A stretch of 64,000 nucleotides of DNA, taken from a virus. Below the pieces are notes generated by a model that had not been told where the DNA came from, did not search any database, and was given only the letters and a program-made list of their open reading frames with translations. The stretch covers positions 68,699-132,698 of IMG/VR virus record IMGVR_UViG_3300042453_004434; one strand, given 5' to 3'. The translations under genes and the position numbers were made by a program. This document shows, piece after piece, positions 1 through 64,000 of this stretch (the first letter of the stretch is position 1; each line of letters begins with the position of its first letter).

Positions 1-1149
1 TGTGCTAGCTGCATATCCCCAATAACACTTTAAAATATTACTGACTTCAGTTACTCCATTAACTATTCTATGACCTAAAGTGATTTTATTATCTTTTGCA
101 ACAATATTTTTAAATCCTGTATATATATTAATATTTAATTGAGGATCATGATTATAAGCAAAAAATACAGATACGATAGGTTCTTGATCCCATTGATAAT
201 AAATATTACCATCACTTAAAACTACTTCATTATTTTCTATACAAAAATCTTCACTGTAACTAATTTGATCTTGATTTTGCCAATGCTGACAAGTCAGTGC
301 TATAAAATTCCATATATTTGTACCACGGTTGTTCACTATTACAGCATTTTTATTAGTCCAACTATCTATATAAATACAATTACCTTGAAAGTTTTCAAAG
401 ATATTATCTGTTATTTCTGCATTTAAAGAATCAGCAATTGTAATCGCATGTAATGGACTTTGTTGATTTATTATATCGAATTCACAGTTTTTAAATATAT
501 TATTTTTTATTTGTGGCGCTTTGCCGCCAACTGCAATAAATGTATTTTCGGGGCAATGACCTTTCTTGCTATTTCTTTTTTTACCAACAGATTCAAATAC
601 ATTATTAAATATTTTAGCGCCGTCATCTAATTTACCATGTCCTACACAAAATACTTGAAAACATTCGTGATTTGATTGGTCGCCCACTCCAAAATTAATA
701 AATCTACAATTTTTAACTGTATTATTTGAACCGCGCATTCTTATTGCACAAACAGTACTAATGTCATGGTTATTTTCATAATTACCATCAAATGTTATTC
801 CTTCAATTAAATTATTATCGCAGCTAACATTATAATTAGTAGATAACATGTGAACAATTGGAGCTGGCGTTCCAAATAGATTTTTGCTATTTGCATTATC
901 TATTAATTTAAAAATAGTTTTATCATATCCTGCGCCAATTAATTTAACATTATCAAATCTATTCCAACCCCAAGTAATACAACTATCAGACCAAACATGG
1001 CCTTTATGCCATTCTTCGTCATTACGCCCAAAAATATGTTCACCTTCTGAAACGTAACATTCACCATTTTCATCAATACATTTATTAATATATGGTACTA
1101 TATTTTGACCTATAGTATAACCGTAGTATTCTGGAGTGTTTTTATTCAT
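1..1149 (-). CDS. Right-handed parallel beta-helix (pectate lyase-like) protein, 3' end beyond the window edge
   Basis: Not in the ORF track because it has no stop in the window. ATG at 1149 opens MNKNTPEYYG...VKLIGAGYDKTIFKL...IEGITFDGN...ITVKNCRFINFG...ITDNIFEN, which are typical beta-helix coil repeats. The frame stays open to base 1. Confidence 0.75.
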   Translation of the reverse strand, partial: MNKNTPEYYGYTIGQNIVPYINKCIDENGECYVSEGEHIFGRNDEEWHKGHVWSDSCITWGWNRFDNVKLIGAGYDKTIFKLIDNANSKNLFGTPAPIVHMLSTNYNVSCDNNLIEGITFDGNYENNHDISTVCAIRMRGSNNTVKNCRFINFGVGDQSNHECFQVFCVGHGKLDDGAKIFNNVFESVGKKRNSKKGHCPENTFIAVGGKAPQIKNNIFKNCEFDIINQQSPLHAITIADSLNAEITDNIFENFQGNCIYIDSWTNKNAVIVNNRGTNIWNFIALTCQHWQNQDQISYSEDFCIENNEVVLSDGNIYYQWDQEPIVSVFFAYNHDPQLNINIYTGFKNIVAKDNKITLGHRIVNGVTEVSNILKCYWGYAAST

Positions 1150-1720
1150 TTTTATAATGAAATACTTTTTTAGTAGTGCTTAAAACAGGCCACTGAAAAA
1201 TATAGTCACCTTTTAAATTAAAAGGTTGATATGACACATCAACATATCTCCAACCGCCATCATCTATATCTAAATTATAATTCTTGTAATAATCATTAGA
1301 AATCAATATATTTTTACCTTTAATATTTTCTAATATGAGAAAAATATTTTTGAACGAAAGATGCTGAAATACATCTTTAATCAAAATGAGATCATAAATT
1401 TCTGTCTCTTTTTGTGTAGTTAAATCTTTATGCTCAAATTTTATATTTGATTTTGAATATTTTTTGTTATTTTCGTTCACTAAAAATTGAACGATATCAA
1501 CACCTTTATAAATTAAATTTTCAAAATTTAGATGTTGCATCAAATTGAAATCGCCACATCCGATATCCAAGATAGATTTAATATTATTATCTTTTATAAA
1601 ATTTTGCAAAAAATCTAAGTACGAACTTGAGCATTCTAATGAAGCGCCGGGACCAGAAAAAGTTCCAATTATTTGTTGCCATTCTTTTTTCAGATAAATA
1701 TCTGTAAATACATCATTCAT
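1142..1720 (-). CDS. Class I SAM-dependent methyltransferase
   Basis: Motif I ILDIGCGD, YKGVDIV, YDLILIKDVFQHL; the N-terminal SGPGAS segment is common in glycan-cluster methyltransferases. Confidence 0.85.
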   Translation of the reverse strand: MNDVFTDIYLKKEWQQIIGTFSGPGASLECSSSYLDFLQNFIKDNNIKSILDIGCGDFNLMQHLNFENLIYKGVDIVQFLVNENNKKYSKSNIKFEHKDLTTQKETEIYDLILIKDVFQHLSFKNIFLILENIKGKNILISNDYYKNYNLDIDDGGWRYVDVSYQPFNLKGDYIFQWPVLSTTKKVFHYKNE

Positions 1721-1785
1721 ATATTTTTTGTAAAGGAATTGTAAAAGTTTTTCTTTTTATAAAATAACTATGTATAATATATTAT

Positions 1786-1977
1786 ATGAAATATATCATA
1801 TTTATAATAGCATTATTCTTTTCAGTGAATCTATTCGCTGATGAATCCAAAAAAAATCAAGAAAATAACAAACCAAATAAAGAACAAAAACAAGAAGGAA
1901 AGCGCAAAAAGCATCATGGTCCTAGAAAAGTACATCCGAATCATCCCGATCATCCAAAGAAGGAAAATAATAAATAA
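1786..1977 (+). CDS. Small secreted or membrane peptide with Lys/His/Pro-rich tail
   Basis: Signal-peptide-like MKYIIFIIALFFSVNLFA followed by a charged tail with HPNHPDHP; followed by a hairpin terminator. Confidence 0.65.
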   Translation: MKYIIFIIALFFSVNLFADESKKNQENNKPNKEQKQEGKRKKHHGPRKVHPNHPDHPKKENNK

Positions 1978-1983
1978 TAAAAC

Positions 1984-2008
1984 AAAACCCCGCGATTGCG
2001 GGGTTTTT
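1984..2008. terminator. Bidirectional intrinsic terminator
   Basis: AAAACCCCGC-GATT-GCGGGGTTTTT between convergent genes. Confidence 0.85.
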
Positions 2009-2153
2009 ATTCTTCATTTATTTTTATATCTTTAAATAGATCGTCTTGCTTATTTGTATCTTCAATTTCTATTAAACAATCTGTGCATACAGAACAATAA
2101 TCAAGATCCTCTAATAAAGTCGTCTCTTTACGACAGATATCGCACTTCTTCAT
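2007..2153 (-). CDS. Small zinc-finger-like protein (48 aa)
   Basis: Read manually: MKKCDICRKETTLLEDLDYCSVCTDCLIEIE..., with CxxC...CxxCxxC; below the ORF-track length cutoff. Confidence 0.55.
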   Translation of the reverse strand: MKKCDICRKETTLLEDLDYCSVCTDCLIEIEDTNKQDDLFKDIKINEE

Positions 2154-2208
2154 TTGAATAAAACAAAAGCGGTTTTAAGGATTACCGCAAACCTTCCTAT
2201 TTCTACTC

Positions 2209-2400
2209 CTACTTTTTAGGATCAGGTGCCCTATACACCTCTTGTTCTTTTGTATTTTCTCCTTCTGAATAATAAATTATTCCATTAATAGACTTGGCGC
2301 ACTGCAAAGCCCAATCATAAGCCTTATCCTTGCCAAAGGATAAATTATAAGCGGACTGATATGCACCATCCTTATCTCGAACAATATATCTTTTATTCAT
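2209..2400 (-). CDS. Hypothetical protein
   Basis: 63-aa ORF tightly packed with co-oriented neighbours. Confidence 0.6.
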   Translation of the reverse strand: MNKRYIVRDKDGAYQSAYNLSFGKDKAYDWALQCAKSINGIIYYSEGENTKEQEVYRAPDPKK

Positions 2401-2402
2401 TA

Positions 2403-2663
2403 TTAGGAATTCTTAATTAGAACGTCATGAATCAAATGGCGAGTCTTAAAATCAAGAATTCTACCATTTTCATCTTTTGGAAGATCAGTAACTACCGAAT
2501 CAAAATTCAAACCAAGCACAGAACTCATGCACTTGATCTTTCGATAGATGCCGATTTCCTTATACTTTAGAATCGACCACAACGTGTCGATTTGTTCAGG
2601 CGTAGCCTTGGTGATAGCATTCAACAAGACAACAGGTTGAGTAATAGTAGCAGTCTCATTCAT
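2403..2663 (-). CDS. Hypothetical protein
   Basis: 86-aa ORF downstream of a near-consensus sigma70 promoter. Confidence 0.7.
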   Translation of the reverse strand: MNETATITQPVVLLNAITKATPEQIDTLWSILKYKEIGIYRKIKCMSSVLGLNFDSVVTDLPKDENGRILDFKTRHLIHDVLIKNS

Positions 2664-2708
2664 ATATTTAGTTTTATGTATTTGTACAATCGTACAAAAT
2701 TCGGGTAA

Positions 2709-2737
2709 AGTATATTGTATGTTTATGTTAAAGTCAA
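2709..2737 (-). promoter_or_regulatory. Sigma70-type promoter
   Basis: Minus strand TTGACT-N17-TATACT. Confidence 0.7.
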
Positions 2738-3033
2738 GAGTTTTCTGTTATTTCGGGGATCTTATTTATCTTTAAGACTAAAATTAGGCATTCTTGCAAT
2801 TTATAAAATCGTAAATTCTCTAAAATTAGTTGTTTTGCGACTTCGTATTTGAAATCATCATTTAAAATATATTTAATTTGATCGTCTGATAATGAATCTG
2901 ATATAATATCGAGAAACATTATATTTTTTAAACAGTCTAAACCGTCATAAGCTTTTATATCGTCAATTTTGACAGATACTATAAAAACATGATCATCATA
3001 TTTCTCAAAAACACTCTTGATTTCTGGATACAT
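2734..3033 (-). CDS. Hypothetical protein
   Basis: 99-aa ORF abutting its neighbours. Confidence 0.6.
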   Translation of the reverse strand: MYPEIKSVFEKYDDHVFIVSVKIDDIKAYDGLDCLKNIMFLDIISDSLSDDQIKYILNDDFKYEVAKQLILENLRFYKLQECLILVLKINKIPEITENS

Positions 3034-3312
3034 TTATTCACCGATAGGCTTTAATTGAATAAGTACCTTACCGCCTTTACTATCGTCTTCCTTCATAACA
3101 AAACATTGAATATAAATAGACTCTTGAATAAATCGAACATCTATTAATTGAATGCTCAATTGCTTATTATTTTCTGTTCTTAGTATTCCAAGTGGCGGAG
3201 CATTAGCTTCAATATCTTTATACAAGCTCTCAATATTAACAATTTGATCTTGATATTCTTTCAAAAAAGATCCGCCTTCATTTGTGCCGACAATATTTAA
3301 TTTAGCCTTCAT
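3034..3312 (-). CDS. Hypothetical protein
   Basis: 92-aa ORF with an ATGA overlap with the upstream ORF. Confidence 0.65.
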   Translation of the reverse strand: MKAKLNIVGTNEGGSFLKEYQDQIVNIESLYKDIEANAPPLGILRTENNKQLSIQLIDVRFIQESIYIQCFVMKEDDSKGGKVLIQLKPIGE

Positions 3313-3488
3313 GAATCGATAACTTGTGCCTCGATAATCTCGTTTTTAGGATTATCTAAAACTTGTTTTAGAATTTGAATAATCAAACGATCTTCTTTAG
3401 CCATAGGCTTAAATGAAGATTCATTTTTAAAAATATTAGCCAAATCATTCAAATCATCATCGCCAATCTTAATTGTAACGCTTTTCAT
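3309..3488 (-). CDS. Hypothetical protein (59 aa)
   Basis: Read manually: MKSVTIKIGDDDLNDLANIF...; fills the gap, and its stop overlaps the next start (ATGA). Confidence 0.6.
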   Translation of the reverse strand: MKSVTIKIGDDDLNDLANIFKNESSFKPMAKEDRLIIQILKQVLDNPKNEIIEAQVIDS

Positions 3489-3517
3489 TATATAATAATA
3501 TATGAATTATTGATATT

Positions 3518-4468
3518 TTAAATACTTACAACGGAATTTTTTGAAAGAAACTGAATAAAGCCTTTATCTTTCTTTTTAACTTCAATTTCATATGTGCAAT
3601 CTAAACCCATGTCTGGAGGAGGAATTGTTAACTTATCTGCATGTTTGAGCGTCCCATTAATTCCTTCGCTCCAATGAAATACAGGAGGAACGGGCCAAGT
3701 TTGATAAAATTTCATATAGTGTTTCTGATAAGGAATAACCTTACCATCTGGATCATAACTAGGATTGCATTCATCATGCAAATTATCTAAAGTTAATGGA
3801 ATATGAAATGTATACGCAGCTTTCATAAACAAATGAAAATACTCGTAAAGATTAGAACAATTCCAGAATCCTTTGTCTTGATTTTCTAATACCAAGCGGT
3901 TTCTAACACCAATATCACATTGAAAAAAGTTAAGAATAAACTTTTTAACAAAATTTTCAGCACTAGAAAAATTTGACAAGCTAGGATGAATATTGATCGG
4001 ACAAGTAAAATCTTGAGGCATACGCATCATATCTAATACCCAAGCATGAAAATTTAATTCACGTATGGAATTAGCGCAAATATCATCTGATTCAGAACCA
4101 AGCACAACAAACTGATCAGGATGAACCGAAACAGATATATTTAATTCCTTGGCGGTTCTACCAATTTCAATTAACTTTTGCTCAATTACATTGAAATAAG
4201 GAAAAAGACTTAGATCGAGTTTGAGAGTTGGATCAGTTATAAGAGGAAACAATTTGCAAGAAATACGATAATGTTTGATTCCTATCTTTTTGCAGTGTTT
4301 AATTGTTTCAATTGTAACAGTTAGATTATGTGAAATCCTACGGGAAAGTTCCTGTATAGACTCTTCTCTATCCTTTTTAAGGAATTGAGTGCGAGTCATG
4401 GTTTTGAACTTCAACTCAGGAGATTTTTCGCGCAAAAGTTCAGAGATACAAACTAGTCCAAGCTTCAT
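3518..4468 (-). CDS. uvsE: UV DNA damage endonuclease (UvsE/UVDE)
   Basis: MKLGLVCI start, YRISCKLFP, SVHPDQFVVLGS, INIH, RLVLENQD, TLDNLH, FHWSE, EIEVK motifs. Start trimmed to the ATG at 4468, just behind the promoter. Confidence 0.9.
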   Translation of the reverse strand: MKLGLVCISELLREKSPELKFKTMTRTQFLKKDREESIQELSRRISHNLTVTIETIKHCKKIGIKHYRISCKLFPLITDPTLKLDLSLFPYFNVIEQKLIEIGRTAKELNISVSVHPDQFVVLGSESDDICANSIRELNFHAWVLDMMRMPQDFTCPINIHPSLSNFSSAENFVKKFILNFFQCDIGVRNRLVLENQDKGFWNCSNLYEYFHLFMKAAYTFHIPLTLDNLHDECNPSYDPDGKVIPYQKHYMKFYQTWPVPPVFHWSEGINGTLKHADKLTIPPPDMGLDCTYEIEVKKKDKGFIQFLSKNSVVSI

Positions 4469-4476
4469 AGGTGTGA

Positions 4477-4505
4477 ACCTTATCAAGGAAGTTAAGTATT
4501 GTCAA
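4477..4505 (-). promoter_or_regulatory. Sigma70-type promoter for uvsE
   Basis: TTGACA-N17-TAAGGT with an extended TG; the ATG follows 8 nt after the -10 box. Confidence 0.55.
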
Positions 4506-5184
4506 GGCTTGAATGCTGAAATAAATTTTTATATTTATCTATATTATCTAAAGATGTAGCAAATCTTAATTTGTTTTGTTTTATTTTTTTATAAATAAGA
4601 GTTATTCCAAGCATTCTAGAAATAATAGGAAAATAATTAACCGTATATTTATCAAAACCTAAATCTAATAATACAGCAACAGAAATACCACCTATATTTA
4701 AAATTAATTTTTTTTGTTTTGAAAAATTTAAACATTTATCAACTGTTGAACTTTTAATGTTTAATGATTTCATTTTCTGCAAAATAGCTTCAACTCTTGG
4801 ATCTTTATCTTTAAATATTGGATGTCCAAAACCGGGATAATAATCCTCATGAGTGGTAAAATTATTAATCATGAATTCGGCCATCTTTGTAAAACAAAAA
4901 TGATTGCCGCCAAAAGAATTTATGGCTGAAGATAATACCTGTGGATAATCTAAACCGCAACCTCCCATCATAAAAGCGATCATTGAACTAGCTGGCATCA
5001 ATTCGTTTATATCATATGTATGCAAAATATTTAAAATAAAATTCAATAGTTTTTTCTCGTTTTTTGTTAACTTTTTACTGCTTAATTTATCTATTGCAAA
5101 ATCATTAAACGATTTATTTAAATCCTTGTATGATAAAGTGATATGATTGGTTCCCGAATTGATCAACAATTTGTTTTTTTTCAT
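4492..5184 (-). CDS. Citrate synthase / citryl-CoA lyase-fold protein (short, divergent)
   Basis: SAINSFGGNH, YPGFGHPIFKDKDPRV, LNIGG...LLDLGF, IISRMLG match the citrate synthase C-terminal motifs; the canonical NVD Asp appears as NIG. Confidence 0.7.
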   Translation of the reverse strand: MKKNKLLINSGTNHITLSYKDLNKSFNDFAIDKLSSKKLTKNEKKLLNFILNILHTYDINELMPASSMIAFMMGGCGLDYPQVLSSAINSFGGNHFCFTKMAEFMINNFTTHEDYYPGFGHPIFKDKDPRVEAILQKMKSLNIKSSTVDKCLNFSKQKKLILNIGGISVAVLLDLGFDKYTVNYFPIISRMLGITLIYKKIKQNKLRFATSLDNIDKYKNLFQHSSLDNT

Positions 5185-5584
5185 ATTGAGGTTTATATAT
5201 TTCTAAAAGTTTTTCGAGTCCTTTTAGCGATGCTATATTGTTTTTTAATATGTAAGTTTCAATTTTATCGTATTTGTCTTTGAACTTTTCGATTGCAGCT
5301 ATTCGTAATTCATGGCTGTAACCTTTATTCCGATATTGAGATATTATATAAGTAAAACTTAACTCAACTCTTCTATTGTTAATATATATAATATAAAAAC
5401 CAATAGGCAAATCATTTTCATATAATATTAATATTGATTCATCATTTATACATTTTTTAAGATATTTTTTTAAAGATTCTGAATATGGTAATTTACTACC
5501 TGCTAATTCTATTTCAGCTTTTTTTACTAGATATTCAAAATCTTTTGAGTTAACAAACAATTTATAGTTTTCGATTTTGATCAT
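5114..5584 (-). CDS. GNAT-family acetyltransferase
   Basis: YIISQYRNKGYS (motif A) and NIASLKGLEKL (motif B). Confidence 0.75.
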   Translation of the reverse strand: MIKIENYKLFVNSKDFEYLVKKAEIELAGSKLPYSESLKKYLKKCINDESILILYENDLPIGFYIIYINNRRVELSFTYIISQYRNKGYSHELRIAAIEKFKDKYDKIETYILKNNIASLKGLEKLLEIYKPQYEKKQIVDQFGNQSYHFIIQGFK

Positions 5585-5608
5585 AAAAAACCCCCATTTC
5601 TGGGGGTT
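5585..5608 (-). terminator. Intrinsic terminator
   Basis: Minus strand AACCCCCA-GAAA-TGGGGG-TTTTTT. Confidence 0.8.
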
Positions 5609-5614
5609 AACTAC

Positions 5615-5956
5615 TTAATCTGTGATTTCAGGAATCTCATCATCATTTGATGGTTCCGGCTGCTTAACTTCCTTCTTTACAGGCTTTGGCTTTGCAGCGA
5701 CAGCCTTTGGCTCATTTTCTGTATTTTGATCTTCAGATTTATATAGAATAAAATCAGGAGCGTTTTCGTTAGTCTTTGTTTTGTTTGAAAACATAATCAC
5801 ACGCTCTTTAATTACATTTCCAAAAGGATCGATTATTGTAAGATAACCTGTCAAATAAGTGGTGCTTCCTTTTGTTTTTTTCCAAAAAGCGCCTTTTTCT
5901 CTTTTCTTCCAGTCACTCTGCTTTTCATTATTATTCATAGTATTCATAGTATTCAT
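5615..5956 (-). CDS. DUF736-like small protein with acidic C-terminal tail (possible ssDNA binding)
   Basis: GAFWKK...YLTGYL...MFSNKTK..ENAPDFILY pattern with a DDEIPEITD tail; the N-terminus has a 9-bp tandem repeat (MNTMNTMN). Confidence 0.55.
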   Translation of the reverse strand: MNTMNTMNNNEKQSDWKKREKGAFWKKTKGSTTYLTGYLTIIDPFGNVIKERVIMFSNKTKTNENAPDFILYKSEDQNTENEPKAVAAKPKPVKKEVKQPEPSNDDEIPEITD

Positions 5957-5980
5957 ATAGTTGTAACGCTAACGAGGCCA

Positions 5981-6008
5981 ATAATATCAGAAACCTATGT
6001 CGTGTCAA
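5981..6008 (-). promoter_or_regulatory. Sigma70-type promoter
   Basis: TTGACA-N16-TATTAT with an extended TG. Confidence 0.5.
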
Positions 6009-6196
6009 TCATTTTCTTCACTAAACTTCTCTAGCAATTCGATTTCGATAGCTATTCGTCGTCGTATTGCGGCTAATTCTTTTCTAGCTTGATTTAAAGT
6101 TTTTTTATCTTTTGAATGAATAAGTTTACGCATTATTTTATTTGATTCATCCTTTAAAAATTTTCCTGTTTTTAAATATAAATTTTTGGCCGTCAT
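6005..6196 (-). CDS. Hypothetical protein
   Basis: 63-aa basic helical ORF with an ATGA overlap. Confidence 0.6.
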   Translation of the reverse strand: MTAKNLYLKTGKFLKDESNKIMRKLIHSKDKKTLNQARKELAAIRRRIAIEIELLEKFSEEND

Positions 6197-6696
6197 ATTA
6201 AAGATTTGATAAATTCTTTATCCTTATCTATCCAAAATAAAATCTTATTTAAACTATCAATAGATAGTTGATTATATTTTATTCCTGAAAAATTAAAAAT
6301 ATCCATATATTTGACATCAAGCGTTTCACTATTGGACTTTTTATATTGCTTGAGAAAATAAATTTCTTTTATTTTAGAAGCCGCGATTGTTTTGGCGCAA
6401 TGAATGCATGGGCTATAAACCATGCAAGCATAATACGGTTGACGAGAAGAATATAAAATAGCATTTATTTCAGCATGATTAATCAAATCAGACTTTAATG
6501 GTCTATTTTGAATTATATCATCATGTGGTATTAATTGAGGAGCAAAACCATTGAAACCAGTTGAAACAGTTCGCCAATCTTCATCAAAAAGCACTGTTCC
6601 AACTTGAGTATGTGGATCTTCTGATCTTGATCTAGCAGCTAAGGCTAGATAACAACCATATTCTGATTTAGTTAATCTTGTCTCTGTCAAATTCAT
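6193..6696 (-). CDS. dCMP deaminase
   Basis: RSEDPHTQVG, TGFNG, HAEINA and SPCIHCAK zinc motifs. Confidence 0.9.
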   Translation of the reverse strand: MNLTETRLTKSEYGCYLALAARSRSEDPHTQVGTVLFDEDWRTVSTGFNGFAPQLIPHDDIIQNRPLKSDLINHAEINAILYSSRQPYYACMVYSPCIHCAKTIAASKIKEIYFLKQYKKSNSETLDVKYMDIFNFSGIKYNQLSIDSLNKILFWIDKDKEFIKSLI

Positions 6697-7321
6697 AAAA
6701 CATTAGTTCATCATCACCAGCAGTCCATTTATATGCGTTTCCTTCACAGGTAAATTCTTTTGAAAAAACTTTCCAAGTTTTATAGTCATCCGGTAATTTC
6801 TTTGAAATCCAAGCGCCAGAATCTCTGAATAAACATCTATTGCTTGGTTGAGCAAACATCTGACCATTCTCGCCCCAAAATACATGAGCTAATTTATGGC
6901 CTCCTTGAACTTCTGAATAACCTAAATTATACTCTTCACTATTACACCAGTCAATAGTAAAAATATATTTACCAACAATCTTTTCTTTATTTTTAAGAAT
7001 AATAAAAGCATTACTATTTTTTAAATATTCAAATCTTGTAATGTTAAAATAATAACTATAACAATCCCATAACTGCAACCAATCTAATGGATAGATAGTT
7101 TCAGATTTTATTTTGCTTTTTAGATAATGAATAGGAACTCTTGTGAACTGAGCGCCGTATTCACTCATCACATTGAATAACAAGCATCTTCTTGAAAGAG
7201 AAGTTACAGAAAATATTTCAACTGGTAAATATTCATCTATAGTTCCAGCTTCTTCGTTTTTTAAAAACGATTTATCTAAATAAGCAAATTGTATTGGTAT
7301 ATTCGCTTGAAGATAACTCAT
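6668..7321 (-). CDS. Conserved phage hypothetical protein
   Basis: 217-aa ORF with MSYLQANIP...LQLWDCYSY...YIFTIDW...AQPSNR, a pattern I recall from aquatic phages; function unknown. Confidence 0.7.
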   Translation of the reverse strand: MSYLQANIPIQFAYLDKSFLKNEEAGTIDEYLPVEIFSVTSLSRRCLLFNVMSEYGAQFTRVPIHYLKSKIKSETIYPLDWLQLWDCYSYYFNITRFEYLKNSNAFIILKNKEKIVGKYIFTIDWCNSEEYNLGYSEVQGGHKLAHVFWGENGQMFAQPSNRCLFRDSGAWISKKLPDDYKTWKVFSKEFTCEGNAYKWTAGDDELMFYEFDRDKIN

Positions 7322-7506
7322 TATTCACCTTTTTTAAAGCTATTCTTCAAATCCTTAAGCATGTCGTTAATTTTTTCTAAGCTTTTAACTCTATCTTTAT
7401 AGAGATTTTCTGTTTTTTCTCTCTCATCATCAATCAAAGAAATTAAATTATTAATTTTCTTTAATGTGATTGTGGGTTTTGTTCTTTCGAATTCTGAAAT
7501 ATTCAT
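7321..7506 (-). CDS. Hypothetical coiled-coil protein
   Basis: 61-aa ORF packed between its neighbours. Confidence 0.6.
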   Translation of the reverse strand: MNISEFERTKPTITLKKINNLISLIDDEREKTENLYKDRVKSLEKINDMLKDLKNSFKKGE

Positions 7507-7507
7507 A

Positions 7508-8101
7508 CTATAATTTCTTATATAGAAAGTATTTACGCCATTCTTCTCTTATCTTGGTGGGTTTAGTAGGAAGAACTGGTATTGGCATTGGTACAGATGA
7601 TATAGCTTTATTCTTAACATTCAAGAAAGGATATATATCTTTTTTAATCTGATTGCATTTATGACAAGTTAAAGTAATGTTTTCTAATTCTTTTGTTCCG
7701 CCTTTGCTTTTAGGAAATAGATGTTCGATTGTTAGCTGGCTTTTATCAAATCTCTCATAGCAAATTTGACAAGTATAATCAAAAATCAAACATAATTTTT
7801 GAATATTGAGAGTGCGCGGAGTTCTTTTTCTATTATAGAAAAAACTTTTTTTGATGACTGCAACGGTGGGAATGAACCAAATCTTATCTTTTGAAGTTAA
7901 AAAAGGCTGATCTTCATAGAATGAAAGCCCTTCGTTTCTAAACCATTCAAAATTATTATCTATTATATTTTCTGATGCATCAAAACATTTAATATTATTT
8001 TTAATTAAATGAATGAATGCGGCTCGCCCTGTTAAAAACGAATAGGGTAAAAAAGAATTATCTAATAATAATGTGGTTATCTGATTAGCATAACCTGACA
8101 T
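7508..8101 (-). CDS. HNH endonuclease (McrA-like)
   Basis: CQIC...LTIEHLFPKSKGG...NITLTCHKCNQIK. Confidence 0.9.
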   Translation of the reverse strand: MSGYANQITTLLLDNSFLPYSFLTGRAAFIHLIKNNIKCFDASENIIDNNFEWFRNEGLSFYEDQPFLTSKDKIWFIPTVAVIKKSFFYNRKRTPRTLNIQKLCLIFDYTCQICYERFDKSQLTIEHLFPKSKGGTKELENITLTCHKCNQIKKDIYPFLNVKNKAISSVPMPIPVLPTKPTKIREEWRKYFLYKKL

Positions 8102-8143
8102 AGGTGCAATATATCATGCCTAATGAAAAATGCAAGCTTTTTG

Positions 8144-8746
8144 TTAATTATGTTTAATTATATTATTTAATGTTCCTATATAATTACCGTCTTCCTGTCT
8201 GTGAGCTACTATTTTCGCTTGAAAAACATTGTTTTTACCATCTATAATTTTAACAGTATGTTCAAAATTTCGTTTGCTTGATACTGCTAAATACCAATCG
8301 TTTGCTATATCATTTCTTGTATCTTCATCTAAAATATTAATCCAATTATTATCTTTTAAATCTTTGAAACCTCGATCAGTTAATCTAATAAAAGAATCAT
8401 TTACCCAAGTGAATTTGCCTTGTTTATTTGTTTCAAAAATAGGTTCGCTTCTATTATCAAGCATCCATCTTTGCCTATTTAAAATAGTTGTTGTTAATTC
8501 TGTATTAGATTTGACATCAGATTTTATATTGTTTACTAAATCTTTTAAAGATGTTCCTGAGTTATAAGTTAACTCTTTTTTAATTTCTTTTATTTCTGTT
8601 CCGATACTTTCTACATGATCAGTTAAATTTGTATAAGGCTGTAATTTCTTCATTGCTTTACATATAAAAGCATAAATTAAACCTGTTGATGTTAAAAAAC
8701 TTAATATATCACCAATATGATTTAAAAGAAAATTTAAAATAAACAT
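8144..8746 (-). CDS. Membrane-anchored PAS-domain protein
   Basis: N-terminal hydrophobic helix, coiled coil with ELTYNSGTSLKD, then a PAS-like segment: MLDNRSEPIFETNKQGKFTWVNDSFIRLT...NNWINILDED. Confidence 0.75.
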   Translation of the reverse strand: MFILNFLLNHIGDILSFLTSTGLIYAFICKAMKKLQPYTNLTDHVESIGTEIKEIKKELTYNSGTSLKDLVNNIKSDVKSNTELTTTILNRQRWMLDNRSEPIFETNKQGKFTWVNDSFIRLTDRGFKDLKDNNWINILDEDTRNDIANDWYLAVSSKRNFEHTVKIIDGKNNVFQAKIVAHRQEDGNYIGTLNNIIKHN

Positions 8747-8747
8747 A

Positions 8748-9704
8748 TTAATTATTTTTCCATTTTTGTTCTACTAGTATTTCATTTACAGTATTTTTAT
8801 CAGATTGATCCATATCAATTGATAATTTTGTTAAAAAGTCATTTAAACTAAATTCATCGCCGTCTTTTAGATCTTCTTTTACTTTGAATTCTTGAATGAC
8901 ATCAACTATTTTAGTTAATGTTGTTTTATATTTAACCATATCGTTAGTTTTAACGAGACTGCATAAACTAAAAGCTTGAGGCGTGAGTGTTTTAAATAAA
9001 CTAATTATAAATGAACCTATGATATTAAAAATGGAAAATGCAGCAGCAGCTATCGGATTAGTTGCTGAAGCGATTCTTAAAATTAAAAATATAATTGCAA
9101 ATATAACTATCCAAGTTAATGTTGTAAAAAAGAATTTTTTCAGTCCCCAAAATACAGCATTTAAACCCATAAGACCACTCATCGAATCTAGAGTGGTTTG
9201 TTTTTCGTCTGATTTTTTCGCCACTTCTTTAGATTGTGCGATTAATTTTTCTATTTGAGCGTCGTATTTTTTTTCTAATTCACTTTTTTGTGTTTGAAGC
9301 GCGGTTATTTCTTTATCTTTTTCTATTAGTATTTTTTCTCCTTTAGATCGTTCGTTGTCTATTTCGGAATTTAAATAATCAACTAGTTTGCGAATTCTTT
9401 CACTTTCTTTTAAATTCGGAGCACCGACTATTGCGACTACTCTATCGTTCATTCTGCCTGCTGTTATTACTTCAACAGAAGGATTCTGAACTTGATTTAA
9501 TGAGTAGCCTACTCCGTATGCATAAGCAGCGGTTTGTTTTAACTGTTCATTGGAATTATTTTGAATAGCTTTATCGATATCTAAAGCCTTTTTCTCTTCT
9601 TTTATAATAGCTGTTTGACTGACTGTATTAGCTTTAGTACCGCGAAGTACGGCGCATCCGCTTAAAATAATACAGCTTAAAGCTATATAAAAATACCTAT
9701 GCAC
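8748..9704 (-). CDS. Lipoprotein with coiled coil and C-terminal transmembrane helices (spanin-like architecture)
   Basis: Lipobox IILSG|C at residue 17, a long heptad region (EKDKEITALQTQKSELEKKYDAQIEKL), then two hydrophobic segments. Confidence 0.7.
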   Translation of the reverse strand: MHRYFYIALSCIILSGCAVLRGTKANTVSQTAIIKEEKKALDIDKAIQNNSNEQLKQTAAYAYGVGYSLNQVQNPSVEVITAGRMNDRVVAIVGAPNLKESERIRKLVDYLNSEIDNERSKGEKILIEKDKEITALQTQKSELEKKYDAQIEKLIAQSKEVAKKSDEKQTTLDSMSGLMGLNAVFWGLKKFFFTTLTWIVIFAIIFLILRIASATNPIAAAAFSIFNIIGSFIISLFKTLTPQAFSLCSLVKTNDMVKYKTTLTKIVDVIQEFKVKEDLKDGDEFSLNDFLTKLSIDMDQSDKNTVNEILVEQKWKNN

Positions 9705-9737
9705 ACAAACTTTTACACAAAAAAATAATAAAATAGA

Positions 9738-11027
9738 TTAAATAAATTCTCGATAATTTAGACCACCATATACTACTGAATTAGATGATCCCAATGGAGC
9801 ACAAGCTAATACTAATACATCTCTTAAACCTGTAATAGAAGAACCTAATTTTAATAATGATTTCAACGATTCAGCTGCTGTATCTGTTTTTGCTTGAGCA
9901 TAACCACCAGCTATAACATAACCTCCAGAAATATGAGTTTCATTTGGAGCAATAGCAAATTCTAGAGAAGAATTATTAGCTGTGGTATATGTTAGACCAT
10001 TTATGCCAGATGGGTTTAATATTAATTTCCACTCATAATTATCATTACTTGTTGTAATTAAAGAAACATCAAGTATATCAATTGTTGTTCCAATCCATCC
10101 TGTTTTTAATCGAGTTGCTAAAACGGCATTTACAAAATTTTTGGTTGCAGTAACAGAAATACCACCGGTTGAAACATACCCATTTGCAGCAACTTCTTCT
10201 CTTCCTCCTTCAGAAATTACAGTTGAACAAATACATTCAATAGATGAAGCAACACCATTTCCATTATTTTCTATCTGATATCTTAAAGGCAAATTAGGAG
10301 TTGACATGTATACAGAATCTTTATTATTTGCATTTAAAAATTCATGACAATAATAAGTTACTCCATCTACATTAAATCCTAATCTTACTCTGCCAACACC
10401 TAGCCATTCAAAATCTATAACTAATATTTGAGTTTTAGAAAAATCTAAATCAACTCCGCTAGGTCCATTACCTTGCATTTGATCAATATTCCAATTAGCT
10501 TGAGTCACTGTTGTATCAATAGCTGAACCTGTAACATATGATCGTAATACAAAACTAATAGTTGAACCAGATCTTTGTAAAAATATACCATTTTGATCAT
10601 CAAAGTACCCCATTCTTGTAGTAATTCCTGTTCCACCTCCAGTTCTTTTTAATATGCCAGTCATCATTACAAGCTGTGCTTTACCAGCTTGATAATTAAA
10701 ACGCATAAATGTTTGGCGAGTTCTTTTACCTGCTGTATTAGCACTAACGGATAAAGTTGAAGAAGCTCTATTTATATCGTATGTACTAGTAGTTCCTGAT
10801 CCACTTTCTTGTATATCGTCCCAATAAATTGATTGATTATCAAATATCTGTTTACTATTAAATATCATTTCAGGATTTGATACTCTTTGTCTGCCAAAAG
10901 CATCAATACCTGCTGGGCCGCCAGCAAAATCAAAATTTGTAAAAGGTCGATAAAACTCTCTTGTTTTATCGTAAATAAGAGTACAATTTACGTTTTGAGG
11001 CGCTTGAGTTGCGAATAATTCAGCCAT
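9738..11027 (-). CDS. Putative virion structural protein (beta-rich)
   Basis: DAFGRQRVSNPE...RFNYQAGK...DFEWLGVGRVRLG, a pattern I recall from aquatic phages; Ser/Thr/Gly-rich beta composition. Confidence 0.6.
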   Translation of the reverse strand: MAELFATQAPQNVNCTLIYDKTREFYRPFTNFDFAGGPAGIDAFGRQRVSNPEMIFNSKQIFDNQSIYWDDIQESGSGTTSTYDINRASSTLSVSANTAGKRTRQTFMRFNYQAGKAQLVMMTGILKRTGGGTGITTRMGYFDDQNGIFLQRSGSTISFVLRSYVTGSAIDTTVTQANWNIDQMQGNGPSGVDLDFSKTQILVIDFEWLGVGRVRLGFNVDGVTYYCHEFLNANNKDSVYMSTPNLPLRYQIENNGNGVASSIECICSTVISEGGREEVAANGYVSTGGISVTATKNFVNAVLATRLKTGWIGTTIDILDVSLITTSNDNYEWKLILNPSGINGLTYTTANNSSLEFAIAPNETHISGGYVIAGGYAQAKTDTAAESLKSLLKLGSSITGLRDVLVLACAPLGSSNSVVYGGLNYREFI

Positions 11028-11049
11028 AAATTTATTTACACTTTAAAAT

Positions 11050-11079
11050 AAAAAAAGACAAGAAATTAATCTTGTCTTT
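11050..11079 (-). terminator. Intrinsic terminator
   Basis: AAAGACAAGA-loop-TCTTGTCTTT hairpin with a T-run on the minus strand. Confidence 0.7.
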
Positions 11080-11108
11080 AATTCTTCACGTTTATTATAT
11101 TATTGAAA

Positions 11109-11567
11109 CTAAATTATTCCAGCTTCAGCATATGATATTTGCGCGATTTTATTATCTATCAAAATTTTTCTATTTTTCAGATGTTGAGGCTTAACTAATT
11201 CTTTATTTTCTCCATTGTATGCAACTGCAAAACTATTAGCGATTAACCAATCATTCAAACAGATTTTATTAGAATTATAAACACGGCCTAGAATTCTGCC
11301 AAATTTATCACCGTTATCTTTATCATACAAAGTCTGAATAATTAAATTTTCTTTATCGCTGTTTTTCATAAAATCTTCAACAGCTTTTCGGCTTAAATTT
11401 GCAAAAACTTTTTCTATTTTATCTTTTGATTTGCTTTCTGGAGTATCAAGACCAGATAATCTGATATTTTGATCTCTAAGCACAATGCTAAATCCTAGAT
11501 CTATATCTACAATTATTGTATCACCATCTATTACTTTTTTAAGTCTGGCTTTGTATTCGTAGGGCAT
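11109..11567 (-). CDS. Thermonuclease (staphylococcal nuclease-like)
   Basis: VIDGDTI, IRLSGLDTPE, DKFGRILG. Confidence 0.9.
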   Translation of the reverse strand: MPYEYKARLKKVIDGDTIIVDIDLGFSIVLRDQNIRLSGLDTPESKSKDKIEKVFANLSRKAVEDFMKNSDKENLIIQTLYDKDNGDKFGRILGRVYNSNKICLNDWLIANSFAVAYNGENKELVKPQHLKNRKILIDNKIAQISYAEAGII

Positions 11568-11662
11568 TCTTTATCCTTCTTTTTCCAGTTAATTGAATCG
11601 TAATTATTTTTAAAATCTTTACTGAAACAATTTCTTGGTTTACTTCCTTTTCCTGCGCTCAT
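11531..11662 (-). CDS. Small hypothetical protein (43 aa)
   Basis: Read manually: MSAGKGSKPRNCFSKDFKNNYDSINW..., a small-ORF pattern I recall from phages. Confidence 0.55.
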   Translation of the reverse strand: MSAGKGSKPRNCFSKDFKNNYDSINWKKKDKECPTNTKPDLKK

Positions 11663-11813
11663 TTATATCCTCCATTATTTGTTTTCTTTTATCTTCAGAA
11701 TAGAAAGACCAGTTCGTTATTTCTTGTCTCGTTCTTTGACAAGCATAACAAACATCATTTAATAATTTACAAACTCTTACGCACGGAGTTGATATCTTAG
11801 CAGCAGTGTCCAT
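11640..11813 (-). CDS. DUF1289-family Cys-rich small protein (57 aa)
   Basis: Read manually: STPCVRVCKLLNDVCYACQRTRQEITNW...S..KRKQIM. Confidence 0.7.
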   Translation of the reverse strand: MDTAAKISTPCVRVCKLLNDVCYACQRTRQEITNWSFYSEDKRKQIMEDINERRKRK

Positions 11814-12000
11814 GTTTATCGGTTACATGATTTAATTGATATTTTGTATCTGTAACATTATACAATTTAGTATAACATTTTTGTACAAGTTGATCGATTT
11901 CTTTAACGAGAAATGCAGTTTTTTGATCTGGATTTACATTATAGATATCGTCAGATAGTTCTTGAACGATTTTTTTAATTTCTTCTAATTTATTTTGCAT
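11797..12000 (-). CDS. Hypothetical protein
   Basis: Start trimmed to MQNKLEE because the longer ORF overlaps the tRNA. Confidence 0.55.
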   Translation of the reverse strand: MQNKLEEIKKIVQELSDDIYNVNPDQKTAFLVKEIDQLVQKCYTKLYNVTDTKYQLNHVTDKHGHCC

Positions 12001-12006
12001 TGAAAG

Positions 12007-12080
12007 TGGCTGCCCGAACTGGATTTGAACCAATACAAAAGCATCCAAAGTGCTCTGTGCTACCGTTACACCATCGGGCA
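12007..12080 (-). tRNA. tRNA-Gln (anticodon UUG)
   Basis: TGCCCGA-TGGTGTAACGGTAGCAC-A-GAGCA CTTTGGA TGCTT-...-GGTTCAAATCC-AG-TTCGGGCA-G-CCA. Full cloverleaf with a U1-A72 pair and an encoded CCA. Confidence 0.95.
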
Positions 12081-12087
12081 GTTAAAA

Positions 12088-12369
12088 TTATTTAAGTTTT
12101 TCTATTTCAAAGCATCCAAAACCTGCTTGATGCTCAAATGTCAATAAACCATATCTTTTACTTTTTGGATTTAAACAAACGCCAAAATCCATATCAGCTC
12201 CATCATACTTATTATTATATAATGGATTGAAAAATTTACAACCACAACTGCAATCTAAATAATTATTATCTGGATCGGCCCAGCGAGTTATTTTACCGCC
12301 ATAATCCACATAATCAGTATCTAGCGTTTTACACGCATCTAAAAGAAGGTTATCTTTCTTTGATTTCAT
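12088..12369 (-). CDS. Hypothetical Cys-rich protein
   Basis: DCSCGCKFF...FGVCLNP...FEHQAGFGC, a possible metal-binding pattern. Confidence 0.65.
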   Translation of the reverse strand: MKSKKDNLLLDACKTLDTDYVDYGGKITRWADPDNNYLDCSCGCKFFNPLYNNKYDGADMDFGVCLNPKSKRYGLLTFEHQAGFGCFEIEKLK

Positions 12370-13312
12370 AAATTCCCCTTCCTATAAATTCACTCAAACT
12401 TTGATAGCCTGAATAAGAAACAGCAGAAGAAATCGCGCTCCACAATTCATCAATTTTATTTTTAAGAGGTTCAATCTGTGTTTGATCAATGTTGTAAGTT
12501 CTGCCTTCAGCATGGTCTCTCTTCTTACCGCTTAACTCTAATTGTTTTTTACTCGCTGAACCCCAGAATTGATAAACACCATCAATTACATTTTGCGCTT
12601 CATTTGTTTTAGCGAAATAACCGCCCATCATAACATAGTCAGCACCCGCACCAAAAGCTTTAGCTGCGTCGCCACCATTTTTAATTCCGCCATCTGCAAT
12701 TATATTATTAGAATTAACTCTATCATTATAACATTCACTAATTTCAGTAATTTGACCTCTTGTGTAGCCTGTTTGATCTTTAGTCGTGCAACCGGATCCT
12801 TGACCAATTCCAACTCTTACCCAAACATTATCATAATTTTTATATAAATTAAGACCCTGTTCAGTATGTATATTTCCAACCATTATTGAAGTTTCAGAAC
12901 CTTTATAATCATAATTTAAACATTTAATCATTGAATCGACAGAACTCAAATATCCATTAGCAATATCAATAATAAAATTTCTTGCGCCATTTTGATATAA
13001 AGCTTCAAAAGCAGAATAGTCATTTAACGCAACAGAACACCAAATTTTATTCCCTTTGCTAAAATCGTTGCTTTCATTTACATATTCGAACGTTTCAATT
13101 AATTCATCAATTTTGCAGAATCTATGAAGCGCAACAGAAACGCCATAATTACAAGCAGTTCTAGCAAATGTTTTTCCAACAACAGCCTGCATTGGCGAAA
13201 CAATAATTCTGTGAAGTTCACGTTCAATATGTGATCTAGATATTATTTCTGAAGGTTGCGCAATTAAATTTACGTCATCATAATAAACAGATTTACTTTT
13301 TAGAATTTTCAT
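12350..13312 (-). CDS. guaC: GMP reductase (IMPDH/GMPR family, no CBS domains)
   Basis: YDDVNLI, IDIANG, RVGIGQGSGCTT (catalytic Cys), IIADGGI, VMMGG, AEG; the short length fits GuaC. Confidence 0.8.
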   Translation of the reverse strand: MKILKSKSVYYDDVNLIAQPSEIISRSHIERELHRIIVSPMQAVVGKTFARTACNYGVSVALHRFCKIDELIETFEYVNESNDFSKGNKIWCSVALNDYSAFEALYQNGARNFIIDIANGYLSSVDSMIKCLNYDYKGSETSIMVGNIHTEQGLNLYKNYDNVWVRVGIGQGSGCTTKDQTGYTRGQITEISECYNDRVNSNNIIADGGIKNGGDAAKAFGAGADYVMMGGYFAKTNEAQNVIDGVYQFWGSASKKQLELSGKKRDHAEGRTYNIDQTQIEPLKNKIDELWSAISSAVSYSGYQSLSEFIGRGIYEIKER

Positions 13313-13571
13313 TCTTTTTGTTTTTTACTTTTAGTCCGTAATTTAAATTTAACCATGAAGTTTCAATATAAGCTTTATCTTTTGTAAGTTTAAGCTTGTC
13401 TTTCATATACTTAAGAGTCCAATTCTTCCATTTTTCGTTTTGTTCTGGAGTGCAAGTCAATTTTCTATACCATTCAGGCATCTGATTATTACAAACATCT
13501 TCATATTTTAAATCAATACCAGCAATCTTAAATTGCTTATCTATAATTTTTTTAATATGTTTTGCGTTCAT
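13293..13571 (-). CDS. Hypothetical protein
   Basis: 92-aa ORF overlapping both neighbours. Confidence 0.65.
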   Translation of the reverse strand: MNAKHIKKIIDKQFKIAGIDLKYEDVCNNQMPEWYRKLTCTPEQNEKWKNWTLKYMKDKLKLTKDKAYIETSWLNLNYGLKVKNKKNENSKK

Positions 13572-14008
13572 ACTCCGGTGCTGCCGAATCCTTTCTGTTC
13601 TCTTTTAGTCTGATCTAGATTTTCTTCCGAATCCCAATGAACATTATGACATTTTTCTATAATGATTTGAGCTATTCTATCACCAGCTTTTACTTGAAAC
13701 TCATTTGTTGTGCTTGTGTTAAATAAAATAACACCTATATCACCGCGATAATCTGAATCAATAACACCAGCCAAAACATCAATTCCATTTTTATAAGCTA
13801 ATCCTGATCGTGGAGCAATTCGTCCATAATAACCTTCAGGAATCGCAATTGATATATTTGTCTTAATTAATGCTCGGCTCAAGCTATAAACAACTGCATT
13901 TTCAGCTGCATAAAGATCATATCCAGCAGCTTCAGTACTGCCTTGACTAGGAATAGTGGCTTTATTAGAAAGCTTCTTAATAGGAATTGAAATATATTGC
14001 TTATACAT
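13568..14008 (-). CDS. dut: dUTPase (trimeric)
   Basis: AGYDL, IAPRSGL, GVIDSDYRG, GDRIAQ, GFGSTG. Confidence 0.97.
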   Translation of the reverse strand: MYKQYISIPIKKLSNKATIPSQGSTEAAGYDLYAAENAVVYSLSRALIKTNISIAIPEGYYGRIAPRSGLAYKNGIDVLAGVIDSDYRGDIGVILFNTSTTNEFQVKAGDRIAQIIIEKCHNVHWDSEENLDQTKREQKGFGSTGV

Positions 14009-14014
14009 TTTATA

Positions 14015-14764
14015 TTATTTATCTTTAATAATAGACATTAAAATTCTAGCTTCTTTTGCAGGAATATCGCTGTATGAAGTCCAAACTTTTGTTTCTTCGT
14101 TACGATAAACATTCAGCTTCCAAGCTTTTCTCAAATAATCTTGAAACTCTTCAAAGCTAGATAGACCATGAGCTTTTGCTGTTTTTTCTAGCATGTTCTG
14201 AGACGAAGGTAAAGCTGTTTCACTTTCTTCTTCGAATAGTGCTGGAGTTCCTTTTTTAGACGAATCAATTTCGTCGCTACCAACAATATGAATGTTAAGA
14301 AAGTTTCTTACAGCCCTAATGAATGCGCGATTAGCTGCAATCGTCTCCAGAAATTTGACAGCAAAATCCGTAGTGTTATTGACCGTAGCATTTGCCACAT
14401 CTTCATAATAGCTTTCATATTGGCTTTCATAATTTGGAATCCAAGTTATACCACATTTGACTGCAACATAACTAGATTCACACTTAATAATATCATACTT
14501 AACTGATTTGTAACCACGAAGCTTTGCTACTTCTTTAATTCCGGCCAACTTAATTAACAGTTGATGATCGCCTAATCCTTCAATATTATTTGGTACTACT
14601 TGCTTTCTTGTTTCAAACCATCCTTTATTAGGAAATAAATGATCAGGCTTAACCATAGCTCTCCAATTAATAGAGCCATCTTCATTATTAATATAATTAA
14701 TGCCTTCAATTAATCCCCAAGCATTACGCTGTTGAGGAATTGGAACTTGATTCTTCTCTTTCAT
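14015..14764 (-). CDS. Hypothetical protein, possible Rad52/Erf-like ssDNA-annealing fold
   Basis: Beta-strands followed by the helix ETIAANRAFIRAVRNFLNI resemble Rad52/Sak-type cores; weak call. Confidence 0.45.
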   Translation of the reverse strand: MKEKNQVPIPQQRNAWGLIEGINYINNEDGSINWRAMVKPDHLFPNKGWFETRKQVVPNNIEGLGDHQLLIKLAGIKEVAKLRGYKSVKYDIIKCESSYVAVKCGITWIPNYESQYESYYEDVANATVNNTTDFAVKFLETIAANRAFIRAVRNFLNIHIVGSDEIDSSKKGTPALFEEESETALPSSQNMLEKTAKAHGLSSFEEFQDYLRKAWKLNVYRNEETKVWTSYSDIPAKEARILMSIIKDK

Positions 14765-15917
14765 TATATATTTTAAAATAATCTAACTCTTCTTCAAACG
14801 TTTCAGAGAAGATAACAGTTTCTTGAGTTTTGTCAAGAAATTTGTTTTGCAATTGATTAGCTCGACAAGAAAATTGTTTACCTTTTGAAATTAATACTTT
14901 TGAACTAATAAAAAAAGATTTTTCATTTATATTTGAAAAGTCTTTAAGTTTTAATTCTGTTTTAAAATCTTTTTCGATATTCCAATCAAAAAATTTATAT
15001 TGATAATTTTTGATCTTTTCAGGTTCTCGACAATGAAGCCTGACGCGAAAACCATTTTGTTTGCACTGTTTTAAAAATGTCTCATCAATATTATCTGACA
15101 TAATAACTGTTATCATAATAATATTATTTTTAAATGGCAACAATGATTTGATATTTAAATTTTTATTTGTTAAAATATTTACTTTTCTATTGCTTAACCA
15201 ATAATAAAATACATTTTGATTTAAATCGTCTATGTAATCTAATCTTAAATTGATTGAAGCGCCTTTTAATACTTCTGCGGAAGCTGTAAAATCCGGTATC
15301 ACTTCAATAATTCTTTGATTGAAATTTTTTCCAAGATGAACTAATTCAAATTTATCTAAATCATTTTTTATGTTTAAGGTATTTAAAATATTTCTAGCAA
15401 TTTGATATGGATCTATTAGATTAAGTGTTTTGGGGCTTTCTGCTAATTGACCATAACTAGGTAAATTATCATCTCTTGAAGATTCTAAAACGATTTGCGA
15501 ATCTCTGTTCCAGATGGGTTGAGTATTTTTAGGATTATTAATAGAATATAATCCTATTGATTTAGTATTTAGTATTGAAGCAAAATATAAACTATAATTT
15601 TCGTTAGAAATAATTAACTTAGCTTTTGATATTAGATAAGCTTCTTGCTTCTTATTTATTGTTACAAAACATTTATCGCAAGGCAAACGAGGAGAGTTTT
15701 CATTTGCTATTTGAAATGTTTCAATATTATTTTGTTTTAAATATGCGCGAATAATATCATATACATCGCCAAAATAATCATATGTGCCGTGAGAATATTT
15801 ACTTCTTGTATCAAAAATTATAAAGTCATGATTTTTCAAAGGCATGAATAGCCTGTCTATATAAGGTTTTCCAACTTTAACTCCACAATCTAAAGCTATT
15901 TTATCTACTAAATTCAT
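14724..15917 (-). CDS. GT9 (heptosyltransferase-like) C-terminal domain protein, divergent
   Basis: QEAYLISKAKLIISNENYSLYFASILNTKSIGLY resembles the GT9 C-domain motif; an unknown domain follows. Confidence 0.55.
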   Translation of the reverse strand: MNLVDKIALDCGVKVGKPYIDRLFMPLKNHDFIIFDTRSKYSHGTYDYFGDVYDIIRAYLKQNNIETFQIANENSPRLPCDKCFVTINKKQEAYLISKAKLIISNENYSLYFASILNTKSIGLYSINNPKNTQPIWNRDSQIVLESSRDDNLPSYGQLAESPKTLNLIDPYQIARNILNTLNIKNDLDKFELVHLGKNFNQRIIEVIPDFTASAEVLKGASINLRLDYIDDLNQNVFYYWLSNRKVNILTNKNLNIKSLLPFKNNIIMITVIMSDNIDETFLKQCKQNGFRVRLHCREPEKIKNYQYKFFDWNIEKDFKTELKLKDFSNINEKSFFISSKVLISKGKQFSCRANQLQNKFLDKTQETVIFSETFEEELDYFKIYNEREESSSNSSTA

Positions 15918-17800
15918 GTTGTTTGATACTCTAAAATATCTTGAGCGTTTCTAAAATAATTGTTTCTAATTGATAAATATGGAGCAAATACAATATCGAA
16001 ATATTTATTTAAATTGCCTTTTCCTTCTAGATAAAGAGGATCATCTAATTTATTAAAATATGATAGTGTTTTATAAACATTTGGATGTGAATTTATTAAA
16101 TCAAAATTCTCGCTTTTTGTAAAGAAATAAATTTTATGGTCAGGATAAACTTTTTGAATAGAAGGAAGAATTGATGTAGCGATCAAGACTTCTTCAGCTC
16201 CATCAGGTTGAATATAAGCAATTTTCTTAAGACTTTTGTCTTCATTTAGAATTTTGAGCATTTTCTCAAATTCAGCTTTTTGTATTTCTGATAACGCAAC
16301 TTTTCTAAAATAAGTTAATACATCTTGCCGTTTTAAATCAGTCTTCAAGCGTTGCATCCAATGAATAACGCCAGATGAATCTTTTCGTTTTAAAAGGTTT
16401 TCATACAACGACTCAATCCATTCTTTATCGTTTAATGAGTTGTCGGGTTCAAAATATGCATTTGGAGTCATATCCGCTTTCTCATAATCAAATTCAACTT
16501 CAGGAAATGAATCAAATAAATCTTCAAAATATTTTCCTACGATTTCAATACTATATTTATTGATTACATAGTTACGTGATTTTTTACCAAGTAATACTTT
16601 TTCATCAAAAGCCATTTCGTATACCATTTTTAATTTTTCATTAATGCTTGTAGGTAATGTTGAAGCTTTAATAAATTGAGTACCGGGTTCTCGGTATTCA
16701 GCCCAGTCTAAAGCAAAGCCGCCGCTTTCAGAGCTACAAGAATCTTCACCACAACTATAATTAGTTACTAACGTTATCAGTTCAGTAAGTTTTGCTTCTT
16801 GAATAGGTATTTCTTGTCCACCGCTTGTAAAAGGATGGCAATAAACATCCATTAAGTTATAAATCTCATTCAACTGTTGTTCATTTACGCCACTTTTAAT
16901 ATTTGTTGTTTCGCATGAATTAGGATGTTGACAATAATCGCATTTTAAAATCTGCCCTTGAAATGGCTTGATATGATAATTGTAACAGTTTTTGCAATAA
17001 TAAGTTGTAAGTACTTTATTAAGAGGAATATCTTTTTCTTTTAATAATCTATGAATATCCCAGCCTTCGTTCCAAAATGTATGCAATAATAATTTAGCGT
17101 TAACAGATGGATTTGCTTCATCAAACATTTTGAATCCATCAAGCAAATTAGGAACTGATTTTCTTAATTGATTTCTAAATACAAATCCAATAATGAAACT
17201 TTTTTCTAGATTAAAATGTTTTCTAAGTCTTGAACGAGCATCGTCTGGAAGTCTATAGAAATTATTAACATCTAGCGTTCCATGTACTGTTTTAACATGT
17301 GTATGACCTAATTTGTGTAAAGCTTTTTCTGCAAAACTTGCCCATACAAAATAATTTTTTATTTTAGACGCGGCATTTACAGCATCTGGCAAAATAGGTA
17401 AACTATCTAGTGTTGTATGTATAATACAATGAATCTTATTCCACCAAGGCTTTTCAAAAAATCCATTAAATCCCCAAATATCTTCTATGCCTAAATAAAT
17501 ATCAGGTTTTAATTCATAAATAGCTCGATCAATCATTTCACCGCCATAACCAGCAGTTGATTTTTTTCTTTCGTCGTTAGCTATTTCTTTTTGATGTTCA
17601 GGATCATCAGGCAAAGATCCATAGCTTTTCCAAGGAGTATACTGCAACTCATCAGAAGACCACGGATAACCATTACTGAATTCAATGATTTCGTATTTAC
17701 CTGTGTTATACAAATATTTTAACAAATTTTTCTTATGCTTACCGAATCCGGTAAACATTTTGCAATGATTACTATGAATAAGAATTCTCTTTTTACGCAT
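15914..17800 (-). CDS. Multidomain glycosyltransferase (GT4 with Zn-ribbon insert, plus C-terminal GT9 N-domain)
   Basis: TGFG, FRNQLRK, CKNC...CDYC insert, EIYNLMDVYCHPFTSGGQEIPIQEA; C-terminal EEVLIATSILPSIQKVYPDHKIYFFTK...HPNV. Confidence 0.8.
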   Translation of the reverse strand: MRKKRILIHSNHCKMFTGFGKHKKNLLKYLYNTGKYEIIEFSNGYPWSSDELQYTPWKSYGSLPDDPEHQKEIANDERKKSTAGYGGEMIDRAIYELKPDIYLGIEDIWGFNGFFEKPWWNKIHCIIHTTLDSLPILPDAVNAASKIKNYFVWASFAEKALHKLGHTHVKTVHGTLDVNNFYRLPDDARSRLRKHFNLEKSFIIGFVFRNQLRKSVPNLLDGFKMFDEANPSVNAKLLLHTFWNEGWDIHRLLKEKDIPLNKVLTTYYCKNCYNYHIKPFQGQILKCDYCQHPNSCETTNIKSGVNEQQLNEIYNLMDVYCHPFTSGGQEIPIQEAKLTELITLVTNYSCGEDSCSSESGGFALDWAEYREPGTQFIKASTLPTSINEKLKMVYEMAFDEKVLLGKKSRNYVINKYSIEIVGKYFEDLFDSFPEVEFDYEKADMTPNAYFEPDNSLNDKEWIESLYENLLKRKDSSGVIHWMQRLKTDLKRQDVLTYFRKVALSEIQKAEFEKMLKILNEDKSLKKIAYIQPDGAEEVLIATSILPSIQKVYPDHKIYFFTKSENFDLINSHPNVYKTLSYFNKLDDPLYLEGKGNLNKYFDIVFAPYLSIRNNYFRNAQDILEYQTT

Positions 17801-18375
17801 TAGAATTCAGAATCTTCAGTTTCAACTTTATTGGTCTTCGCTGGCGCTGAAGCTGGAGCTTGAGCTTTTGAAGCTTGATTCTTATAATCCCCCTTTGAAG
17901 CTATCTTTCGAGTATCGTCTAGCAATGAATAAAACTTATTAATGAAAGCTACTAAACGAACCATTTCTCCGGGCTCAAGTGGAACCTTAAATGTATCAGC
18001 TCCGTTTCTAATAAAAGATAAACCATAAGCTGTATAAGTCACAGCATATTCACCAGTACCCTTCTTCTTTTCGTATGGGCCAAACTTGATTTGGGTTTTA
18101 TTTGACTCGCTTGAATGAAAAGCAGAATAATTAGCTTTCGTTTGAAAAGCGTTAATTATTTCACCAAGCTCAAATTCATTGAACTTGATAGCGATAGTCT
18201 TTGCGGGGTTATTCCTGCTCTCTGCAAAAGAACCTGTTTTCTTTTGTTCGTCCCAAGAATGTTGTGCAATACAATTTACGTAAAACTGAGGCTCTTGATC
18301 GTTCTTTTGGGAAATTTGAAAACTAATAGCGCAGCCGGTATTCTTCGAATTAGGCTTATAAATTTGTAGATTCAT
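17800..18375 (-). CDS. Putative single-stranded DNA-binding protein (Whirly/PC4-like) with acidic tail
   Basis: Two beta-beta-beta-alpha units (KFNEFELGEI and PLEPGEMVRL), a flexible linker and a C-terminal ETEDSEF. Start trimmed to MNLQIY. Confidence 0.5.
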   Translation of the reverse strand: MNLQIYKPNSKNTGCAISFQISQKNDQEPQFYVNCIAQHSWDEQKKTGSFAESRNNPAKTIAIKFNEFELGEIINAFQTKANYSAFHSSESNKTQIKFGPYEKKKGTGEYAVTYTAYGLSFIRNGADTFKVPLEPGEMVRLVAFINKFYSLLDDTRKIASKGDYKNQASKAQAPASAPAKTNKVETEDSEF

Positions 18376-18414
18376 CGCAAGATGATAAGTCTTGCGAAGC
18401 AAAATTTCTACCAA

Positions 18415-18639
18415 TTAATCAGCAATATAAAAGAAAATTGTACGAGCAGCGCCGCTGATGTTTGAATCAAATTTAACAGGCACAGAAGGCTGAAGAACTT
18501 GATTAGCACCGACTGAAACAACACCAGCACTACCGCTAATACTACCTAAAGCAGCAGTGACATATATACTTCTTTCGCTTGGGCAACTAATAGTAGTTCC
18601 TGTATTAAAAGTACAAAATGGGACGAAATTATTATTCAT
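18415..18639 (-). CDS. Hypothetical small beta-rich protein
   Basis: 74-aa ORF preceded by a GTGTA motif. Confidence 0.6.
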   Translation of the reverse strand: MNNNFVPFCTFNTGTTISCPSERSIYVTAALGSISGSAGVVSVGANQVLQPSVPVKFDSNISGAARTIFFYIAD

Positions 18640-18656
18640 TATATTAAATATTACAC

Positions 18657-19805
18657 TTATTGACTGGCTTTTAGAAGAGCTTCTAGCTTACCATTTGGAG
18701 TTGATATGCCACCAATAGCTGTAAAAATGGATAATCCATCTTTAACGCCTTTATAAATACCTTGATGAACTGTGCTATTAGTTTTTAATGTTCTGTTTAG
18801 TTGATTGAAAGCATTATCTAAATATTCTTGAGGGATACTATCTAAAGTTTTTTCATCACAAATTGCTACAGCAGCAGCGACACTGCCGGTAGCTAAATCT
18901 AGCTCACCACAAAGAACGTTACGCTTTAGATTTTCTCTGACGGCCTTAGAAATTTCAGCTTCATTTTTAAATTCAGTAATATTAGCTGCACCAAACACCA
19001 TAATGCCTGAGTCTAAAACAGTACGAAAATCATTTGTATCAAATGTGCTATATTGACTATTCTTGGTTATGATATTATTAAATAGATGAAATAAAGCACA
19101 AATATTAGCATTAGCTACTTGCCAGAACTTGTTTACAGAGAGTTTTGGATATAAAGCATTAATCTTTTCATTGTCTAGAATAATTAATGGAGAAACGATT
19201 TTGTCTTCAACTAATTTACAAGCTTCTTTTAATGTAGCATAAGCATTTTCGCTTACCTTCTTGCCTTCAGATAATTTAGGCAGCGCCAATATCAATCCAA
19301 CGTATGGAGATGTAGCTTTAACTGTTGTTTGATATTCTTTAAGAGTTTTAACTAATTCTGAACAAACGCCTGCTCCAGTGCCGCCACCAGCTCCAACGAC
19401 AGCAAATACACGATCAATATCAGTTCCAACTGACTGTTTAATAAAATCAACTACATCTTCTTTATGATTAATAAATGCTTGTTTAGCAAACTCTCTATTT
19501 TTGCCAGCTCCTTGCTGCTCGCCAAACTTCAGCTTATTTTTAACGTTGATAGTTGCTAAATCTTGATCAGCAGTATTAATGACGCCAACTCTAGCATAAC
19601 CAATTTGAGAAAAGGTTTCTGCTAGTTTACTTCCTCCTTGACCAGCTCCAATAAAACCAAACTTAAAACCTACAGCGTCTTTATCTTTTAATTCGACTTG
19701 TGCTGGTTCTACTGGATCTGGAATGTCAGGCATAGCAAAATCGAACGTATCGTTTTTGCCATCATTGTTTGCGTTGACATTGTAAAGAGGATTATATTCG
19801 CTCAT
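18657..19805 (-). CDS. Tubulin/FtsZ-family GTPase (PhuZ/TubZ-like)
   Basis: FIGAGQGG, INT, GAGKN, the signature GAGGGTGAG, ILDNEK, FDTNDF (T7 loop-like). Confidence 0.9.
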   Translation of the reverse strand: MSEYNPLYNVNANNDGKNDTFDFAMPDIPDPVEPAQVELKDKDAVGFKFGFIGAGQGGSKLAETFSQIGYARVGVINTADQDLATINVKNKLKFGEQQGAGKNREFAKQAFINHKEDVVDFIKQSVGTDIDRVFAVVGAGGGTGAGVCSELVKTLKEYQTTVKATSPYVGLILALPKLSEGKKVSENAYATLKEACKLVEDKIVSPLIILDNEKINALYPKLSVNKFWQVANANICALFHLFNNIITKNSQYSTFDTNDFRTVLDSGIMVFGAANITEFKNEAEISKAVRENLKRNVLCGELDLATGSVAAAVAICDEKTLDSIPQEYLDNAFNQLNRTLKTNSTVHQGIYKGVKDGLSIFTAIGGISTPNGKLEALLKASQ

Positions 19806-19806
19806 A

Positions 19807-20010
19807 TTATAGAAGATTTAAACTATCGCCCATTCTAACATCGTCCCAACTAGCTTCGCCTTTCATTCGCTCTCTAACTTTAAATTGGGAATAACAAACA
19901 GCTAATCTCTGTTTCTGATCTTTGAAATCTTTTAACATCATGTCATCACTGACACATCTGCTAACGAATTCTTGTTCAGTTTCTTTCTTACGAGGTTTAG
20001 GAAGTGGCAT
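19807..20010 (-). CDS. Conserved small phage protein
   Basis: MPLPKP..ETEQEFVSRC......QRLAVCYSQ, a motif I recall from tailed phages. Confidence 0.7.
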   Translation of the reverse strand: MPLPKPRKKETEQEFVSRCVSDDMMLKDFKDQKQRLAVCYSQFKVRERMKGEASWDDVRMGDSLNLL

Positions 20011-20014
20011 ATAT

Positions 20015-22423
20015 TTATGTTACACAAATATTATTATCTTTTACAGAAATTTTTATATTACAAATTTCTTTATTCTCTAATATCTTTTCTGCAATCAAAG
20101 TTTGAATTTCACGTTGAATAGTTTTAATTACTTGACGAGCACCAAAATTATCAAACTGAATTTTGTTAAATACATACATTATAACTTCTTCTGAATAATC
20201 AATATCAATATTTTTAGCACTCAGTTCTTTCTTGAACTGATTCATTTCTTTTTCGATAATAACTTTAATTTGAGATTCTTGTAATGGATTAAATATAACT
20301 ATTTCATCTAACCTATTTAATAAATCAGGAGGAAAATATTTTTTTACTGAACTTAAAACATCAGTCTTTATAGAGTTTTTAGCAGTAACAAATCCAATAG
20401 AATTATTATTTACCGCTTGAGCGCCAACATTAGTGGTCATCACAATAATGCTATTAGAAAAATCAATTATCTTTCCAGAGGAGTCAGATAATTTGCCTTC
20501 TTCTAATATCTGTAATAACAAGAATAAAACTTCTTCATCTGCTTTTTGAATTTCATCAAATAAAATCAAAGAATATGGATTCTTTCTAACTTTTTCTGTT
20601 AGAACGCCGCCTTTATCATAACCAATATAACCTGGATTAGAACCAATTAGTTTATTTACAGCTGTTTTATCAGCATATTCTGACATGTCAATAAAGATGA
20701 AATTATTTTTATTGACGAAAAGATTAGTCGCAAGAAGCTTGGCCGTCATCGTTTTACCGATTCCAGTTGATCCTGCAAACAGCATTGAACAAATAGGCTT
20801 ATTCTGATTCCGAAAACCAGCTTTAGCGCGTATCAAACATTTGTAAATTTGATCTATTTGTTCATTTTGACCTACAACATTGTCTTGAAGCTCTTTTTTG
20901 ACTTGCTGAACTTTTTCAAAGTCTTGCTTTTTTAAATCACTAAAAGGGATATTAGTTTTATCAGATACAACCTGTAAAACATCATCCTCAGTAATCTTAT
21001 ATTTTTTACTCTTTAATTTATTTACTAATTTTTCAACAACTCCTTGGTATTTTGATAAGAGAGATTGAATATTTGGAGTAAATTGATTTTCACTTGCAAT
21101 TTTATCTTTTTTAGCCGCCTTCATGATTTTACTTTCAATCTTAACCATTTCTGGCGTTTTAGTAAAATTCTTTAACTTAGCTTTAGATCCTACTTGATCA
21201 ATAATATCTAAAGCTTTATCTGGAAATCTGCCTTCAATATATTTTTCAGCAGTATTGATAATAAATTTTAATATATCGTCTGTGAACTCAATAATATGAT
21301 AAGTTTCATAATCTTTTTTGATATTTTTAATCAAATCGAAAGTCTGCTCTTTCGTCGGTTCTTCGATCTTGATCATTTGAAAACGCCGACTTAACGCAGG
21401 GTCATCAGCAATTGTTTTGCGATATTCATCGAAAGTAGTCGCGCCAATACAACTGATTTCTCCTCTAGCTAAATAAGGCTTTAATATATTAGCGACATCA
21501 TGCCCATTTTCTGGATTTCCAGCGCCAATGATTGTATGAATTTCATCAATAAATAATATAATATAAGGATCGTTTACTATTTCTTTTAACAGATTCTTGA
21601 TCTTTTCTTCAAACTCTCCTCTATATTTACAACCTGCAATCATCATTGGTATATCTAATGTATAAATCTGCTTCAATCCTAATAGATCAGAGCATTGATT
21701 ATTTACAATAGCTTGAGCCAGTGATTCAACTAAAGCTGTTTTTCCAACACCAGCTTCACCAACAATCAAAGGATTGTTCTTTGTCTTTCTGCAAAGAACC
21801 TCAGATATTTTTTTAATTAATTCTTCATTAATATGAAGATTATTAATTTTACCAGAAATAACTTGTGCATTAAGACTAGAAGCATATGTGTTAAGCATTT
21901 TATATTTTCTAGCATCAAAAGATTCGGACATCTTTTGTTCTGGTTTTGAGATGTCTTCTTTAATAGACATCAAATCGTCTTCTTCTAATTTGCTTTCTAT
22001 ATAGTCTACGATATTTTCAAAATTAAAATCAATACTGGATAAAAATAATTGAAATAAATCATATTGAACCTCAAACATAGCTAAAAAGATATGTTCAAGT
22101 CCAATATATTTATGATCAAATTTAGCTGATATTTCTTTGGCGCAAGTAAAAATAGATTTAGCTGAATCAGATAAAGAAGGCTTATTACTCTTTTTATTTG
22201 TTACAGAATAGTTGTCATCTATGAACTTAGAGCATTTTTCTTTTATCTTAACTACATCTAATTCAAATTGCAGAAAAGCTTCTTCTATTTGATTATTGTT
22301 AAGATTTAGAAACGCATTAAATAAATGAAGATGCGTAATTCTAATATTTTTATGTGCTAAAGCTACTTTCAAAGCTTCTTTGATAAGCTTTTGCGCTCTT
22401 GGTGTAAGATTTAAATTTTTCAT
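20015..22423 (-). CDS. ClpA/ClpC-family AAA+ chaperone ATPase
   Basis: Clp N-domain repeats; NBD1 GEAGVGKT/LFIDEIH; RFPDKALD; NBD2 GSTGIGKT/LFDEIQKA; IGF ClpP-docking loop; FGAR. Confidence 0.95.
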   Translation of the reverse strand: MKNLNLTPRAQKLIKEALKVALAHKNIRITHLHLFNAFLNLNNNQIEEAFLQFELDVVKIKEKCSKFIDDNYSVTNKKSNKPSLSDSAKSIFTCAKEISAKFDHKYIGLEHIFLAMFEVQYDLFQLFLSSIDFNFENIVDYIESKLEEDDLMSIKEDISKPEQKMSESFDARKYKMLNTYASSLNAQVISGKINNLHINEELIKKISEVLCRKTKNNPLIVGEAGVGKTALVESLAQAIVNNQCSDLLGLKQIYTLDIPMMIAGCKYRGEFEEKIKNLLKEIVNDPYIILFIDEIHTIIGAGNPENGHDVANILKPYLARGEISCIGATTFDEYRKTIADDPALSRRFQMIKIEEPTKEQTFDLIKNIKKDYETYHIIEFTDDILKFIINTAEKYIEGRFPDKALDIIDQVGSKAKLKNFTKTPEMVKIESKIMKAAKKDKIASENQFTPNIQSLLSKYQGVVEKLVNKLKSKKYKITEDDVLQVVSDKTNIPFSDLKKQDFEKVQQVKKELQDNVVGQNEQIDQIYKCLIRAKAGFRNQNKPICSMLFAGSTGIGKTMTAKLLATNLFVNKNNFIFIDMSEYADKTAVNKLIGSNPGYIGYDKGGVLTEKVRKNPYSLILFDEIQKADEEVLFLLLQILEEGKLSDSSGKIIDFSNSIIVMTTNVGAQAVNNNSIGFVTAKNSIKTDVLSSVKKYFPPDLLNRLDEIVIFNPLQESQIKVIIEKEMNQFKKELSAKNIDIDYSEEVIMYVFNKIQFDNFGARQVIKTIQREIQTLIAEKILENKEICNIKISVKDNNICVT

Positions 22424-24987
22424 TCTACGTCGGATAGCTTCATATAGATTTTATCATCAAGTATTGCAATATTCTCTATCCATAACACATCATCACCTTT
22501 TCGTCCAGTAAAAACTACAATGTTTTCTTTTTCAGGAATCTTTAAGCCATCTTCTAAATACTCTGATAAACGAGCTTTTTTTCCACCGTCCATAAATAAA
22601 CCCATCACGGTTCCAACTTCATCTTTCAAAGCAATTCTAAAGAATTGATTATTACTCTTTTTACTCTTTCCTTTATAAACATCATCTACAACTCCAACAA
22701 TTTTAACTAAATCATTCTTTAAAGTAGATTGAAATTCTAGAGTATCAGTGAAAGTAGCTTCAGGTTGTTCAAAAACAGTTTTCAATTTGATAGATGGAGT
22801 ATAACCAAGAAGTTTGTTTTCAAATACCCAATTAGCAAATTTTTCATGATTCTTATTTTGATCGTATATTTTCTTATACTCATCGTACTTTTTCTTGAAG
22901 GTCGCCTTTCTTTTATCTGACATGAATGGCTTGCCATCTTGATTTATATTCTTATTCTTAAAAGCACATTCACTAACGATTGTTAGAATATCATAATTAT
23001 ATTTATCTCCAATAGAATAAGCGTATTTCTTTTCTTTGTCTGTGAGTAGATTGAAGGTTTGAGCTTCGAGAACCAATCTTGATCTACGATGAGTATAAGA
23101 GCTTAATGTTCCAGCTTGAATCAAAGAAGACAATAAACCAATATTAATTCCAGCTTGTTTAGCTGTAATGAAAATATCAAATTTATTAGGAGTATTGGTT
23201 TCTCTAAACTGCTGAAGCGATTCAAGCGTCTTTTCTGAAACTCCTTTAATAGAATTTAATCCAAATCGAATATTCTTATCTTCAATATTAAAATCAATTG
23301 CAGACTTAGCTAAATCAGGAGAAAGCAATTCAATATCAAAAAACATTAACTCTTTTGATATTTTATTAATTTCTTTATGAGAATCAGGCTCAAACTTAGA
23401 AAGCTTCAACAAAGCTAGAAAAAATTCTTTTGGATGCTTGAACTTCAAGTAAGTAGTCCAAGCAGCAAGAATAGCATAACTAATTGAGTGAGATTTATTA
23501 AATGAATAGTTTGCAGAATCCTCTGCAACTTTCCACAATACATCACCAATAGCTGGATCTAGATTTTGTTCAGTAACCTTTTGCCGAATCTTACCTTGCC
23601 ATGCTGGCATCTGATCCACTTTCTTTTTACCAACAATCCGACGCAACTGCTCTGATTCATCCAAGGTAAAACCTAAACGAACCGCCATCTTCATCAACTG
23701 CTCTTGATACAATGGAATACCACCAGTATAAGACAGTTCTTCTTTAAAGAAGTCATGAACGAGCTGGAACACTCCTGAAGCTGAATACGTTGCATATTGC
23801 TCTACGAAATCTAATGCACCCGGACGAGCGATCGCAACTACCGCACTTAATTGTTCAAGCGACTTTGGTCTAACTTTTTTACAGACTTTGAAGTTAGTGT
23901 CAGCTTCAATTTGGAATAAACCTTGAGGAGTTTTTAGATTTTGCAAGTTTTCATATATAAATGGATCTTCTGGATCAATACTTGTCATATCCATATTCAA
24001 CATTTTGCATACTTCATTAACAACAGTTAAAGTTCTCAATCCAAGAACATCAAATTTTACCATTAGTTCAGCGACATAATTCATATCATATCCGCTAACT
24101 AAGTCTCCATCTGAAGTTTTTTGAACAGGACAAACTTCATCTATCTTATAATAAGAAATAGCAATGCCAGAAGGATGAACACCGGTATTCTTGTTTAATC
24201 CTTCAATCTTCTTGGCTATTTTAAATAGCTTCGGATTATCATCACACCACTTTTTAAACTTATCATTTTCTTTAGCAGCTTCTTCTAAGCCAAAAACGCG
24301 ACCGAATTGTTTTGGAATTAGATCGCTAACTTCATTTACTTCTGTTTCAGAATAACCGCCAACAATTTTACCGCACTCTTTAATACAAAGTTTACTAGAT
24401 AAAGTATTAAGAGTTAAGATTTTTGAAGTTTTACCAAAATGCTTATTTTCAATATATTTAATAACCTCACTTCTACGATCATAACTGATATCATTATCTA
24501 CGTCTGGCAATAGCGAACCATCAAGATATGTAATATCGTTTTTGATAATCTTCTTTGCGCGAGACTTGCTTACAAATCGCTCAAAGAAAAGTCCATATCT
24601 AATTGGATCTACTTTAGTAACATCAACTAAAAACAAAACCAATGAACCCGCAGCACTGCCTCGACCGGGACCAGTTGGAATATTATTTTCGTGACAGAAA
24701 TTAAGAATATCCCAATTCAGTAATACATAATCAACGAAGTCAAGTTCATGAAAAATCTGCAACTCCATCTCTAATCTGTCTACATACTCTTTCTTATTTA
24801 GATTCTTATTATCTAAACTGCGATAGCATAGAGTTTTTAGAAAAGTAAAATTATCTGAAGACGTTGGAATCTTCAGTAAATCATAATATTTACTATCGAT
24901 TGATATTTGAGGCAATCTTACACCCGGCAACATTGCGTCGTCATAACTCTGAATATCTTGTAAAAAATTCATATTTCGATTTGCCAA
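22420..24987 (-). CDS. dnaE: DNA polymerase III alpha catalytic subunit lacking the PHP domain
   Basis: GPGRGSAAGSL, FERF, PDVDND, GVHPSG, KFDVLGL, YQEQLM, YSFNKSH and a C-terminal OB fold; begins just after the usual PHP linker. Confidence 0.95.
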   Translation of the reverse strand: MANRNMNFLQDIQSYDDAMLPGVRLPQISIDSKYYDLLKIPTSSDNFTFLKTLCYRSLDNKNLNKKEYVDRLEMELQIFHELDFVDYVLLNWDILNFCHENNIPTGPGRGSAAGSLVLFLVDVTKVDPIRYGLFFERFVSKSRAKKIIKNDITYLDGSLLPDVDNDISYDRRSEVIKYIENKHFGKTSKILTLNTLSSKLCIKECGKIVGGYSETEVNEVSDLIPKQFGRVFGLEEAAKENDKFKKWCDDNPKLFKIAKKIEGLNKNTGVHPSGIAISYYKIDEVCPVQKTSDGDLVSGYDMNYVAELMVKFDVLGLRTLTVVNEVCKMLNMDMTSIDPEDPFIYENLQNLKTPQGLFQIEADTNFKVCKKVRPKSLEQLSAVVAIARPGALDFVEQYATYSASGVFQLVHDFFKEELSYTGGIPLYQEQLMKMAVRLGFTLDESEQLRRIVGKKKVDQMPAWQGKIRQKVTEQNLDPAIGDVLWKVAEDSANYSFNKSHSISYAILAAWTTYLKFKHPKEFFLALLKLSKFEPDSHKEINKISKELMFFDIELLSPDLAKSAIDFNIEDKNIRFGLNSIKGVSEKTLESLQQFRETNTPNKFDIFITAKQAGINIGLLSSLIQAGTLSSYTHRRSRLVLEAQTFNLLTDKEKKYAYSIGDKYNYDILTIVSECAFKNKNINQDGKPFMSDKRKATFKKKYDEYKKIYDQNKNHEKFANWVFENKLLGYTPSIKLKTVFEQPEATFTDTLEFQSTLKNDLVKIVGVVDDVYKGKSKKSNNQFFRIALKDEVGTVMGLFMDGGKKARLSEYLEDGLKIPEKENIVVFTGRKGDDVLWIENIAILDDKIYMKLSDVE

Positions 24988-25598
24988 AGCTGCTTCTGAA
25001 AGATTTTGAAGTTCATCTGAACGTCGTACATAGAATTATGCAACATGTTCTCATCAAAATCAATCTTATAATCTTTTAATTGAGCTTTTATGCTTGTTTT
25101 TAATCCCTTTTCTCGGAAATCATTTAATCTATACTGCCAACAAGTAAAGTCTAAATCCTTTTGTGGTTTAATGTTCTTTTTAATCGCTTTAGCGATGCAA
25201 TTTGTATCGAGAATACGTTTAACATAAGAAAAATCAGGCGACTTACCTAGAAGTTTTCGGTATATATTATGTATGTATACATCAAAACCAAGAAGATTTT
25301 GCCCTACTATTAGGTAGTCGCTATCATAAATATAATCTTCAAAAGAAGAGAGTATATCTTTTGGATCGGCAGCTAATGAATGATAACGCCTTTCATCAAA
25401 ATGAGTAACTTCTTTAGCTCCTTTTGATAATTTCAAATCAGGCCAGTAAATATAATTATCTACTTCTTTAATAATGTGATTACCTTTTGCAATAATATAA
25501 CTTAATTGCCAAGGCTTATTGTCTGTATTGACTAAATTGAGATGGCAAGTTTCAAAATCAAAGCAAATATATTTTTGATCTTTATTGAATCGTAACAT
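24969..25598 (-). CDS. DEDDh 3'-5' exonuclease (DnaQ-like)
   Basis: FDFET, GQNLLGFD, LDT, HNSMYDV. Confidence 0.9.
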   Translation of the reverse strand: MLRFNKDQKYICFDFETCHLNLVNTDNKPWQLSYIIAKGNHIIKEVDNYIYWPDLKLSKGAKEVTHFDERRYHSLAADPKDILSSFEDYIYDSDYLIVGQNLLGFDVYIHNIYRKLLGKSPDFSYVKRILDTNCIAKAIKKNIKPQKDLDFTCWQYRLNDFREKGLKTSIKAQLKDYKIDFDENMLHNSMYDVQMNFKIFQKQLWQIEI

Positions 25599-25947
25599 TA
25601 GGAAAAAAATTAATATTTAAAGTATAAACCAGTTCGTCGTTTTTCTTAATGTTTTTAACCGCAACAAAAGAAACCTGTTTGTTCTTATAATCAATTAAAG
25701 CTGTTGTGTTATAGTTTTGAGCATCAGGTTTGATGTATTCGCCAAAGCTAGTTAACGATACAGGAGTAAATAGATCATCAGTGCTGATACAAGGTTTATC
25801 TTGTATCTTGATTTCTGACTTAGGAAGATAAAAAGGATTCTTAGTTTCCTGATCAAACCAATTAGAAACAAATACAGTCGTTCCAGAACTAATATCTTCA
25901 GAAGCAACAAGTTGTTCTTTTTGATTGTTAATTTTAAGAGTGACCAT
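25582..25947 (-). CDS. Degenerate SET-domain-like protein
   Basis: LVASEDISSG and FVAVKNIKKNDELVYT match SET N- and C-terminal motifs; the NHS motif is replaced by YIKPD. Confidence 0.55.
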   Translation of the reverse strand: MVTLKINNQKEQLVASEDISSGTTVFVSNWFDQETKNPFYLPKSEIKIQDKPCISTDDLFTPVSLTSFGEYIKPDAQNYNTTALIDYKNKQVSFVAVKNIKKNDELVYTLNINFFPNVTIQ

Positions 25948-26698
25948 AATTAATTTTATTTTTCCAAGATTGAAAACTAAACTGATCGCTACAAAAATGA
26001 GCGAGTTCAGGCTTTTCTAATGATCGATCTTTGCCATGACTTCTGTTACAAATAATCTTATAAGTCATGAAAGCGTCAACATCTTCATTGTTTTTGTAAT
26101 AAATACTTTTAGCCGCTTGAGTTTCAAAATTATTATTTTTTGTAAACTCTAAAACCTTTTCCTGAAGAAGCATGTCTAACGCTAAACCATTATCTTCTAA
26201 AAAGAAAGTTGGCTTTGTAAATGAGAAATCAGGTATTGCATTTGCAAAAGATAAAGAATTAACATGTATAAATGAATCGTAAAAAGGAATAACGAGTTTT
26301 ACATCATCGTCATTCCATAAGTCCTTGAGCGATTCATAATTCAAAAAACCGCTAAAATCACAAAAAGCTTTAGAATATATTTTATTTAGCAGTTTGCAAC
26401 CTTCACTATTTTTTGCAAAGATAATAACTTTGTGCTGACTGTCCGAATCTTCAGGCAAAGAAGAATTACGCATTGAAAGCCTTAATCCAAATATTAATTT
26501 AAGCTTAAGCTCTTTTGATCTCTTGAAAGCTTCAAAGAAACCAATCAATGAATCCTCAACCAGAATAATCTCTTTTAAATCGTTTTCTAATGCAATTTTA
26601 AATATACTATCAGAACCTTCTGGTGAAGTTTTCTTTGGATCATCTAATGTCAGTATAGATTTACCAATAGAATAGCAACTCTTAAATAAGGCTAACAT
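25934..26698 (-). CDS. Stand-alone DnaE PHP domain (metal ligands degenerate)
   Basis: FKSCYSIGKSIL, LKLIFGLR, VIIFAKNSEGCKLLNKIYS match the Pol III alpha N-terminus. Start trimmed to the ATG at 26698. Confidence 0.85.
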   Translation of the reverse strand: MLALFKSCYSIGKSILTLDDPKKTSPEGSDSIFKIALENDLKEIILVEDSLIGFFEAFKRSKELKLKLIFGLRLSMRNSSLPEDSDSQHKVIIFAKNSEGCKLLNKIYSKAFCDFSGFLNYESLKDLWNDDDVKLVIPFYDSFIHVNSLSFANAIPDFSFTKPTFFLEDNGLALDMLLQEKVLEFTKNNNFETQAAKSIYYKNNEDVDAFMTYKIICNRSHGKDRSLEKPELAHFCSDQFSFQSWKNKINYGHS

Positions 26699-26707
26699 AT
26701 ACAAGTG

Positions 26708-26736
26708 AATATATGTTATCGATCAAAAATTGTCAA
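26708..26736 (-). promoter_or_regulatory. Sigma70-type promoter of the polymerase operon
   Basis: TTGACA-N17-TATATT, with the ATG 9 nt downstream. Confidence 0.6.
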
Positions 26737-27760
26737 GATCAAATTCGTCTTTCTTATTAAATGCTGGACATCCTTGATAGTATTTTTTAACAATCTTTTC
26801 ATCGTTTTTTAATTTATATTGTAGCAAATCTTCTTTTTGGAAAGCACTTTTTATAATTTTATTGTCAGAATTAATAATACTATAGTAATGAAAAGGAAAC
26901 TTATATGTGCAATACCATTTAGGATTGCCATCTTTTTTTAATTCATTAGGTTTAGATGCAAAACCACACATTAATTTACCGCTAAAGCTGCCATCTTTTG
27001 GCATACCTTGGTTGTATGCAAGATTTGAAACAGCAGTTTTTTCAGTAAAGCCATCAGCATATTTTTGATAAGCTGTTAATTCATGCTCAAATCCAAGTAG
27101 TTCATATTTAGATTTAGGTATCATTTCCATAACACCATCAACATCTAAATCTTGTTTTAAAAACAAAAATTCCATCTTTATATTTTCAAGATGGGGATAA
27201 AGCTTTCGAATAGCCAGAGTATACATATAATCTTGTAAATTATCTGATACTTCTTTGCCTTCGTATTTTTTCTTATTCGTTTTAAAATCGCGTATTAAAA
27301 CAACACTGTTATTGCCATAAATAAAAAGTTTATCTATAAAACCTTTTATCTTGTATTTTATATCGTTTTCATTTACTTCGATTTCAAAATCTTTTTCAGA
27401 AATGACTTCTGTAGGCTTACCAAACTTATTTCCAAAAAAATCATAAAGCAAACCTTTATATATCATTTCTTTGATATCGTCTACATGCTCGTCTTCATAA
27501 ATATTTTTATTCTTAACATGCTTTAAAACAAGACGTTTGACAGCTTTTGATGCAAAGGGATTTTTCTTTTTTAGAATAAGATCATAATGCTTTTTATGTC
27601 TATCGATGCCAAGACATTCAAAAACTAAATGCACAATTTCTCCTTTTAAAGCTCCACTGTTTGTTTTATCTGGAAGCTTTAAAGGATACTTGCACCAATA
27701 TAACCAAGAACAAGATTTAAGCGTCTTGATCTTGCTGGCGGATAGTGTTTCTTTCAACAT
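26723..27760 (-). CDS. PD-(D/E)XK nuclease (RecB/Cas4/AddB-like exonuclease)
   Basis: LSASKIKTLKSC, GEIVH, GFIDKL..IRDFKT, QDYMY and C-terminal cysteines (possible Fe-S staple). Confidence 0.85.
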   Translation of the reverse strand: MLKETLSASKIKTLKSCSWLYWCKYPLKLPDKTNSGALKGEIVHLVFECLGIDRHKKHYDLILKKKNPFASKAVKRLVLKHVKNKNIYEDEHVDDIKEMIYKGLLYDFFGNKFGKPTEVISEKDFEIEVNENDIKYKIKGFIDKLFIYGNNSVVLIRDFKTNKKKYEGKEVSDNLQDYMYTLAIRKLYPHLENIKMEFLFLKQDLDVDGVMEMIPKSKYELLGFEHELTAYQKYADGFTEKTAVSNLAYNQGMPKDGSFSGKLMCGFASKPNELKKDGNPKWYCTYKFPFHYYSIINSDNKIIKSAFQKEDLLQYKLKNDEKIVKKYYQGCPAFNKKDEFDLDNF

Positions 27761-28829
27761 TTAATTGTTCCAGATAATCTTCAAGTAACAAAATAATTTT
27801 CTTGTCAGATTTATTATTATACAATTCTTTAAGAATATATTCTACTTGGCTAATTTTATTTACTTTCTTGTTAATCCACTTATCGATACTAATATCTTTT
27901 TCGAGCATTTCGCCAAAATCTTTAACAACAGGAAGTCTAATCTCAACTTTATTTATATCAAAGTACTTAATAAGTTTTAAATATATTTTAATAGCGGCAA
28001 GAAGTCCGCGATTATCTGCTTTATCTTGATCGTTGTTTGTTGATATATATATCTTATTCAACGATAAAGACATCAAGTAAGATAATTGCTTTGAACTGAT
28101 TTCAAGACCAAAAACAACAAGGTGATTATATAAGCCTTGTTGCGATAACGCCAAACTATCTCCAATACCTTCAATAAGTATTATTTCTTTCTTTTCTTCA
28201 ATTGTTTTACTGAAAATATCAGAAGGTAAATTTATTGGATATATCCAATTAGCTTTTCGACCAAGATGTTTCCATTTAGGAAAAGCTGAATTTTCTTTCC
28301 ATAACATGTGTCTGCCACTCAATCCAACAACTTTTTGATTTTCATCGAAAACAGGAAAAACAAATCTGCCATTCATTTTGCCTGACATTGCAAATCCTGA
28401 TCGATATGTTTTTAATATATCATCAGATATTTTTTTATTGTTATAGAATTGATAATGAGGAAGTAAGGTTTTAACCTCATCATGACTGAAAAATTGATCA
28501 GCTTCCATTTTAGGAGTCTTAATTACATCTATAAAACAATGATTTTTATCTTCAATTACCTCAAAAAATTCTTTGAGCCTTATATCGTCTTGACAACTTA
28601 ATTCAATAAGCTTTTTAAATGGTTGATAAGTTGTATTAGCTACAAAATCTTTCCAGATTCCAGTATCCTTCCAAATTTGTAAAGCAGTTCTATTATCTCC
28701 ATTGCGATAAACAGCATTTGTTTGCCAATATTTACCGCGATCGTTTAAATTATAACCAAGTTCTAAAAGAATCTTTTCGATTCTTTCTGCGGGATTTTCA
28801 GTCAAGTTCTGGTACATCATCGCCTCCAT
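27717..28829 (-). CDS. DNA primase (DnaG-like, Toprim)
   Basis: GRFVFPV..VVGLSGR, PKWKH, LIEGIGD, NNDQD..G; the N-terminal zinc-binding domain lacks Cys/His ligands. Confidence 0.88.
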   Translation of the reverse strand: MEAMMYQNLTENPAERIEKILLELGYNLNDRGKYWQTNAVYRNGDNRTALQIWKDTGIWKDFVANTTYQPFKKLIELSCQDDIRLKEFFEVIEDKNHCFIDVIKTPKMEADQFFSHDEVKTLLPHYQFYNNKKISDDILKTYRSGFAMSGKMNGRFVFPVFDENQKVVGLSGRHMLWKENSAFPKWKHLGRKANWIYPINLPSDIFSKTIEEKKEIILIEGIGDSLALSQQGLYNHLVVFGLEISSKQLSYLMSLSLNKIYISTNNDQDKADNRGLLAAIKIYLKLIKYFDINKVEIRLPVVKDFGEMLEKDISIDKWINKKVNKISQVEYILKELYNNKSDKKIILLLEDYLEQLNVERNTIRQQDQDA

Positions 28830-30333
28830 CTTTAGCTACGGTTGCTGTTGCAGTCAAAGAATCAACAATATCACGCAAATCGCCTTTTTCGTTAACGCAG
28901 AAATTAGCAATTTCAAGATTTACGAAGTTCTTCTTTAATGTGTTATCTGCCATTTTTATTGGATTGATAGCGCCAGCAATATCTTTTCCTAGATGGCGAG
29001 CTTTTACATTAATTAGCTTATGAGTTCCAAATCCCGGCTCACTTTGCAGCTCATCAAATGTTTTATTTCTAAGAATAAACATGTGCGATGAAAACTGGGT
29101 GATTCGATCAGAAAGTGAAACAATGCTTTCATCGTCTGTAACATTTGACGCTTGTTTATTTGTAACAATACCAGCGCGATTAGACTGAACAGAAGTCATC
29201 ATTGAGATACATGGACCTTTATCAGATTTAATATCTCTTTGAATAGTTCGTTTATATTTATCAACCATTTCACCAACCAACTGCCATTCAGTTTTGTTAC
29301 TATTAGCTTCTGTTGTTGTTTTAATATAATCGAAGCTAAAAATCATCGGATTACCACGACCAATTTTAGAATAATAAAATCTTTTCAATACACTTATTTG
29401 CGCATCAACAGTCATGCCACCAACATTGTAATAATATAAATGTTTATATCTGTTCTTAAGAGTTTTCCAGACAGATCGAACATTTTCTACTACTTCAGTT
29501 CCAGCTTTTCTCCAGTTTCCACTTTCAAGCAAATACATTGGAACCTTAGACATTGCGGCGCACTGTCTAAAAATTAATTCTTCCTTGCTCATCTCTCCAT
29601 TATCAAAATGAAGAACAGGTACAGAATATTGTTCAGAAACCTTAGTAGTAAAATCCAAACAGAATTGAGTTTTACCAACACCAGAACGAGCAACTATGAC
29701 AGTTATGTTTCCGGGTCTCAATAAAGATCCATACATATCCTGAAGCTTAGGATGTGGACCAGCAAAACCAAACTCTGTAACAGGATTGTTTCCTCGTTCT
29801 TCAACCAACTGTTCCATCTCATCGAAAATATTTTCTGGCTGATCTGTACCAGTTTCGTAGAGATTAATTTGTTGATTGTATAATTTATCAGCTTCTTCAA
29901 TGATCGAGCTATAATCAGCAGAAGTTGATATAGCTCGCATCTTCTTATTTATTTCAGCACCGCATAAAGCTATTTCACGACGAATAGTATATTTCTTTAA
30001 TTCTTTAGCTACTGAAATAATAGAATCAGCAGAAAGCTTTTTAAGCGATAGAGACTCAATATAGTCAGAAGGATTTATATTATCCTCGAAACTAATACCA
30101 TAGTTTTTAACACGTTGAGAAATTACAACTTCATCTATTTTTTCTCCATTCTCAATCGCTTGACGTAAAACTAAAAATATAGTTCTATTGATTTTAGAAC
30201 TTTCACTCCAAAAATCTTTTTCTGTTATAAATGAAGCTATCTCACTGTATCTATCTGGATATTTAATCAAACCAGCTAACAACTGCGTCTCTAAATCGTA
30301 AGAGTATATCATTTTGAAGCAGTATAGCCTCAA
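28798..30333 (-). CDS. dnaB: Replicative DNA helicase (DnaB-like)
   Basis: N-terminal DnaB domain, ARSGVGKT, NGEMS, FDYIK, VQSNR, KARH. Confidence 0.92.
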   Translation of the reverse strand: MRLYCFKMIYSYDLETQLLAGLIKYPDRYSEIASFITEKDFWSESSKINRTIFLVLRQAIENGEKIDEVVISQRVKNYGISFEDNINPSDYIESLSLKKLSADSIISVAKELKKYTIRREIALCGAEINKKMRAISTSADYSSIIEEADKLYNQQINLYETGTDQPENIFDEMEQLVEERGNNPVTEFGFAGPHPKLQDMYGSLLRPGNITVIVARSGVGKTQFCLDFTTKVSEQYSVPVLHFDNGEMSKEELIFRQCAAMSKVPMYLLESGNWRKAGTEVVENVRSVWKTLKNRYKHLYYYNVGGMTVDAQISVLKRFYYSKIGRGNPMIFSFDYIKTTTEANSNKTEWQLVGEMVDKYKRTIQRDIKSDKGPCISMMTSVQSNRAGIVTNKQASNVTDDESIVSLSDRITQFSSHMFILRNKTFDELQSEPGFGTHKLINVKARHLGKDIAGAINPIKMADNTLKKNFVNLEIANFCVNEKGDLRDIVDSLTATATVAKDGGDDVPELD

Positions 30334-30587
30334 TCTCCAGACATGTCAATAGATTCTTCGGCGTTATCAATTTCGTTTAAATATTTTTCTATAGCCTTAA
30401 TTAAACCCATTTCTACAAGAGGACTCGCAACTTTTGTATAAATCATAGGACAACCGTCTTGTGACACGTATGCAACAATAAACCCTTTAGAAGATTCATC
30501 AGATCCAGTGAACTCATATAATTTATTAAAATAATTATCTGGAATTTTGAAGTTTTTAAAATCTTCACCTGACGGTTGTTTTTTCAT
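30330..30587 (-). CDS. Hypothetical protein
   Basis: 85-aa ORF heading the helicase-primase run; GTGTA motif upstream. Confidence 0.7.
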   Translation of the reverse strand: MKKQPSGEDFKNFKIPDNYFNKLYEFTGSDESSKGFIVAYVSQDGCPMIYTKVASPLVEMGLIKAIEKYLNEIDNAEESIDMSGD

Positions 30588-30592
30588 TTATA

Positions 30593-31006
30593 TTATAATA
30601 TTACACCCTGAGACTCAAATAGATATGTATTTATTATATCGTTTTCGTAAATAGTTACAAGTTTTATATTATTTAGTTCACAAAACTTCTCTTTAGCTTG
30701 ATCTCTCTTCAATTGGTGCAAATAATTAATACGATCTTGATGAAAGAACTCAACATATTGTGTATGTTGTCTTCCTTGTACTTCTATTGCAATTTTTTTA
30801 TTAGCGTTGTAAAAATCTAACGTTAAACGTGTACCAACAATTGGAAACTCTTCAAAAACAATATTTCCAAACCAGTATTTTTTAACAAACTTTTTAACAC
30901 TGGTTTGGAACTTACTTCTGCTATCTATATCCCAATCTATGATATATTGTTTAAGATTTTTACATCGTTTCTTTTTATTGGTCAGTGTCAGAAATTCCAT
31001 CGCCAA
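30593..31006 (-). CDS. DUF559/Vsr-like endonuclease
   Basis: LTLDFY..KIAIEVQGRQH...RDQAKEKFCELNNIKLV. Confidence 0.8.
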   Translation of the reverse strand: MAMEFLTLTNKKKRCKNLKQYIIDWDIDSRSKFQTSVKKFVKKYWFGNIVFEEFPIVGTRLTLDFYNANKKIAIEVQGRQHTQYVEFFHQDRINYLHQLKRDQAKEKFCELNNIKLVTIYENDIINTYLFESQGVIL

Positions 31007-32150
31007 AGCTTAGTAGATTTTCACTGATATATTTAAACAAAAACTTCTTTAAAGCTTCATTATCATTCATGAGGTTTTCAAATTTTGCAGACCCTTGAAT
31101 CTTTTCAGGAAAATCTGTAAAACCTGCATCCTTAAGAATATTTAAAAAGTCTTCTTCAAAATTGATCCAAGCTCCTTTTTGTTCAGCAAAATTCCACATT
31201 AATAGAAAATCAAATATCTCCTTCTCTATCCAATTTGATGTTCCATTTTTGCGACCGTATCTAATTGGATATTTAATAACAGAATTTGTCTTTTCGTTAG
31301 TTGACTTTTTAACTGTTATTTTTACAACATGACCGATATAAGGATTCTTATATTCATCATAGTTAGCTTTTTCATCTTGTAGAATCAGATCGCCTTTAAA
31401 ACGAGGTTCGAATTCAATAATCCAATTTGCAAAATGCAATAATGCATTACCGCCAGTTGCGCTGGTTTGACGAATTGGGGCTTTGCTATATGGATCTAGC
31501 TTAATATCTGCACGAACCTGTGAAATAAATATGCACATGTGCCCACGCTTTTGAAGCGAAATAGACATGCGCTTCATTAAGTCAGCAGCAATAACAGCTC
31601 CACCAGCAACCTTTTGAGATTCTTCAAAAGTCTTATCTAAATCACCTTTTCTGATAAGACCATCTACAGAATCTAGCAAAAAGAAATACCTATTCTTTTC
31701 ATCATTTTTCCCAACTAGAAGTCTGAGCGCATCAAATACAGTTTCATAAATATTAGATTCAAATACAAAACATGTACCTTTTACCCATTCATCTTCTGAG
31801 AAAACAAACTTAACACCTGATCTTTCAATCATTTCCTTGCTCAATCGTCCTTCAGCTTTAATATAAAAGCCTTTACCATCTTTTTGAGTATCTAGAAAAT
31901 TCTTCATGAATTGCAAAGCGCAACTAGTTTTACCGCCTTCATTCATACCTACAAAACGATGCAAACCAGTGCCTAAGCCCCCACCTAGTTTGTAATCAAA
32001 AATTAAACTACCGCTAGATACGCGATAATCTATTGTCTCTTCAAAATTATAATGCGATTCTTTATTCTGCTTAAGAAAGCTTTTGAGCTGTTCTTGAGAA
32101 GTTAAAATGCTTGCTGCTTCAGTTGATTCGTCTTTTGATTTTCTACTCAT
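30975..32150 (-). CDS. recA: RecA/UvsX-like recombinase
   Basis: SSGSLIFD..LGGG, GMNEGGKT, LLDSVDGL, FISQVR, TGGNALLHFA. Confidence 0.9.
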   Translation of the reverse strand: MSRKSKDESTEAASILTSQEQLKSFLKQNKESHYNFEETIDYRVSSGSLIFDYKLGGGLGTGLHRFVGMNEGGKTSCALQFMKNFLDTQKDGKGFYIKAEGRLSKEMIERSGVKFVFSEDEWVKGTCFVFESNIYETVFDALRLLVGKNDEKNRYFFLLDSVDGLIRKGDLDKTFEESQKVAGGAVIAADLMKRMSISLQKRGHMCIFISQVRADIKLDPYSKAPIRQTSATGGNALLHFANWIIEFEPRFKGDLILQDEKANYDEYKNPYIGHVVKITVKKSTNEKTNSVIKYPIRYGRKNGTSNWIEKEIFDFLLMWNFAEQKGAWINFEEDFLNILKDAGFTDFPEKIQGSAKFENLMNDNEALKKFLFKYISENLLSFGDGISDTDQ

Positions 32151-32467
32151 TTTAAAAATTGCTTAATTGTTTTTGGTTTGCTTTCTATATTATAATCATC
32201 ACCCGTTTTATCGCCTATATTTATTTCTGGATTCTTAAATTCAGGTTGAAAAAGGAACCATTTATATTTATCTGTTATTTCATACTTTCTTTCGGCTAGA
32301 AATAAAGTTAAACAATTTACTTTATCAAATTCATGAGTTTCCCAGAATTTCATATCGGGAAAATCTTTAAGTAATTTATTTAATAAAGAATATTGTTTCT
32401 GCCAAAATTTTGGATTCTTTTTATTAGGCGCAAACAACAGTTTTTGTAATAACTGTCTTTTATTCAT
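32147..32467 (-). CDS. Hypothetical protein
   Basis: Start trimmed to MNKRQLL, just behind the promoter. Confidence 0.65.
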   Translation of the reverse strand: MNKRQLLQKLLFAPNKKNPKFWQKQYSLLNKLLKDFPDMKFWETHEFDKVNCLTLFLAERKYEITDKYKWFLFQPEFKNPEINIGDKTGDDYNIESKPKTIKQFLK

Positions 32468-32473
32468 GCCAGA

Positions 32474-32502
32474 ACAATAACAGAGAACAGTAAAGATGTC
32501 AA
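32474..32502 (-). promoter_or_regulatory. Sigma70-type promoter of the recA operon
   Basis: TTGACA-N17-TATTGT with an extended TG; ATG 6 nt downstream. Confidence 0.6.
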
Positions 32503-32507
32503 GATAC

Positions 32508-32534
32508 AAAAAAACCGCTGGTTTCCCAGCGGTT
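32508..32534 (-). terminator. Intrinsic terminator
   Basis: AACCGCTGG-GAAA-CCAGCGGTTTTTTT on the minus strand. Confidence 0.85.
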
Positions 32535-32552
32535 ATATATTAACTGTTAGAA

Positions 32553-33164
32553 TTAAACTTTTGGATTAAATGTGGGGCTCTGTAACTGAGGATTTTTAGG
32601 AGCAGCAGCTTCTTGTTCTTTTTGTAGCTTCTCGTCTATTTTAAGACCTTCTTCAGCAGCTTTCGGAGTAATATTACCGCTTGGTGGAGCAGGTTCTTGA
32701 ACGAAAACTGCGGTTGGTTCGGCTTGCATTTCTTGCATGTCTTCTTTTTCGCCATTTTCGCCTTCATCACCAGATTCATTTTCATTCTCTTCTTCATCTT
32801 TAACTTCGATTTCAACTGTTGAACTTAAACTCATTAATTGTTTTTTTCCTTCTTCTGAAAGAGTTCCAGCTTTTTCGTAGCGCTTTAAAATTCCTTTTTT
32901 TAGATTTGTTGGTAAACCCATTTGTTTTTCAGTAAGTTCACCAGCACCTTCCATAAGCATTTGACGGTTTTTCATATATGACATGCCGCACATGTATTTA
33001 GCGTCGCTTGTTGACATGCCAGCAGTATTAACAAACATGGCATCATTCATCATGCATTCGCTCATATATGCACTATGAATTTCATTTTCATCTGTTTCTA
33101 AAACATTTGAAAGTGAAACTTCTGCGATAAATTGTTTATTGTTAAATTTTAAATTTGCTTTCAT
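32553..33164 (-). CDS. Hypothetical acidic, Met-rich protein
   Basis: 203-aa ORF with a low-complexity acidic C-terminal half. Confidence 0.7.
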   Translation of the reverse strand: MKANLKFNNKQFIAEVSLSNVLETDENEIHSAYMSECMMNDAMFVNTAGMSTSDAKYMCGMSYMKNRQMLMEGAGELTEKQMGLPTNLKKGILKRYEKAGTLSEEGKKQLMSLSSTVEIEVKDEEENENESGDEGENGEKEDMQEMQAEPTAVFVQEPAPPSGNITPKAAEEGLKIDEKLQKEQEAAAPKNPQLQSPTFNPKV

Positions 33165-34028
33165 TTATTTTGTACCTTCTAATAAATTTAATTGATCGAT
33201 GGTTTTTGTTAAAATATCACCTTCTTTAAAATTAGATCCGTTGTTAGTAACTTCGTATGCAATTACTTGACCCATGTCGTTATCTAAGTTTTTAATTTGT
33301 TTGATGATGCCTTCACTGCCAAAATGTTTGCAACTGGCATTTGTATTTAAAACACGCATACCTTCTTGCATATTTTTGTTTTCATGTGGGCCGCCTTCTT
33401 GAGAATATATAATATAGTTATGTACAGCAAATAAATAATCTTCCATTAATGTGATTTTGCTTTGCACCCAAGGTTCTAATTTAGAAGCATATGATGGATT
33501 CGCTCTGAGTTTTTCGAGTAAATCTTTTGAATAGTCTGAAATATAAGCCAATTGACCTAAAGCCATTTCATAACTTTCTTCAATCAATTCAGAATTATTT
33601 TCTTCTATTTCTTCTGTTATTTCAGGAGCTTGAGCCAAAGATGGCATCAACTTCAATAAATCTTCTTGATCCCAATAAGTAACACCATCCCATTGATGAA
33701 CAACATCATCGATAGAACCTTTAGTTGTATAATCTGTTACTGATTTTTTACTCTCCCACATCTTACAGCTCCAGTACTTAGCTTTCCAGCGAGGACCGGG
33801 TTTAGTATCGCATTGATGACGAGCGCGAAAACTTTTACGACGAGAAGGATCGTCGCGCTTAATTTCCATATTAGGATCACCAAAATTAACTTTTACAATA
33901 TTGCCTTTTTCATTTTTAACATATACAGAAAACTTTTTAGGCCCTTTCGGAGTACGAAAAGGCTTGTTTAATGTTTTCTTTTCTTTTGCAGCTTTGATTT
34001 CGCCGCTAAAATTAACAGATATATTCAT
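33165..34028 (-). CDS. Conserved phage protein (possibly head-associated)
   Basis: KPFRTPKGPKKFSVYV...VNFGDPNMEIKRDDP.RRKSFRARH.C domain, which I recall from large phages. Confidence 0.7.
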   Translation of the reverse strand: MNISVNFSGEIKAAKEKKTLNKPFRTPKGPKKFSVYVKNEKGNIVKVNFGDPNMEIKRDDPSRRKSFRARHQCDTKPGPRWKAKYWSCKMWESKKSVTDYTTKGSIDDVVHQWDGVTYWDQEDLLKLMPSLAQAPEITEEIEENNSELIEESYEMALGQLAYISDYSKDLLEKLRANPSYASKLEPWVQSKITLMEDYLFAVHNYIIYSQEGGPHENKNMQEGMRVLNTNASCKHFGSEGIIKQIKNLDNDMGQVIAYEVTNNGSNFKEGDILTKTIDQLNLLEGTK

Positions 34029-34031
34029 TAT

Positions 34032-34397
34032 TTACTTTAAAGTTAATAGATACTTGGTTTTATTTACATCAGCTAACATTTCATCTCTAATATTTAACAA
34101 GTCAGTATCTTTCTTAGCGTCTAACATTGTTGGCACATCGTTTACCAAATATGTTTCCATCTCATTCATGAGAGACATTGGACCTAAATTTTTATAATTT
34201 TCAAGAATTAAATTAAATGTTGATGGGCTTATAATTCTACCATATTTACCCATAAACACTTCAACAAATTGATCGATATGTCCAGAAAGGCCGTCATATA
34301 AATCGCCTAATGATTTATGTTCAGAGTATGACGTTGTTTGCCAATGCAAAATTTTAACTTGATTTTGATATGTTAGAAGTTTAGTTACTATATTCAT
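34032..34397 (-). CDS. Ferritin/Dps-like four-helix protein (DUF5856-like)
   Basis: ILHWQT.SYSEHK.LGDLY...IDQFVE...DLLNIRDEML..VNKTKYLLTL. Confidence 0.75.
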   Translation of the reverse strand: MNIVTKLLTYQNQVKILHWQTTSYSEHKSLGDLYDGLSGHIDQFVEVFMGKYGRIISPSTFNLILENYKNLGPMSLMNEMETYLVNDVPTMLDAKKDTDLLNIRDEMLADVNKTKYLLTLK

Positions 34398-34535
34398 TTA
34401 TTCCTCTACTTCTATATAATTTAAATTTAATTCATCATCATTTACACCAAATTCTTTTAAATCAGAAAAAGCTGCCGCAAAATCTTCTTCATCAAAATCA
34501 TCAAAATGATAAATATCTACAACTTTATCATTCAT
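34398..34535 (-). CDS. Small highly acidic peptide (45 aa)
   Basis: Read manually: MNDKVVDIYHFDDFDEEDFAAAFSDLKEFGVNDDELNLNYIEVEE; fills the gap between its neighbours. Confidence 0.55.
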   Translation of the reverse strand: MNDKVVDIYHFDDFDEEDFAAAFSDLKEFGVNDDELNLNYIEVEE

Positions 34536-34537
34536 GA

Positions 34538-34681
34538 TTACTTCTTTTTGGGGCCTGTTGTACTATTAGGGCCAGTTGCAGGACCTGTTGTTGTACTAGG
34601 TTTTTTTGTGGTTTTAGGTTTAACTGGTCCGGTTGTTGGTCCTGATCCGGGGCCAGATACTGCTGTTGTTGTGTATTTCAT
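34538..34681 (-). CDS. Small Thr/Gly/Pro/Lys-rich peptide (47 aa, TGP repeats)
   Basis: Read manually: MKYTTTAVSGPGSGPTTGPVKPKTTKKPSTTTGPATGPNSTTGPKKK; co-oriented with the operon. Confidence 0.55.
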   Translation of the reverse strand: MKYTTTAVSGPGSGPTTGPVKPKTTKKPSTTTGPATGPNSTTGPKKK

Positions 34682-34687
34682 AAATTA

Positions 34688-35158
34688 TTAACTGTTTGCG
34701 ATATCTTGATCTGCGCGACGATAAGCATCTTTTACTTTACCGCCACCTTGCATTCTTAAAAACGTATTTACCCTTGCCATAGCCCATTGTGCTCTAGATT
34801 TTCCGGGGCGATGACTAGAACTAAATGCTCCTAGTCCTCTTCTGTAAACTTTTTTTAACTGTGATAATGTTACTTTTTTAGAGTGTTTAGCGTTATGATT
34901 TTTTACTTTTTCTTTTAATGCATTAGTTACTTTTTCACTAAATGTAATTTCAGCTTTGCTAATTAATTGTTTTTCGTCTTTTCTTTGAAGAGCTTCTTTC
35001 GCTCTTTCTTTAGCATCAGGCGTTGTTCCAGCAGAACCAGGCTCATTTATTTTAGAACCTTTTTTCTTTTCTTCTGGTTTTGCTGGAGTTTGAGCGGAGC
35101 TTTTAGGCCCTTGTCTTTTTTTAGCAATCAAGTTAGATAAATCTACTACTATATCCAT
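34688..35158 (-). CDS. Conserved basic phage protein
   Basis: LKKVYRRGLGAFSSSHRPG..RAQWAMARVNTFL domain, which I recall from phages and large viruses. Confidence 0.7.
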   Translation of the reverse strand: MDIVVDLSNLIAKKRQGPKSSAQTPAKPEEKKKGSKINEPGSAGTTPDAKERAKEALQRKDEKQLISKAEITFSEKVTNALKEKVKNHNAKHSKKVTLSQLKKVYRRGLGAFSSSHRPGKSRAQWAMARVNTFLRMQGGGKVKDAYRRADQDIANS

Positions 35159-35200
35159 ATAAAGATTTATACACTATAATAGCAACACCTAGAAAAAATT

Positions 35201-35224
35201 AAAGCCGCCTTTCGGCGGCTCTTT
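35201..35224 (-). terminator. Intrinsic terminator after nrdJ
   Basis: AGCCGCC-GAAA-GGCGGCTTT on the minus strand. Confidence 0.8.
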
Positions 35225-35226
35225 GA

Positions 35227-37206
35227 TTATCTAATTGGACATATTCCAGCTGCGCATTCTGCCATATCTAACATTTCGTTAGAATTGATAGATAAAGCGC
35301 TTAATGGCTTAACTTTAGCTTTAGCAGTTAAATACGACTTTTCGTCAATTTCTTGATATGGAGCTTGCTTGAAGCCGTGGTTCTTAAACAGCAAGAAGCT
35401 AACGCTCTTTATATTCTTTTCGTAATTATCTTTTAGCCAGTTTTGTAGAGCGGTGAGTTCTTCTTCCTTGTAATATGCAGTAACTGATACAGCGTTATCA
35501 GACCAAACAGTTTGAAGCTTCTTAACCATATCAAGTTGCTTAATCACATCCATATCTTTTGCAAGAATTGATCCTGCTGGAGTTTCACATGGAAAATAAA
35601 CAACAACGGTATCATGATTTTCTGTACCGTCAAAATTGATTAGATATTCAACATGATATCCCATGTCTTTGCAGATTTGAACAAGAGCATCAGAGCTAGA
35701 CATGCGAACAGTGCGCATATAATACTGGCTATATGCAGGATGAACACCGGGAGTAGCTCCACCAAGCAAACTCAAAGTCCCGCTGGGCTTAACTGTGGTA
35801 AGCTTGATGCTTTCGGGCCATCCTCTTTCCTTGCTCCATTGCTTATCAAACTTACGCAAAGCAACATAACAATCATCAAGCCAATCGAGCTTATCAAGAG
35901 ACTGGCAAACACCAGTAACGCCAAGACCGAGACGCATGTTTTTGTGAACGATACGATTTGTTTCTTCATGAATAAACGGAAGTGCAGCGATAGCTTTTTG
36001 TGTCTTGTAAAGCAGTTTTGCGCAGTCAATTAATTCTTCTTTTGATTGAATATTATTTAAATACAATTCACAAAGATTGCAGCATTCATAATTAGAAAGA
36101 CTAATTTCAGCGCATGGATTAGTCATTTCGCAGTTATCTACATCTGTTGGATATAGTTTTGATTCACTAATAGGCCCATCAACAATACGACCATACTTTT
36201 GGGAAAGAGGAAGATTAAACAAACCATAAGGCTCGCCATTGGCGTATCCTGTTTGCTTATTTATTTCATACCCATTCTTCCACACCTCTTCCATGATGTG
36301 ATCAAAATTATCGGCATAGATAGTATTGTTGCTCATAGCTCGCCAATTTGGAACGTTACCAGAACTCCAGTTTTTAGCGCGGAGATATAGAATATCATCA
36401 GGATCTCCGAGAGCGATTTCTGCTGAACGTCTTACATTACCAGCAACCACAACACTTCCAATAATATTGCAAATATCAAGTACATCAATAGAACGAAGTT
36501 TTTTACCTTCTCTACTCTGGAAAATCTTTGTGATCTTTTCAATTCCATCAATAAGAATTTGTGGTCCACTTGCTTTTCCACCAAATCCTCTGATGAGTTC
36601 TCCATAACCGCGAATTAAAATAGTAGAATATGTAAAAGACTTTCCATTTACATAAAAAGCATCAAGAACATTAGCTAGCAACTTAACCCAACCTTCTCGC
36701 GAATCAGGAACAATAAAATCTGCATCTTTAGTGGCTTCATGAGAAACAACAACCCCCTTCTTAATCTTGGGAAGCTCATGAACGTCTTCGCGACGAATAC
36801 TATAACCTACACCACCACCAAGCATTAGATTTTCAAAAAGGAAAAGAAACGCTTTTGGCTCACGCATTGCTGTTGCCCAGCAATTGAGAAGAGAATTAGC
36901 TCCAAATCGATCAACAGTTGAAGTTCCAAGCTGCCAAAGCATTCTACCCGCAAAATTGCACTTTAGATTAAAAACATAATCATAAATTCTTTCAGCTTCT
37001 TCTTGAGAATATTGAGCACCGATTTTTTGAGCACCATTAATACAGCGAGCGACTGTTTCCCACCACTCTTCAGTATTGCCGTCGTCTTTTAATCGAGCAT
37101 AGGTTCTCTTATATACTATATAACCGAGACCATTAAACCCCCAGTTGGGCTGCTTGTTTTTGTATTTGGAAAGAAAGGATTCAGAAAGAATATTTAAGTC
37201 GCTCAT
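35227..37206 (-). CDS. nrdJ: Class II (adenosylcobalamin-dependent) ribonucleotide reductase, monomeric RTPR type
   Basis: VYKRTYAR, LLNCW, LMLGGGVG, GNVRRSAEI, TNPCAEI, TTVKPSGT and C-terminal CAAGICPIR. Confidence 0.95.
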   Translation of the reverse strand: MSDLNILSESFLSKYKNKQPNWGFNGLGYIVYKRTYARLKDDGNTEEWWETVARCINGAQKIGAQYSQEEAERIYDYVFNLKCNFAGRMLWQLGTSTVDRFGANSLLNCWATAMREPKAFLFLFENLMLGGGVGYSIRREDVHELPKIKKGVVVSHEATKDADFIVPDSREGWVKLLANVLDAFYVNGKSFTYSTILIRGYGELIRGFGGKASGPQILIDGIEKITKIFQSREGKKLRSIDVLDICNIIGSVVVAGNVRRSAEIALGDPDDILYLRAKNWSSGNVPNWRAMSNNTIYADNFDHIMEEVWKNGYEINKQTGYANGEPYGLFNLPLSQKYGRIVDGPISESKLYPTDVDNCEMTNPCAEISLSNYECCNLCELYLNNIQSKEELIDCAKLLYKTQKAIAALPFIHEETNRIVHKNMRLGLGVTGVCQSLDKLDWLDDCYVALRKFDKQWSKERGWPESIKLTTVKPSGTLSLLGGATPGVHPAYSQYYMRTVRMSSSDALVQICKDMGYHVEYLINFDGTENHDTVVVYFPCETPAGSILAKDMDVIKQLDMVKKLQTVWSDNAVSVTAYYKEEELTALQNWLKDNYEKNIKSVSFLLFKNHGFKQAPYQEIDEKSYLTAKAKVKPLSALSINSNEMLDMAECAAGICPIR

Positions 37207-37230
37207 GATAAAAACAATTATACACTAATT

Positions 37231-38286
37231 TTAAAAATTATCTATGTCAAAGCGTACCATTTTTTCGACTAGTTTGTCAAATGAAATTTTTGGTTCCCAA
37301 TCTAATTCTTTTCTAGCTATTTTTGAATCTCCCAATAATAATTCAACTTCAGCGGGTCTATAAAATTTTGGATTTATTTTTACTAAACAAGATGATTCGA
37401 CTTGTTTATCTTCTATGTACCTATTATTAATATAATATTTTTCATCAACTCCATTGCCATGCCAGTAACCCTCAATGTGAGCATGATCAAAAGCTTTTTC
37501 AACAAACTCTCGTATTGAATGGGTTTCGTCGCTAGCTAATATATAATCTTTAGGTGATTCTTGATTTAGCATTTTCCAAACACCATCAACAAAATCTTCA
37601 CTGTCACTCCAATCTCTTCTGGCATCTAAATTACCTAATTCAATAGGTTGAAAAATTTGTGAATTTTTAATTGCGTGATAAATTCTAGCAACTCCCTTGG
37701 TAATTTTTCTGGTAACAAATTCTTCTCCTCGTTTTGTGCCTTCATGATTAAATAAAATACCATGTACAGCATATAAATTATATGACTCTCTGTATACTTT
37801 TACTATATGCCTTGCTGAAGCTTTGCTTGCTCCATATGGACTTCTAGGCTTCAAAGGATGCTTCATATCTTGAGGGCTATATTCTACATTTCCCCACTCT
37901 TCGCTAGATCCAGCAGAATAAAATCTACAAGAAGGTTTAAGATTTTTAATGGCTTCTAAGCACCTTAATACTCCTAAACTATTTATATCAAACATTTGTT
38001 CTGGCATTTGCCAGCTGCAGCCAACAAAACTATTAGCAGCAAAATTAATAAAATAATCAGGATCTACTTTTCTTATAATATTATTAATGCTTTGCGAATC
38101 AGATAAATCACCGTATTCAAACTGAAATCGCGGTTCATTTTTAAATGCTTGACAGTTAGATAAATTAATATTGGAAGACCTGCGTATCATTCCAAAAATT
38201 TTATGGTTAGTGTTTTTCAAAAGATACTCAACCATATTTGCGCCATCTTGTCCAGTAACACCTGTAATTAAAATATTTTTGCTCAT
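37231..38286 (-). CDS. gmd: GDP-mannose 4,6-dehydratase
   Basis: ITGVTGQDG, PRSPYGASK, GILFNHE, FVTRKIT, LGNLDARRDW, YRPAEVELLLGD. Confidence 0.95.
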   Translation of the reverse strand: MSKNILITGVTGQDGANMVEYLLKNTNHKIFGMIRRSSNINLSNCQAFKNEPRFQFEYGDLSDSQSINNIIRKVDPDYFINFAANSFVGCSWQMPEQMFDINSLGVLRCLEAIKNLKPSCRFYSAGSSEEWGNVEYSPQDMKHPLKPRSPYGASKASARHIVKVYRESYNLYAVHGILFNHEGTKRGEEFVTRKITKGVARIYHAIKNSQIFQPIELGNLDARRDWSDSEDFVDGVWKMLNQESPKDYILASDETHSIREFVEKAFDHAHIEGYWHGNGVDEKYYINNRYIEDKQVESSCLVKINPKFYRPAEVELLLGDSKIARKELDWEPKISFDKLVEKMVRFDIDNF

Positions 38287-38287
38287 T

Positions 38288-39439
38288 TTAAAGATTATTG
38301 ATGAAATTAATTAATATATCTAGCTGTTTAAATGATACTTTTGAATTTAAACCTACATAGAAACCGTTTTGATGAATATATTCGCTATTTGGAAAATTAT
38401 AATAATCATCATATTTTTTTAAACATGTTTGCCTTAATAAGTTGCCGGATATGATAGGTCTAGATTCAATATTGTTTTGATAACAAAATTGTTCTGTTTT
38501 TTCTTTTTTAATTTTATCATTAAAAATCAAAGGTATGCAAAATAAAGAATTTTCATTTTTGTCATTATTTTTATATTTTAAAATAGAATCATTAACTTTA
38601 TTGCAAAAATAATTATATAGTGTTTGCCTATCATTTATATATTTATCAACTCTATTAAGATCTAAAAGTCCTATTAAAGCATGTATATTTGAATTTCTAA
38701 AATTATTACCTTGTAAATAAAAATCAAATCTACTGTCAACATCGTTGTTTTTTATTTGAGAATTGTTTTTGATGCTTCGTGTCATTCCATGATTTCGATA
38801 CATTAAAAATAAATCTCTTTCCTTTTCGTCATTCGTAAATATAAATCCGCCTTCAACACTTTGTAGTTGATGGCCGAAATATGTGCTTGTTGTGGATGTA
38901 AAATAACTACTGATATTTTTATTATTAAATTTACCGAAAGTGTTTTCGCAATTATCCATCATTATGTTGATGTTATATTTATTTTTAATTTCAATCAGTT
39001 TATCGATATTAGGAACGATACCTAATAAACTGGTCACAAAAATACATGAAACTTCTTCGTGGTTTTTATCTAAAAAAGATTCTAGTTTGTTTAGGTCGAT
39101 AGCTAAATCATCAAGCGTAATATCAATAAATTTTGGCTTGAATCCTTCTCTTATAAAAGGAGAAACAGAAGTGATCCATGTTGTTGAAGGAAAAACGATT
39201 GTGTTTCTTTTATCTGTATAGAAATTATCTTTTAGGTAATAAGCTAAAATTGTATTCGCAGTTGATCCGCTTGAAACAAAAATAGAGTACTTACTGTTTG
39301 TAAAGTCAGATATTTTTTCTTCAAAACGAGCAACTTTATCTGTCATTGTCCAAAAATTTTTACTATTGAGAAAAAACGCAGATATTTTAAGTCTGTCTAT
39401 TAAAGTGAAATTTGAATCGTTAAGCTTCCAGCTTTTCAT
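38288..39439 (-). CDS. PLP-dependent GDP-4-keto-6-deoxymannose 3-dehydratase (ColD-like)
   Basis: DegT fold (VSSGSTAN, DNCE, RNHG, RPIISGNL) with His in place of the Schiff-base Lys (STYFGHQLQSVEGG), as in ColD; sits between gmd and the fcl-like gene. Confidence 0.75.
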   Translation of the reverse strand: MKSWKLNDSNFTLIDRLKISAFFLNSKNFWTMTDKVARFEEKISDFTNSKYSIFVSSGSTANTILAYYLKDNFYTDKRNTIVFPSTTWITSVSPFIREGFKPKFIDITLDDLAIDLNKLESFLDKNHEEVSCIFVTSLLGIVPNIDKLIEIKNKYNINIMMDNCENTFGKFNNKNISSYFTSTTSTYFGHQLQSVEGGFIFTNDEKERDLFLMYRNHGMTRSIKNNSQIKNNDVDSRFDFYLQGNNFRNSNIHALIGLLDLNRVDKYINDRQTLYNYFCNKVNDSILKYKNNDKNENSLFCIPLIFNDKIKKEKTEQFCYQNNIESRPIISGNLLRQTCLKKYDDYYNFPNSEYIHQNGFYVGLNSKVSFKQLDILINFINNL

Positions 39440-40373
39440 TCTTTATGATATTATAAGTTTTTTGTATTCCTTCAAATAAAGAAGTGAATTTAAATTCTGG
39501 AAACTTTTGTAAAAACAATTTTGACGAAGCATCTTTTCTGAATTGACCATCTGGTTTATTTTTATTCCATTTGATTTCAAAATGGCTAGCTTCACATGCT
39601 AAAAGTGCAATTTCTGCTATTTCTTTAATGCTTTTGTTTTCATCAGTGCAAATATTAAAGTTAAAAGCTTCATTAAGTTCAAGCGTTTGAACAATCGCTT
39701 TTGCAAGATCTTCAGCGTACATAAACTGTCTTAATGGAGAACCAGTTCCAAATAACTCTATTGCATTTTGATTTTCTCGTTTTGCTTTAAGTATTTTATA
39801 TATCAAGCTAGATAAAAAATGAGCTTTGTCACCGTTAAAATGATCATTCTCTGAATATAGATTGCAAGGAATCAATGAGGAATATTTTGTTCTGTATTGT
39901 TTATTATATGCATCTATTTGTACTGCGAGACATCTTTTAGCATATCCATAAGCAAAATTAGTTGGCGTTGGTGGTCCTGAATGTAATAATTTTTCTTCTA
40001 TTGGGTATTGATTATTTTCTAGTTTATCGGGGTAAATGCATGTGCTTAAGATTCCAATAAATTTATTAATACCATTTGCATAACTAGCTTTTAATGTATT
40101 TGTGTTTATTAATATGTTTTGCTCAAAAAAATCAACGGGTTTATTTATATTATCCATAATTCCGCCAACTTTTGCAGCAAGATGAATAACAGTATTTGGT
40201 TTTATCTTTTTAATTATATTATAAGTTTCATTGTAATTTGTTAAATCGCAATCTTTACTAGTTAAATAAACAGCTTTTGGAAATATTTTTTGCAAATGTT
40301 TTCCAACCATGCTAGAACCGCCAGTTACTAAAATGCTCATATTGTAAATTTTTGTCGAAAAAAGTCTCCGCAA
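39420..40373 (-). CDS. GDP-L-fucose/colitose synthase (Fcl/ColC epimerase-reductase)
   Basis: LVTGGSSMVG, HLAAKVGGI, STCIYP, YGYAKR, PCNLY, GTGSPLRQF, KPDGQ. Confidence 0.9.
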   Translation of the reverse strand: MRRLFSTKIYNMSILVTGGSSMVGKHLQKIFPKAVYLTSKDCDLTNYNETYNIIKKIKPNTVIHLAAKVGGIMDNINKPVDFFEQNILINTNTLKASYANGINKFIGILSTCIYPDKLENNQYPIEEKLLHSGPPTPTNFAYGYAKRCLAVQIDAYNKQYRTKYSSLIPCNLYSENDHFNGDKAHFLSSLIYKILKAKRENQNAIELFGTGSPLRQFMYAEDLAKAIVQTLELNEAFNFNICTDENKSIKEIAEIALLACEASHFEIKWNKNKPDGQFRKDASSKLFLQKFPEFKFTSLFEGIQKTYNIIKNEKLEA

Positions 40374-41182
40374 TCACATTGATCAGAAAAGAAATTTTTT
40401 GTTTCTAAATTAAAACCGTTATTTATCCAATCGTTTATTTTATTTTCAAACTCTGTGCCATTATAATGCCCAAACGCATCACAATAATGCCATACTTTTA
40501 TTTGTTTTGATTTAGATATGTTTTCATGTACTCCTGTGTATAATTTATTATTTATAATTTGAAATTTAGAAGTGTATTTAAACCAAGGAGATGTGTTGGG
40601 TTCAGCGCATAAATTGCCTTTTGCTCTAGCGTTATAAACAATATTAGAATTTTTAAAATCACCATCTACTATTAAATTTGTATATTTGTTTTGAATATTA
40701 CAAATATAATTTAACGCTGCCTGTTCTCCGTATTCTGTTAGCATCCATTTATGACAGTTCAATACTTCTTCAAGAGCGTTTATATTATTAAAACAAACTA
40801 CGTCAGCATTAACATGTTGATCGCTTGAAAAAGAAAATTTAAAATGACAAATTGGTGCAGCAACTATTTCAAGAGGATATGGATAATCAAGTGAAGTTAA
40901 TATATCAAAATTATAATTATCGATGAATTCATTAAGTCTGTCGCAAATAATAACGTCAGAACCTAATATGATGATTTTTTGTATATTACATTTTTTTGCT
41001 ACTTCATAAGCAAATAAATATTTACAGTATGGAAAACCTTTTAAATGAGATAATTCAGTGTTTTTTGAAGTGTACGCAAATATTGGAATATCTGGATGGT
41101 ATTTTTTAAAACTTTTAATAGCGCACTCTTGTAGTTTATCGTATTTTTTATTATCTGAATATATAAAACATGCTGTTTTCAT
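40337..41182 (-). CDS. Putative GT-A fold glycosyltransferase (GT8-like)
   Basis: ILGSDVIICDRL (DxD-like), NADVV, EQAALNYI, VWHY. Confidence 0.55.
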   Translation of the reverse strand: MKTACFIYSDNKKYDKLQECAIKSFKKYHPDIPIFAYTSKNTELSHLKGFPYCKYLFAYEVAKKCNIQKIIILGSDVIICDRLNEFIDNYNFDILTSLDYPYPLEIVAAPICHFKFSFSSDQHVNADVVCFNNINALEEVLNCHKWMLTEYGEQAALNYICNIQNKYTNLIVDGDFKNSNIVYNARAKGNLCAEPNTSPWFKYTSKFQIINNKLYTGVHENISKSKQIKVWHYCDAFGHYNGTEFENKINDWINNGFNLETKNFFSDQCDCGDFFRQKFTI

Positions 41183-42000
41183 ATAATTTTATTTATTGTA
41201 TTTTGTATTCCTGTTTCAAGACCGTTAAAATAAATGGGAGTATTAAAAAGTTTTTTACTGTCTCCATTATAGTTTAAACAATTTTGATTTAGAATGATTA
41301 TTTCACTTTTTGAATTATTTTTATCAATTATCTTTTGAGCGATTTCTGAAAGTTTATATTTTACTGGATAACTTAAATTAATATCTTGATCGGATAAATC
41401 AAAAAATAATGCATGTTCTATAACATTTATTAAATCTTTTAAGTAAAAGAAATCCATTTTTTTATCTTCATTAATTATAATATTTTGATTTAATTTGCTT
41501 TTGATTATTGAACTTTTTATAAATCTTGTATTAAGTTCGTTTTCATCAAAGCAGCCAAATATTCTAAGGTTATAAAATTTTTTAACGCTGATGACTTTTT
41601 GAGAAATTATGTTTTTTGATAAACCATAATAATCTTTAGGAACGCAATTGAAAATTTCTTCTTCTTTTTTTAAATTTATATCGGTTTCCCTATCAAATTC
41701 AGCACCTGAAGCCAAATTGATAAATTTATTAATTAATTTTCTGCAATAATATAAATTTTCAAAAATTAAAATATTATTATAAAATACACTAGAGTCGTCT
41801 TTTTTTAATCTACTTCCGCCTTCGATGGCGCAGTGAATAATAGAATCAATTTTATTTTTTTTAATAAAATCTTTAATGTTCTCTTTATTAAATAAATCAA
41901 TTGTTTGCCTAGATCCTTCGAAATAATTAATTCTTTTATTTTTTGAATTAATGATAGATTGCCCTATATAACCTTTAGAACCTGTAACTAAAACATTCAT
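41179..42000 (-). CDS. NAD-dependent sugar epimerase/reductase
   Basis: LVTGSKGYIG, SGAEF, YGLSK, LRIFGCF. Confidence 0.88.
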   Translation of the reverse strand: MNVLVTGSKGYIGQSIINSKNKRINYFEGSRQTIDLFNKENIKDFIKKNKIDSIIHCAIEGGSRLKKDDSSVFYNNILIFENLYYCRKLINKFINLASGAEFDRETDINLKKEEEIFNCVPKDYYGLSKNIISQKVISVKKFYNLRIFGCFDENELNTRFIKSSIIKSKLNQNIIINEDKKMDFFYLKDLINVIEHALFFDLSDQDINLSYPVKYKLSEIAQKIIDKNNSKSEIIILNQNCLNYNGDSKKLFNTPIYFNGLETGIQNTINKII

Positions 42001-42004
42001 TTTA

Positions 42005-43738
42005 TTATTTTGAATCTATCCATTGTATGTTTTCTAAACAACCGGGAATAAATTTTCCATCTGAATTTAATTTTGCAACTACTTTTGGTTCATGATATTC
42101 TTCTGGATCTGTAAAAACCTCGCAAACACAGGGTCCAGTCTGTTTTAAAAATTTTGAAAGAACTGATTCTATTTCAGAATTATTTTTAATAGAGTAATAT
42201 GGCAATTCATATGCTGAAATGATTTTTTTAAATTTTGGAAAAGATACGCCACTATTTTTTTCTGAAGCTACAAATTTACTATTAAAGAAAGATTTTTGTG
42301 TTGTTTTAATAGATAAATATCCATCGTTATTAATTAAAATTAATTTTATAGGCAAATTGTAATGCTTCATTGTTTGAAGCTCATGTATGTTTAAATGCAA
42401 ACTTCCATCCCCTTCTAAACAAACAATATTATTATTAATCGAGGCACCAATTGCTGCAGGAAGACCGTATCCCATTGGAGCGCAGCCGGTATTTGTGATT
42501 AATCTTTGATTACCTTTTAAATTTAGAACCTGCATAGTAACAACATTTGCAGATCCGTCGCTTGTAATTATATGATGATCATAGGGTAGCAGCTGAGAAA
42601 GTTTTTCTATTAAAAAATAATTACTGACAAAATCTTTTTTTTCTCTGTGTCTATTTAATACTTTCGGATTTTCATTTAATTTATTGCATTCATTAATCCA
42701 AGACTGAGAAGTTAAATTTATTTTTTTATTTAAAAGGTTATTAATAAATTTTTTAGCGTCTGAAACTATTTTTTGATCAGGAAATAGAGTTGGTTTATTA
42801 AGTTCTTCCTTGTCGATATCAATATATATTCTATAAGCGTTTTTAGCAAAAGAACTAAAATTATATCCTGTTTGTCTAACGTAAAGTCTACTTCCAATTG
42901 ATAAAACAAAGTCACACTCATTTAATAATTTATTAGCACAAATTTGAGCATGAGTTCCGAATCTTCCATAATAATAAGGATAATCAGAATTAACAATATC
43001 GTTTCCGTTTACAGCAGATATAACTGGAATTTTTGTTTTTGAAAGAAGCTGTTTTAATTCTAATACTGCTCCAGAAAGCCTAACTCCATTTCCAACAATT
43101 AAAAGAGGTTTCTTTGATTTATTCCATTTTTCTATTACATTATCTATTTCAAATTCAAAAGGTTGCGGATTATCAATTTTTTCATCAAATGATTTCAAAT
43201 CATCTATATTAATATCAGCAGATTGAATATTTAAAGGTATGTCTAACCAAACTGGTCCGGGTCTTCCTGTTGTTGCGATTTTGCAAGCTTTTTGTAAATA
43301 ATATTTAATATCTTTAGAATCATTTACTTGAACAGCTAATTTGGTCATATTTTCAACAGTTTTAACAATATTAAATTCTTGATCTCCTAGTTGTCTTAAA
43401 TTGGATCTGGTGAAATTAGTTGTTAATTCTTTATTGACTTGTCCGCTTATAAATAAAACAGGAATAGAATCCAACCAGCTGCAAAGAGTGCCTGTTATAG
43501 CATTTGTTCCACCGGGGCCACTTGTAACTACACAAACACCTAATTTATTATTAATTCTAGCATATCCTTCAGCGGCTATAGCGGCTGCTTGTTCATGATG
43601 AGTTGCTATGTATTTTATATTTTCGGTTTTTCCAAGAGAGTCTATTAAAAAAATGCAACCTCCGCCAGATACGGTGAAAAAAGTATCGATTTTATATTCG
43701 TCACGAAGAAATTGAATTATATAATCTGATACCCTCAT
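42005..43738 (-). CDS. Thiamine-diphosphate-dependent enzyme (acetolactate synthase-like, YerE-type)
   Basis: HHEQAAAIAAEGYAR, VTSGPGGTNA, GRPGPVWLDIP, MGYGLPAAIGA, GDGS...NNDGY; located in a sugar-nucleotide cluster. Confidence 0.9.
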   Translation of the reverse strand: MRVSDYIIQFLRDEYKIDTFFTVSGGGCIFLIDSLGKTENIKYIATHHEQAAAIAAEGYARINNKLGVCVVTSGPGGTNAITGTLCSWLDSIPVLFISGQVNKELTTNFTRSNLRQLGDQEFNIVKTVENMTKLAVQVNDSKDIKYYLQKACKIATTGRPGPVWLDIPLNIQSADINIDDLKSFDEKIDNPQPFEFEIDNVIEKWNKSKKPLLIVGNGVRLSGAVLELKQLLSKTKIPVISAVNGNDIVNSDYPYYYGRFGTHAQICANKLLNECDFVLSIGSRLYVRQTGYNFSSFAKNAYRIYIDIDKEELNKPTLFPDQKIVSDAKKFINNLLNKKINLTSQSWINECNKLNENPKVLNRHREKKDFVSNYFLIEKLSQLLPYDHHIITSDGSANVVTMQVLNLKGNQRLITNTGCAPMGYGLPAAIGASINNNIVCLEGDGSLHLNIHELQTMKHYNLPIKLILINNDGYLSIKTTQKSFFNSKFVASEKNSGVSFPKFKKIISAYELPYYSIKNNSEIESVLSKFLKQTGPCVCEVFTDPEEYHEPKVVAKLNSDGKFIPGCLENIQWIDSK

Positions 43739-44762
43739 ATATTTTATTTACTGCTGTTTTTAAATTTTCTAGTTCGATTATTTTATATAAAACAGGTTTA
43801 TCTATATCAATTAATACCATGTTAATGCAATCCGTATTCTTTTTATCTGCTTTAATTATAGGCAATAAAACATCAAAATCAAACCAAATTTTTTCAATTT
43901 CGAAATTAACGCTTTCTTTTATTAATCTATTTCCTGTTTTTATAATATCTTCATAGTCAAGTACATTATTAAATACTTTTTTGCTTATTTCAATGGCTAT
44001 CATACATCCAATAATCACTGCAATTCCATGAGGCATTTTATAATTAGAAGTCGATTCCAATGCGTGTGCAAAAGTGTGACCGAAATTTAAAAATTTTCTC
44101 TCTTTTTTATCAAATTCATCTTTTTCTAAAACGCTGTTTTTATATTTTAGCCCTTCAAAGATATTTTTTTCTAGTATTTCAAGTTTTGATATATCAGATG
44201 GAAACTGTTTTATTTTACTCTGTAGAATATAAAATTTAAAAATTTCTCCTGCTCCGCTAAATAAATCCATTTTGTTAAGAGTTTTTAAGAATTTAGTATA
44301 AATTATTATTTTACAAGGAGGATAGAAAGTTCCTAATATATTTTTTTTATTATTAAAATTTATAGAGGTTTTACCGCCAATGCAACTATCGGTTTGTGCT
44401 AAAAGCGTTGTTGGTATTAATATATAATCTAAACCTCTATTATATATAGAAGCGCAAAATCCTATTAGATCTTGCAAAATGCCGCCTCCTATAACAAGTA
44501 TAATACTTTTAGAATTAAGATTTAAATCAGAAAATTTCTTCAATATTTTAGCAGAACTTTCTAAAGTTTTTATTTGTTCGTTACTTTCAAGTTCAATAGT
44601 TTTTTCAACACAAATGCTAGTAAAAAACAAATTTTTTACTGTTTTATCTATGACAGTTATGACATTTTCTTGATTTATTAATTTATTTATTTCATCTATG
44701 TTATCAATAAACAAAATAGAATAATTTTGAATTTTAGATTTAACATCTATTGTGCTGAACAT
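43701..44762 (-). CDS. 3-dehydroquinate synthase-like sugar-phosphate cyclase
   Basis: IGGGILQDL, PTTLLAQTDSCIGGKT, KNILGTFY, GEIFK, LNFGHTFAHALE, HGIAV. Confidence 0.9.
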   Translation of the reverse strand: MFSTIDVKSKIQNYSILFIDNIDEINKLINQENVITVIDKTVKNLFFTSICVEKTIELESNEQIKTLESSAKILKKFSDLNLNSKSIILVIGGGILQDLIGFCASIYNRGLDYILIPTTLLAQTDSCIGGKTSINFNNKKNILGTFYPPCKIIIYTKFLKTLNKMDLFSGAGEIFKFYILQSKIKQFPSDISKLEILEKNIFEGLKYKNSVLEKDEFDKKERKFLNFGHTFAHALESTSNYKMPHGIAVIIGCMIAIEISKKVFNNVLDYEDIIKTGNRLIKESVNFEIEKIWFDFDVLLPIIKADKKNTDCINMVLIDIDKPVLYKIIELENLKTAVNKIYEGIRLYNSISS

Positions 44763-45391
44763 GAATAGCCTCCATCTATTATTATCTCTTGACCAGAAAT
44801 ATAAGAATTCTGTACAGATAAATGATATACTAATTTAGCGACTTCTTCAGGCAAGCCAAGACGTTGACATGGAATTTTATTTTTTAAAACTTTTATTTGC
44901 TCTGGAGTATTATTTTGTTTTGTCAAATCTGTTTCAATGAATCCTGGAGATATAGTATTGGCTAAAATATTGTATTTAGCATATTCAACAGTGATAAATT
45001 TAGATAAGCAATGTAAAGAATTTTTGCTTGCAGAATAACAAAATCGACCCTCTTTTGCTATGTTGGTCCATATTGTTCCAATGTTAATTATTCTTCCATA
45101 TTTATTTTTCACCATATGTGGAAGACATTGTTTTGTTATTTCAAAAGCTGAAATAAAATTTACTTTAAATACGTGTTCTATATTTTCGAAGCTATTTTCT
45201 ATTGTTGTTATTGGATTAATTCCAGCGCAGTTTATAACAATATCGAAATCACAATCTTTTAATTTGATTGATTTAGATAAATCTAATTCTTGTCTGGAAG
45301 GAGCAAAAACATAATGTTTGTTTTGTTTAAAAATTTTAACTATTTCTTTTCCTATTCCTCTTGAACCTCCTGTAATTAATATTTTATTCAT
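44747..45391 (-). CDS. Short-chain dehydrogenase/reductase
   Basis: ITGGSRGIG, NCAG, YSASK, PGFIETDL, IDGG. Confidence 0.92.
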   Translation of the reverse strand: MNKILITGGSRGIGKEIVKIFKQNKHYVFAPSRQELDLSKSIKLKDCDFDIVINCAGINPITTIENSFENIEHVFKVNFISAFEITKQCLPHMVKNKYGRIINIGTIWTNIAKEGRFCYSASKNSLHCLSKFITVEYAKYNILANTISPGFIETDLTKQNNTPEQIKVLKNKIPCQRLGLPEEVAKLVYHLSVQNSYISGQEIIIDGGYSCSAQ

Positions 45392-46203
45392 GACGAAAGT
45401 GAAGAAGAAGTTTTTATTGAATTATTTAGTCGAGATTTAATCATTTCTATTCTTTTGTCATCCTGATTAGCGAAAGAAAGATAATAGTTTTTTTTATTCA
45501 CTAACCACTCGTATTCAAACTCTTGAGCTTTTGCTAAAGCTTTTGGTAAATTTTTTAAAGCTATCGAAGGATCGAATATCGCATATCTTGTTTCGAATTT
45601 ATCAAGTAAACCTTCTGAATGTAAATTCTTCAAAAAAGAAAAAGAATCTATAGACACAGCGCCACCAATACAACATTTTAAATTTTTTTCTTTAGTTTTA
45701 ATAAAAACTTTTCTAACCATTTTTAGAATTTCTTCATCATTAACATATTCTCTGTTTTTATTCAAAGAAGAAACTAAATCTACTCTTCCAACTGTTATGC
45801 CGTTTAATTTTTCTATCTCTTTTGTCGAGAATATATCTTCTATAGAATTAATTGCTGAAACACTTTCAAGATTAATATTTAATTGAACAGAGTTTAAAAT
45901 ATCTTCTGGGATATGTGTTTGAGCAGCATTTATAAATTTTTTAACCCCGAAAGCTGATTCCACCATTGGAGCCACAATTCCTTTAACCCCTATAATTGTA
46001 GAATCTTTTAAATCTCTTATTGCTTCTGGACCGCCAATTTTAAGTGTTATTTTAGTTTTTGCTTGATTACAGATCTCTTTCAATCTAATGGTCTCATTAA
46101 AAGATGCGCCTTCGTCTTCAAAACTAGTTTTAATACCGATAAGACCATGATTCTCAATCATATCGGTTAAAATTTTTACGCAGTTAAATTCTAAAGAATT
46201 CAT
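45388..46203 (-). CDS. HpcH/HpaI aldolase / citrate lyase beta-family protein
   Basis: KIGGPEA, IVAPMVES, INLES, TVGRVDL, IGG TIM-barrel motifs. Confidence 0.75.
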   Translation of the reverse strand: MNSLEFNCVKILTDMIENHGLIGIKTSFEDEGASFNETIRLKEICNQAKTKITLKIGGPEAIRDLKDSTIIGVKGIVAPMVESAFGVKKFINAAQTHIPEDILNSVQLNINLESVSAINSIEDIFSTKEIEKLNGITVGRVDLVSSLNKNREYVNDEEILKMVRKVFIKTKEKNLKCCIGGAVSIDSFSFLKNLHSEGLLDKFETRYAIFDPSIALKNLPKALAKAQEFEYEWLVNKKNYYLSFANQDDKRIEMIKSRLNNSIKTSSSLSS

Positions 46204-46210
46204 AAATATT

Positions 46211-46867
46211 TTATTTTTTTGTAAAAATCGCTACGCAGTAAGCGTTTTGAATATCGTCGTATATTTTTATATCACTAATGTTATCTTCTATGTACTTTTG
46301 TTCATCTTTTGTTATATGAGGGCTTTCAAATTTGTTAGTTTTTATAAAATTTTGAATTATTTCAAAAGTTTGATCATTTCTTTGGCAGCAGCATGGTCTT
46401 CCGGCAACAGAAATATCTTCTAATATATAATATCCTCCAGATTTAACATATTTAAAAAGACTTGCTAATGAAATCATTTGGTGTTCGTGAATATGAGATC
46501 CATCTTCAAGAATAAAATCAAAAGATGAAACATTGAAAACTTTAATCATATTTTCAAAATCTATTCTTTTGCTTTGGTCTCCTCTAAAAAAGTCAACTCT
46601 ATTGTTTTTTAATTTTGACATATCTACTATATCAAAAGTGTATATTTTAGCTTTTTCAAAATACGCTTCCCACATTTTTACTGACTGACCGCCTGAAGTG
46701 TATTCCATGCAAACGCCTATTTCAAGTAAATTGATAGATTCGTTTTTCCATTTATTAAGAAGTTTATCATAGATAGGAGCATATCCATGTCTAGATCCAT
46801 GAGAGGATTTAGTGCTTTTATCTGAATTAAATTGATCAGCTAATTCGTCTAAAGTTTTAACGCTCAT
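46211..46867 (-). CDS. SAM-dependent (sugar O-)methyltransferase
   Basis: SDK..HGY..IY, LLEIGV, GDQS, ILEDGSH, GGYYILED (MycE/NovP-like pattern). Confidence 0.8.
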   Translation of the reverse strand: MSVKTLDELADQFNSDKSTKSSHGSRHGYAPIYDKLLNKWKNESINLLEIGVCMEYTSGGQSVKMWEAYFEKAKIYTFDIVDMSKLKNNRVDFFRGDQSKRIDFENMIKVFNVSSFDFILEDGSHIHEHQMISLASLFKYVKSGGYYILEDISVAGRPCCCQRNDQTFEIIQNFIKTNKFESPHITKDEQKYIEDNISDIKIYDDIQNAYCVAIFTKK

Positions 46868-47823
46868 TAAAATATAAAGTTATTTTTATAAAACTGCACT
46901 ATTTCTTTTATTTCGTTATCAAAACTGCATTGAGGTTTCCAACCTAAACTTCTTAATTTATCATCGTTTAAAGCGTATCTAATATCTTGACCTTCTCTAG
47001 AGATAGATAAATTTAAATATTTTTCTTGATAGTCAGAAGGTAAATATCCAAAATATTCAGAAATAATTTTTTGCACTGTTGCAATATTGCTTTGCTCGAA
47101 TCCTCCTGCTATATTGAATATTTCGTTTTTTATTCCGCTTTCAATTATATTAACAACTCCATATGCAGTGTCTTTAGCATGTAACCAGTTTCTATAAGGT
47201 GCGCCTTGATTATGCAGAGGTATCTTTTTGCCAAGAGTCAAGCATTTGCAAGATTTTGGAATTAATTTTTCAACATACTGTCCTATTCCATAGTTATTTG
47301 TAGGTCTAACAATAATATAATTAATTTTATATGTTCTAGCCCAAGCAAGTATTAATTGATCAGCAGCAGCTTTTGTGGCTGAATAGGGATTGCTTGGTTT
47401 TAAAATATCTGTTTCGAAATGTTCTCCTTTCGAAATATCACCATAAACTTCATCTGTGCTAAAATGTAAAAAAGTAGGAACGATAATTCCTTCTCTTTTA
47501 TAAGTTTTTAATAATTCAAGAATATTATAAACGCCATCGATATTTGTTTTGATAAAATCATCACTTTTTCTTATTGAATTATCAACATGTGTTTCGGCGG
47601 CTACATTTATAAAATAATCACAATCTACGAGTCTATCTAAATTGCAAATATCTTTTTGTTCAAATTTAAATTTTTCATATTTGTTAAATTCTTTTAGTAA
47701 ATCTGGTCTTGCCGCATATGTTATTTTATCTACTCCAATTACATAATATCCTTTTTGCAGACAAAGTTTTGTTAAATAAGAACCGATTAAACCTAAACAA
47801 CCAGTAATATAAACTATTTTCAT
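46867..47823 (-). CDS. rmlB: NDP-glucose 4,6-dehydratase (RmlB-like)
   Basis: ITGCLGLIG, DKITYA, AAETHVDNSI, STDEVYGD, PSNPYSATKAA, NNYG, GQDIRY. Confidence 0.9.
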   Translation of the reverse strand: MKIVYITGCLGLIGSYLTKLCLQKGYYVIGVDKITYAARPDLLKEFNKYEKFKFEQKDICNLDRLVDCDYFINVAAETHVDNSIRKSDDFIKTNIDGVYNILELLKTYKREGIIVPTFLHFSTDEVYGDISKGEHFETDILKPSNPYSATKAAADQLILAWARTYKINYIIVRPTNNYGIGQYVEKLIPKSCKCLTLGKKIPLHNQGAPYRNWLHAKDTAYGVVNIIESGIKNEIFNIAGGFEQSNIATVQKIISEYFGYLPSDYQEKYLNLSISREGQDIRYALNDDKLRSLGWKPQCSFDNEIKEIVQFYKNNFIF

Positions 47824-49133
47824 AAATTATGAATAAATAAATCTAAGTTTTTCTTAATGTAGCATATTTGCTCCTCAGTTATTACTGGACTTGTTCCTAA
47901 GAAAAAAGTATCTGTTGTGATTTTACGAGCTGTTGGATATTTTTCAATAACATCTTTGGGATTCATAATACCTGAATATGCTGGTTGAAGCATAATGTTG
48001 CCAGCAAAATAAGGGCGGGTTTGAATTTTAGCGTTTTCAAAATGTTGGACAATATGTTTACGCTTAAATGGGGCATTGTTTTTAATAGTTATTGCAAATG
48101 CAAACCAGCTTGGGTCTGATAATTTAGTTGCTTTAGGAATAATAAAATAATCTTCATATTGGCTAAAAGCTTCGCAGAGCAGAGCATGATTACGCTTTCT
48201 TAAAAAATGTATTTCTGGAAGTTTTTTAATTTGAGCCAAGCCCATTGAAGCTTGAAGCTCCATTGGTTTTAAATTATATCCTATTTCATCATAAACATAT
48301 TTATGATCAAACTCTTCATCTGGAAGTTCTGGAAGCCAATTGGAAAAGCGTTTTCCGCATGAACCGTTCTTTAATAAATTAGCTTTCTTTCCAACACAAT
48401 AACATCCACGCCCCCATTCTCTAAAACTTCTTGTTATTATTTCTTGTAATTGAGTCTTGCAAGCCACAAAACCTCCTTCACCCATAGTCATGTGATGTGC
48501 AGGATAAAAACTGCAACTAGCAAGTTCACCAAAACTGCCAAGTGGTTTTCCATCATAAGTAGAACCCAAAGCATCGCAACAATCTTCGAGTAATATAAGA
48601 TTATATTGATTTACAATTTCCATCAATCGATTCATGTTTGGAGGATTTCCAAGAACATGAGCAAAAGTAATTATTTTTGCCCCTTTCTTTGCAGCTTCTT
48701 CAACTTGATCTAAATTAAGATTAAGAGTATCAAGATCTATATCAACAAAGATAGGTTCAAATCCAACTTGAAATATTGGATTGATAGTAGTTGGAAATCC
48801 AGCTATAGGAGTAATTACTTTTGTGCCTTTTGGAAAATTGTATAATCTTTTAGACGTCATAGCTGACATCATAATCAAATTAGAACTGCTTCCGCTATTT
48901 GTTAATATACCATATTCTTTGCCGAGATGCTTAGGAAATTTGGTTTCAAAGGTAATAGCATCTTGTCCAAGCACAAGCCAACCATTTAACAAAGACTTTA
49001 TGGAAGAAATGTACTCTTCTGAAGTAAAATATGGACCAGCATACTGAACCCAGTCTTTGCCGGGGATCCAAGTTTTTGGTTTGCTATCAATATAATTTTT
49101 TACTAATTCTAAAATGTTATTTAGTTCGTCCAT
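47820..49133 (-). CDS. rfbH: NDP-4-keto-6-deoxyglucose 3-dehydratase (RfbH/DdhC, E1)
   Basis: NSGSSSNL, GFPTT, HVLGNP, EDCCDALGS, SFYPAHHMTMGEGG, WGRGCYC..C Fe-S motif, DHKYVY..IGYNLK. Confidence 0.92.
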   Translation of the reverse strand: MDELNNILELVKNYIDSKPKTWIPGKDWVQYAGPYFTSEEYISSIKSLLNGWLVLGQDAITFETKFPKHLGKEYGILTNSGSSSNLIMMSAMTSKRLYNFPKGTKVITPIAGFPTTINPIFQVGFEPIFVDIDLDTLNLNLDQVEEAAKKGAKIITFAHVLGNPPNMNRLMEIVNQYNLILLEDCCDALGSTYDGKPLGSFGELASCSFYPAHHMTMGEGGFVACKTQLQEIITRSFREWGRGCYCVGKKANLLKNGSCGKRFSNWLPELPDEEFDHKYVYDEIGYNLKPMELQASMGLAQIKKLPEIHFLRKRNHALLCEAFSQYEDYFIIPKATKLSDPSWFAFAITIKNNAPFKRKHIVQHFENAKIQTRPYFAGNIMLQPAYSGIMNPKDVIEKYPTARKITTDTFFLGTSPVITEEQICYIKKNLDLFIHNL

Positions 49134-49843
49134 TTATCTCTCCATTTTTTTTGAATAAGTTTATCATATTTTATTTCATCGCTTTGCATTTGCCAAGTCG
49201 CTTGAGATTCATTTATTCTATAATAATAACCTATCCATTTCGAACAGTTTTCAATATATAAATTTTTATCAACGATTTGACAATATAAATCATAATCTCC
49301 AGCTCCAGAATATTTTAATGGATTCGCAGATATATTATATTTTTTCTCAATTTCTGTTTTTCTAAAAACTGTAGGAGAATTTACATAACAACCTTTTAAT
49401 AAAAGACTTTTTAAATCGGCAATATTATTATAATTTTGTGTCATTTCTCTTAAAATGTTTTTATCATTATCAACCCATTTTAAAGAAGATTGAAAAAATT
49501 TACAATTTTTTGTTTTTATAAATTCAACAGAATTTTTAATATAATCTTTATCTATATAATCGTCTGATGCGATAATTGTATAATATTCGCCAGAAATATA
49601 ATTAAAAGCTTTTTCAACGCATTCATCCCAGCAGCGAGGATATATGTTTATTGCACTGTCAAATATAAATCTATTAGGATAAGTGTTTTGAAACTCTTTT
49701 ATTATTTCTACGCTATTGTCAGTACTTTCATTATCAATAATTATTAATTGTAAATTTTCGTACGTTTGATTCAAGCAAGATGTTAAACATTCTGCAATAT
49801 ATTTTCCTTTATTGTAATTAGGAACTATAATTGAAATTTTCAT
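49121..49843 (-). CDS. GT2 glycosyltransferase
   Basis: ISIIVPNYN, IIDNESTDNS, ASDD, GDYDL. Confidence 0.92.
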   Translation of the reverse strand: MKISIIVPNYNKGKYIAECLTSCLNQTYENLQLIIIDNESTDNSVEIIKEFQNTYPNRFIFDSAINIYPRCWDECVEKAFNYISGEYYTIIASDDYIDKDYIKNSVEFIKTKNCKFFQSSLKWVDNDKNILREMTQNYNNIADLKSLLLKGCYVNSPTVFRKTEIEKKYNISANPLKYSGAGDYDLYCQIVDKNLYIENCSKWIGYYYRINESQATWQMQSDEIKYDKLIQKKWRDKWTN

Positions 49844-50747
49844 TTATATTAATAAATTGTTGAACTCTTTTGATATACGTATGTTTTTCTTCTATTATTT
49901 TTTTATTTTGTTTTTTATATAGATTTAATTCATAAAGATCCCATTGACAAAATTCTTTAGCTTTTTCTATTAACTCGTCAATATTGTTTGATTGATAGCA
50001 ATGAGGAAATAATAATCCTAACTGTTTAACAGAGTCAGATATTAAAATACCATTGCAGCCTAGTGATTTGAAAGTTCTTTCATTCGTATCTAATCCTAAA
50101 GTTCTTTGATACAAATCATGTATATTTAATGCAATTTTTGATCTATTTAAAACATAATTTTCTAAATCGTGTGATATGTTTTGACCTACTGAAAATCCAC
50201 ATTTAAAACCGGCTTTTAAAAAAGCGTTTAACGTATCTTGCATAATAATAATTTTTTCATTAAATCCATTATTAGCAAAACCACCAATAAAACAAATATC
50301 ATAATCGTAATCATAATTATAAGTTTCATCGGATGTATAATTTATATTATCATAAGCTAGTGGCATCGATATAACATTTTTCCATAATGAAAAATATGTT
50401 TTCGTATCATATCCAAAAGTCCATTTAATTATGTTTTTTAAATTATTAATTTTATCAATCAATTCAGAAGATAAAGAGCATAAAAAATTTGGATGTTTTC
50501 CCCAGTGATGCGGAAATTCGTTGGGTTGTACATATAAAAAAGTTTTTTCGCTATTTTTTAAATATTTTAAATTTTGTTCATTTACAATTCCTTCTGTGAT
50601 AAATAACCAATAGTTACAATCATCTTTTATTTCCTCTAGTTGAGAAATAAATTTTACTTGATAATCCAAATAAGCCCACGCATGAGCATAACCAGAATAA
50701 ATCCATTTACCGGCAAATTCAGAATGCCTTTGAATATAAATTTTCAT
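49818..50747 (-). CDS. Glycosyltransferase (CgeB/Glyco_trans_1_2-like)
   Basis: DICFIG, SKIALNIH, NERTFKSLG, HTYIKRV. Confidence 0.8.
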   Translation of the reverse strand: MKIYIQRHSEFAGKWIYSGYAHAWAYLDYQVKFISQLEEIKDDCNYWLFITEGIVNEQNLKYLKNSEKTFLYVQPNEFPHHWGKHPNFLCSLSSELIDKINNLKNIIKWTFGYDTKTYFSLWKNVISMPLAYDNINYTSDETYNYDYDYDICFIGGFANNGFNEKIIIMQDTLNAFLKAGFKCGFSVGQNISHDLENYVLNRSKIALNIHDLYQRTLGLDTNERTFKSLGCNGILISDSVKQLGLLFPHCYQSNNIDELIEKAKEFCQWDLYELNLYKKQNKKIIEEKHTYIKRVQQFININENFNYSS

Positions 50748-51649
50748 ATTTTATTTATCTCTTTAAGAATATTGTTTAATCTGATTTTTGAAGTATGTTC
50801 TTTTAAAAATCTTTCATTTCCTTTTTGAGTAATTTTTTGCATTTCGTTTTCATTGTTTAAAAAGAATTGAGCCTTGTCAATGCATTCTTCTATATTTTCA
50901 AAACAAATTATTTCATCATTTGGTTTATAATATATTTCTATATTTTCGACATTTTCAGTTAATAACATGCTATTAGCACAAGTCGCTTCAAAAATTCGCA
51001 ATTTCATTTGGCGTTTTTTTTGAGTATCGTTATCATTCACGGTAAGATTCAAAACCATTTTACAAGATGCGTATAACGATATCATATCTTCATAAGAACA
51101 TCCTGAAAAATATGAAATCTGTTGATTCAATTTTTTTAAAAAGTTCAATCTAGTTTGATTCAATCCACCGCAAAAACCAATATTATATTTTTTTTGATTT
51201 AGTAAATATAAATCTTCATTGCAGTGCCATTGCCCTAGAATTATATTGTTATAGCCAGATTGTTTAAATTTCTGAATATAAGAATATTCTGGAGTGGAGC
51301 AAACATTGAAATAGTGACAAAAATACTGAGAAAAATTTTCGAACCTCCAAGTATCATCGCAAAACCAATTAAATGTCTTGATTTTACCAGAGTTGGTTAT
51401 TTGTTTAATTTCTTCAATTGGTTCATAGGGAGTAATTTGAGGATTGCCAGTTAAACAACAAAAAATTAAATCAGGTTGGAATCGCTCGACAACTTTAGAA
51501 AAATTTTTTTCTTTTGGGTTTATAGTATCATAAAAATATACTTCATGTCCTAGCTCTATTAATGGAATATATACATTATAGTAACCAGAATCCATTCTGT
51601 TTAGATTTTCGCGAGGCAAATTTTTATTACAAACTAATATTATTTTCAT
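50744..51649 (-). CDS. Glycosyltransferase (CgeB/Glyco_trans_1_2-like)
   Basis: WFCDD, IGFCG, KMVLN, KLRIFEA, EHTSKIRL. Confidence 0.82.
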   Translation of the reverse strand: MKIILVCNKNLPRENLNRMDSGYYNVYIPLIELGHEVYFYDTINPKEKNFSKVVERFQPDLIFCCLTGNPQITPYEPIEEIKQITNSGKIKTFNWFCDDTWRFENFSQYFCHYFNVCSTPEYSYIQKFKQSGYNNIILGQWHCNEDLYLLNQKKYNIGFCGGLNQTRLNFLKKLNQQISYFSGCSYEDMISLYASCKMVLNLTVNDNDTQKKRQMKLRIFEATCANSMLLTENVENIEIYYKPNDEIICFENIEECIDKAQFFLNNENEMQKITQKGNERFLKEHTSKIRLNNILKEINKI

Positions 51650-52509
51650 ATTTTATTCCAGAATATAATGTGAGCGTTTTTGCAATCATTAATGAATTTT
51701 TCTTTCCCGTGTTTTACAAAATATCGATAGCTGCCTATTTGATTTACTTTATTACTTATTATCTTACAGCCGCATAAAAAAGCTTCTGCAAAAGAACGAC
51801 AAAATGGTTCTTTTAGATTTGGATTGTAGTAAAAATGAGAATACTTATTATAAATTTCTGGCATTTTTGAATAATCGGTGATTCCAATGTATTCAACATT
51901 TGGAATGCTTCTATATAAAAATTCCAAAGATGGATAATTGGTCCATCCAGATACAACAAATTTTAAATCTGTATTCTGTAACACAAAATCAAAAAATTCA
52001 TAGCTTCCTTTTAAAGGATGCATGTAGCCAGCGTATAAAATTTTATTTTCTCTTTCTTTTTTTAGATCGCAAAACAAATCGGTATCGATAGGATCAGGAA
52101 CTATTTCTACGTTATGAAATATATCGCCATAATCTTCAACAAAGTATTGATGGTGATATTCGGTTAAAAAGAATGTCTTTTTGCAATTAGAAAATAGTTT
52201 TTTCCTTTGTTCGTTTGTTAGATAGTTGTTAGAATCATGTTCAATGCGAATATGATGCTTGTGTTTAGATATCTCATCTAATAACCAGCTATTGGAAAAA
52301 TGCAATGAACAAATATTAGAAGTTATTAGAATATCATAGTCGTGCAAATTTATATGAGATCCAAAGTTAAACTTATTAACTTTTAAAATATTATATCCTA
52401 ATGACCTTCCATGATCTATTAGGATCTTATCGCTTCTTTGCGCTCCGCCAGCCGCTTGATCTAAATCAAAATCTGCAAGCCAAAGTATTTTTTTATTGAC
52501 ATCTTGCAT
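51646..52509 (-). CDS. GT4 glycosyltransferase
   Basis: GGAQ, LYAG..HPLKG, EPFCRSFAEAFLCG. Confidence 0.85.
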   Translation of the reverse strand: MQDVNKKILWLADFDLDQAAGGAQRSDKILIDHGRSLGYNILKVNKFNFGSHINLHDYDILITSNICSLHFSNSWLLDEISKHKHHIRIEHDSNNYLTNEQRKKLFSNCKKTFFLTEYHHQYFVEDYGDIFHNVEIVPDPIDTDLFCDLKKERENKILYAGYMHPLKGSYEFFDFVLQNTDLKFVVSGWTNYPSLEFLYRSIPNVEYIGITDYSKMPEIYNKYSHFYYNPNLKEPFCRSFAEAFLCGCKIISNKVNQIGSYRYFVKHGKEKFINDCKNAHIIFWNKI

Positions 52510-52530
52510 TTATTAATATACTCTAATCTT

Positions 52531-52836
52531 ATGTTTAAGACAGAAGAAAGTCAAGAAGATTTTTATCTAGTTGAATGTGCTGATTGGCAAAGTATTATTT
52601 TAAGTTGTAGTTATACTGAAGCTGCTACTATAGCCTTAAAGGAGGTAATAGAAAAGCTAGGTAAAAATACTAAATTATCACTCTTAATGAATATTAAAAA
52701 AGTTAATGATAGTGATGATAAAATTGAATTTTTACACGTTCCAGAAGTATTAACAGATTTAGGATATTATAAATTGGCTAAAGATTTATCTTCTTTATCC
52801 TCTTTTTTTCTTGACAAAGGAGAACCTTTACATTAA
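52531..52836 (+). CDS. Hypothetical protein
   Basis: First gene of the plus-strand block; start trimmed to the ATG at 52531. Confidence 0.6.
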   Translation: MFKTEESQEDFYLVECADWQSIILSCSYTEAATIALKEVIEKLGKNTKLSLLMNIKKVNDSDDKIEFLHVPEVLTDLGYYKLAKDLSSLSSFFLDKGEPLH

Positions 52837-52839
52837 ACT
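52811..52839 (+). promoter_or_regulatory. Sigma70-type promoter of the kinase / sigma / GT operon
   Basis: TTGACA-N17-TAAACT. Confidence 0.65.
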
Positions 52840-52955
52840 TTCGAAGTCTTCGAAGAAAGTTTAATTAATCAAAGTCAAACCACAGCGAATTTCCATAGTG
52901 TCACGTTAAAAAATTCCTCTGACTAACCTTAATAATTTCCTTAGGTATACCTTAG

Positions 52956-53585
52956 ATGCAAAACACTCATAATTTTATTATTAAACGTAGAAAAAAAATC
53001 GTGCAAAAAGAACTTCCGCTTATTTTTGGAATAGCTGGCGTTGCTAGATGTGGCAAAGATACATTAGGAAAATATTTAATGCAAAAACTTCAAAAGAATG
53101 GATTTCCTTGTTTAACGATATCGTTTGCTTCTGCATTAAAACATGATCTAGATGACTTTTTGAAAGATAAACTTAACATTTCGGCTTTTACTGAAAACAA
53201 TGCTGAAAAAGATGTTATAAGACCTATTCTAGTTTCTTACGGCACAGATGTTTGCAGAAAACTAGATCAAGATTACTGGATTAAAAAAATAGAGAAAAAA
53301 GTTAAATCTTCTATCAATAATAAAATAATAGTTATTATTACTGATGTAAGATATGAAAACGAAGCTAAATGGATTAAACAAAACGGCGGTTTTGTTATAC
53401 ATTTAAACAGAATGGGTCAAAAACCCGCTAATTTTCAAGAGAAACTAAACGATCCTATATTAAAACGAGCGGCAGACTATAAAATAAAATGGAAAACATT
53501 TACTGAAGAAAAAGAAACTTGCAATTGGCATATAAATCGTTTATTCTTTAAAAATAAATGGTCATTATATGGAGAATTTAAGTGA
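52956..53585 (+). CDS. Deoxynucleoside monophosphate kinase (T4 gp1-like P-loop)
   Basis: GIAGVARCGKDT, SFASALK, R.ILVSYGTD..R..D.DYW, ITDVRYENE. Confidence 0.85.
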   Translation: MQNTHNFIIKRRKKIVQKELPLIFGIAGVARCGKDTLGKYLMQKLQKNGFPCLTISFASALKHDLDDFLKDKLNISAFTENNAEKDVIRPILVSYGTDVCRKLDQDYWIKKIEKKVKSSINNKIIVIITDVRYENEAKWIKQNGGFVIHLNRMGQKPANFQEKLNDPILKRAADYKIKWKTFTEEKETCNWHINRLFFKNKWSLYGEFK

Positions 53586-54174
53586 TATACAATTAATCAA
53601 AAATATAAAAAGAAATAAACATGTAGATCAATCTTTATCAGAGTTAATCGATAGGCATTCTGGAATTTATCTAGATATCGTTAATTCTTTTCTAAAGAAC
53701 TGCAATAACGATACTTTAAGAGAAGAAATCATAAACGATAAAGAATTAGCAATATATAATTCTGCCTTGAAATACGATGAAGATAAAGGAACTAAGTTTT
53801 CTACGTTTTTAGGAAATGAAGCTAAATGGATGTGTCTAAATGCTTCTAATAAAAATAGAAAATATATTGAACTAAACGATCATTCTTATGATTTTGAAAA
53901 AATAAAGTATGAATGTAATAAAGCTCAACAAGACTTTAAAGATTCAGTATTAAAAGATTTTAAAGTACAGCTGCAAAATCATCCTGATAAAAGATTGCAC
54001 AAGATATTCTCGATGAGATACTCAGGTAATAAAAAACTTACACCCTGGAGAAAAATAAGCAAAGAAATGAAATTAAGCATACAAGGATGTATTAATATTC
54101 ATAATGCTGCATTGAATTCTATATCTAAAAACATAAGATCTAAATATGAGATTACTAGTTTCAGCGCCGATTAA
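53569..54174 (+). CDS. Phage RNA polymerase sigma factor (sigma70 family)
   Basis: Region 2 ALKYDEDKGTKFSTFL; region 4 HTH (RY...TPWRKISKEMKLS). Confidence 0.8.
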   Translation: MENLSDIQLIKNIKRNKHVDQSLSELIDRHSGIYLDIVNSFLKNCNNDTLREEIINDKELAIYNSALKYDEDKGTKFSTFLGNEAKWMCLNASNKNRKYIELNDHSYDFEKIKYECNKAQQDFKDSVLKDFKVQLQNHPDKRLHKIFSMRYSGNKKLTPWRKISKEMKLSIQGCINIHNAALNSISKNIRSKYEITSFSAD

Positions 54175-55228
54175 TTCTTTATCTTTTGGAAATGTTTCTG
54201 TAAACATTTTAAGAGAGTTTTATAAGAAAAATATAGATTTGGTGTTCTTTCCGATTGGAGATAAGTTAGATTTTGGCGCTTATGATAAGATCGACAATGA
54301 TTTTATTGAATATGTAAAGAAAGCTGCATCATCTAGATACGAAAAGATAGATAAGGATTTGCCATCTTTAAAGCTATGGCATATTAACTCTAGCGAATCT
54401 CGATATACAAAAAATCAATCTCTTTTGACTTTTCACGAAGTATCTCAAGTAACACCCATCGAAAAAAATATTCTTAAATGCCAAGATCAATTATTCGTAA
54501 CCTCTAATTACACGAAACGAATATTTGAAATGAACGATATTGCAAATGTAAAATTTGTTCCTCTTGGTTTTGATAAAGATTTTTGTTTAACTGGAAAAAC
54601 TTATTTAGAAGACAAAATTCATTTTGGAATACTTGGTAAGTTTGAAAAAAGAAAAAACACAGCCAGAATAATCAAATCTTGGCTTAAGCTTTTTGGTAAT
54701 AATTCTAAGTATCAGCTATCTTGCGCTGTAACAAATCCGTTCTTAGACAAAGCTAAATTTCAAGACGAAATGATTAAGATATTTGAAGGCAAGCAGTACA
54801 ATAATATTAATTTTGTACCTTATATGCAGACAAATAGTGAAGTCAATGATTACCTCAACAGTATAGACATTGATCTCAGTGGATTAAGCGGAGCAGAAGG
54901 ATGGAACTTGCCATCATTTAATTCTACCGCGTTAGGCAAATGGAGCGTTGTCATGAACGCAACAGCTCACAAAGATTGGGCGACAGCAGACAATTGCATT
55001 CTAATCGAACCAACAAAGCTAAAAGACTGTTACGATGGAATCTTTTTCACTCCTAACTCAGCTTTTAATCAAGGTCAGTTTTTTGATATTTCAGATGATG
55101 AAATGGATGCTGCGATTTTAAAATCTGTTGAATACGCAAAGAAGCCCAATCCAAACGGACTAAAGCTACAAGAAAAGTTCACATATGAGACAACAGCTGA
55201 CACACTTCTTGGCTCAATAAAGAATTAA
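54146..55228 (+). CDS. GT4 glycosyltransferase
   Basis: SLSFG, VPLGFD, GKFEKRKN, SGAEGWNLP, TAHKDW. Confidence 0.85.
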   Translation: MRLLVSAPINSLSFGNVSVNILREFYKKNIDLVFFPIGDKLDFGAYDKIDNDFIEYVKKAASSRYEKIDKDLPSLKLWHINSSESRYTKNQSLLTFHEVSQVTPIEKNILKCQDQLFVTSNYTKRIFEMNDIANVKFVPLGFDKDFCLTGKTYLEDKIHFGILGKFEKRKNTARIIKSWLKLFGNNSKYQLSCAVTNPFLDKAKFQDEMIKIFEGKQYNNINFVPYMQTNSEVNDYLNSIDIDLSGLSGAEGWNLPSFNSTALGKWSVVMNATAHKDWATADNCILIEPTKLKDCYDGIFFTPNSAFNQGQFFDISDDEMDAAILKSVEYAKKPNPNGLKLQEKFTYETTADTLLGSIKN

Positions 55229-55274
55229 AAGTGTCAAAATGACTCTATTAAATGATTTTTCAGCTTAAAAAAAT

Positions 55275-55290
55275 TGGCATGATTCTTGCT
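55275..55290 (+). promoter_or_regulatory. Sigma54 (-24/-12) promoter upstream of hsp20
   Basis: TGGCATGATTCTTGCT matches TGGCAYG-N4-TTGCW; an imperfect palindrome GTGTCA-AAA-TGACTC lies at 55231-55245. Confidence 0.7.
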
Positions 55291-55292
55291 AT

Positions 55293-55592
55293 ATGTATTT
55301 TACTATGTACTACAAAACTCTTAAATATACATATAACGACACCGATAATGAACTAGTTTTTAATTTTGAACTAGCTGGTAAATCTAAAGAAAACGTTAAG
55401 ATCTTTACCTCAAATAAAGCGCTTAATATTAAAGTAGACGACAAGCAAACATTTGCTGTTGACTTTGATGATTATTTATATGATGTAAATGATTATGACT
55501 TTGAAAGCGTAACCGCTAAAATGAGTAACGGCTTACTATCAGTTAAATTGCCCAAGAAGAAAGAAAGATTGAGAACGATAGAAATAGAATAA
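55293..55592 (+). CDS. Small heat-shock protein (Hsp20/alpha-crystallin)
   Basis: ELAGKSKENVKI, AKMSNGLLSVKLPK, terminal IEIE. Confidence 0.85.
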   Translation: MYFTMYYKTLKYTYNDTDNELVFNFELAGKSKENVKIFTSNKALNIKVDDKQTFAVDFDDYLYDVNDYDFESVTAKMSNGLLSVKLPKKKERLRTIEIE

Positions 55593-55596
55593 AAAG

Positions 55597-55621
55597 AAGC
55601 GCGGCCTAAAAACCGCGCTTT
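55597..55621 (+). terminator. Intrinsic terminator
   Basis: AAGCGCGG-loop-CCGCGCTTT. Confidence 0.8.
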
Positions 55622-55649
55622 AATTTTTTATATATTTCATATAATAGTT

Positions 55650-56042
55650 ATGGTCTATCAATTCAAAAATAAAAAAACAGGCAAAATCATTGATGTAGTA
55701 ATGCCAATGAAAGAATATAAGCATTATTGCGGTGAAAACGGAGATGAAAATTTCTGGGAACGAGTTTATGATTTGCCGCAAGTTAATATTGGAAATGCAA
55801 AAGTAGTTGATCCTTTTGATAATAAAGGATTCGTGAATAAAACAGCAAATATGAAAGGTCGATATGGTGATCTATTAGATTATTCTTCTGAATTATCAGA
55901 TCGTAGAGCATCTTTGAATGGCGGCGAAGATCCCATCAAACGCAAGTATTTCGACGATTACAAAAAGAAAACAAATGGCAAAAAACATATAAAAGATAAA
56001 CCGAAAACCATAGAAACAAAAAATGCAAAAATTGAATTTTGA
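55650..56042 (+). CDS. FmdB-like small protein (zinc-ribbon Cys largely lost)
   Basis: MVYQFKNKKTG...M.....WERVY.LP pattern. Confidence 0.5.
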   Translation: MVYQFKNKKTGKIIDVVMPMKEYKHYCGENGDENFWERVYDLPQVNIGNAKVVDPFDNKGFVNKTANMKGRYGDLLDYSSELSDRRASLNGGEDPIKRKYFDDYKKKTNGKKHIKDKPKTIETKNAKIEF

Positions 56043-57464
56043 TTAAGAACCCCCAGTATCTAATACATCAAAAGTAACTGAATTACTAAAAGAACTTATA
56101 TTATTAGCATTTGTTCCATCATAAAAATATGCTTTTGCTTTAATAGTATGTGATCCGATTTCTAAATCAGAAGAAGGAGTAAATGTAAAACTGAATGTAT
56201 TGTTTGATTTAACATTTGAAATGATAATATCTCCCAAAGTAGAAATAATAACATTATTATCATATATATCAATTAAAATATCTTCTGAATAAGTAGGCAA
56301 TTCAGTTTGTGTCCAAGTACCAGAAATAGTCGGTCTTTTATTATTTGTATTATTGATATTATTTAAAACTGGAGCAGGCACCGTTAAAGCTTTATAAATA
56401 ATATTAGAAGAATCAGAGCTTGAATTTCCACCATCATTTATTTGTGCTACAAGATTATTTGTTGTTAAACCTAAATAAGGAGAAGAAGGATTTATTTGAT
56501 AAGATAAATCACTGTTTAAAGAAACTGGACCATATACATAACCATCATCATCTAAAGAAACAGTTTTACTCTCTTGACCATAACCTTTAATATCTGGAGA
56601 TCTATTATAACTTGAAACACTTTGTGCGTATATATTACTTGATATTGTTACGCTTGGTATTTTTAAAGATGTGTAAGAATTAAAATTATTTGATATCTGA
56701 GTCAATGCATAAGACGATCCAGCTAAAGTAGTCATTGCTGCATTTATAGAAGAAATCAATTTATGCACAGCCGGTAAGCCTCCTATTGAATTCCCGATTG
56801 CAGGAGCAGTTCTTGATGAGCTAGACGTATACATCCAAGTTCCTAAAATAATCAACTCTCCATTTAAAATACAAAAAACAGCATTTCCAGAATCTCCAGA
56901 AATAACACCTTCACAGTAAGAATATTTTTTTAAATTTTTACTAGCTTTTATGTCCCAAATATAATGATATGGATATCCTCCATAATTACTTTTCCTTAAC
57001 AATCCATCGCCAATAGAAATATTTTTATCTTGATCAATAAAAACAACAGGCATTTCAAGGCCAGAACCGACAGGATCTATAATAGTCTCATAAAAATTAT
57101 CAAAACTACTAGATAAAGTTTTATAATAACACAAAGAAGAATCAATAGTTGTACTTAATACTCCAATTACAATATCAGTATTAGAAATCACTAAAGTATT
57201 GCTAACAGTATAATTAAAAACTTCATTATTATTATTTACAAATTTTACATCAAAAGATTCTCCAGATTCTGCTATCGAATGACGAGCAAATAAAACATGT
57301 TTATTACTTATTAAAACGCCACTTTTTTTAGATTTATTAGCAGATGTTCCTTTATCAACATAAACAGCAACACCAGATAAATCAAAATTTTTTAAAAAAT
57401 GATTTGGATTTCGGGTCCAACTACTTGGTGGATTCTTTGAAGAAAATATATTTCTATCTTTCAT
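56043..57464 (-). CDS. Trypsin-like serine protease with C-terminal Ig-like (Big) domains
   Basis: GVLISNKHVLFARH (His), TDIVIG (Asp), GDSG (Ser); C-terminal RPTISG...GSHTIKAKA...SSFS Ig-like repeats. Confidence 0.75.
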   Translation of the reverse strand: MKDRNIFSSKNPPSSWTRNPNHFLKNFDLSGVAVYVDKGTSANKSKKSGVLISNKHVLFARHSIAESGESFDVKFVNNNNEVFNYTVSNTLVISNTDIVIGVLSTTIDSSLCYYKTLSSSFDNFYETIIDPVGSGLEMPVVFIDQDKNISIGDGLLRKSNYGGYPYHYIWDIKASKNLKKYSYCEGVISGDSGNAVFCILNGELIILGTWMYTSSSSRTAPAIGNSIGGLPAVHKLISSINAAMTTLAGSSYALTQISNNFNSYTSLKIPSVTISSNIYAQSVSSYNRSPDIKGYGQESKTVSLDDDGYVYGPVSLNSDLSYQINPSSPYLGLTTNNLVAQINDGGNSSSDSSNIIYKALTVPAPVLNNINNTNNKRPTISGTWTQTELPTYSEDILIDIYDNNVIISTLGDIIISNVKSNNTFSFTFTPSSDLEIGSHTIKAKAYFYDGTNANNISSFSNSVTFDVLDTGGS

Positions 57465-57465
57465 A

Positions 57466-58608
57466 TTATAACAAAGCTAATGTTTGATTGTTAATAGAAT
57501 CAATTAGTTCTCCAGTAATTAATTCTGCTGCTCCTGAAATAGTAAAACCACTTGTTTCTGAAATTCTAAATGAGAACTGAGAACTAAAAGCCATATTATC
57601 TCCTATTGACAAATTAAAATTTTGAGACTCAACACGGGCATTTGAAATACCAAGAGTATAACTTGTGTCTCCATTGCAATTTTTAAAAACAAAAGTAAAA
57701 TCATATTCGTTTTCATCATCAAATATTTGCGAAAAATCTCCTGTTACAGCTTTATCAAAAATACCATCAAAAGATAATGTTCCAATAACTGGAAATAATA
57801 ATCGTTTATCATAAGGATAATTACTGCCAAACCCCACTAAATCTCTTCTGTCTAAAGGAATTTCTACATTGACTGAAGTTATATTTGCCTCAACAGCACC
57901 TGTATATCTAATACCGCCAATTAAAGGTTGCTGCATCTGTAAAACAATATCTCCTGGTCGCAAAGCGGCAGGTCTAACATCTTGATTAGAAAAATAATTC
58001 TGAGGATTTAGATTAAAAGCTGTTAAAGCATATGTACCAGTTGATCTGATGGTTCCTGTTAAATCAATTGATGGTAATAAAGTTCCAGTTCCTGTATAAT
58101 TTTGAAATAATATATTTAAACAATCATATGACGCGCTTGCTGTTGGTATAGTCCCAACAGCTGCATTTATCGAATAGCTTGTTAAAAAGCAGTTCCCTAT
58201 ACTCATTACATCATAATTAGATAAACTGCCAACATCTGAAAAATCTTCCGCATTAGTATTTGATAAAACGTAAAAAATATTTTGATCTTTACCAAAATCA
58301 GCAAAATTTTTAAAACACCCAGTCACCCCATCTGTTATAAAACCCATTATTAACTCATTAGAATTATCAGTTAAATAATAACTAAAAGAAGTAGATATTT
58401 TAGGATATTGCAAATATCTTTGAAATGTAAAATCAGACGAACCTACTTGCTTCGCTCTAGTTACAGGAGTAGATATTTCAATGTTGCTTGACTGAACACG
58501 TCTAATTGACTTCAAAGAAGCAACACCCGTTTGAGCTTCCCATGAAGGGGATTCCGACATCAAAATCGTATTGCCAGCATATATAACTCTGTTTCTTGTA
58601 TAAGACAT
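57466..58608 (-). CDS. Putative major tail (tube-like) structural protein
   Basis: Beta-rich with two repeated tube-like halves (RVQSSN..R.KQVGS; TSVNVEIPLDRRDLVGFG); GTGTA motif upstream. Confidence 0.55.
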   Translation of the reverse strand: MSYTRNRVIYAGNTILMSESPSWEAQTGVASLKSIRRVQSSNIEISTPVTRAKQVGSSDFTFQRYLQYPKISTSFSYYLTDNSNELIMGFITDGVTGCFKNFADFGKDQNIFYVLSNTNAEDFSDVGSLSNYDVMSIGNCFLTSYSINAAVGTIPTASASYDCLNILFQNYTGTGTLLPSIDLTGTIRSTGTYALTAFNLNPQNYFSNQDVRPAALRPGDIVLQMQQPLIGGIRYTGAVEANITSVNVEIPLDRRDLVGFGSNYPYDKRLLFPVIGTLSFDGIFDKAVTGDFSQIFDDENEYDFTFVFKNCNGDTSYTLGISNARVESQNFNLSIGDNMAFSSQFSFRISETSGFTISGAAELITGELIDSINNQTLALL

Positions 58609-58641
58609 TATATATTATATACACTAACTAAATATAAAAAC

Positions 58642-58674
58642 AAAAAAAGAGCTGCCGATAAAATCGACAGCTCT
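58642..58674 (-). terminator. Intrinsic terminator
   Basis: AGAGCTGTCGAT-TTT-ATCGGCAGCTCT-TTTTTT on the minus strand. Confidence 0.8.
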
Positions 58675-58691
58675 ATTAGTTAAATTATGAA

Positions 58692-58895
58692 TTATACAAC
58701 CTTTGGTGACAATGATTCTCTGATTTTCTTTGAAAGGAAAAGAGTAGTTTCTGCTATTCTCAATCCTTCATACTTTGTTGCTAGATCAAGAATATTTACC
58801 ATTACTGATAGCTCTTCTCTTGTAAAATTAACAGTCAAGATTTCTGTTGGATCTTGAACCGCATTAACTGCGGGAACATTTAAATTATCGCTCAT
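58692..58895 (-). CDS. Hypothetical protein
   Basis: 67-aa ORF. Confidence 0.65.
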   Translation of the reverse strand: MSDNLNVPAVNAVQDPTEILTVNFTREELSVMVNILDLATKYEGLRIAETTLFLSKKIRESLSPKVV

Positions 58896-58931
58896 ACTAC
58901 AATAATATGAAGGAAAATAAAAAAATCAACA

Positions 58932-59537
58932 TTATTTTAACGAATCATGCTGCTCAAAATCAAAAGAGTATTTATTTAAATACATATATTTATTTAAAAA
59001 TTTTGTTTTATTGTTTTCCCAGTTTTCAATAGCAAAAGAGCTTTTATTTATGAGTTTCGAGTCAACGTTATCATCATTAACATCAACCGTTAAAAAATCT
59101 TGGCAAGATTGCTTTTTTATATCTTTACACACATTATAAACAAAATCAAAATCCTCCCAACCGTAACATTTAAATTCTTCATCGAGAAAAAAATTTTCAT
59201 ATATTTTTTTTGACAATATCCAATTGGAACATTTTTCAGGAATATTTTCTTTAGACATTCTATAGCCCAAATGCAACGCACAAAAATCAAGTTTTTTAAA
59301 TGAAGGCAACTTAATTATACTTGAATCAATACCAGATAAAATAATAAGCCAATCTGGCTTTATTATCCTTGCGGCTTTTATACATTTATTTTTTAATCGA
59401 GCAACACTAAAATCAAAAGGAAAATTTTCGCATAATTCAGAAGCGACAAAATAACTAAAATTTCCTGTCACTTTATGAAAAAATGAAAATCTATGACTCG
59501 CTTGAGGAGTCATATAAGAAGTAATCAAAATTTTCAT
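58932..59537 (-). CDS. Divergent GT-A (GT2/GT7-like) glycosyltransferase
   Basis: FSVARLKN, GID, DEEFKCYGWEDFDF (GT7 C-terminal-like motif). Confidence 0.6.
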   Translation of the reverse strand: MKILITSYMTPQASHRFSFFHKVTGNFSYFVASELCENFPFDFSVARLKNKCIKAARIIKPDWLIILSGIDSSIIKLPSFKKLDFCALHLGYRMSKENIPEKCSNWILSKKIYENFFLDEEFKCYGWEDFDFVYNVCKDIKKQSCQDFLTVDVNDDNVDSKLINKSSFAIENWENNKTKFLNKYMYLNKYSFDFEQHDSLK

Positions 59538-59538
59538 A

Positions 59539-60582
59539 TTAATTTAATAAATTTATTAAATTAAATTCATAATTTTTTAAACTAAACTTAGGTAAAACAC
59601 TTTCAGAATATTTTTGCCAATTATGTCTTATATTATCTTTATTTTCATAACAATAACGCATTTGTTCTATTAAAGATTCTTCTTTTACTTCTGCCCAATA
59701 ACCACCATTTTTCCCCCAAGCGTTTATTGCTAATTGTTCTTCATAATCTACAAAAAAAGAATTATCTTTATTACAAAAATCTTTTACTCCGCCATAATTT
59801 GCCGTAATTACTGGCCTACCAACTGCAAGAGATTCTATTTGAAAAAATCCCCAACCTTCAGCTTTTGCGCTTGTTACAAAAACATCAGATTCTTTTAAAT
59901 ATTCATGTACTTCAAAATCTGTTAAATCTTTATAATTAAAAGAAATTCTATCGTCTAATATATTAGATAATTTTGGTTTATCACAAACAGATAATTTAAA
60001 TTTTATTTCCACATCCTTAACATTCTTAAATGCTTTTCTAAATGCTGAAAGAATAATCTCAAAATTTTTTCTTTTACCATTACCCGAAGATGTTGCACTA
60101 CAAGCTCCAGCACAAAAAGTAAATTTTTTTAAATCAGATTTTTCTTTATATACGAAAAGCGAATCGTCAACAAACAACGGTAAATGATTGACTCTTTTGA
60201 CACCACTTAATTTAAAAACGTCTACATTCCATAAAGAAGGAACCATTATTTTTCCTTGAAAATGATTCAACTCTTCAACAGAAAAACGAGGCAAATAAGT
60301 TGATTCCCACATTGTTATAAAAGATATATTATCTTTATCAGGTAAAACATTAATCAAAGACCCATATCTATCTAAAGGCAAAGAAGAAATTATTAATTCA
60401 TCAGCTTTGAAATTTTCTTTAGTTATTTTTCCAAATTTATAATCTGTTTTTTCTTGAAAAAAACCTTCGATTGGAAACAAAGTTAAATCATAGTTTTGCT
60501 TTAAAATATCAACTGTTTTATTAATTAATTTTTTATATCCTGAAATAGCTGAACAAGGAACGCGACAGATTAATTTTTTCAT
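59539..60582 (-). CDS. GT4 glycosyltransferase
   Basis: SGY, TMWES, VPSLWN, RKN, SDVFVTSAKAEGWGFFQIESLAVGRPVI. Confidence 0.9.
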   Translation of the reverse strand: MKKLICRVPCSAISGYKKLINKTVDILKQNYDLTLFPIEGFFQEKTDYKFGKITKENFKADELIISSLPLDRYGSLINVLPDKDNISFITMWESTYLPRFSVEELNHFQGKIMVPSLWNVDVFKLSGVKRVNHLPLFVDDSLFVYKEKSDLKKFTFCAGACSATSSGNGKRKNFEIILSAFRKAFKNVKDVEIKFKLSVCDKPKLSNILDDRISFNYKDLTDFEVHEYLKESDVFVTSAKAEGWGFFQIESLAVGRPVITANYGGVKDFCNKDNSFFVDYEEQLAINAWGKNGGYWAEVKEESLIEQMRYCYENKDNIRHNWQKYSESVLPKFSLKNYEFNLINLLN

Positions 60583-60839
60583 TCTTCAGGTATAAATTGA
60601 TATCCAATTTTAGAATTATTATTTTGTTCAAAAGCTTGTTTTAATGATTCAATTTTATTTTTTAAAGAACTATAAGCTAACTGGCATATTTCTTGTGTTG
60701 TTTTACCAGATATTTCTGAAGAAGATAAGATATGTTCCACGTATGCGCTATTTTCAAAATCGTCTTTAACATTAAAACCAACTAAAAACCTATCTTTATC
60801 AATAAATTCATAACGAGCTATTGTATATATAATATTCAT
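60579..60839 (-). CDS. Hypothetical protein downstream of the tail fibre (possible fibre chaperone)
   Basis: Start trimmed to MNIIY; lies directly behind the fibre gene. Confidence 0.55.
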   Translation of the reverse strand: MNIIYTIARYEFIDKDRFLVGFNVKDDFENSAYVEHILSSSEISGKTTQEICQLAYSSLKNKIESLKQAFEQNNNSKIGYQFIPEE

Positions 60840-60841
60840 TT

Positions 60842-63800
60842 TTAACCTGTATAAAACGGCATTGTATAAACTGTTCCATCTATATCTATTGGCAACCAAC
60901 CCGCAAGGGTTTTTCCAGTAGAACTGCTAGTTAGTGTTGCATTAGAATTAGATATTTTAATAGCAGGTCGAGTACCGCCACTAACACTAGTGATTGTTAA
61001 TGTGCGACTTGTGGCAGGAGCACCACCGATACCAACACTTCCTGTAAATCTTCCATCTCCAACAACATCAAATTTGTAAGCAGGAGATGTTGAACCTATA
61101 CCTACATTTCCACGATCTAATATAAGTACGTCATCATATGCAGTACCATTATTCTTCATTGAAAAGTTATAACGAACAACATTTGCTGTCATTGTCTGTT
61201 TCAAATCTAAATAAAATGCATCTGAAGTATCGAAATAAGCCCATCTTTGAAATACTTGACCATCTGTACCTGTTGAAGAATTATTTACTCTAAGAGTGGG
61301 ATAATCACCATCAGGAACAATTGAAAGTCTTCCTGCTGGATTAGTAGTTCCTATACCCACATTACCACCAGATAACAAAATCATTTTATCAGCATTATTT
61401 ATTCTGAAATAAATATTTTTTGTATTTGCTGCATTCAAATACGTAGTGCCATCTGAATATTGCAGTAAAGCATAAGAATTAGCAGTGGCTCCAATGCTAT
61501 TATGCACAAAAACAGCATAATTGCCGTCCCCTATCCAGCTTCCAAGTCTTGCTTCACCAATTTTAGCACCCAAACCAGCGGTAACTGTTCCAGTATTAAC
61601 ATCTAATTTTTGAGTTGCAGTTGTAGTGCCTATACCAACATTGCCAGATGTATTAATTGTAACTACTTGATTACCAGAGGTATAAAATCTTTGTTCGGTC
61701 CATGTTGAAGAGTTACCGTGTAACAACACAGTTCCAGAGGATGATAATGTAGCATCAGCACCTTCTCCAATTGCACCGTTGTAAGAGATTCTACCAGTCA
61801 CATCTAATTTATAAGCAGGATTTGTTGTGCCTACACCAACGTTACCAGAAACAATAAATGAATCCGTTTGATTTATATTTCCATTATAGCCAACTCTACC
61901 TTGAGTCATTTCTACAACTGGTTTATAATAAACTGTAGTATCTGTTGTATATACAGAACCAACAGTAAGATTCTTAATATTTGTAGCCTCAGCTCCAGAC
62001 GATGCAAAGCTTCTTATTTTAACAAAAGCAGCATTTCCTGTTGATGTTCTATGAATTATAGTTATATAATATTTTCCAGTTGTCGTATTAAAGAAAACAC
62101 CATCAATCGCCCAATTAGTAGCAACCTCACCATATGCAGCTTTATAATAAGAAACATTATCATAAATACTAGAAGTATATGGACCAGTACCACCTGCCGC
62201 ATTCATACCGACAGAGAACACTTTGATCAATTGACCAGTACTTAATTGATCACTGAAATAACTAGTAACTTCAACTTCAAAATTTCCCCATAAAACAGTA
62301 TTTCCAGGCGCAACATCAAATGTAATATTAACTTTTTGATTTGCTACTCCATTGCTAAATGAAATTGCAAAAGTTTTCTCAGCGCATCTTAATGTATATC
62401 TAGTAGTATCATTATAATTATCAAATGCAAATTGAGGACTTGTAGTTCCAACACCTATATTACCATCGCTTGCAATGCGCATTCTTTCTGTACCATTTGT
62501 ATAAAAAGCTGTAACACCATGTGTATAATTAACGTTATTTTTGCTTAACTGTCCCAGTGTTAAAACACCCGCTACACCACCCGTTGTTCCCGGAACATAT
62601 TTAAGAGCAACACTTCTATCAAAATCAATAGCATAATTTGGAGACAAATGTATTTCAGAAGTAGTTGTATTTCCAGAAGTTAACCATAAAGATTCAGAAT
62701 TATTATAGCTATATAATTGAAATGGAGTATGTCCGGCTGTAGCAGCTAATCTTAAATTACCGCCATTTACATGAAGTAATGAAGAAGGTGATGATGTACC
62801 AATTCCAACACTGCCACTTGATGTTGCTAAATATGTTGAAGTTGTTGAAAATAAATTACCACTACTATTTGTATATACTGGAATACTAGAGCTGTAATAT
62901 TGATTACCATAACCTCTAATTCTATTTATTCTTAAAGCGCCCCCTGAAGAAATAGCTTGAGTTGCAGTAAAAGTGAATCTTATATATCTATTATCAGATA
63001 AATCTCCTAAAGAAAAAGCTAATAATCTTGCTTCATTATTTGAAACGGTGACTGTGTTAGTTGCAGTGGTAAATGTAACATTATCAACGCTTTTTTCAAT
63101 TAAAACACTAAATCCATAAAAAGCATTATTTCCATAATCACTTTGAATTGTTATAAAATTAGGTCTACGATATGCTACAGATAAATCAACTGTAAATCTT
63201 TTAGCTGTAATTCCTCCTGAATACTCAGTAAACGTAATAATTTCAACAGAGCTAGTTGCGTTTCCATCAAATAAATTTGCATATGTAGGTCCAGTTGAAT
63301 CTGCGCTCCAACTTGCGCTTTGGAATTTTTCAGGACCTGTCACAGATCTAAATCTTAATGGATCATTGACACCAATTGCATTAGATAAGCTTTCAATTAA
63401 TTCTAAATACGATTGAGGGCCAGCCGCAGGATTAGCTGTAAACGTAGCATATGAAGTTGTAGCAGCAGGCATAGCAACATCTTTTCCTATTCTCACGAAA
63501 TCAGTAAAAATAGAAGTGCCTTCTATATGTAGTTTTTGACTTGGAATAGTTGTTCCAATAGCGACACTTGTTCCATTATCAAAAATTTGAGAATTACCAA
63601 TTGTTGATGAAGAAGTGAATTTAGTTACATAATTTGTTGTTCCTGAAACAGTTACGCTAGTACCACTTGTTCCCGAAGATCCGCTTGTTCCCGAAGATCC
63701 GCTTGTTCCTGAAGATCCGCTTCTTCCTGAAGAACCACTAGTTCCAGACGAACCACTAGTTCCAGATGAACCGCTTGTGCCCGAGGACCCACTTGTTCCT

Positions 63801-64000
63801 GAAGATCCGGGTGTGCCGGGAGTTCCTGCTGAACCATTTCCACCAGAAGTCCCAGATGAACCGTTAGAACCATTTGTTCCAGATGAACCGCTTGTGCCCG
63901 AGGACCCACTTGTTCCTGAAGATCCGGGTGTGCCATTACCACCTGATGTTCCAGAAGAGCCTCCTGATCCATTTGTTCCGCTAGTTCCAGATGAACCACT
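60842..64000 (-). CDS. Long tail fibre / receptor-binding protein, 5' end beyond the window edge
   Basis: The frame of the 884-aa ORF stays open upstream (…SGTSGTSVTVSGTTNYVTKF…FDNGTSVAIGTTIPSQKLHIEG…). It has many GNVGIGTT.P..KL.V.G repeats and a discoidin-like segment. Confidence 0.85.
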   Translation of the reverse strand, partial: SGSSGTSGTNGSGGSSGTSGGNGTPGSSGTSGSSGTSGSSGTNGSNGSSGTSGGNGSAGTPGTPGSSGTSGSSGTSGSSGTSGSSGTSGSSGRSGSSGTSGSSGTSGSSGTSGTSVTVSGTTNYVTKFTSSSTIGNSQIFDNGTSVAIGTTIPSQKLHIEGTSIFTDFVRIGKDVAMPAATTSYATFTANPAAGPQSYLELIESLSNAIGVNDPLRFRSVTGPEKFQSASWSADSTGPTYANLFDGNATSSVEIITFTEYSGGITAKRFTVDLSVAYRRPNFITIQSDYGNNAFYGFSVLIEKSVDNVTFTTATNTVTVSNNEARLLAFSLGDLSDNRYIRFTFTATQAISSGGALRINRIRGYGNQYYSSSIPVYTNSSGNLFSTTSTYLATSSGSVGIGTSSPSSLLHVNGGNLRLAATAGHTPFQLYSYNNSESLWLTSGNTTTSEIHLSPNYAIDFDRSVALKYVPGTTGGVAGVLTLGQLSKNNVNYTHGVTAFYTNGTERMRIASDGNIGVGTTSPQFAFDNYNDTTRYTLRCAEKTFAISFSNGVANQKVNITFDVAPGNTVLWGNFEVEVTSYFSDQLSTGQLIKVFSVGMNAAGGTGPYTSSIYDNVSYYKAAYGEVATNWAIDGVFFNTTTGKYYITIIHRTSTGNAAFVKIRSFASSGAEATNIKNLTVGSVYTTDTTVYYKPVVEMTQGRVGYNGNINQTDSFIVSGNVGVGTTNPAYKLDVTGRISYNGAIGEGADATLSSSGTVLLHGNSSTWTEQRFYTSGNQVVTINTSGNVGIGTTTATQKLDVNTGTVTAGLGAKIGEARLGSWIGDGNYAVFVHNSIGATANSYALLQYSDGTTYLNAANTKNIYFRINNADKMILLSGGNVGIGTTNPAGRLSIVPDGDYPTLRVNNSSTGTDGQVFQRWAYFDTSDAFYLDLKQTMTANVVRYNFSMKNNGTAYDDVLILDRGNVGIGSTSPAYKFDVVGDGRFTGSVGIGGAPATSRTLTITSVSGGTRPAIKISNSNATLTSSSTGKTLAGWLPIDIDGTVYTMPFYTG
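63661..64000 (-). repeat. Coding low-complexity repeat (SGSSGTSG/SGT units) within the fibre gene
   Basis: 9/18-nt periodicity, with an exact 59-bp duplication at 63759-63817 and 63876-63934. Confidence 0.85.

Follow-up and report, generated by a model that had tools for sequence, protein, structure and literature searches.

Does a phage protein that joins a membrane anchor to a PAS sensor domain help to set the time at which the host is lysed? Lysis timing determines burst size and phage fitness, and the known controls on it are holin concentration, dual-start antiholins, and superinfection signals of the T4 and ICP1 types. The question is raised by a gene of an uncultured lake phage, located on the minus strand of the window (i.e., the whole 64,000-nt stretch of DNA that was analyzed) at positions 8144..8746, which specifies from an ATG start a protein of 200 amino acids. 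The window is phage DNA of 30% G+C and encodes a DNA polymerase, an ATP-dependent protease, a dCMP deaminase, an SNase and glycosyltransferases. A sequence-only reading of the gene had proposed that its product is a lysis-cassette membrane protein whose oligomerization is gated by its PAS domain.

If a role in lysis were true, a cytoplasmic PAS sensor mounted on a lysis-cassette module would let the state of the host act directly on the time of lysis; and if the more doubtful lysis clock described below were real, cell physiology would decide when thousands of uncultured aquatic phages burst their hosts. Even without the link to lysis, the analysis defines a conserved, unstudied hinge motif that is common to many tiny lysis-cassette proteins, HolA of phage Av-1 among them, and that offers a clean handle on their function. 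The family is large and none of its members was found in cultured phages; at about 200 residues and two modules, the protein is small enough for quick testing.

Architecture of the protein

The gene and the codons of the three parts of its product lie as follows.

8144..8746, minus strand: gene for the protein with transmembrane helix, motif and PAS domain (ORF list; 28 close relatives; 1325 representative clusters at E<=1e-3)
8660..8716, minus strand: codons of the single membrane helix, residues 11-29 (hydropathy and K/R counts; predicted N-out/C-in)
8540..8575, minus strand: codons of the signature motif ELTYNSGTSLKD, residues 58-69 (invariant E, N, G, S, K and D; phrog_9869; hhalign)
8168..8464, minus strand: codons of the PAS domain, residues 95-193 (Pfam PF00989, AlphaFold2, Foldseek)

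The one N-terminal hydrophobic helix described in the sequence-only reading was recovered by Kyte-Doolittle hydropathy at residues 11-29 (19-residue window, >=1.6). Because lysine and arginine are absent from residues 1-11 and number three in residues 30-45, an N-out/C-in orientation is predicted, such that the protein would cross the inner membrane once, exposing a few residues outside and keeping the rest in the cytoplasm. It shares with holins the presence of a membrane helix and a modest length; 200 residues is large for a holin, yet inside the known range, and the T4 holin T is similar in size. Holins are defined in addition by a lethal membrane lesion that lets the endolysin out and that energy poisons trigger early.

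The motif ELTYNSGTSLKD appears a single time when the whole window is translated in all six frames, and its residues E58, N62, G64, S66, K68 and D69 are invariant across 21 aligned relatives. It had been described as lying within a coiled coil. The AlphaFold2 model (built on the alignment of 21 relatives) contains two helices, residues 11-61 and 67-97, that are broken at the NSGTS turn. Since the helices are interrupted there (pLDDT 52-77, the N-terminal half of the model being of low confidence), the motif is predicted to be a hinge of helix-turn-helix form and not to lie midway along an unbroken coiled coil.

The remainder of the protein is a single PAS domain with no output domain behind it, again as first read: PF00989 matches residues 95-193 above its Pfam cutoff (25.4 bits against 22.6), and the chain terminates at residue 200. 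A word-indexed search scored no relatives of 351-2000 residues, which is weak evidence that longer forms are lacking. PAS and PAS_9 match 21 of the 21 relatives (best E 2e-9). The model reaches a pLDDT of 88-94 over residues 101-200, where strands at 103-106, 112-115, 161-168, 174-183 and 189-199 form a five-stranded antiparallel sheet, with intervening helices. Searched against the PDB with Foldseek, this model gave 459 matches at E<=0.001, and among the top matches listed all were PAS or LOV domains; a sequence-profile search of the PDB returned 0 matches at E<=0.01 and hence no solved relative. The family match and the model together indicate that the PAS fold, which the earlier reading had asked to see checked in this manner, is real.

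The hallmark of LOV domains is a conserved flavin-adduct cysteine in the Ealpha helix. There is no cysteine in residues 95-200 of the window protein, and in the alignment of the 21 relatives no invariant or near-invariant column is a cysteine; their PAS part contains no conserved histidine either. Because conserved cysteine and histidine are absent from this region, a cofactor of the LOV or FixL type is not indicated, nor is a heme sensor.

Size and conservation of the family

Relatives of 110-350 residues, with identities of 100-45%, fell into 28 clusters in a word-indexed search. An exhaustive phmmer search retrieved 1325 representative clusters at E<=1e-3, nearly all of about 200 residues; 180 of them pass E<=1e-10. 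When the best 150 of the 1325 representatives were considered, 141 were 150-260 residues long, and among these 141 the motif was present in 126 and an N-terminal helix was detectable in 113. Lysine and arginine were commoner after than before the helix in 107 of these 113. The 130 motifs among the best 150 representatives yield the consensus E-[LFV]-x-P-N-G-G-S-S-[LI]-[KR]-D, in which N, G and S are invariant (130/130) and D nearly so (129/130). In four very long family matches, the PAS region alone aligns.

An identical gene (100%) is present on an IMG/VR contig of 73.6 kb. Searches of 50,697 GenBank phage records with the window protein and two other members produced no match, tblastn with the window protein at E<=10 produced just three chance-level matches, and a search of the ESM Atlas with residues 1-95 gave no usable match. 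Proteins of Cellulophaga phages that surfaced in a viral fold search are not members: the family profile found a 10.7-bit match in a 1154-residue frame of phi19:1 and none in phi18:3. In the open-access literature, we found no paper on the motif, on the fusion, or on PAS-holin fusions.

Homology of the anchor and hinge to small phage proteins

The N-terminal half of the protein belongs to a group of small phage proteins that contain one membrane helix. The family phrog_9869, which has 98 positions and no annotated function, matches all 21 relatives (best E 2.9e-6), and the window protein aligns to its positions 54-95; phrog_15431, annotated as "holin", matches 2 of the 21. A profile of 14 N-terminal modules, searched among 5.8 billion proteins, retrieved 34 proteins of 45-174 residues at E<=0.01. 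Ten of these small motif proteins were tested; 10/10 match phrog_9869, 2/10 match phrog_15431, and none has a Pfam family above cutoff.

The sequence-only reading had noted a likeness to a PNGGSSLRD motif of small membrane proteins near phage lysis genes, and both the family consensus and profile comparison bear this out. Aligned by hhalign, 33 distinct N-terminal modules of fusions and 55 distinct standalone proteins match at 99.4% (E 1.6e-21) over 62 columns that include the membrane helix, against 0.4% and 0.1% for two unrelated clusters of small proteins used as controls. The motif columns of this alignment are not independent evidence, since the 80 loci that contributed to it were found partly by a motif scan; the neighborhood tallies given below are independent. 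Against individual proteins, the module scored 95.1% with gp52 of mu1/6 and 87.9% with HolA of Av-1 (E 3.2e-6, 32 columns). The profile alignment, which spans about 60 residues, shows that the anchor-plus-motif module is homologous to standalone single-helix phage proteins of 63-128 residues.

The proteins of phrog_9869 and phrog_15431 (e.g., gp52 of mu1/6, gp22 of Sonali and gp37 of TurkishDelight) share with the window protein the N-terminal helix, the basic stretch, an E-L-x-P-N-x-G-x-S-x-[KR]-D hinge and the helix that comes next. They differ in having 63-160 residues and no PAS domain, and in adjoining endolysin or holin genes, whereas the window protein, at 200 residues, has about 110 residues of PAS extra as compared with the phrog_9869 proteins and no recognized lysis gene adjacent.

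Lysis-cassette context of the standalone proteins

Among eight annotated actinophages inspected, standalone motif proteins sit in lysis cassettes in six.

mu1/6 (Streptomyces phage): order endolysin-holin-gp52, with the motif ELHPNSGSSLRD
P1312: motif protein directly before an amidase
Sonali (Arthrobacter phage): motif protein, gp22, directly before endolysin-holin
Mufasa8: motif protein directly before a metallo-endopeptidase
TurkishDelight (Streptomyces phage): order endolysin-holin-motif protein, the last being gp37
Av-1 (Actinomyces phage): order holA-holB-lysA, HolA being the motif protein

In Wheelbite the endolysin lies 3.4 kb from the motif protein, and BIM BV-113 is unannotated. The GenBank record on HolA of Av-1, a protein that is also mentioned in PMC9025707, gives it one membrane region and states that it "appears to enhance holin activity of HolB". 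Like the window protein, HolA has one membrane helix followed by a form of the motif, KPNHGGSSVD; it differs in its length of 101 residues, its lack of a PAS domain, its Gram-positive host and the replacement of [KR] in the motif.

The association extends to uncultured phages. A second scan of IMG/VR produced 80 loci, of which 62 have standalone motif proteins (63-128 residues) and 17 are further PAS fusions; one locus with no motif ORF (L078) was left out of the tallies, and another (L035) is the same contig as L003 of the first scan. A cluster matching a PHROG endolysin family (phrog_21357, E 1.4e-25) lies at most four genes from the standalone gene in 15 of the 62 loci, and a second conserved cluster, of 133-176 residues, does so in 26; one or the other is within four genes in 41/62 and directly adjacent in 15/62. 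Small two-helix proteins are common around the standalone motif genes. A 143-residue cluster near the standalone proteins has no Pfam match and no sequence match in the PDB, and its PHROG is of unannotated function; it resembles the N-terminal part of an unannotated gene of BIM BV-113 that is situated two genes after the motif protein. The pattern of His and Asp residues leads us to guess that this cluster could be a peptidase-type lysin.

A role of the fusion protein in lysis is plausible, and we tentatively read it as a lysis-timing accessory that is modulated by its PAS domain.

Neighborhoods of the PAS fusions

In the window, the PAS gene belongs to a run of co-oriented genes.

11054..11079, minus strand: terminator-like hairpin (consensus match), just upstream of the structural gene
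9738..11027, minus strand: virion structural protein gene, 429 residues (phrog_1645, E 1.6e-84), at the head of the run
8748..9704, minus strand: upstream partner, a 318-residue lipoprotein (lipobox LSGC, long helix, two membrane helices, 78-residue tail)
7508..8101, minus strand: HNH endonuclease gene, 42 nt downstream of the PAS gene (PF14279, 49.5 bits)

The structural protein has relatives in cyanomyophages and HMO-2011. The position of the PAS gene behind a gene for a virion structural protein, in a run of shared orientation, was counted in favor of the lysis-timing reading. The hairpin is the sole one between positions 7400 and 11700, and the count of one compares with 1.1 expected in shuffled sequence. 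Matches to the T4-type late promoter TATAAATA number 13 in the window, where 17.3 would be expected, and none precedes the operon of the PAS gene.

The sequence-only reading placed the window gene in a lysis cassette, and in this respect it was not substantiated. Pfam and PHROG scans of the neighbors recognized no endolysin, holin or spanin family beside PAS fusions in 39 related loci or in the window, where the family-library scans covered 17 of the 66 ORFs of at least 100 residues. HMMs of the two clusters that neighbor standalone genes, together with six annotated actinophage lysins used as seeds, likewise had no match in the 39 PAS-fusion loci or in the six-frame translation of the window. 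Searches for individual lysin families gave 0 matches for PF01510, PF01464 and PF13539 in four PAS-fusion records, and 0/27 records for PF05838, PF08291 and PF00182, although blanks for PF05838 and PF00182 say little, as these two matched no control genome either. PF00959 was found in 0/4 records and then in 1/23, as a 748-residue frame about 16 kb from the PAS gene (G022). Linkage to lysis genes, which had been proposed as a check on the homologues, is therefore seen for the relatives that have no PAS domain but was not seen for the PAS fusions, in whose phages these searches located no endolysin against which to score it.

What does lie beside the PAS fusions varies like the neighborhood of a mobile accessory gene, and includes ribonucleotide reductase, Mom, portal, protease-capsid, tail-spike or structural, helicase, patatin and HNH/EndoVII genes. 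The HNH gene is a conserved downstream neighbor, present there in 11 of 23 loci (the window and 22 others). Such variable neighborhoods, typical of accessory genes, and the HNH endonuclease genes that flank the PAS gene are consistent with a role in host signaling or takeover, in which the tethered PAS domain would pair with its counterparts in chemoreceptors or sensor kinases of the host, or else work with signaling enzymes of the phage, to reprogram the infected cell, and the anchor would be a tether only. In five of the 22 loci of the first scan (L004-L008), a 126-residue membrane protein and an ankyrin-repeat protein of 583-594 residues are encoded directly upstream, between the lipoprotein and PAS genes, and the ankyrin-repeat protein carries a domain of nucleotide cyclases (PF00211, scoring 25.2 bits where the cutoff is 21.9); in addition, the other PAS proteins that viral structure libraries contain are histidine kinases. 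We nevertheless consider a host-signaling role unlikely: a mere tether leaves unexplained both the invariance of the hinge (N, G and S without exception in 130 motifs, D in all but one) and the presence of the module in the phage solely as this fusion, no host partner was identified, and the link to the cyclase is confined to one subclade.

The lipoprotein gene is closely coupled to the PAS gene, its TAA (8750-8748) and the ATG of the PAS gene (8746-8744) being separated by one base. The gap is thus exactly 1 nt, as first read. The gene product has the lipobox LSGC (Cys17), and hydrophobic helices at about residues 190-212 and 217-240 precede the 78-residue tail; "spanin-like" describes this topology only. 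The lipoprotein matches no spanin family, and no lysis cassette was recognized around 8748..9704. Its model is all-helical and of low confidence (pLDDT 55.6).

This coupling raises an explanation that involves the envelope rather than lysis, whereby the lipoprotein would form a module for superinfection exclusion or control of DNA entry and the PAS protein would be its inner-membrane, cytoplasm-facing partner. The lipoprotein gene lies upstream in 13 of the 22 first-scan loci as well as in the window, the first 63 residues of the window's lipoprotein weakly match the Cor superinfection-exclusion lipoproteins (phrog_1119, E 9.2e-4), and in nine loci the PAS gene is followed by a gene for a signal-peptide protein with a weak match to outer-membrane beta-barrels. 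We judge this explanation to be quite improbable, since the lipoprotein is missing from 9 of 22 first-scan loci and from 16 of 17 second-scan loci (the seventeenth being L035, i.e., the contig of L003), the gap widens to 30-115 nt in L009-L011, and the match to Cor is weak and limited to the signal-peptide region. Linkage to the lipoprotein is confined to the near clade of the window, and because the lipoprotein is absent from other PAS-fusion loci, it cannot define the function of the family.

Each of 27 PAS-fusion phage records contains the module a single time, in the form of the fusion; one of the phage genomes that carry it (G004) is 91% complete according to CheckV. That the PAS protein is the phage's sole holin, of a new one-helix class with its own cytoplasmic sensor, is very unlikely: this single copy, the fact that no other holin was recognized among the 17 of 66 ORFs of at least 100 residues scanned in the window, the annotation "holin" that RefSeq attaches to some standalone relatives, and the ability of LysF1b, a one-helix N-out/C-in protein, to trigger lysis (PMC13056207) would favor it, but wherever a two-helix holin has been named by experiment or position (mu1/6, TurkishDelight, Sonali and Av-1) the motif protein is an extra gene, and the "holin" labels were assigned by position only.

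A possible mode of action and its parallels

The anchor helix, basic stretch and E-L-x-P-N-G-G-S-S-L-K-D hinge are homologous to those of the tiny one-helix proteins that small phages encode in their lysis cassettes; in the window protein the short C-terminal helix of that module is extended, with a PAS sensor domain added as a cap. If the protein is a lysis-timing accessory, as we tentatively favor, it might either enhance a holin or restrain it in the manner of an antiholin, with the PAS domain biasing self-association or contact with a holin of the phage in response to a cytoplasmic cue, which could be a ligand, the redox state or the energy state. Gating of oligomerization by the PAS domain is something that we purely infer. 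More doubtful is the specific form of a lysis clock with a built-in sensor, in which the PAS domain would read the cytoplasmic cue and, by way of hinge and helix, switch the protein between helping and blocking the holin.

Adjustment of lysis timing by a signal that acts through small holin-binding proteins is familiar from lysis inhibition in T4, where the holin T is paired with the antiholins RI and RIII. Sensing by RI takes place in the periplasm and relies on another fold, while RIII is soluble and cytoplasmic; both lack a PAS domain and the motif of the window protein. A phage-encoded PAS-domain receptor is known in VqmA of vibriophage VP882 (PMC8284805). VqmA differs in being a soluble, DNA-binding transcription factor, and is not known to have a membrane anchor or to belong to a lysis-cassette family.

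A good functional analogy is provided by LysF1b and LysA2b of mycobacteriophages. These are one-helix N-out/C-in proteins that deletion showed to be needed for efficient, timed lysis (PMC13056207; Pollenz et al. 2026) and that act with a two-helix partner; in D29 the gene for the one-helix protein is located away from the cassette, and lysis is modulated by a lipoprotein (PMC13056207; bioRxiv 10.64898/2026.08.27.747656). Their single N-terminal helix, N-out/C-in orientation, charged cytoplasmic tail and two-helix holin-like partner resemble what is proposed here; the differences are that they have no PAS domain and no detectable homology to the window protein. Homology to the DUF2746/LysF1b family was examined and rejected: PF10874 (cutoff 23 bits) is below cutoff in 3 of 21 members (best E 0.0053) and absent in 18, it matches 0/5 records at E<=1, and hhalign to D29 gp30 gives 1.8%.

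Within the family of PAS fusions, the unit of motif, helix and PAS domain is repeated in two representatives, of 385 and 396 residues.

Gene neighborhood of the PAS protein

The gene that ends one nucleotide before the PAS gene encodes a lipoprotein:

Window 8748-9704, - strand: lipoprotein of 318 aa with two membrane helices, then a 78-aa tail

This protein, which was assigned to no family, has a topology similar to that of a unimolecular spanin but differs from one in possessing a second helix. A long helix is predicted at aa 98-169, albeit in a poor structure model, and the stretch DSMSGxxGLNAVFWGLKKFF is strongly conserved. Farther upstream, the structural gene has almost no leader, its ATG following directly upon a hairpin and a short sequence:

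Window 11028-11079, - strand: terminator-like hairpin and TGTAAATAAATTT, leading into the start codon (ATG) of the structural gene

In one subclade of related loci (L004-L008), the lipoprotein gene and the PAS gene are separated by an inserted pair of genes, the first encoding a 126-aa membrane protein and the second an ankyrin-cyclase protein of 583-594 aa:

L007:6198-7982, + strand: ankyrin-repeat protein whose C-terminal part is an adenylate/guanylate cyclase domain (PF00211; 25.2 bits, cutoff 21.9)

A different gene lies immediately 3' of the PAS gene in L007 and in eight further loci:

L007:8625-9329, + strand: protein that begins with a signal-peptide-like segment and weakly matches outer-membrane beta-barrels (PF13505, 21 bits, under its cutoff)

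The product is 234-236 aa long; it would be unusual for a phage to carry a porin-like gene. Another gene is conserved beside that for dCMP deaminase, both in the window and in 13 of the 22 loci related to it, and its product has no Pfam family:

Window 6668-7321, - strand: phrog_3704-type protein of 217 aa (phrog_3704 is annotated 'ferredoxin'; E 4.5e-42)

The membrane module: tandem variants, a comparison with D29 and a conserved neighbor

Two representatives of the PAS-fusion family, P0046 (385 aa) and P0064 (396 aa), have one membrane helix followed by two motif-helix-PAS units in tandem. A one-helix protein is encoded among the minor tail genes of phage D29:

L110:22296-22562, + strand: D29 gene 30, 88-aa one-helix protein annotated as hypothetical

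Its sequence ...SNSHDENLRD... bears only a loose likeness to the hinge motif. Based on position and topology, the gene 30 product is probably the LysA2b described in the 2026 preprint (bioRxiv 10.64898/2026.08.27.747656).

Two genes away from the gene for the standalone motif protein, the PAS-less relative of the module, is a gene conserved in L090 and 25 other loci, at a position where an endolysin is expected:

L090:5159-5590, + strand: conserved protein of 133-176 aa (phrog_32486, unknown function)

Searches of Pfam and of PDB sequences returned no match to this protein. In Glutamicibacter phage BIM BV-113, it resembles the N-terminal portion of a protein whose gene carries no annotation. 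It may represent an undescribed lysin domain.
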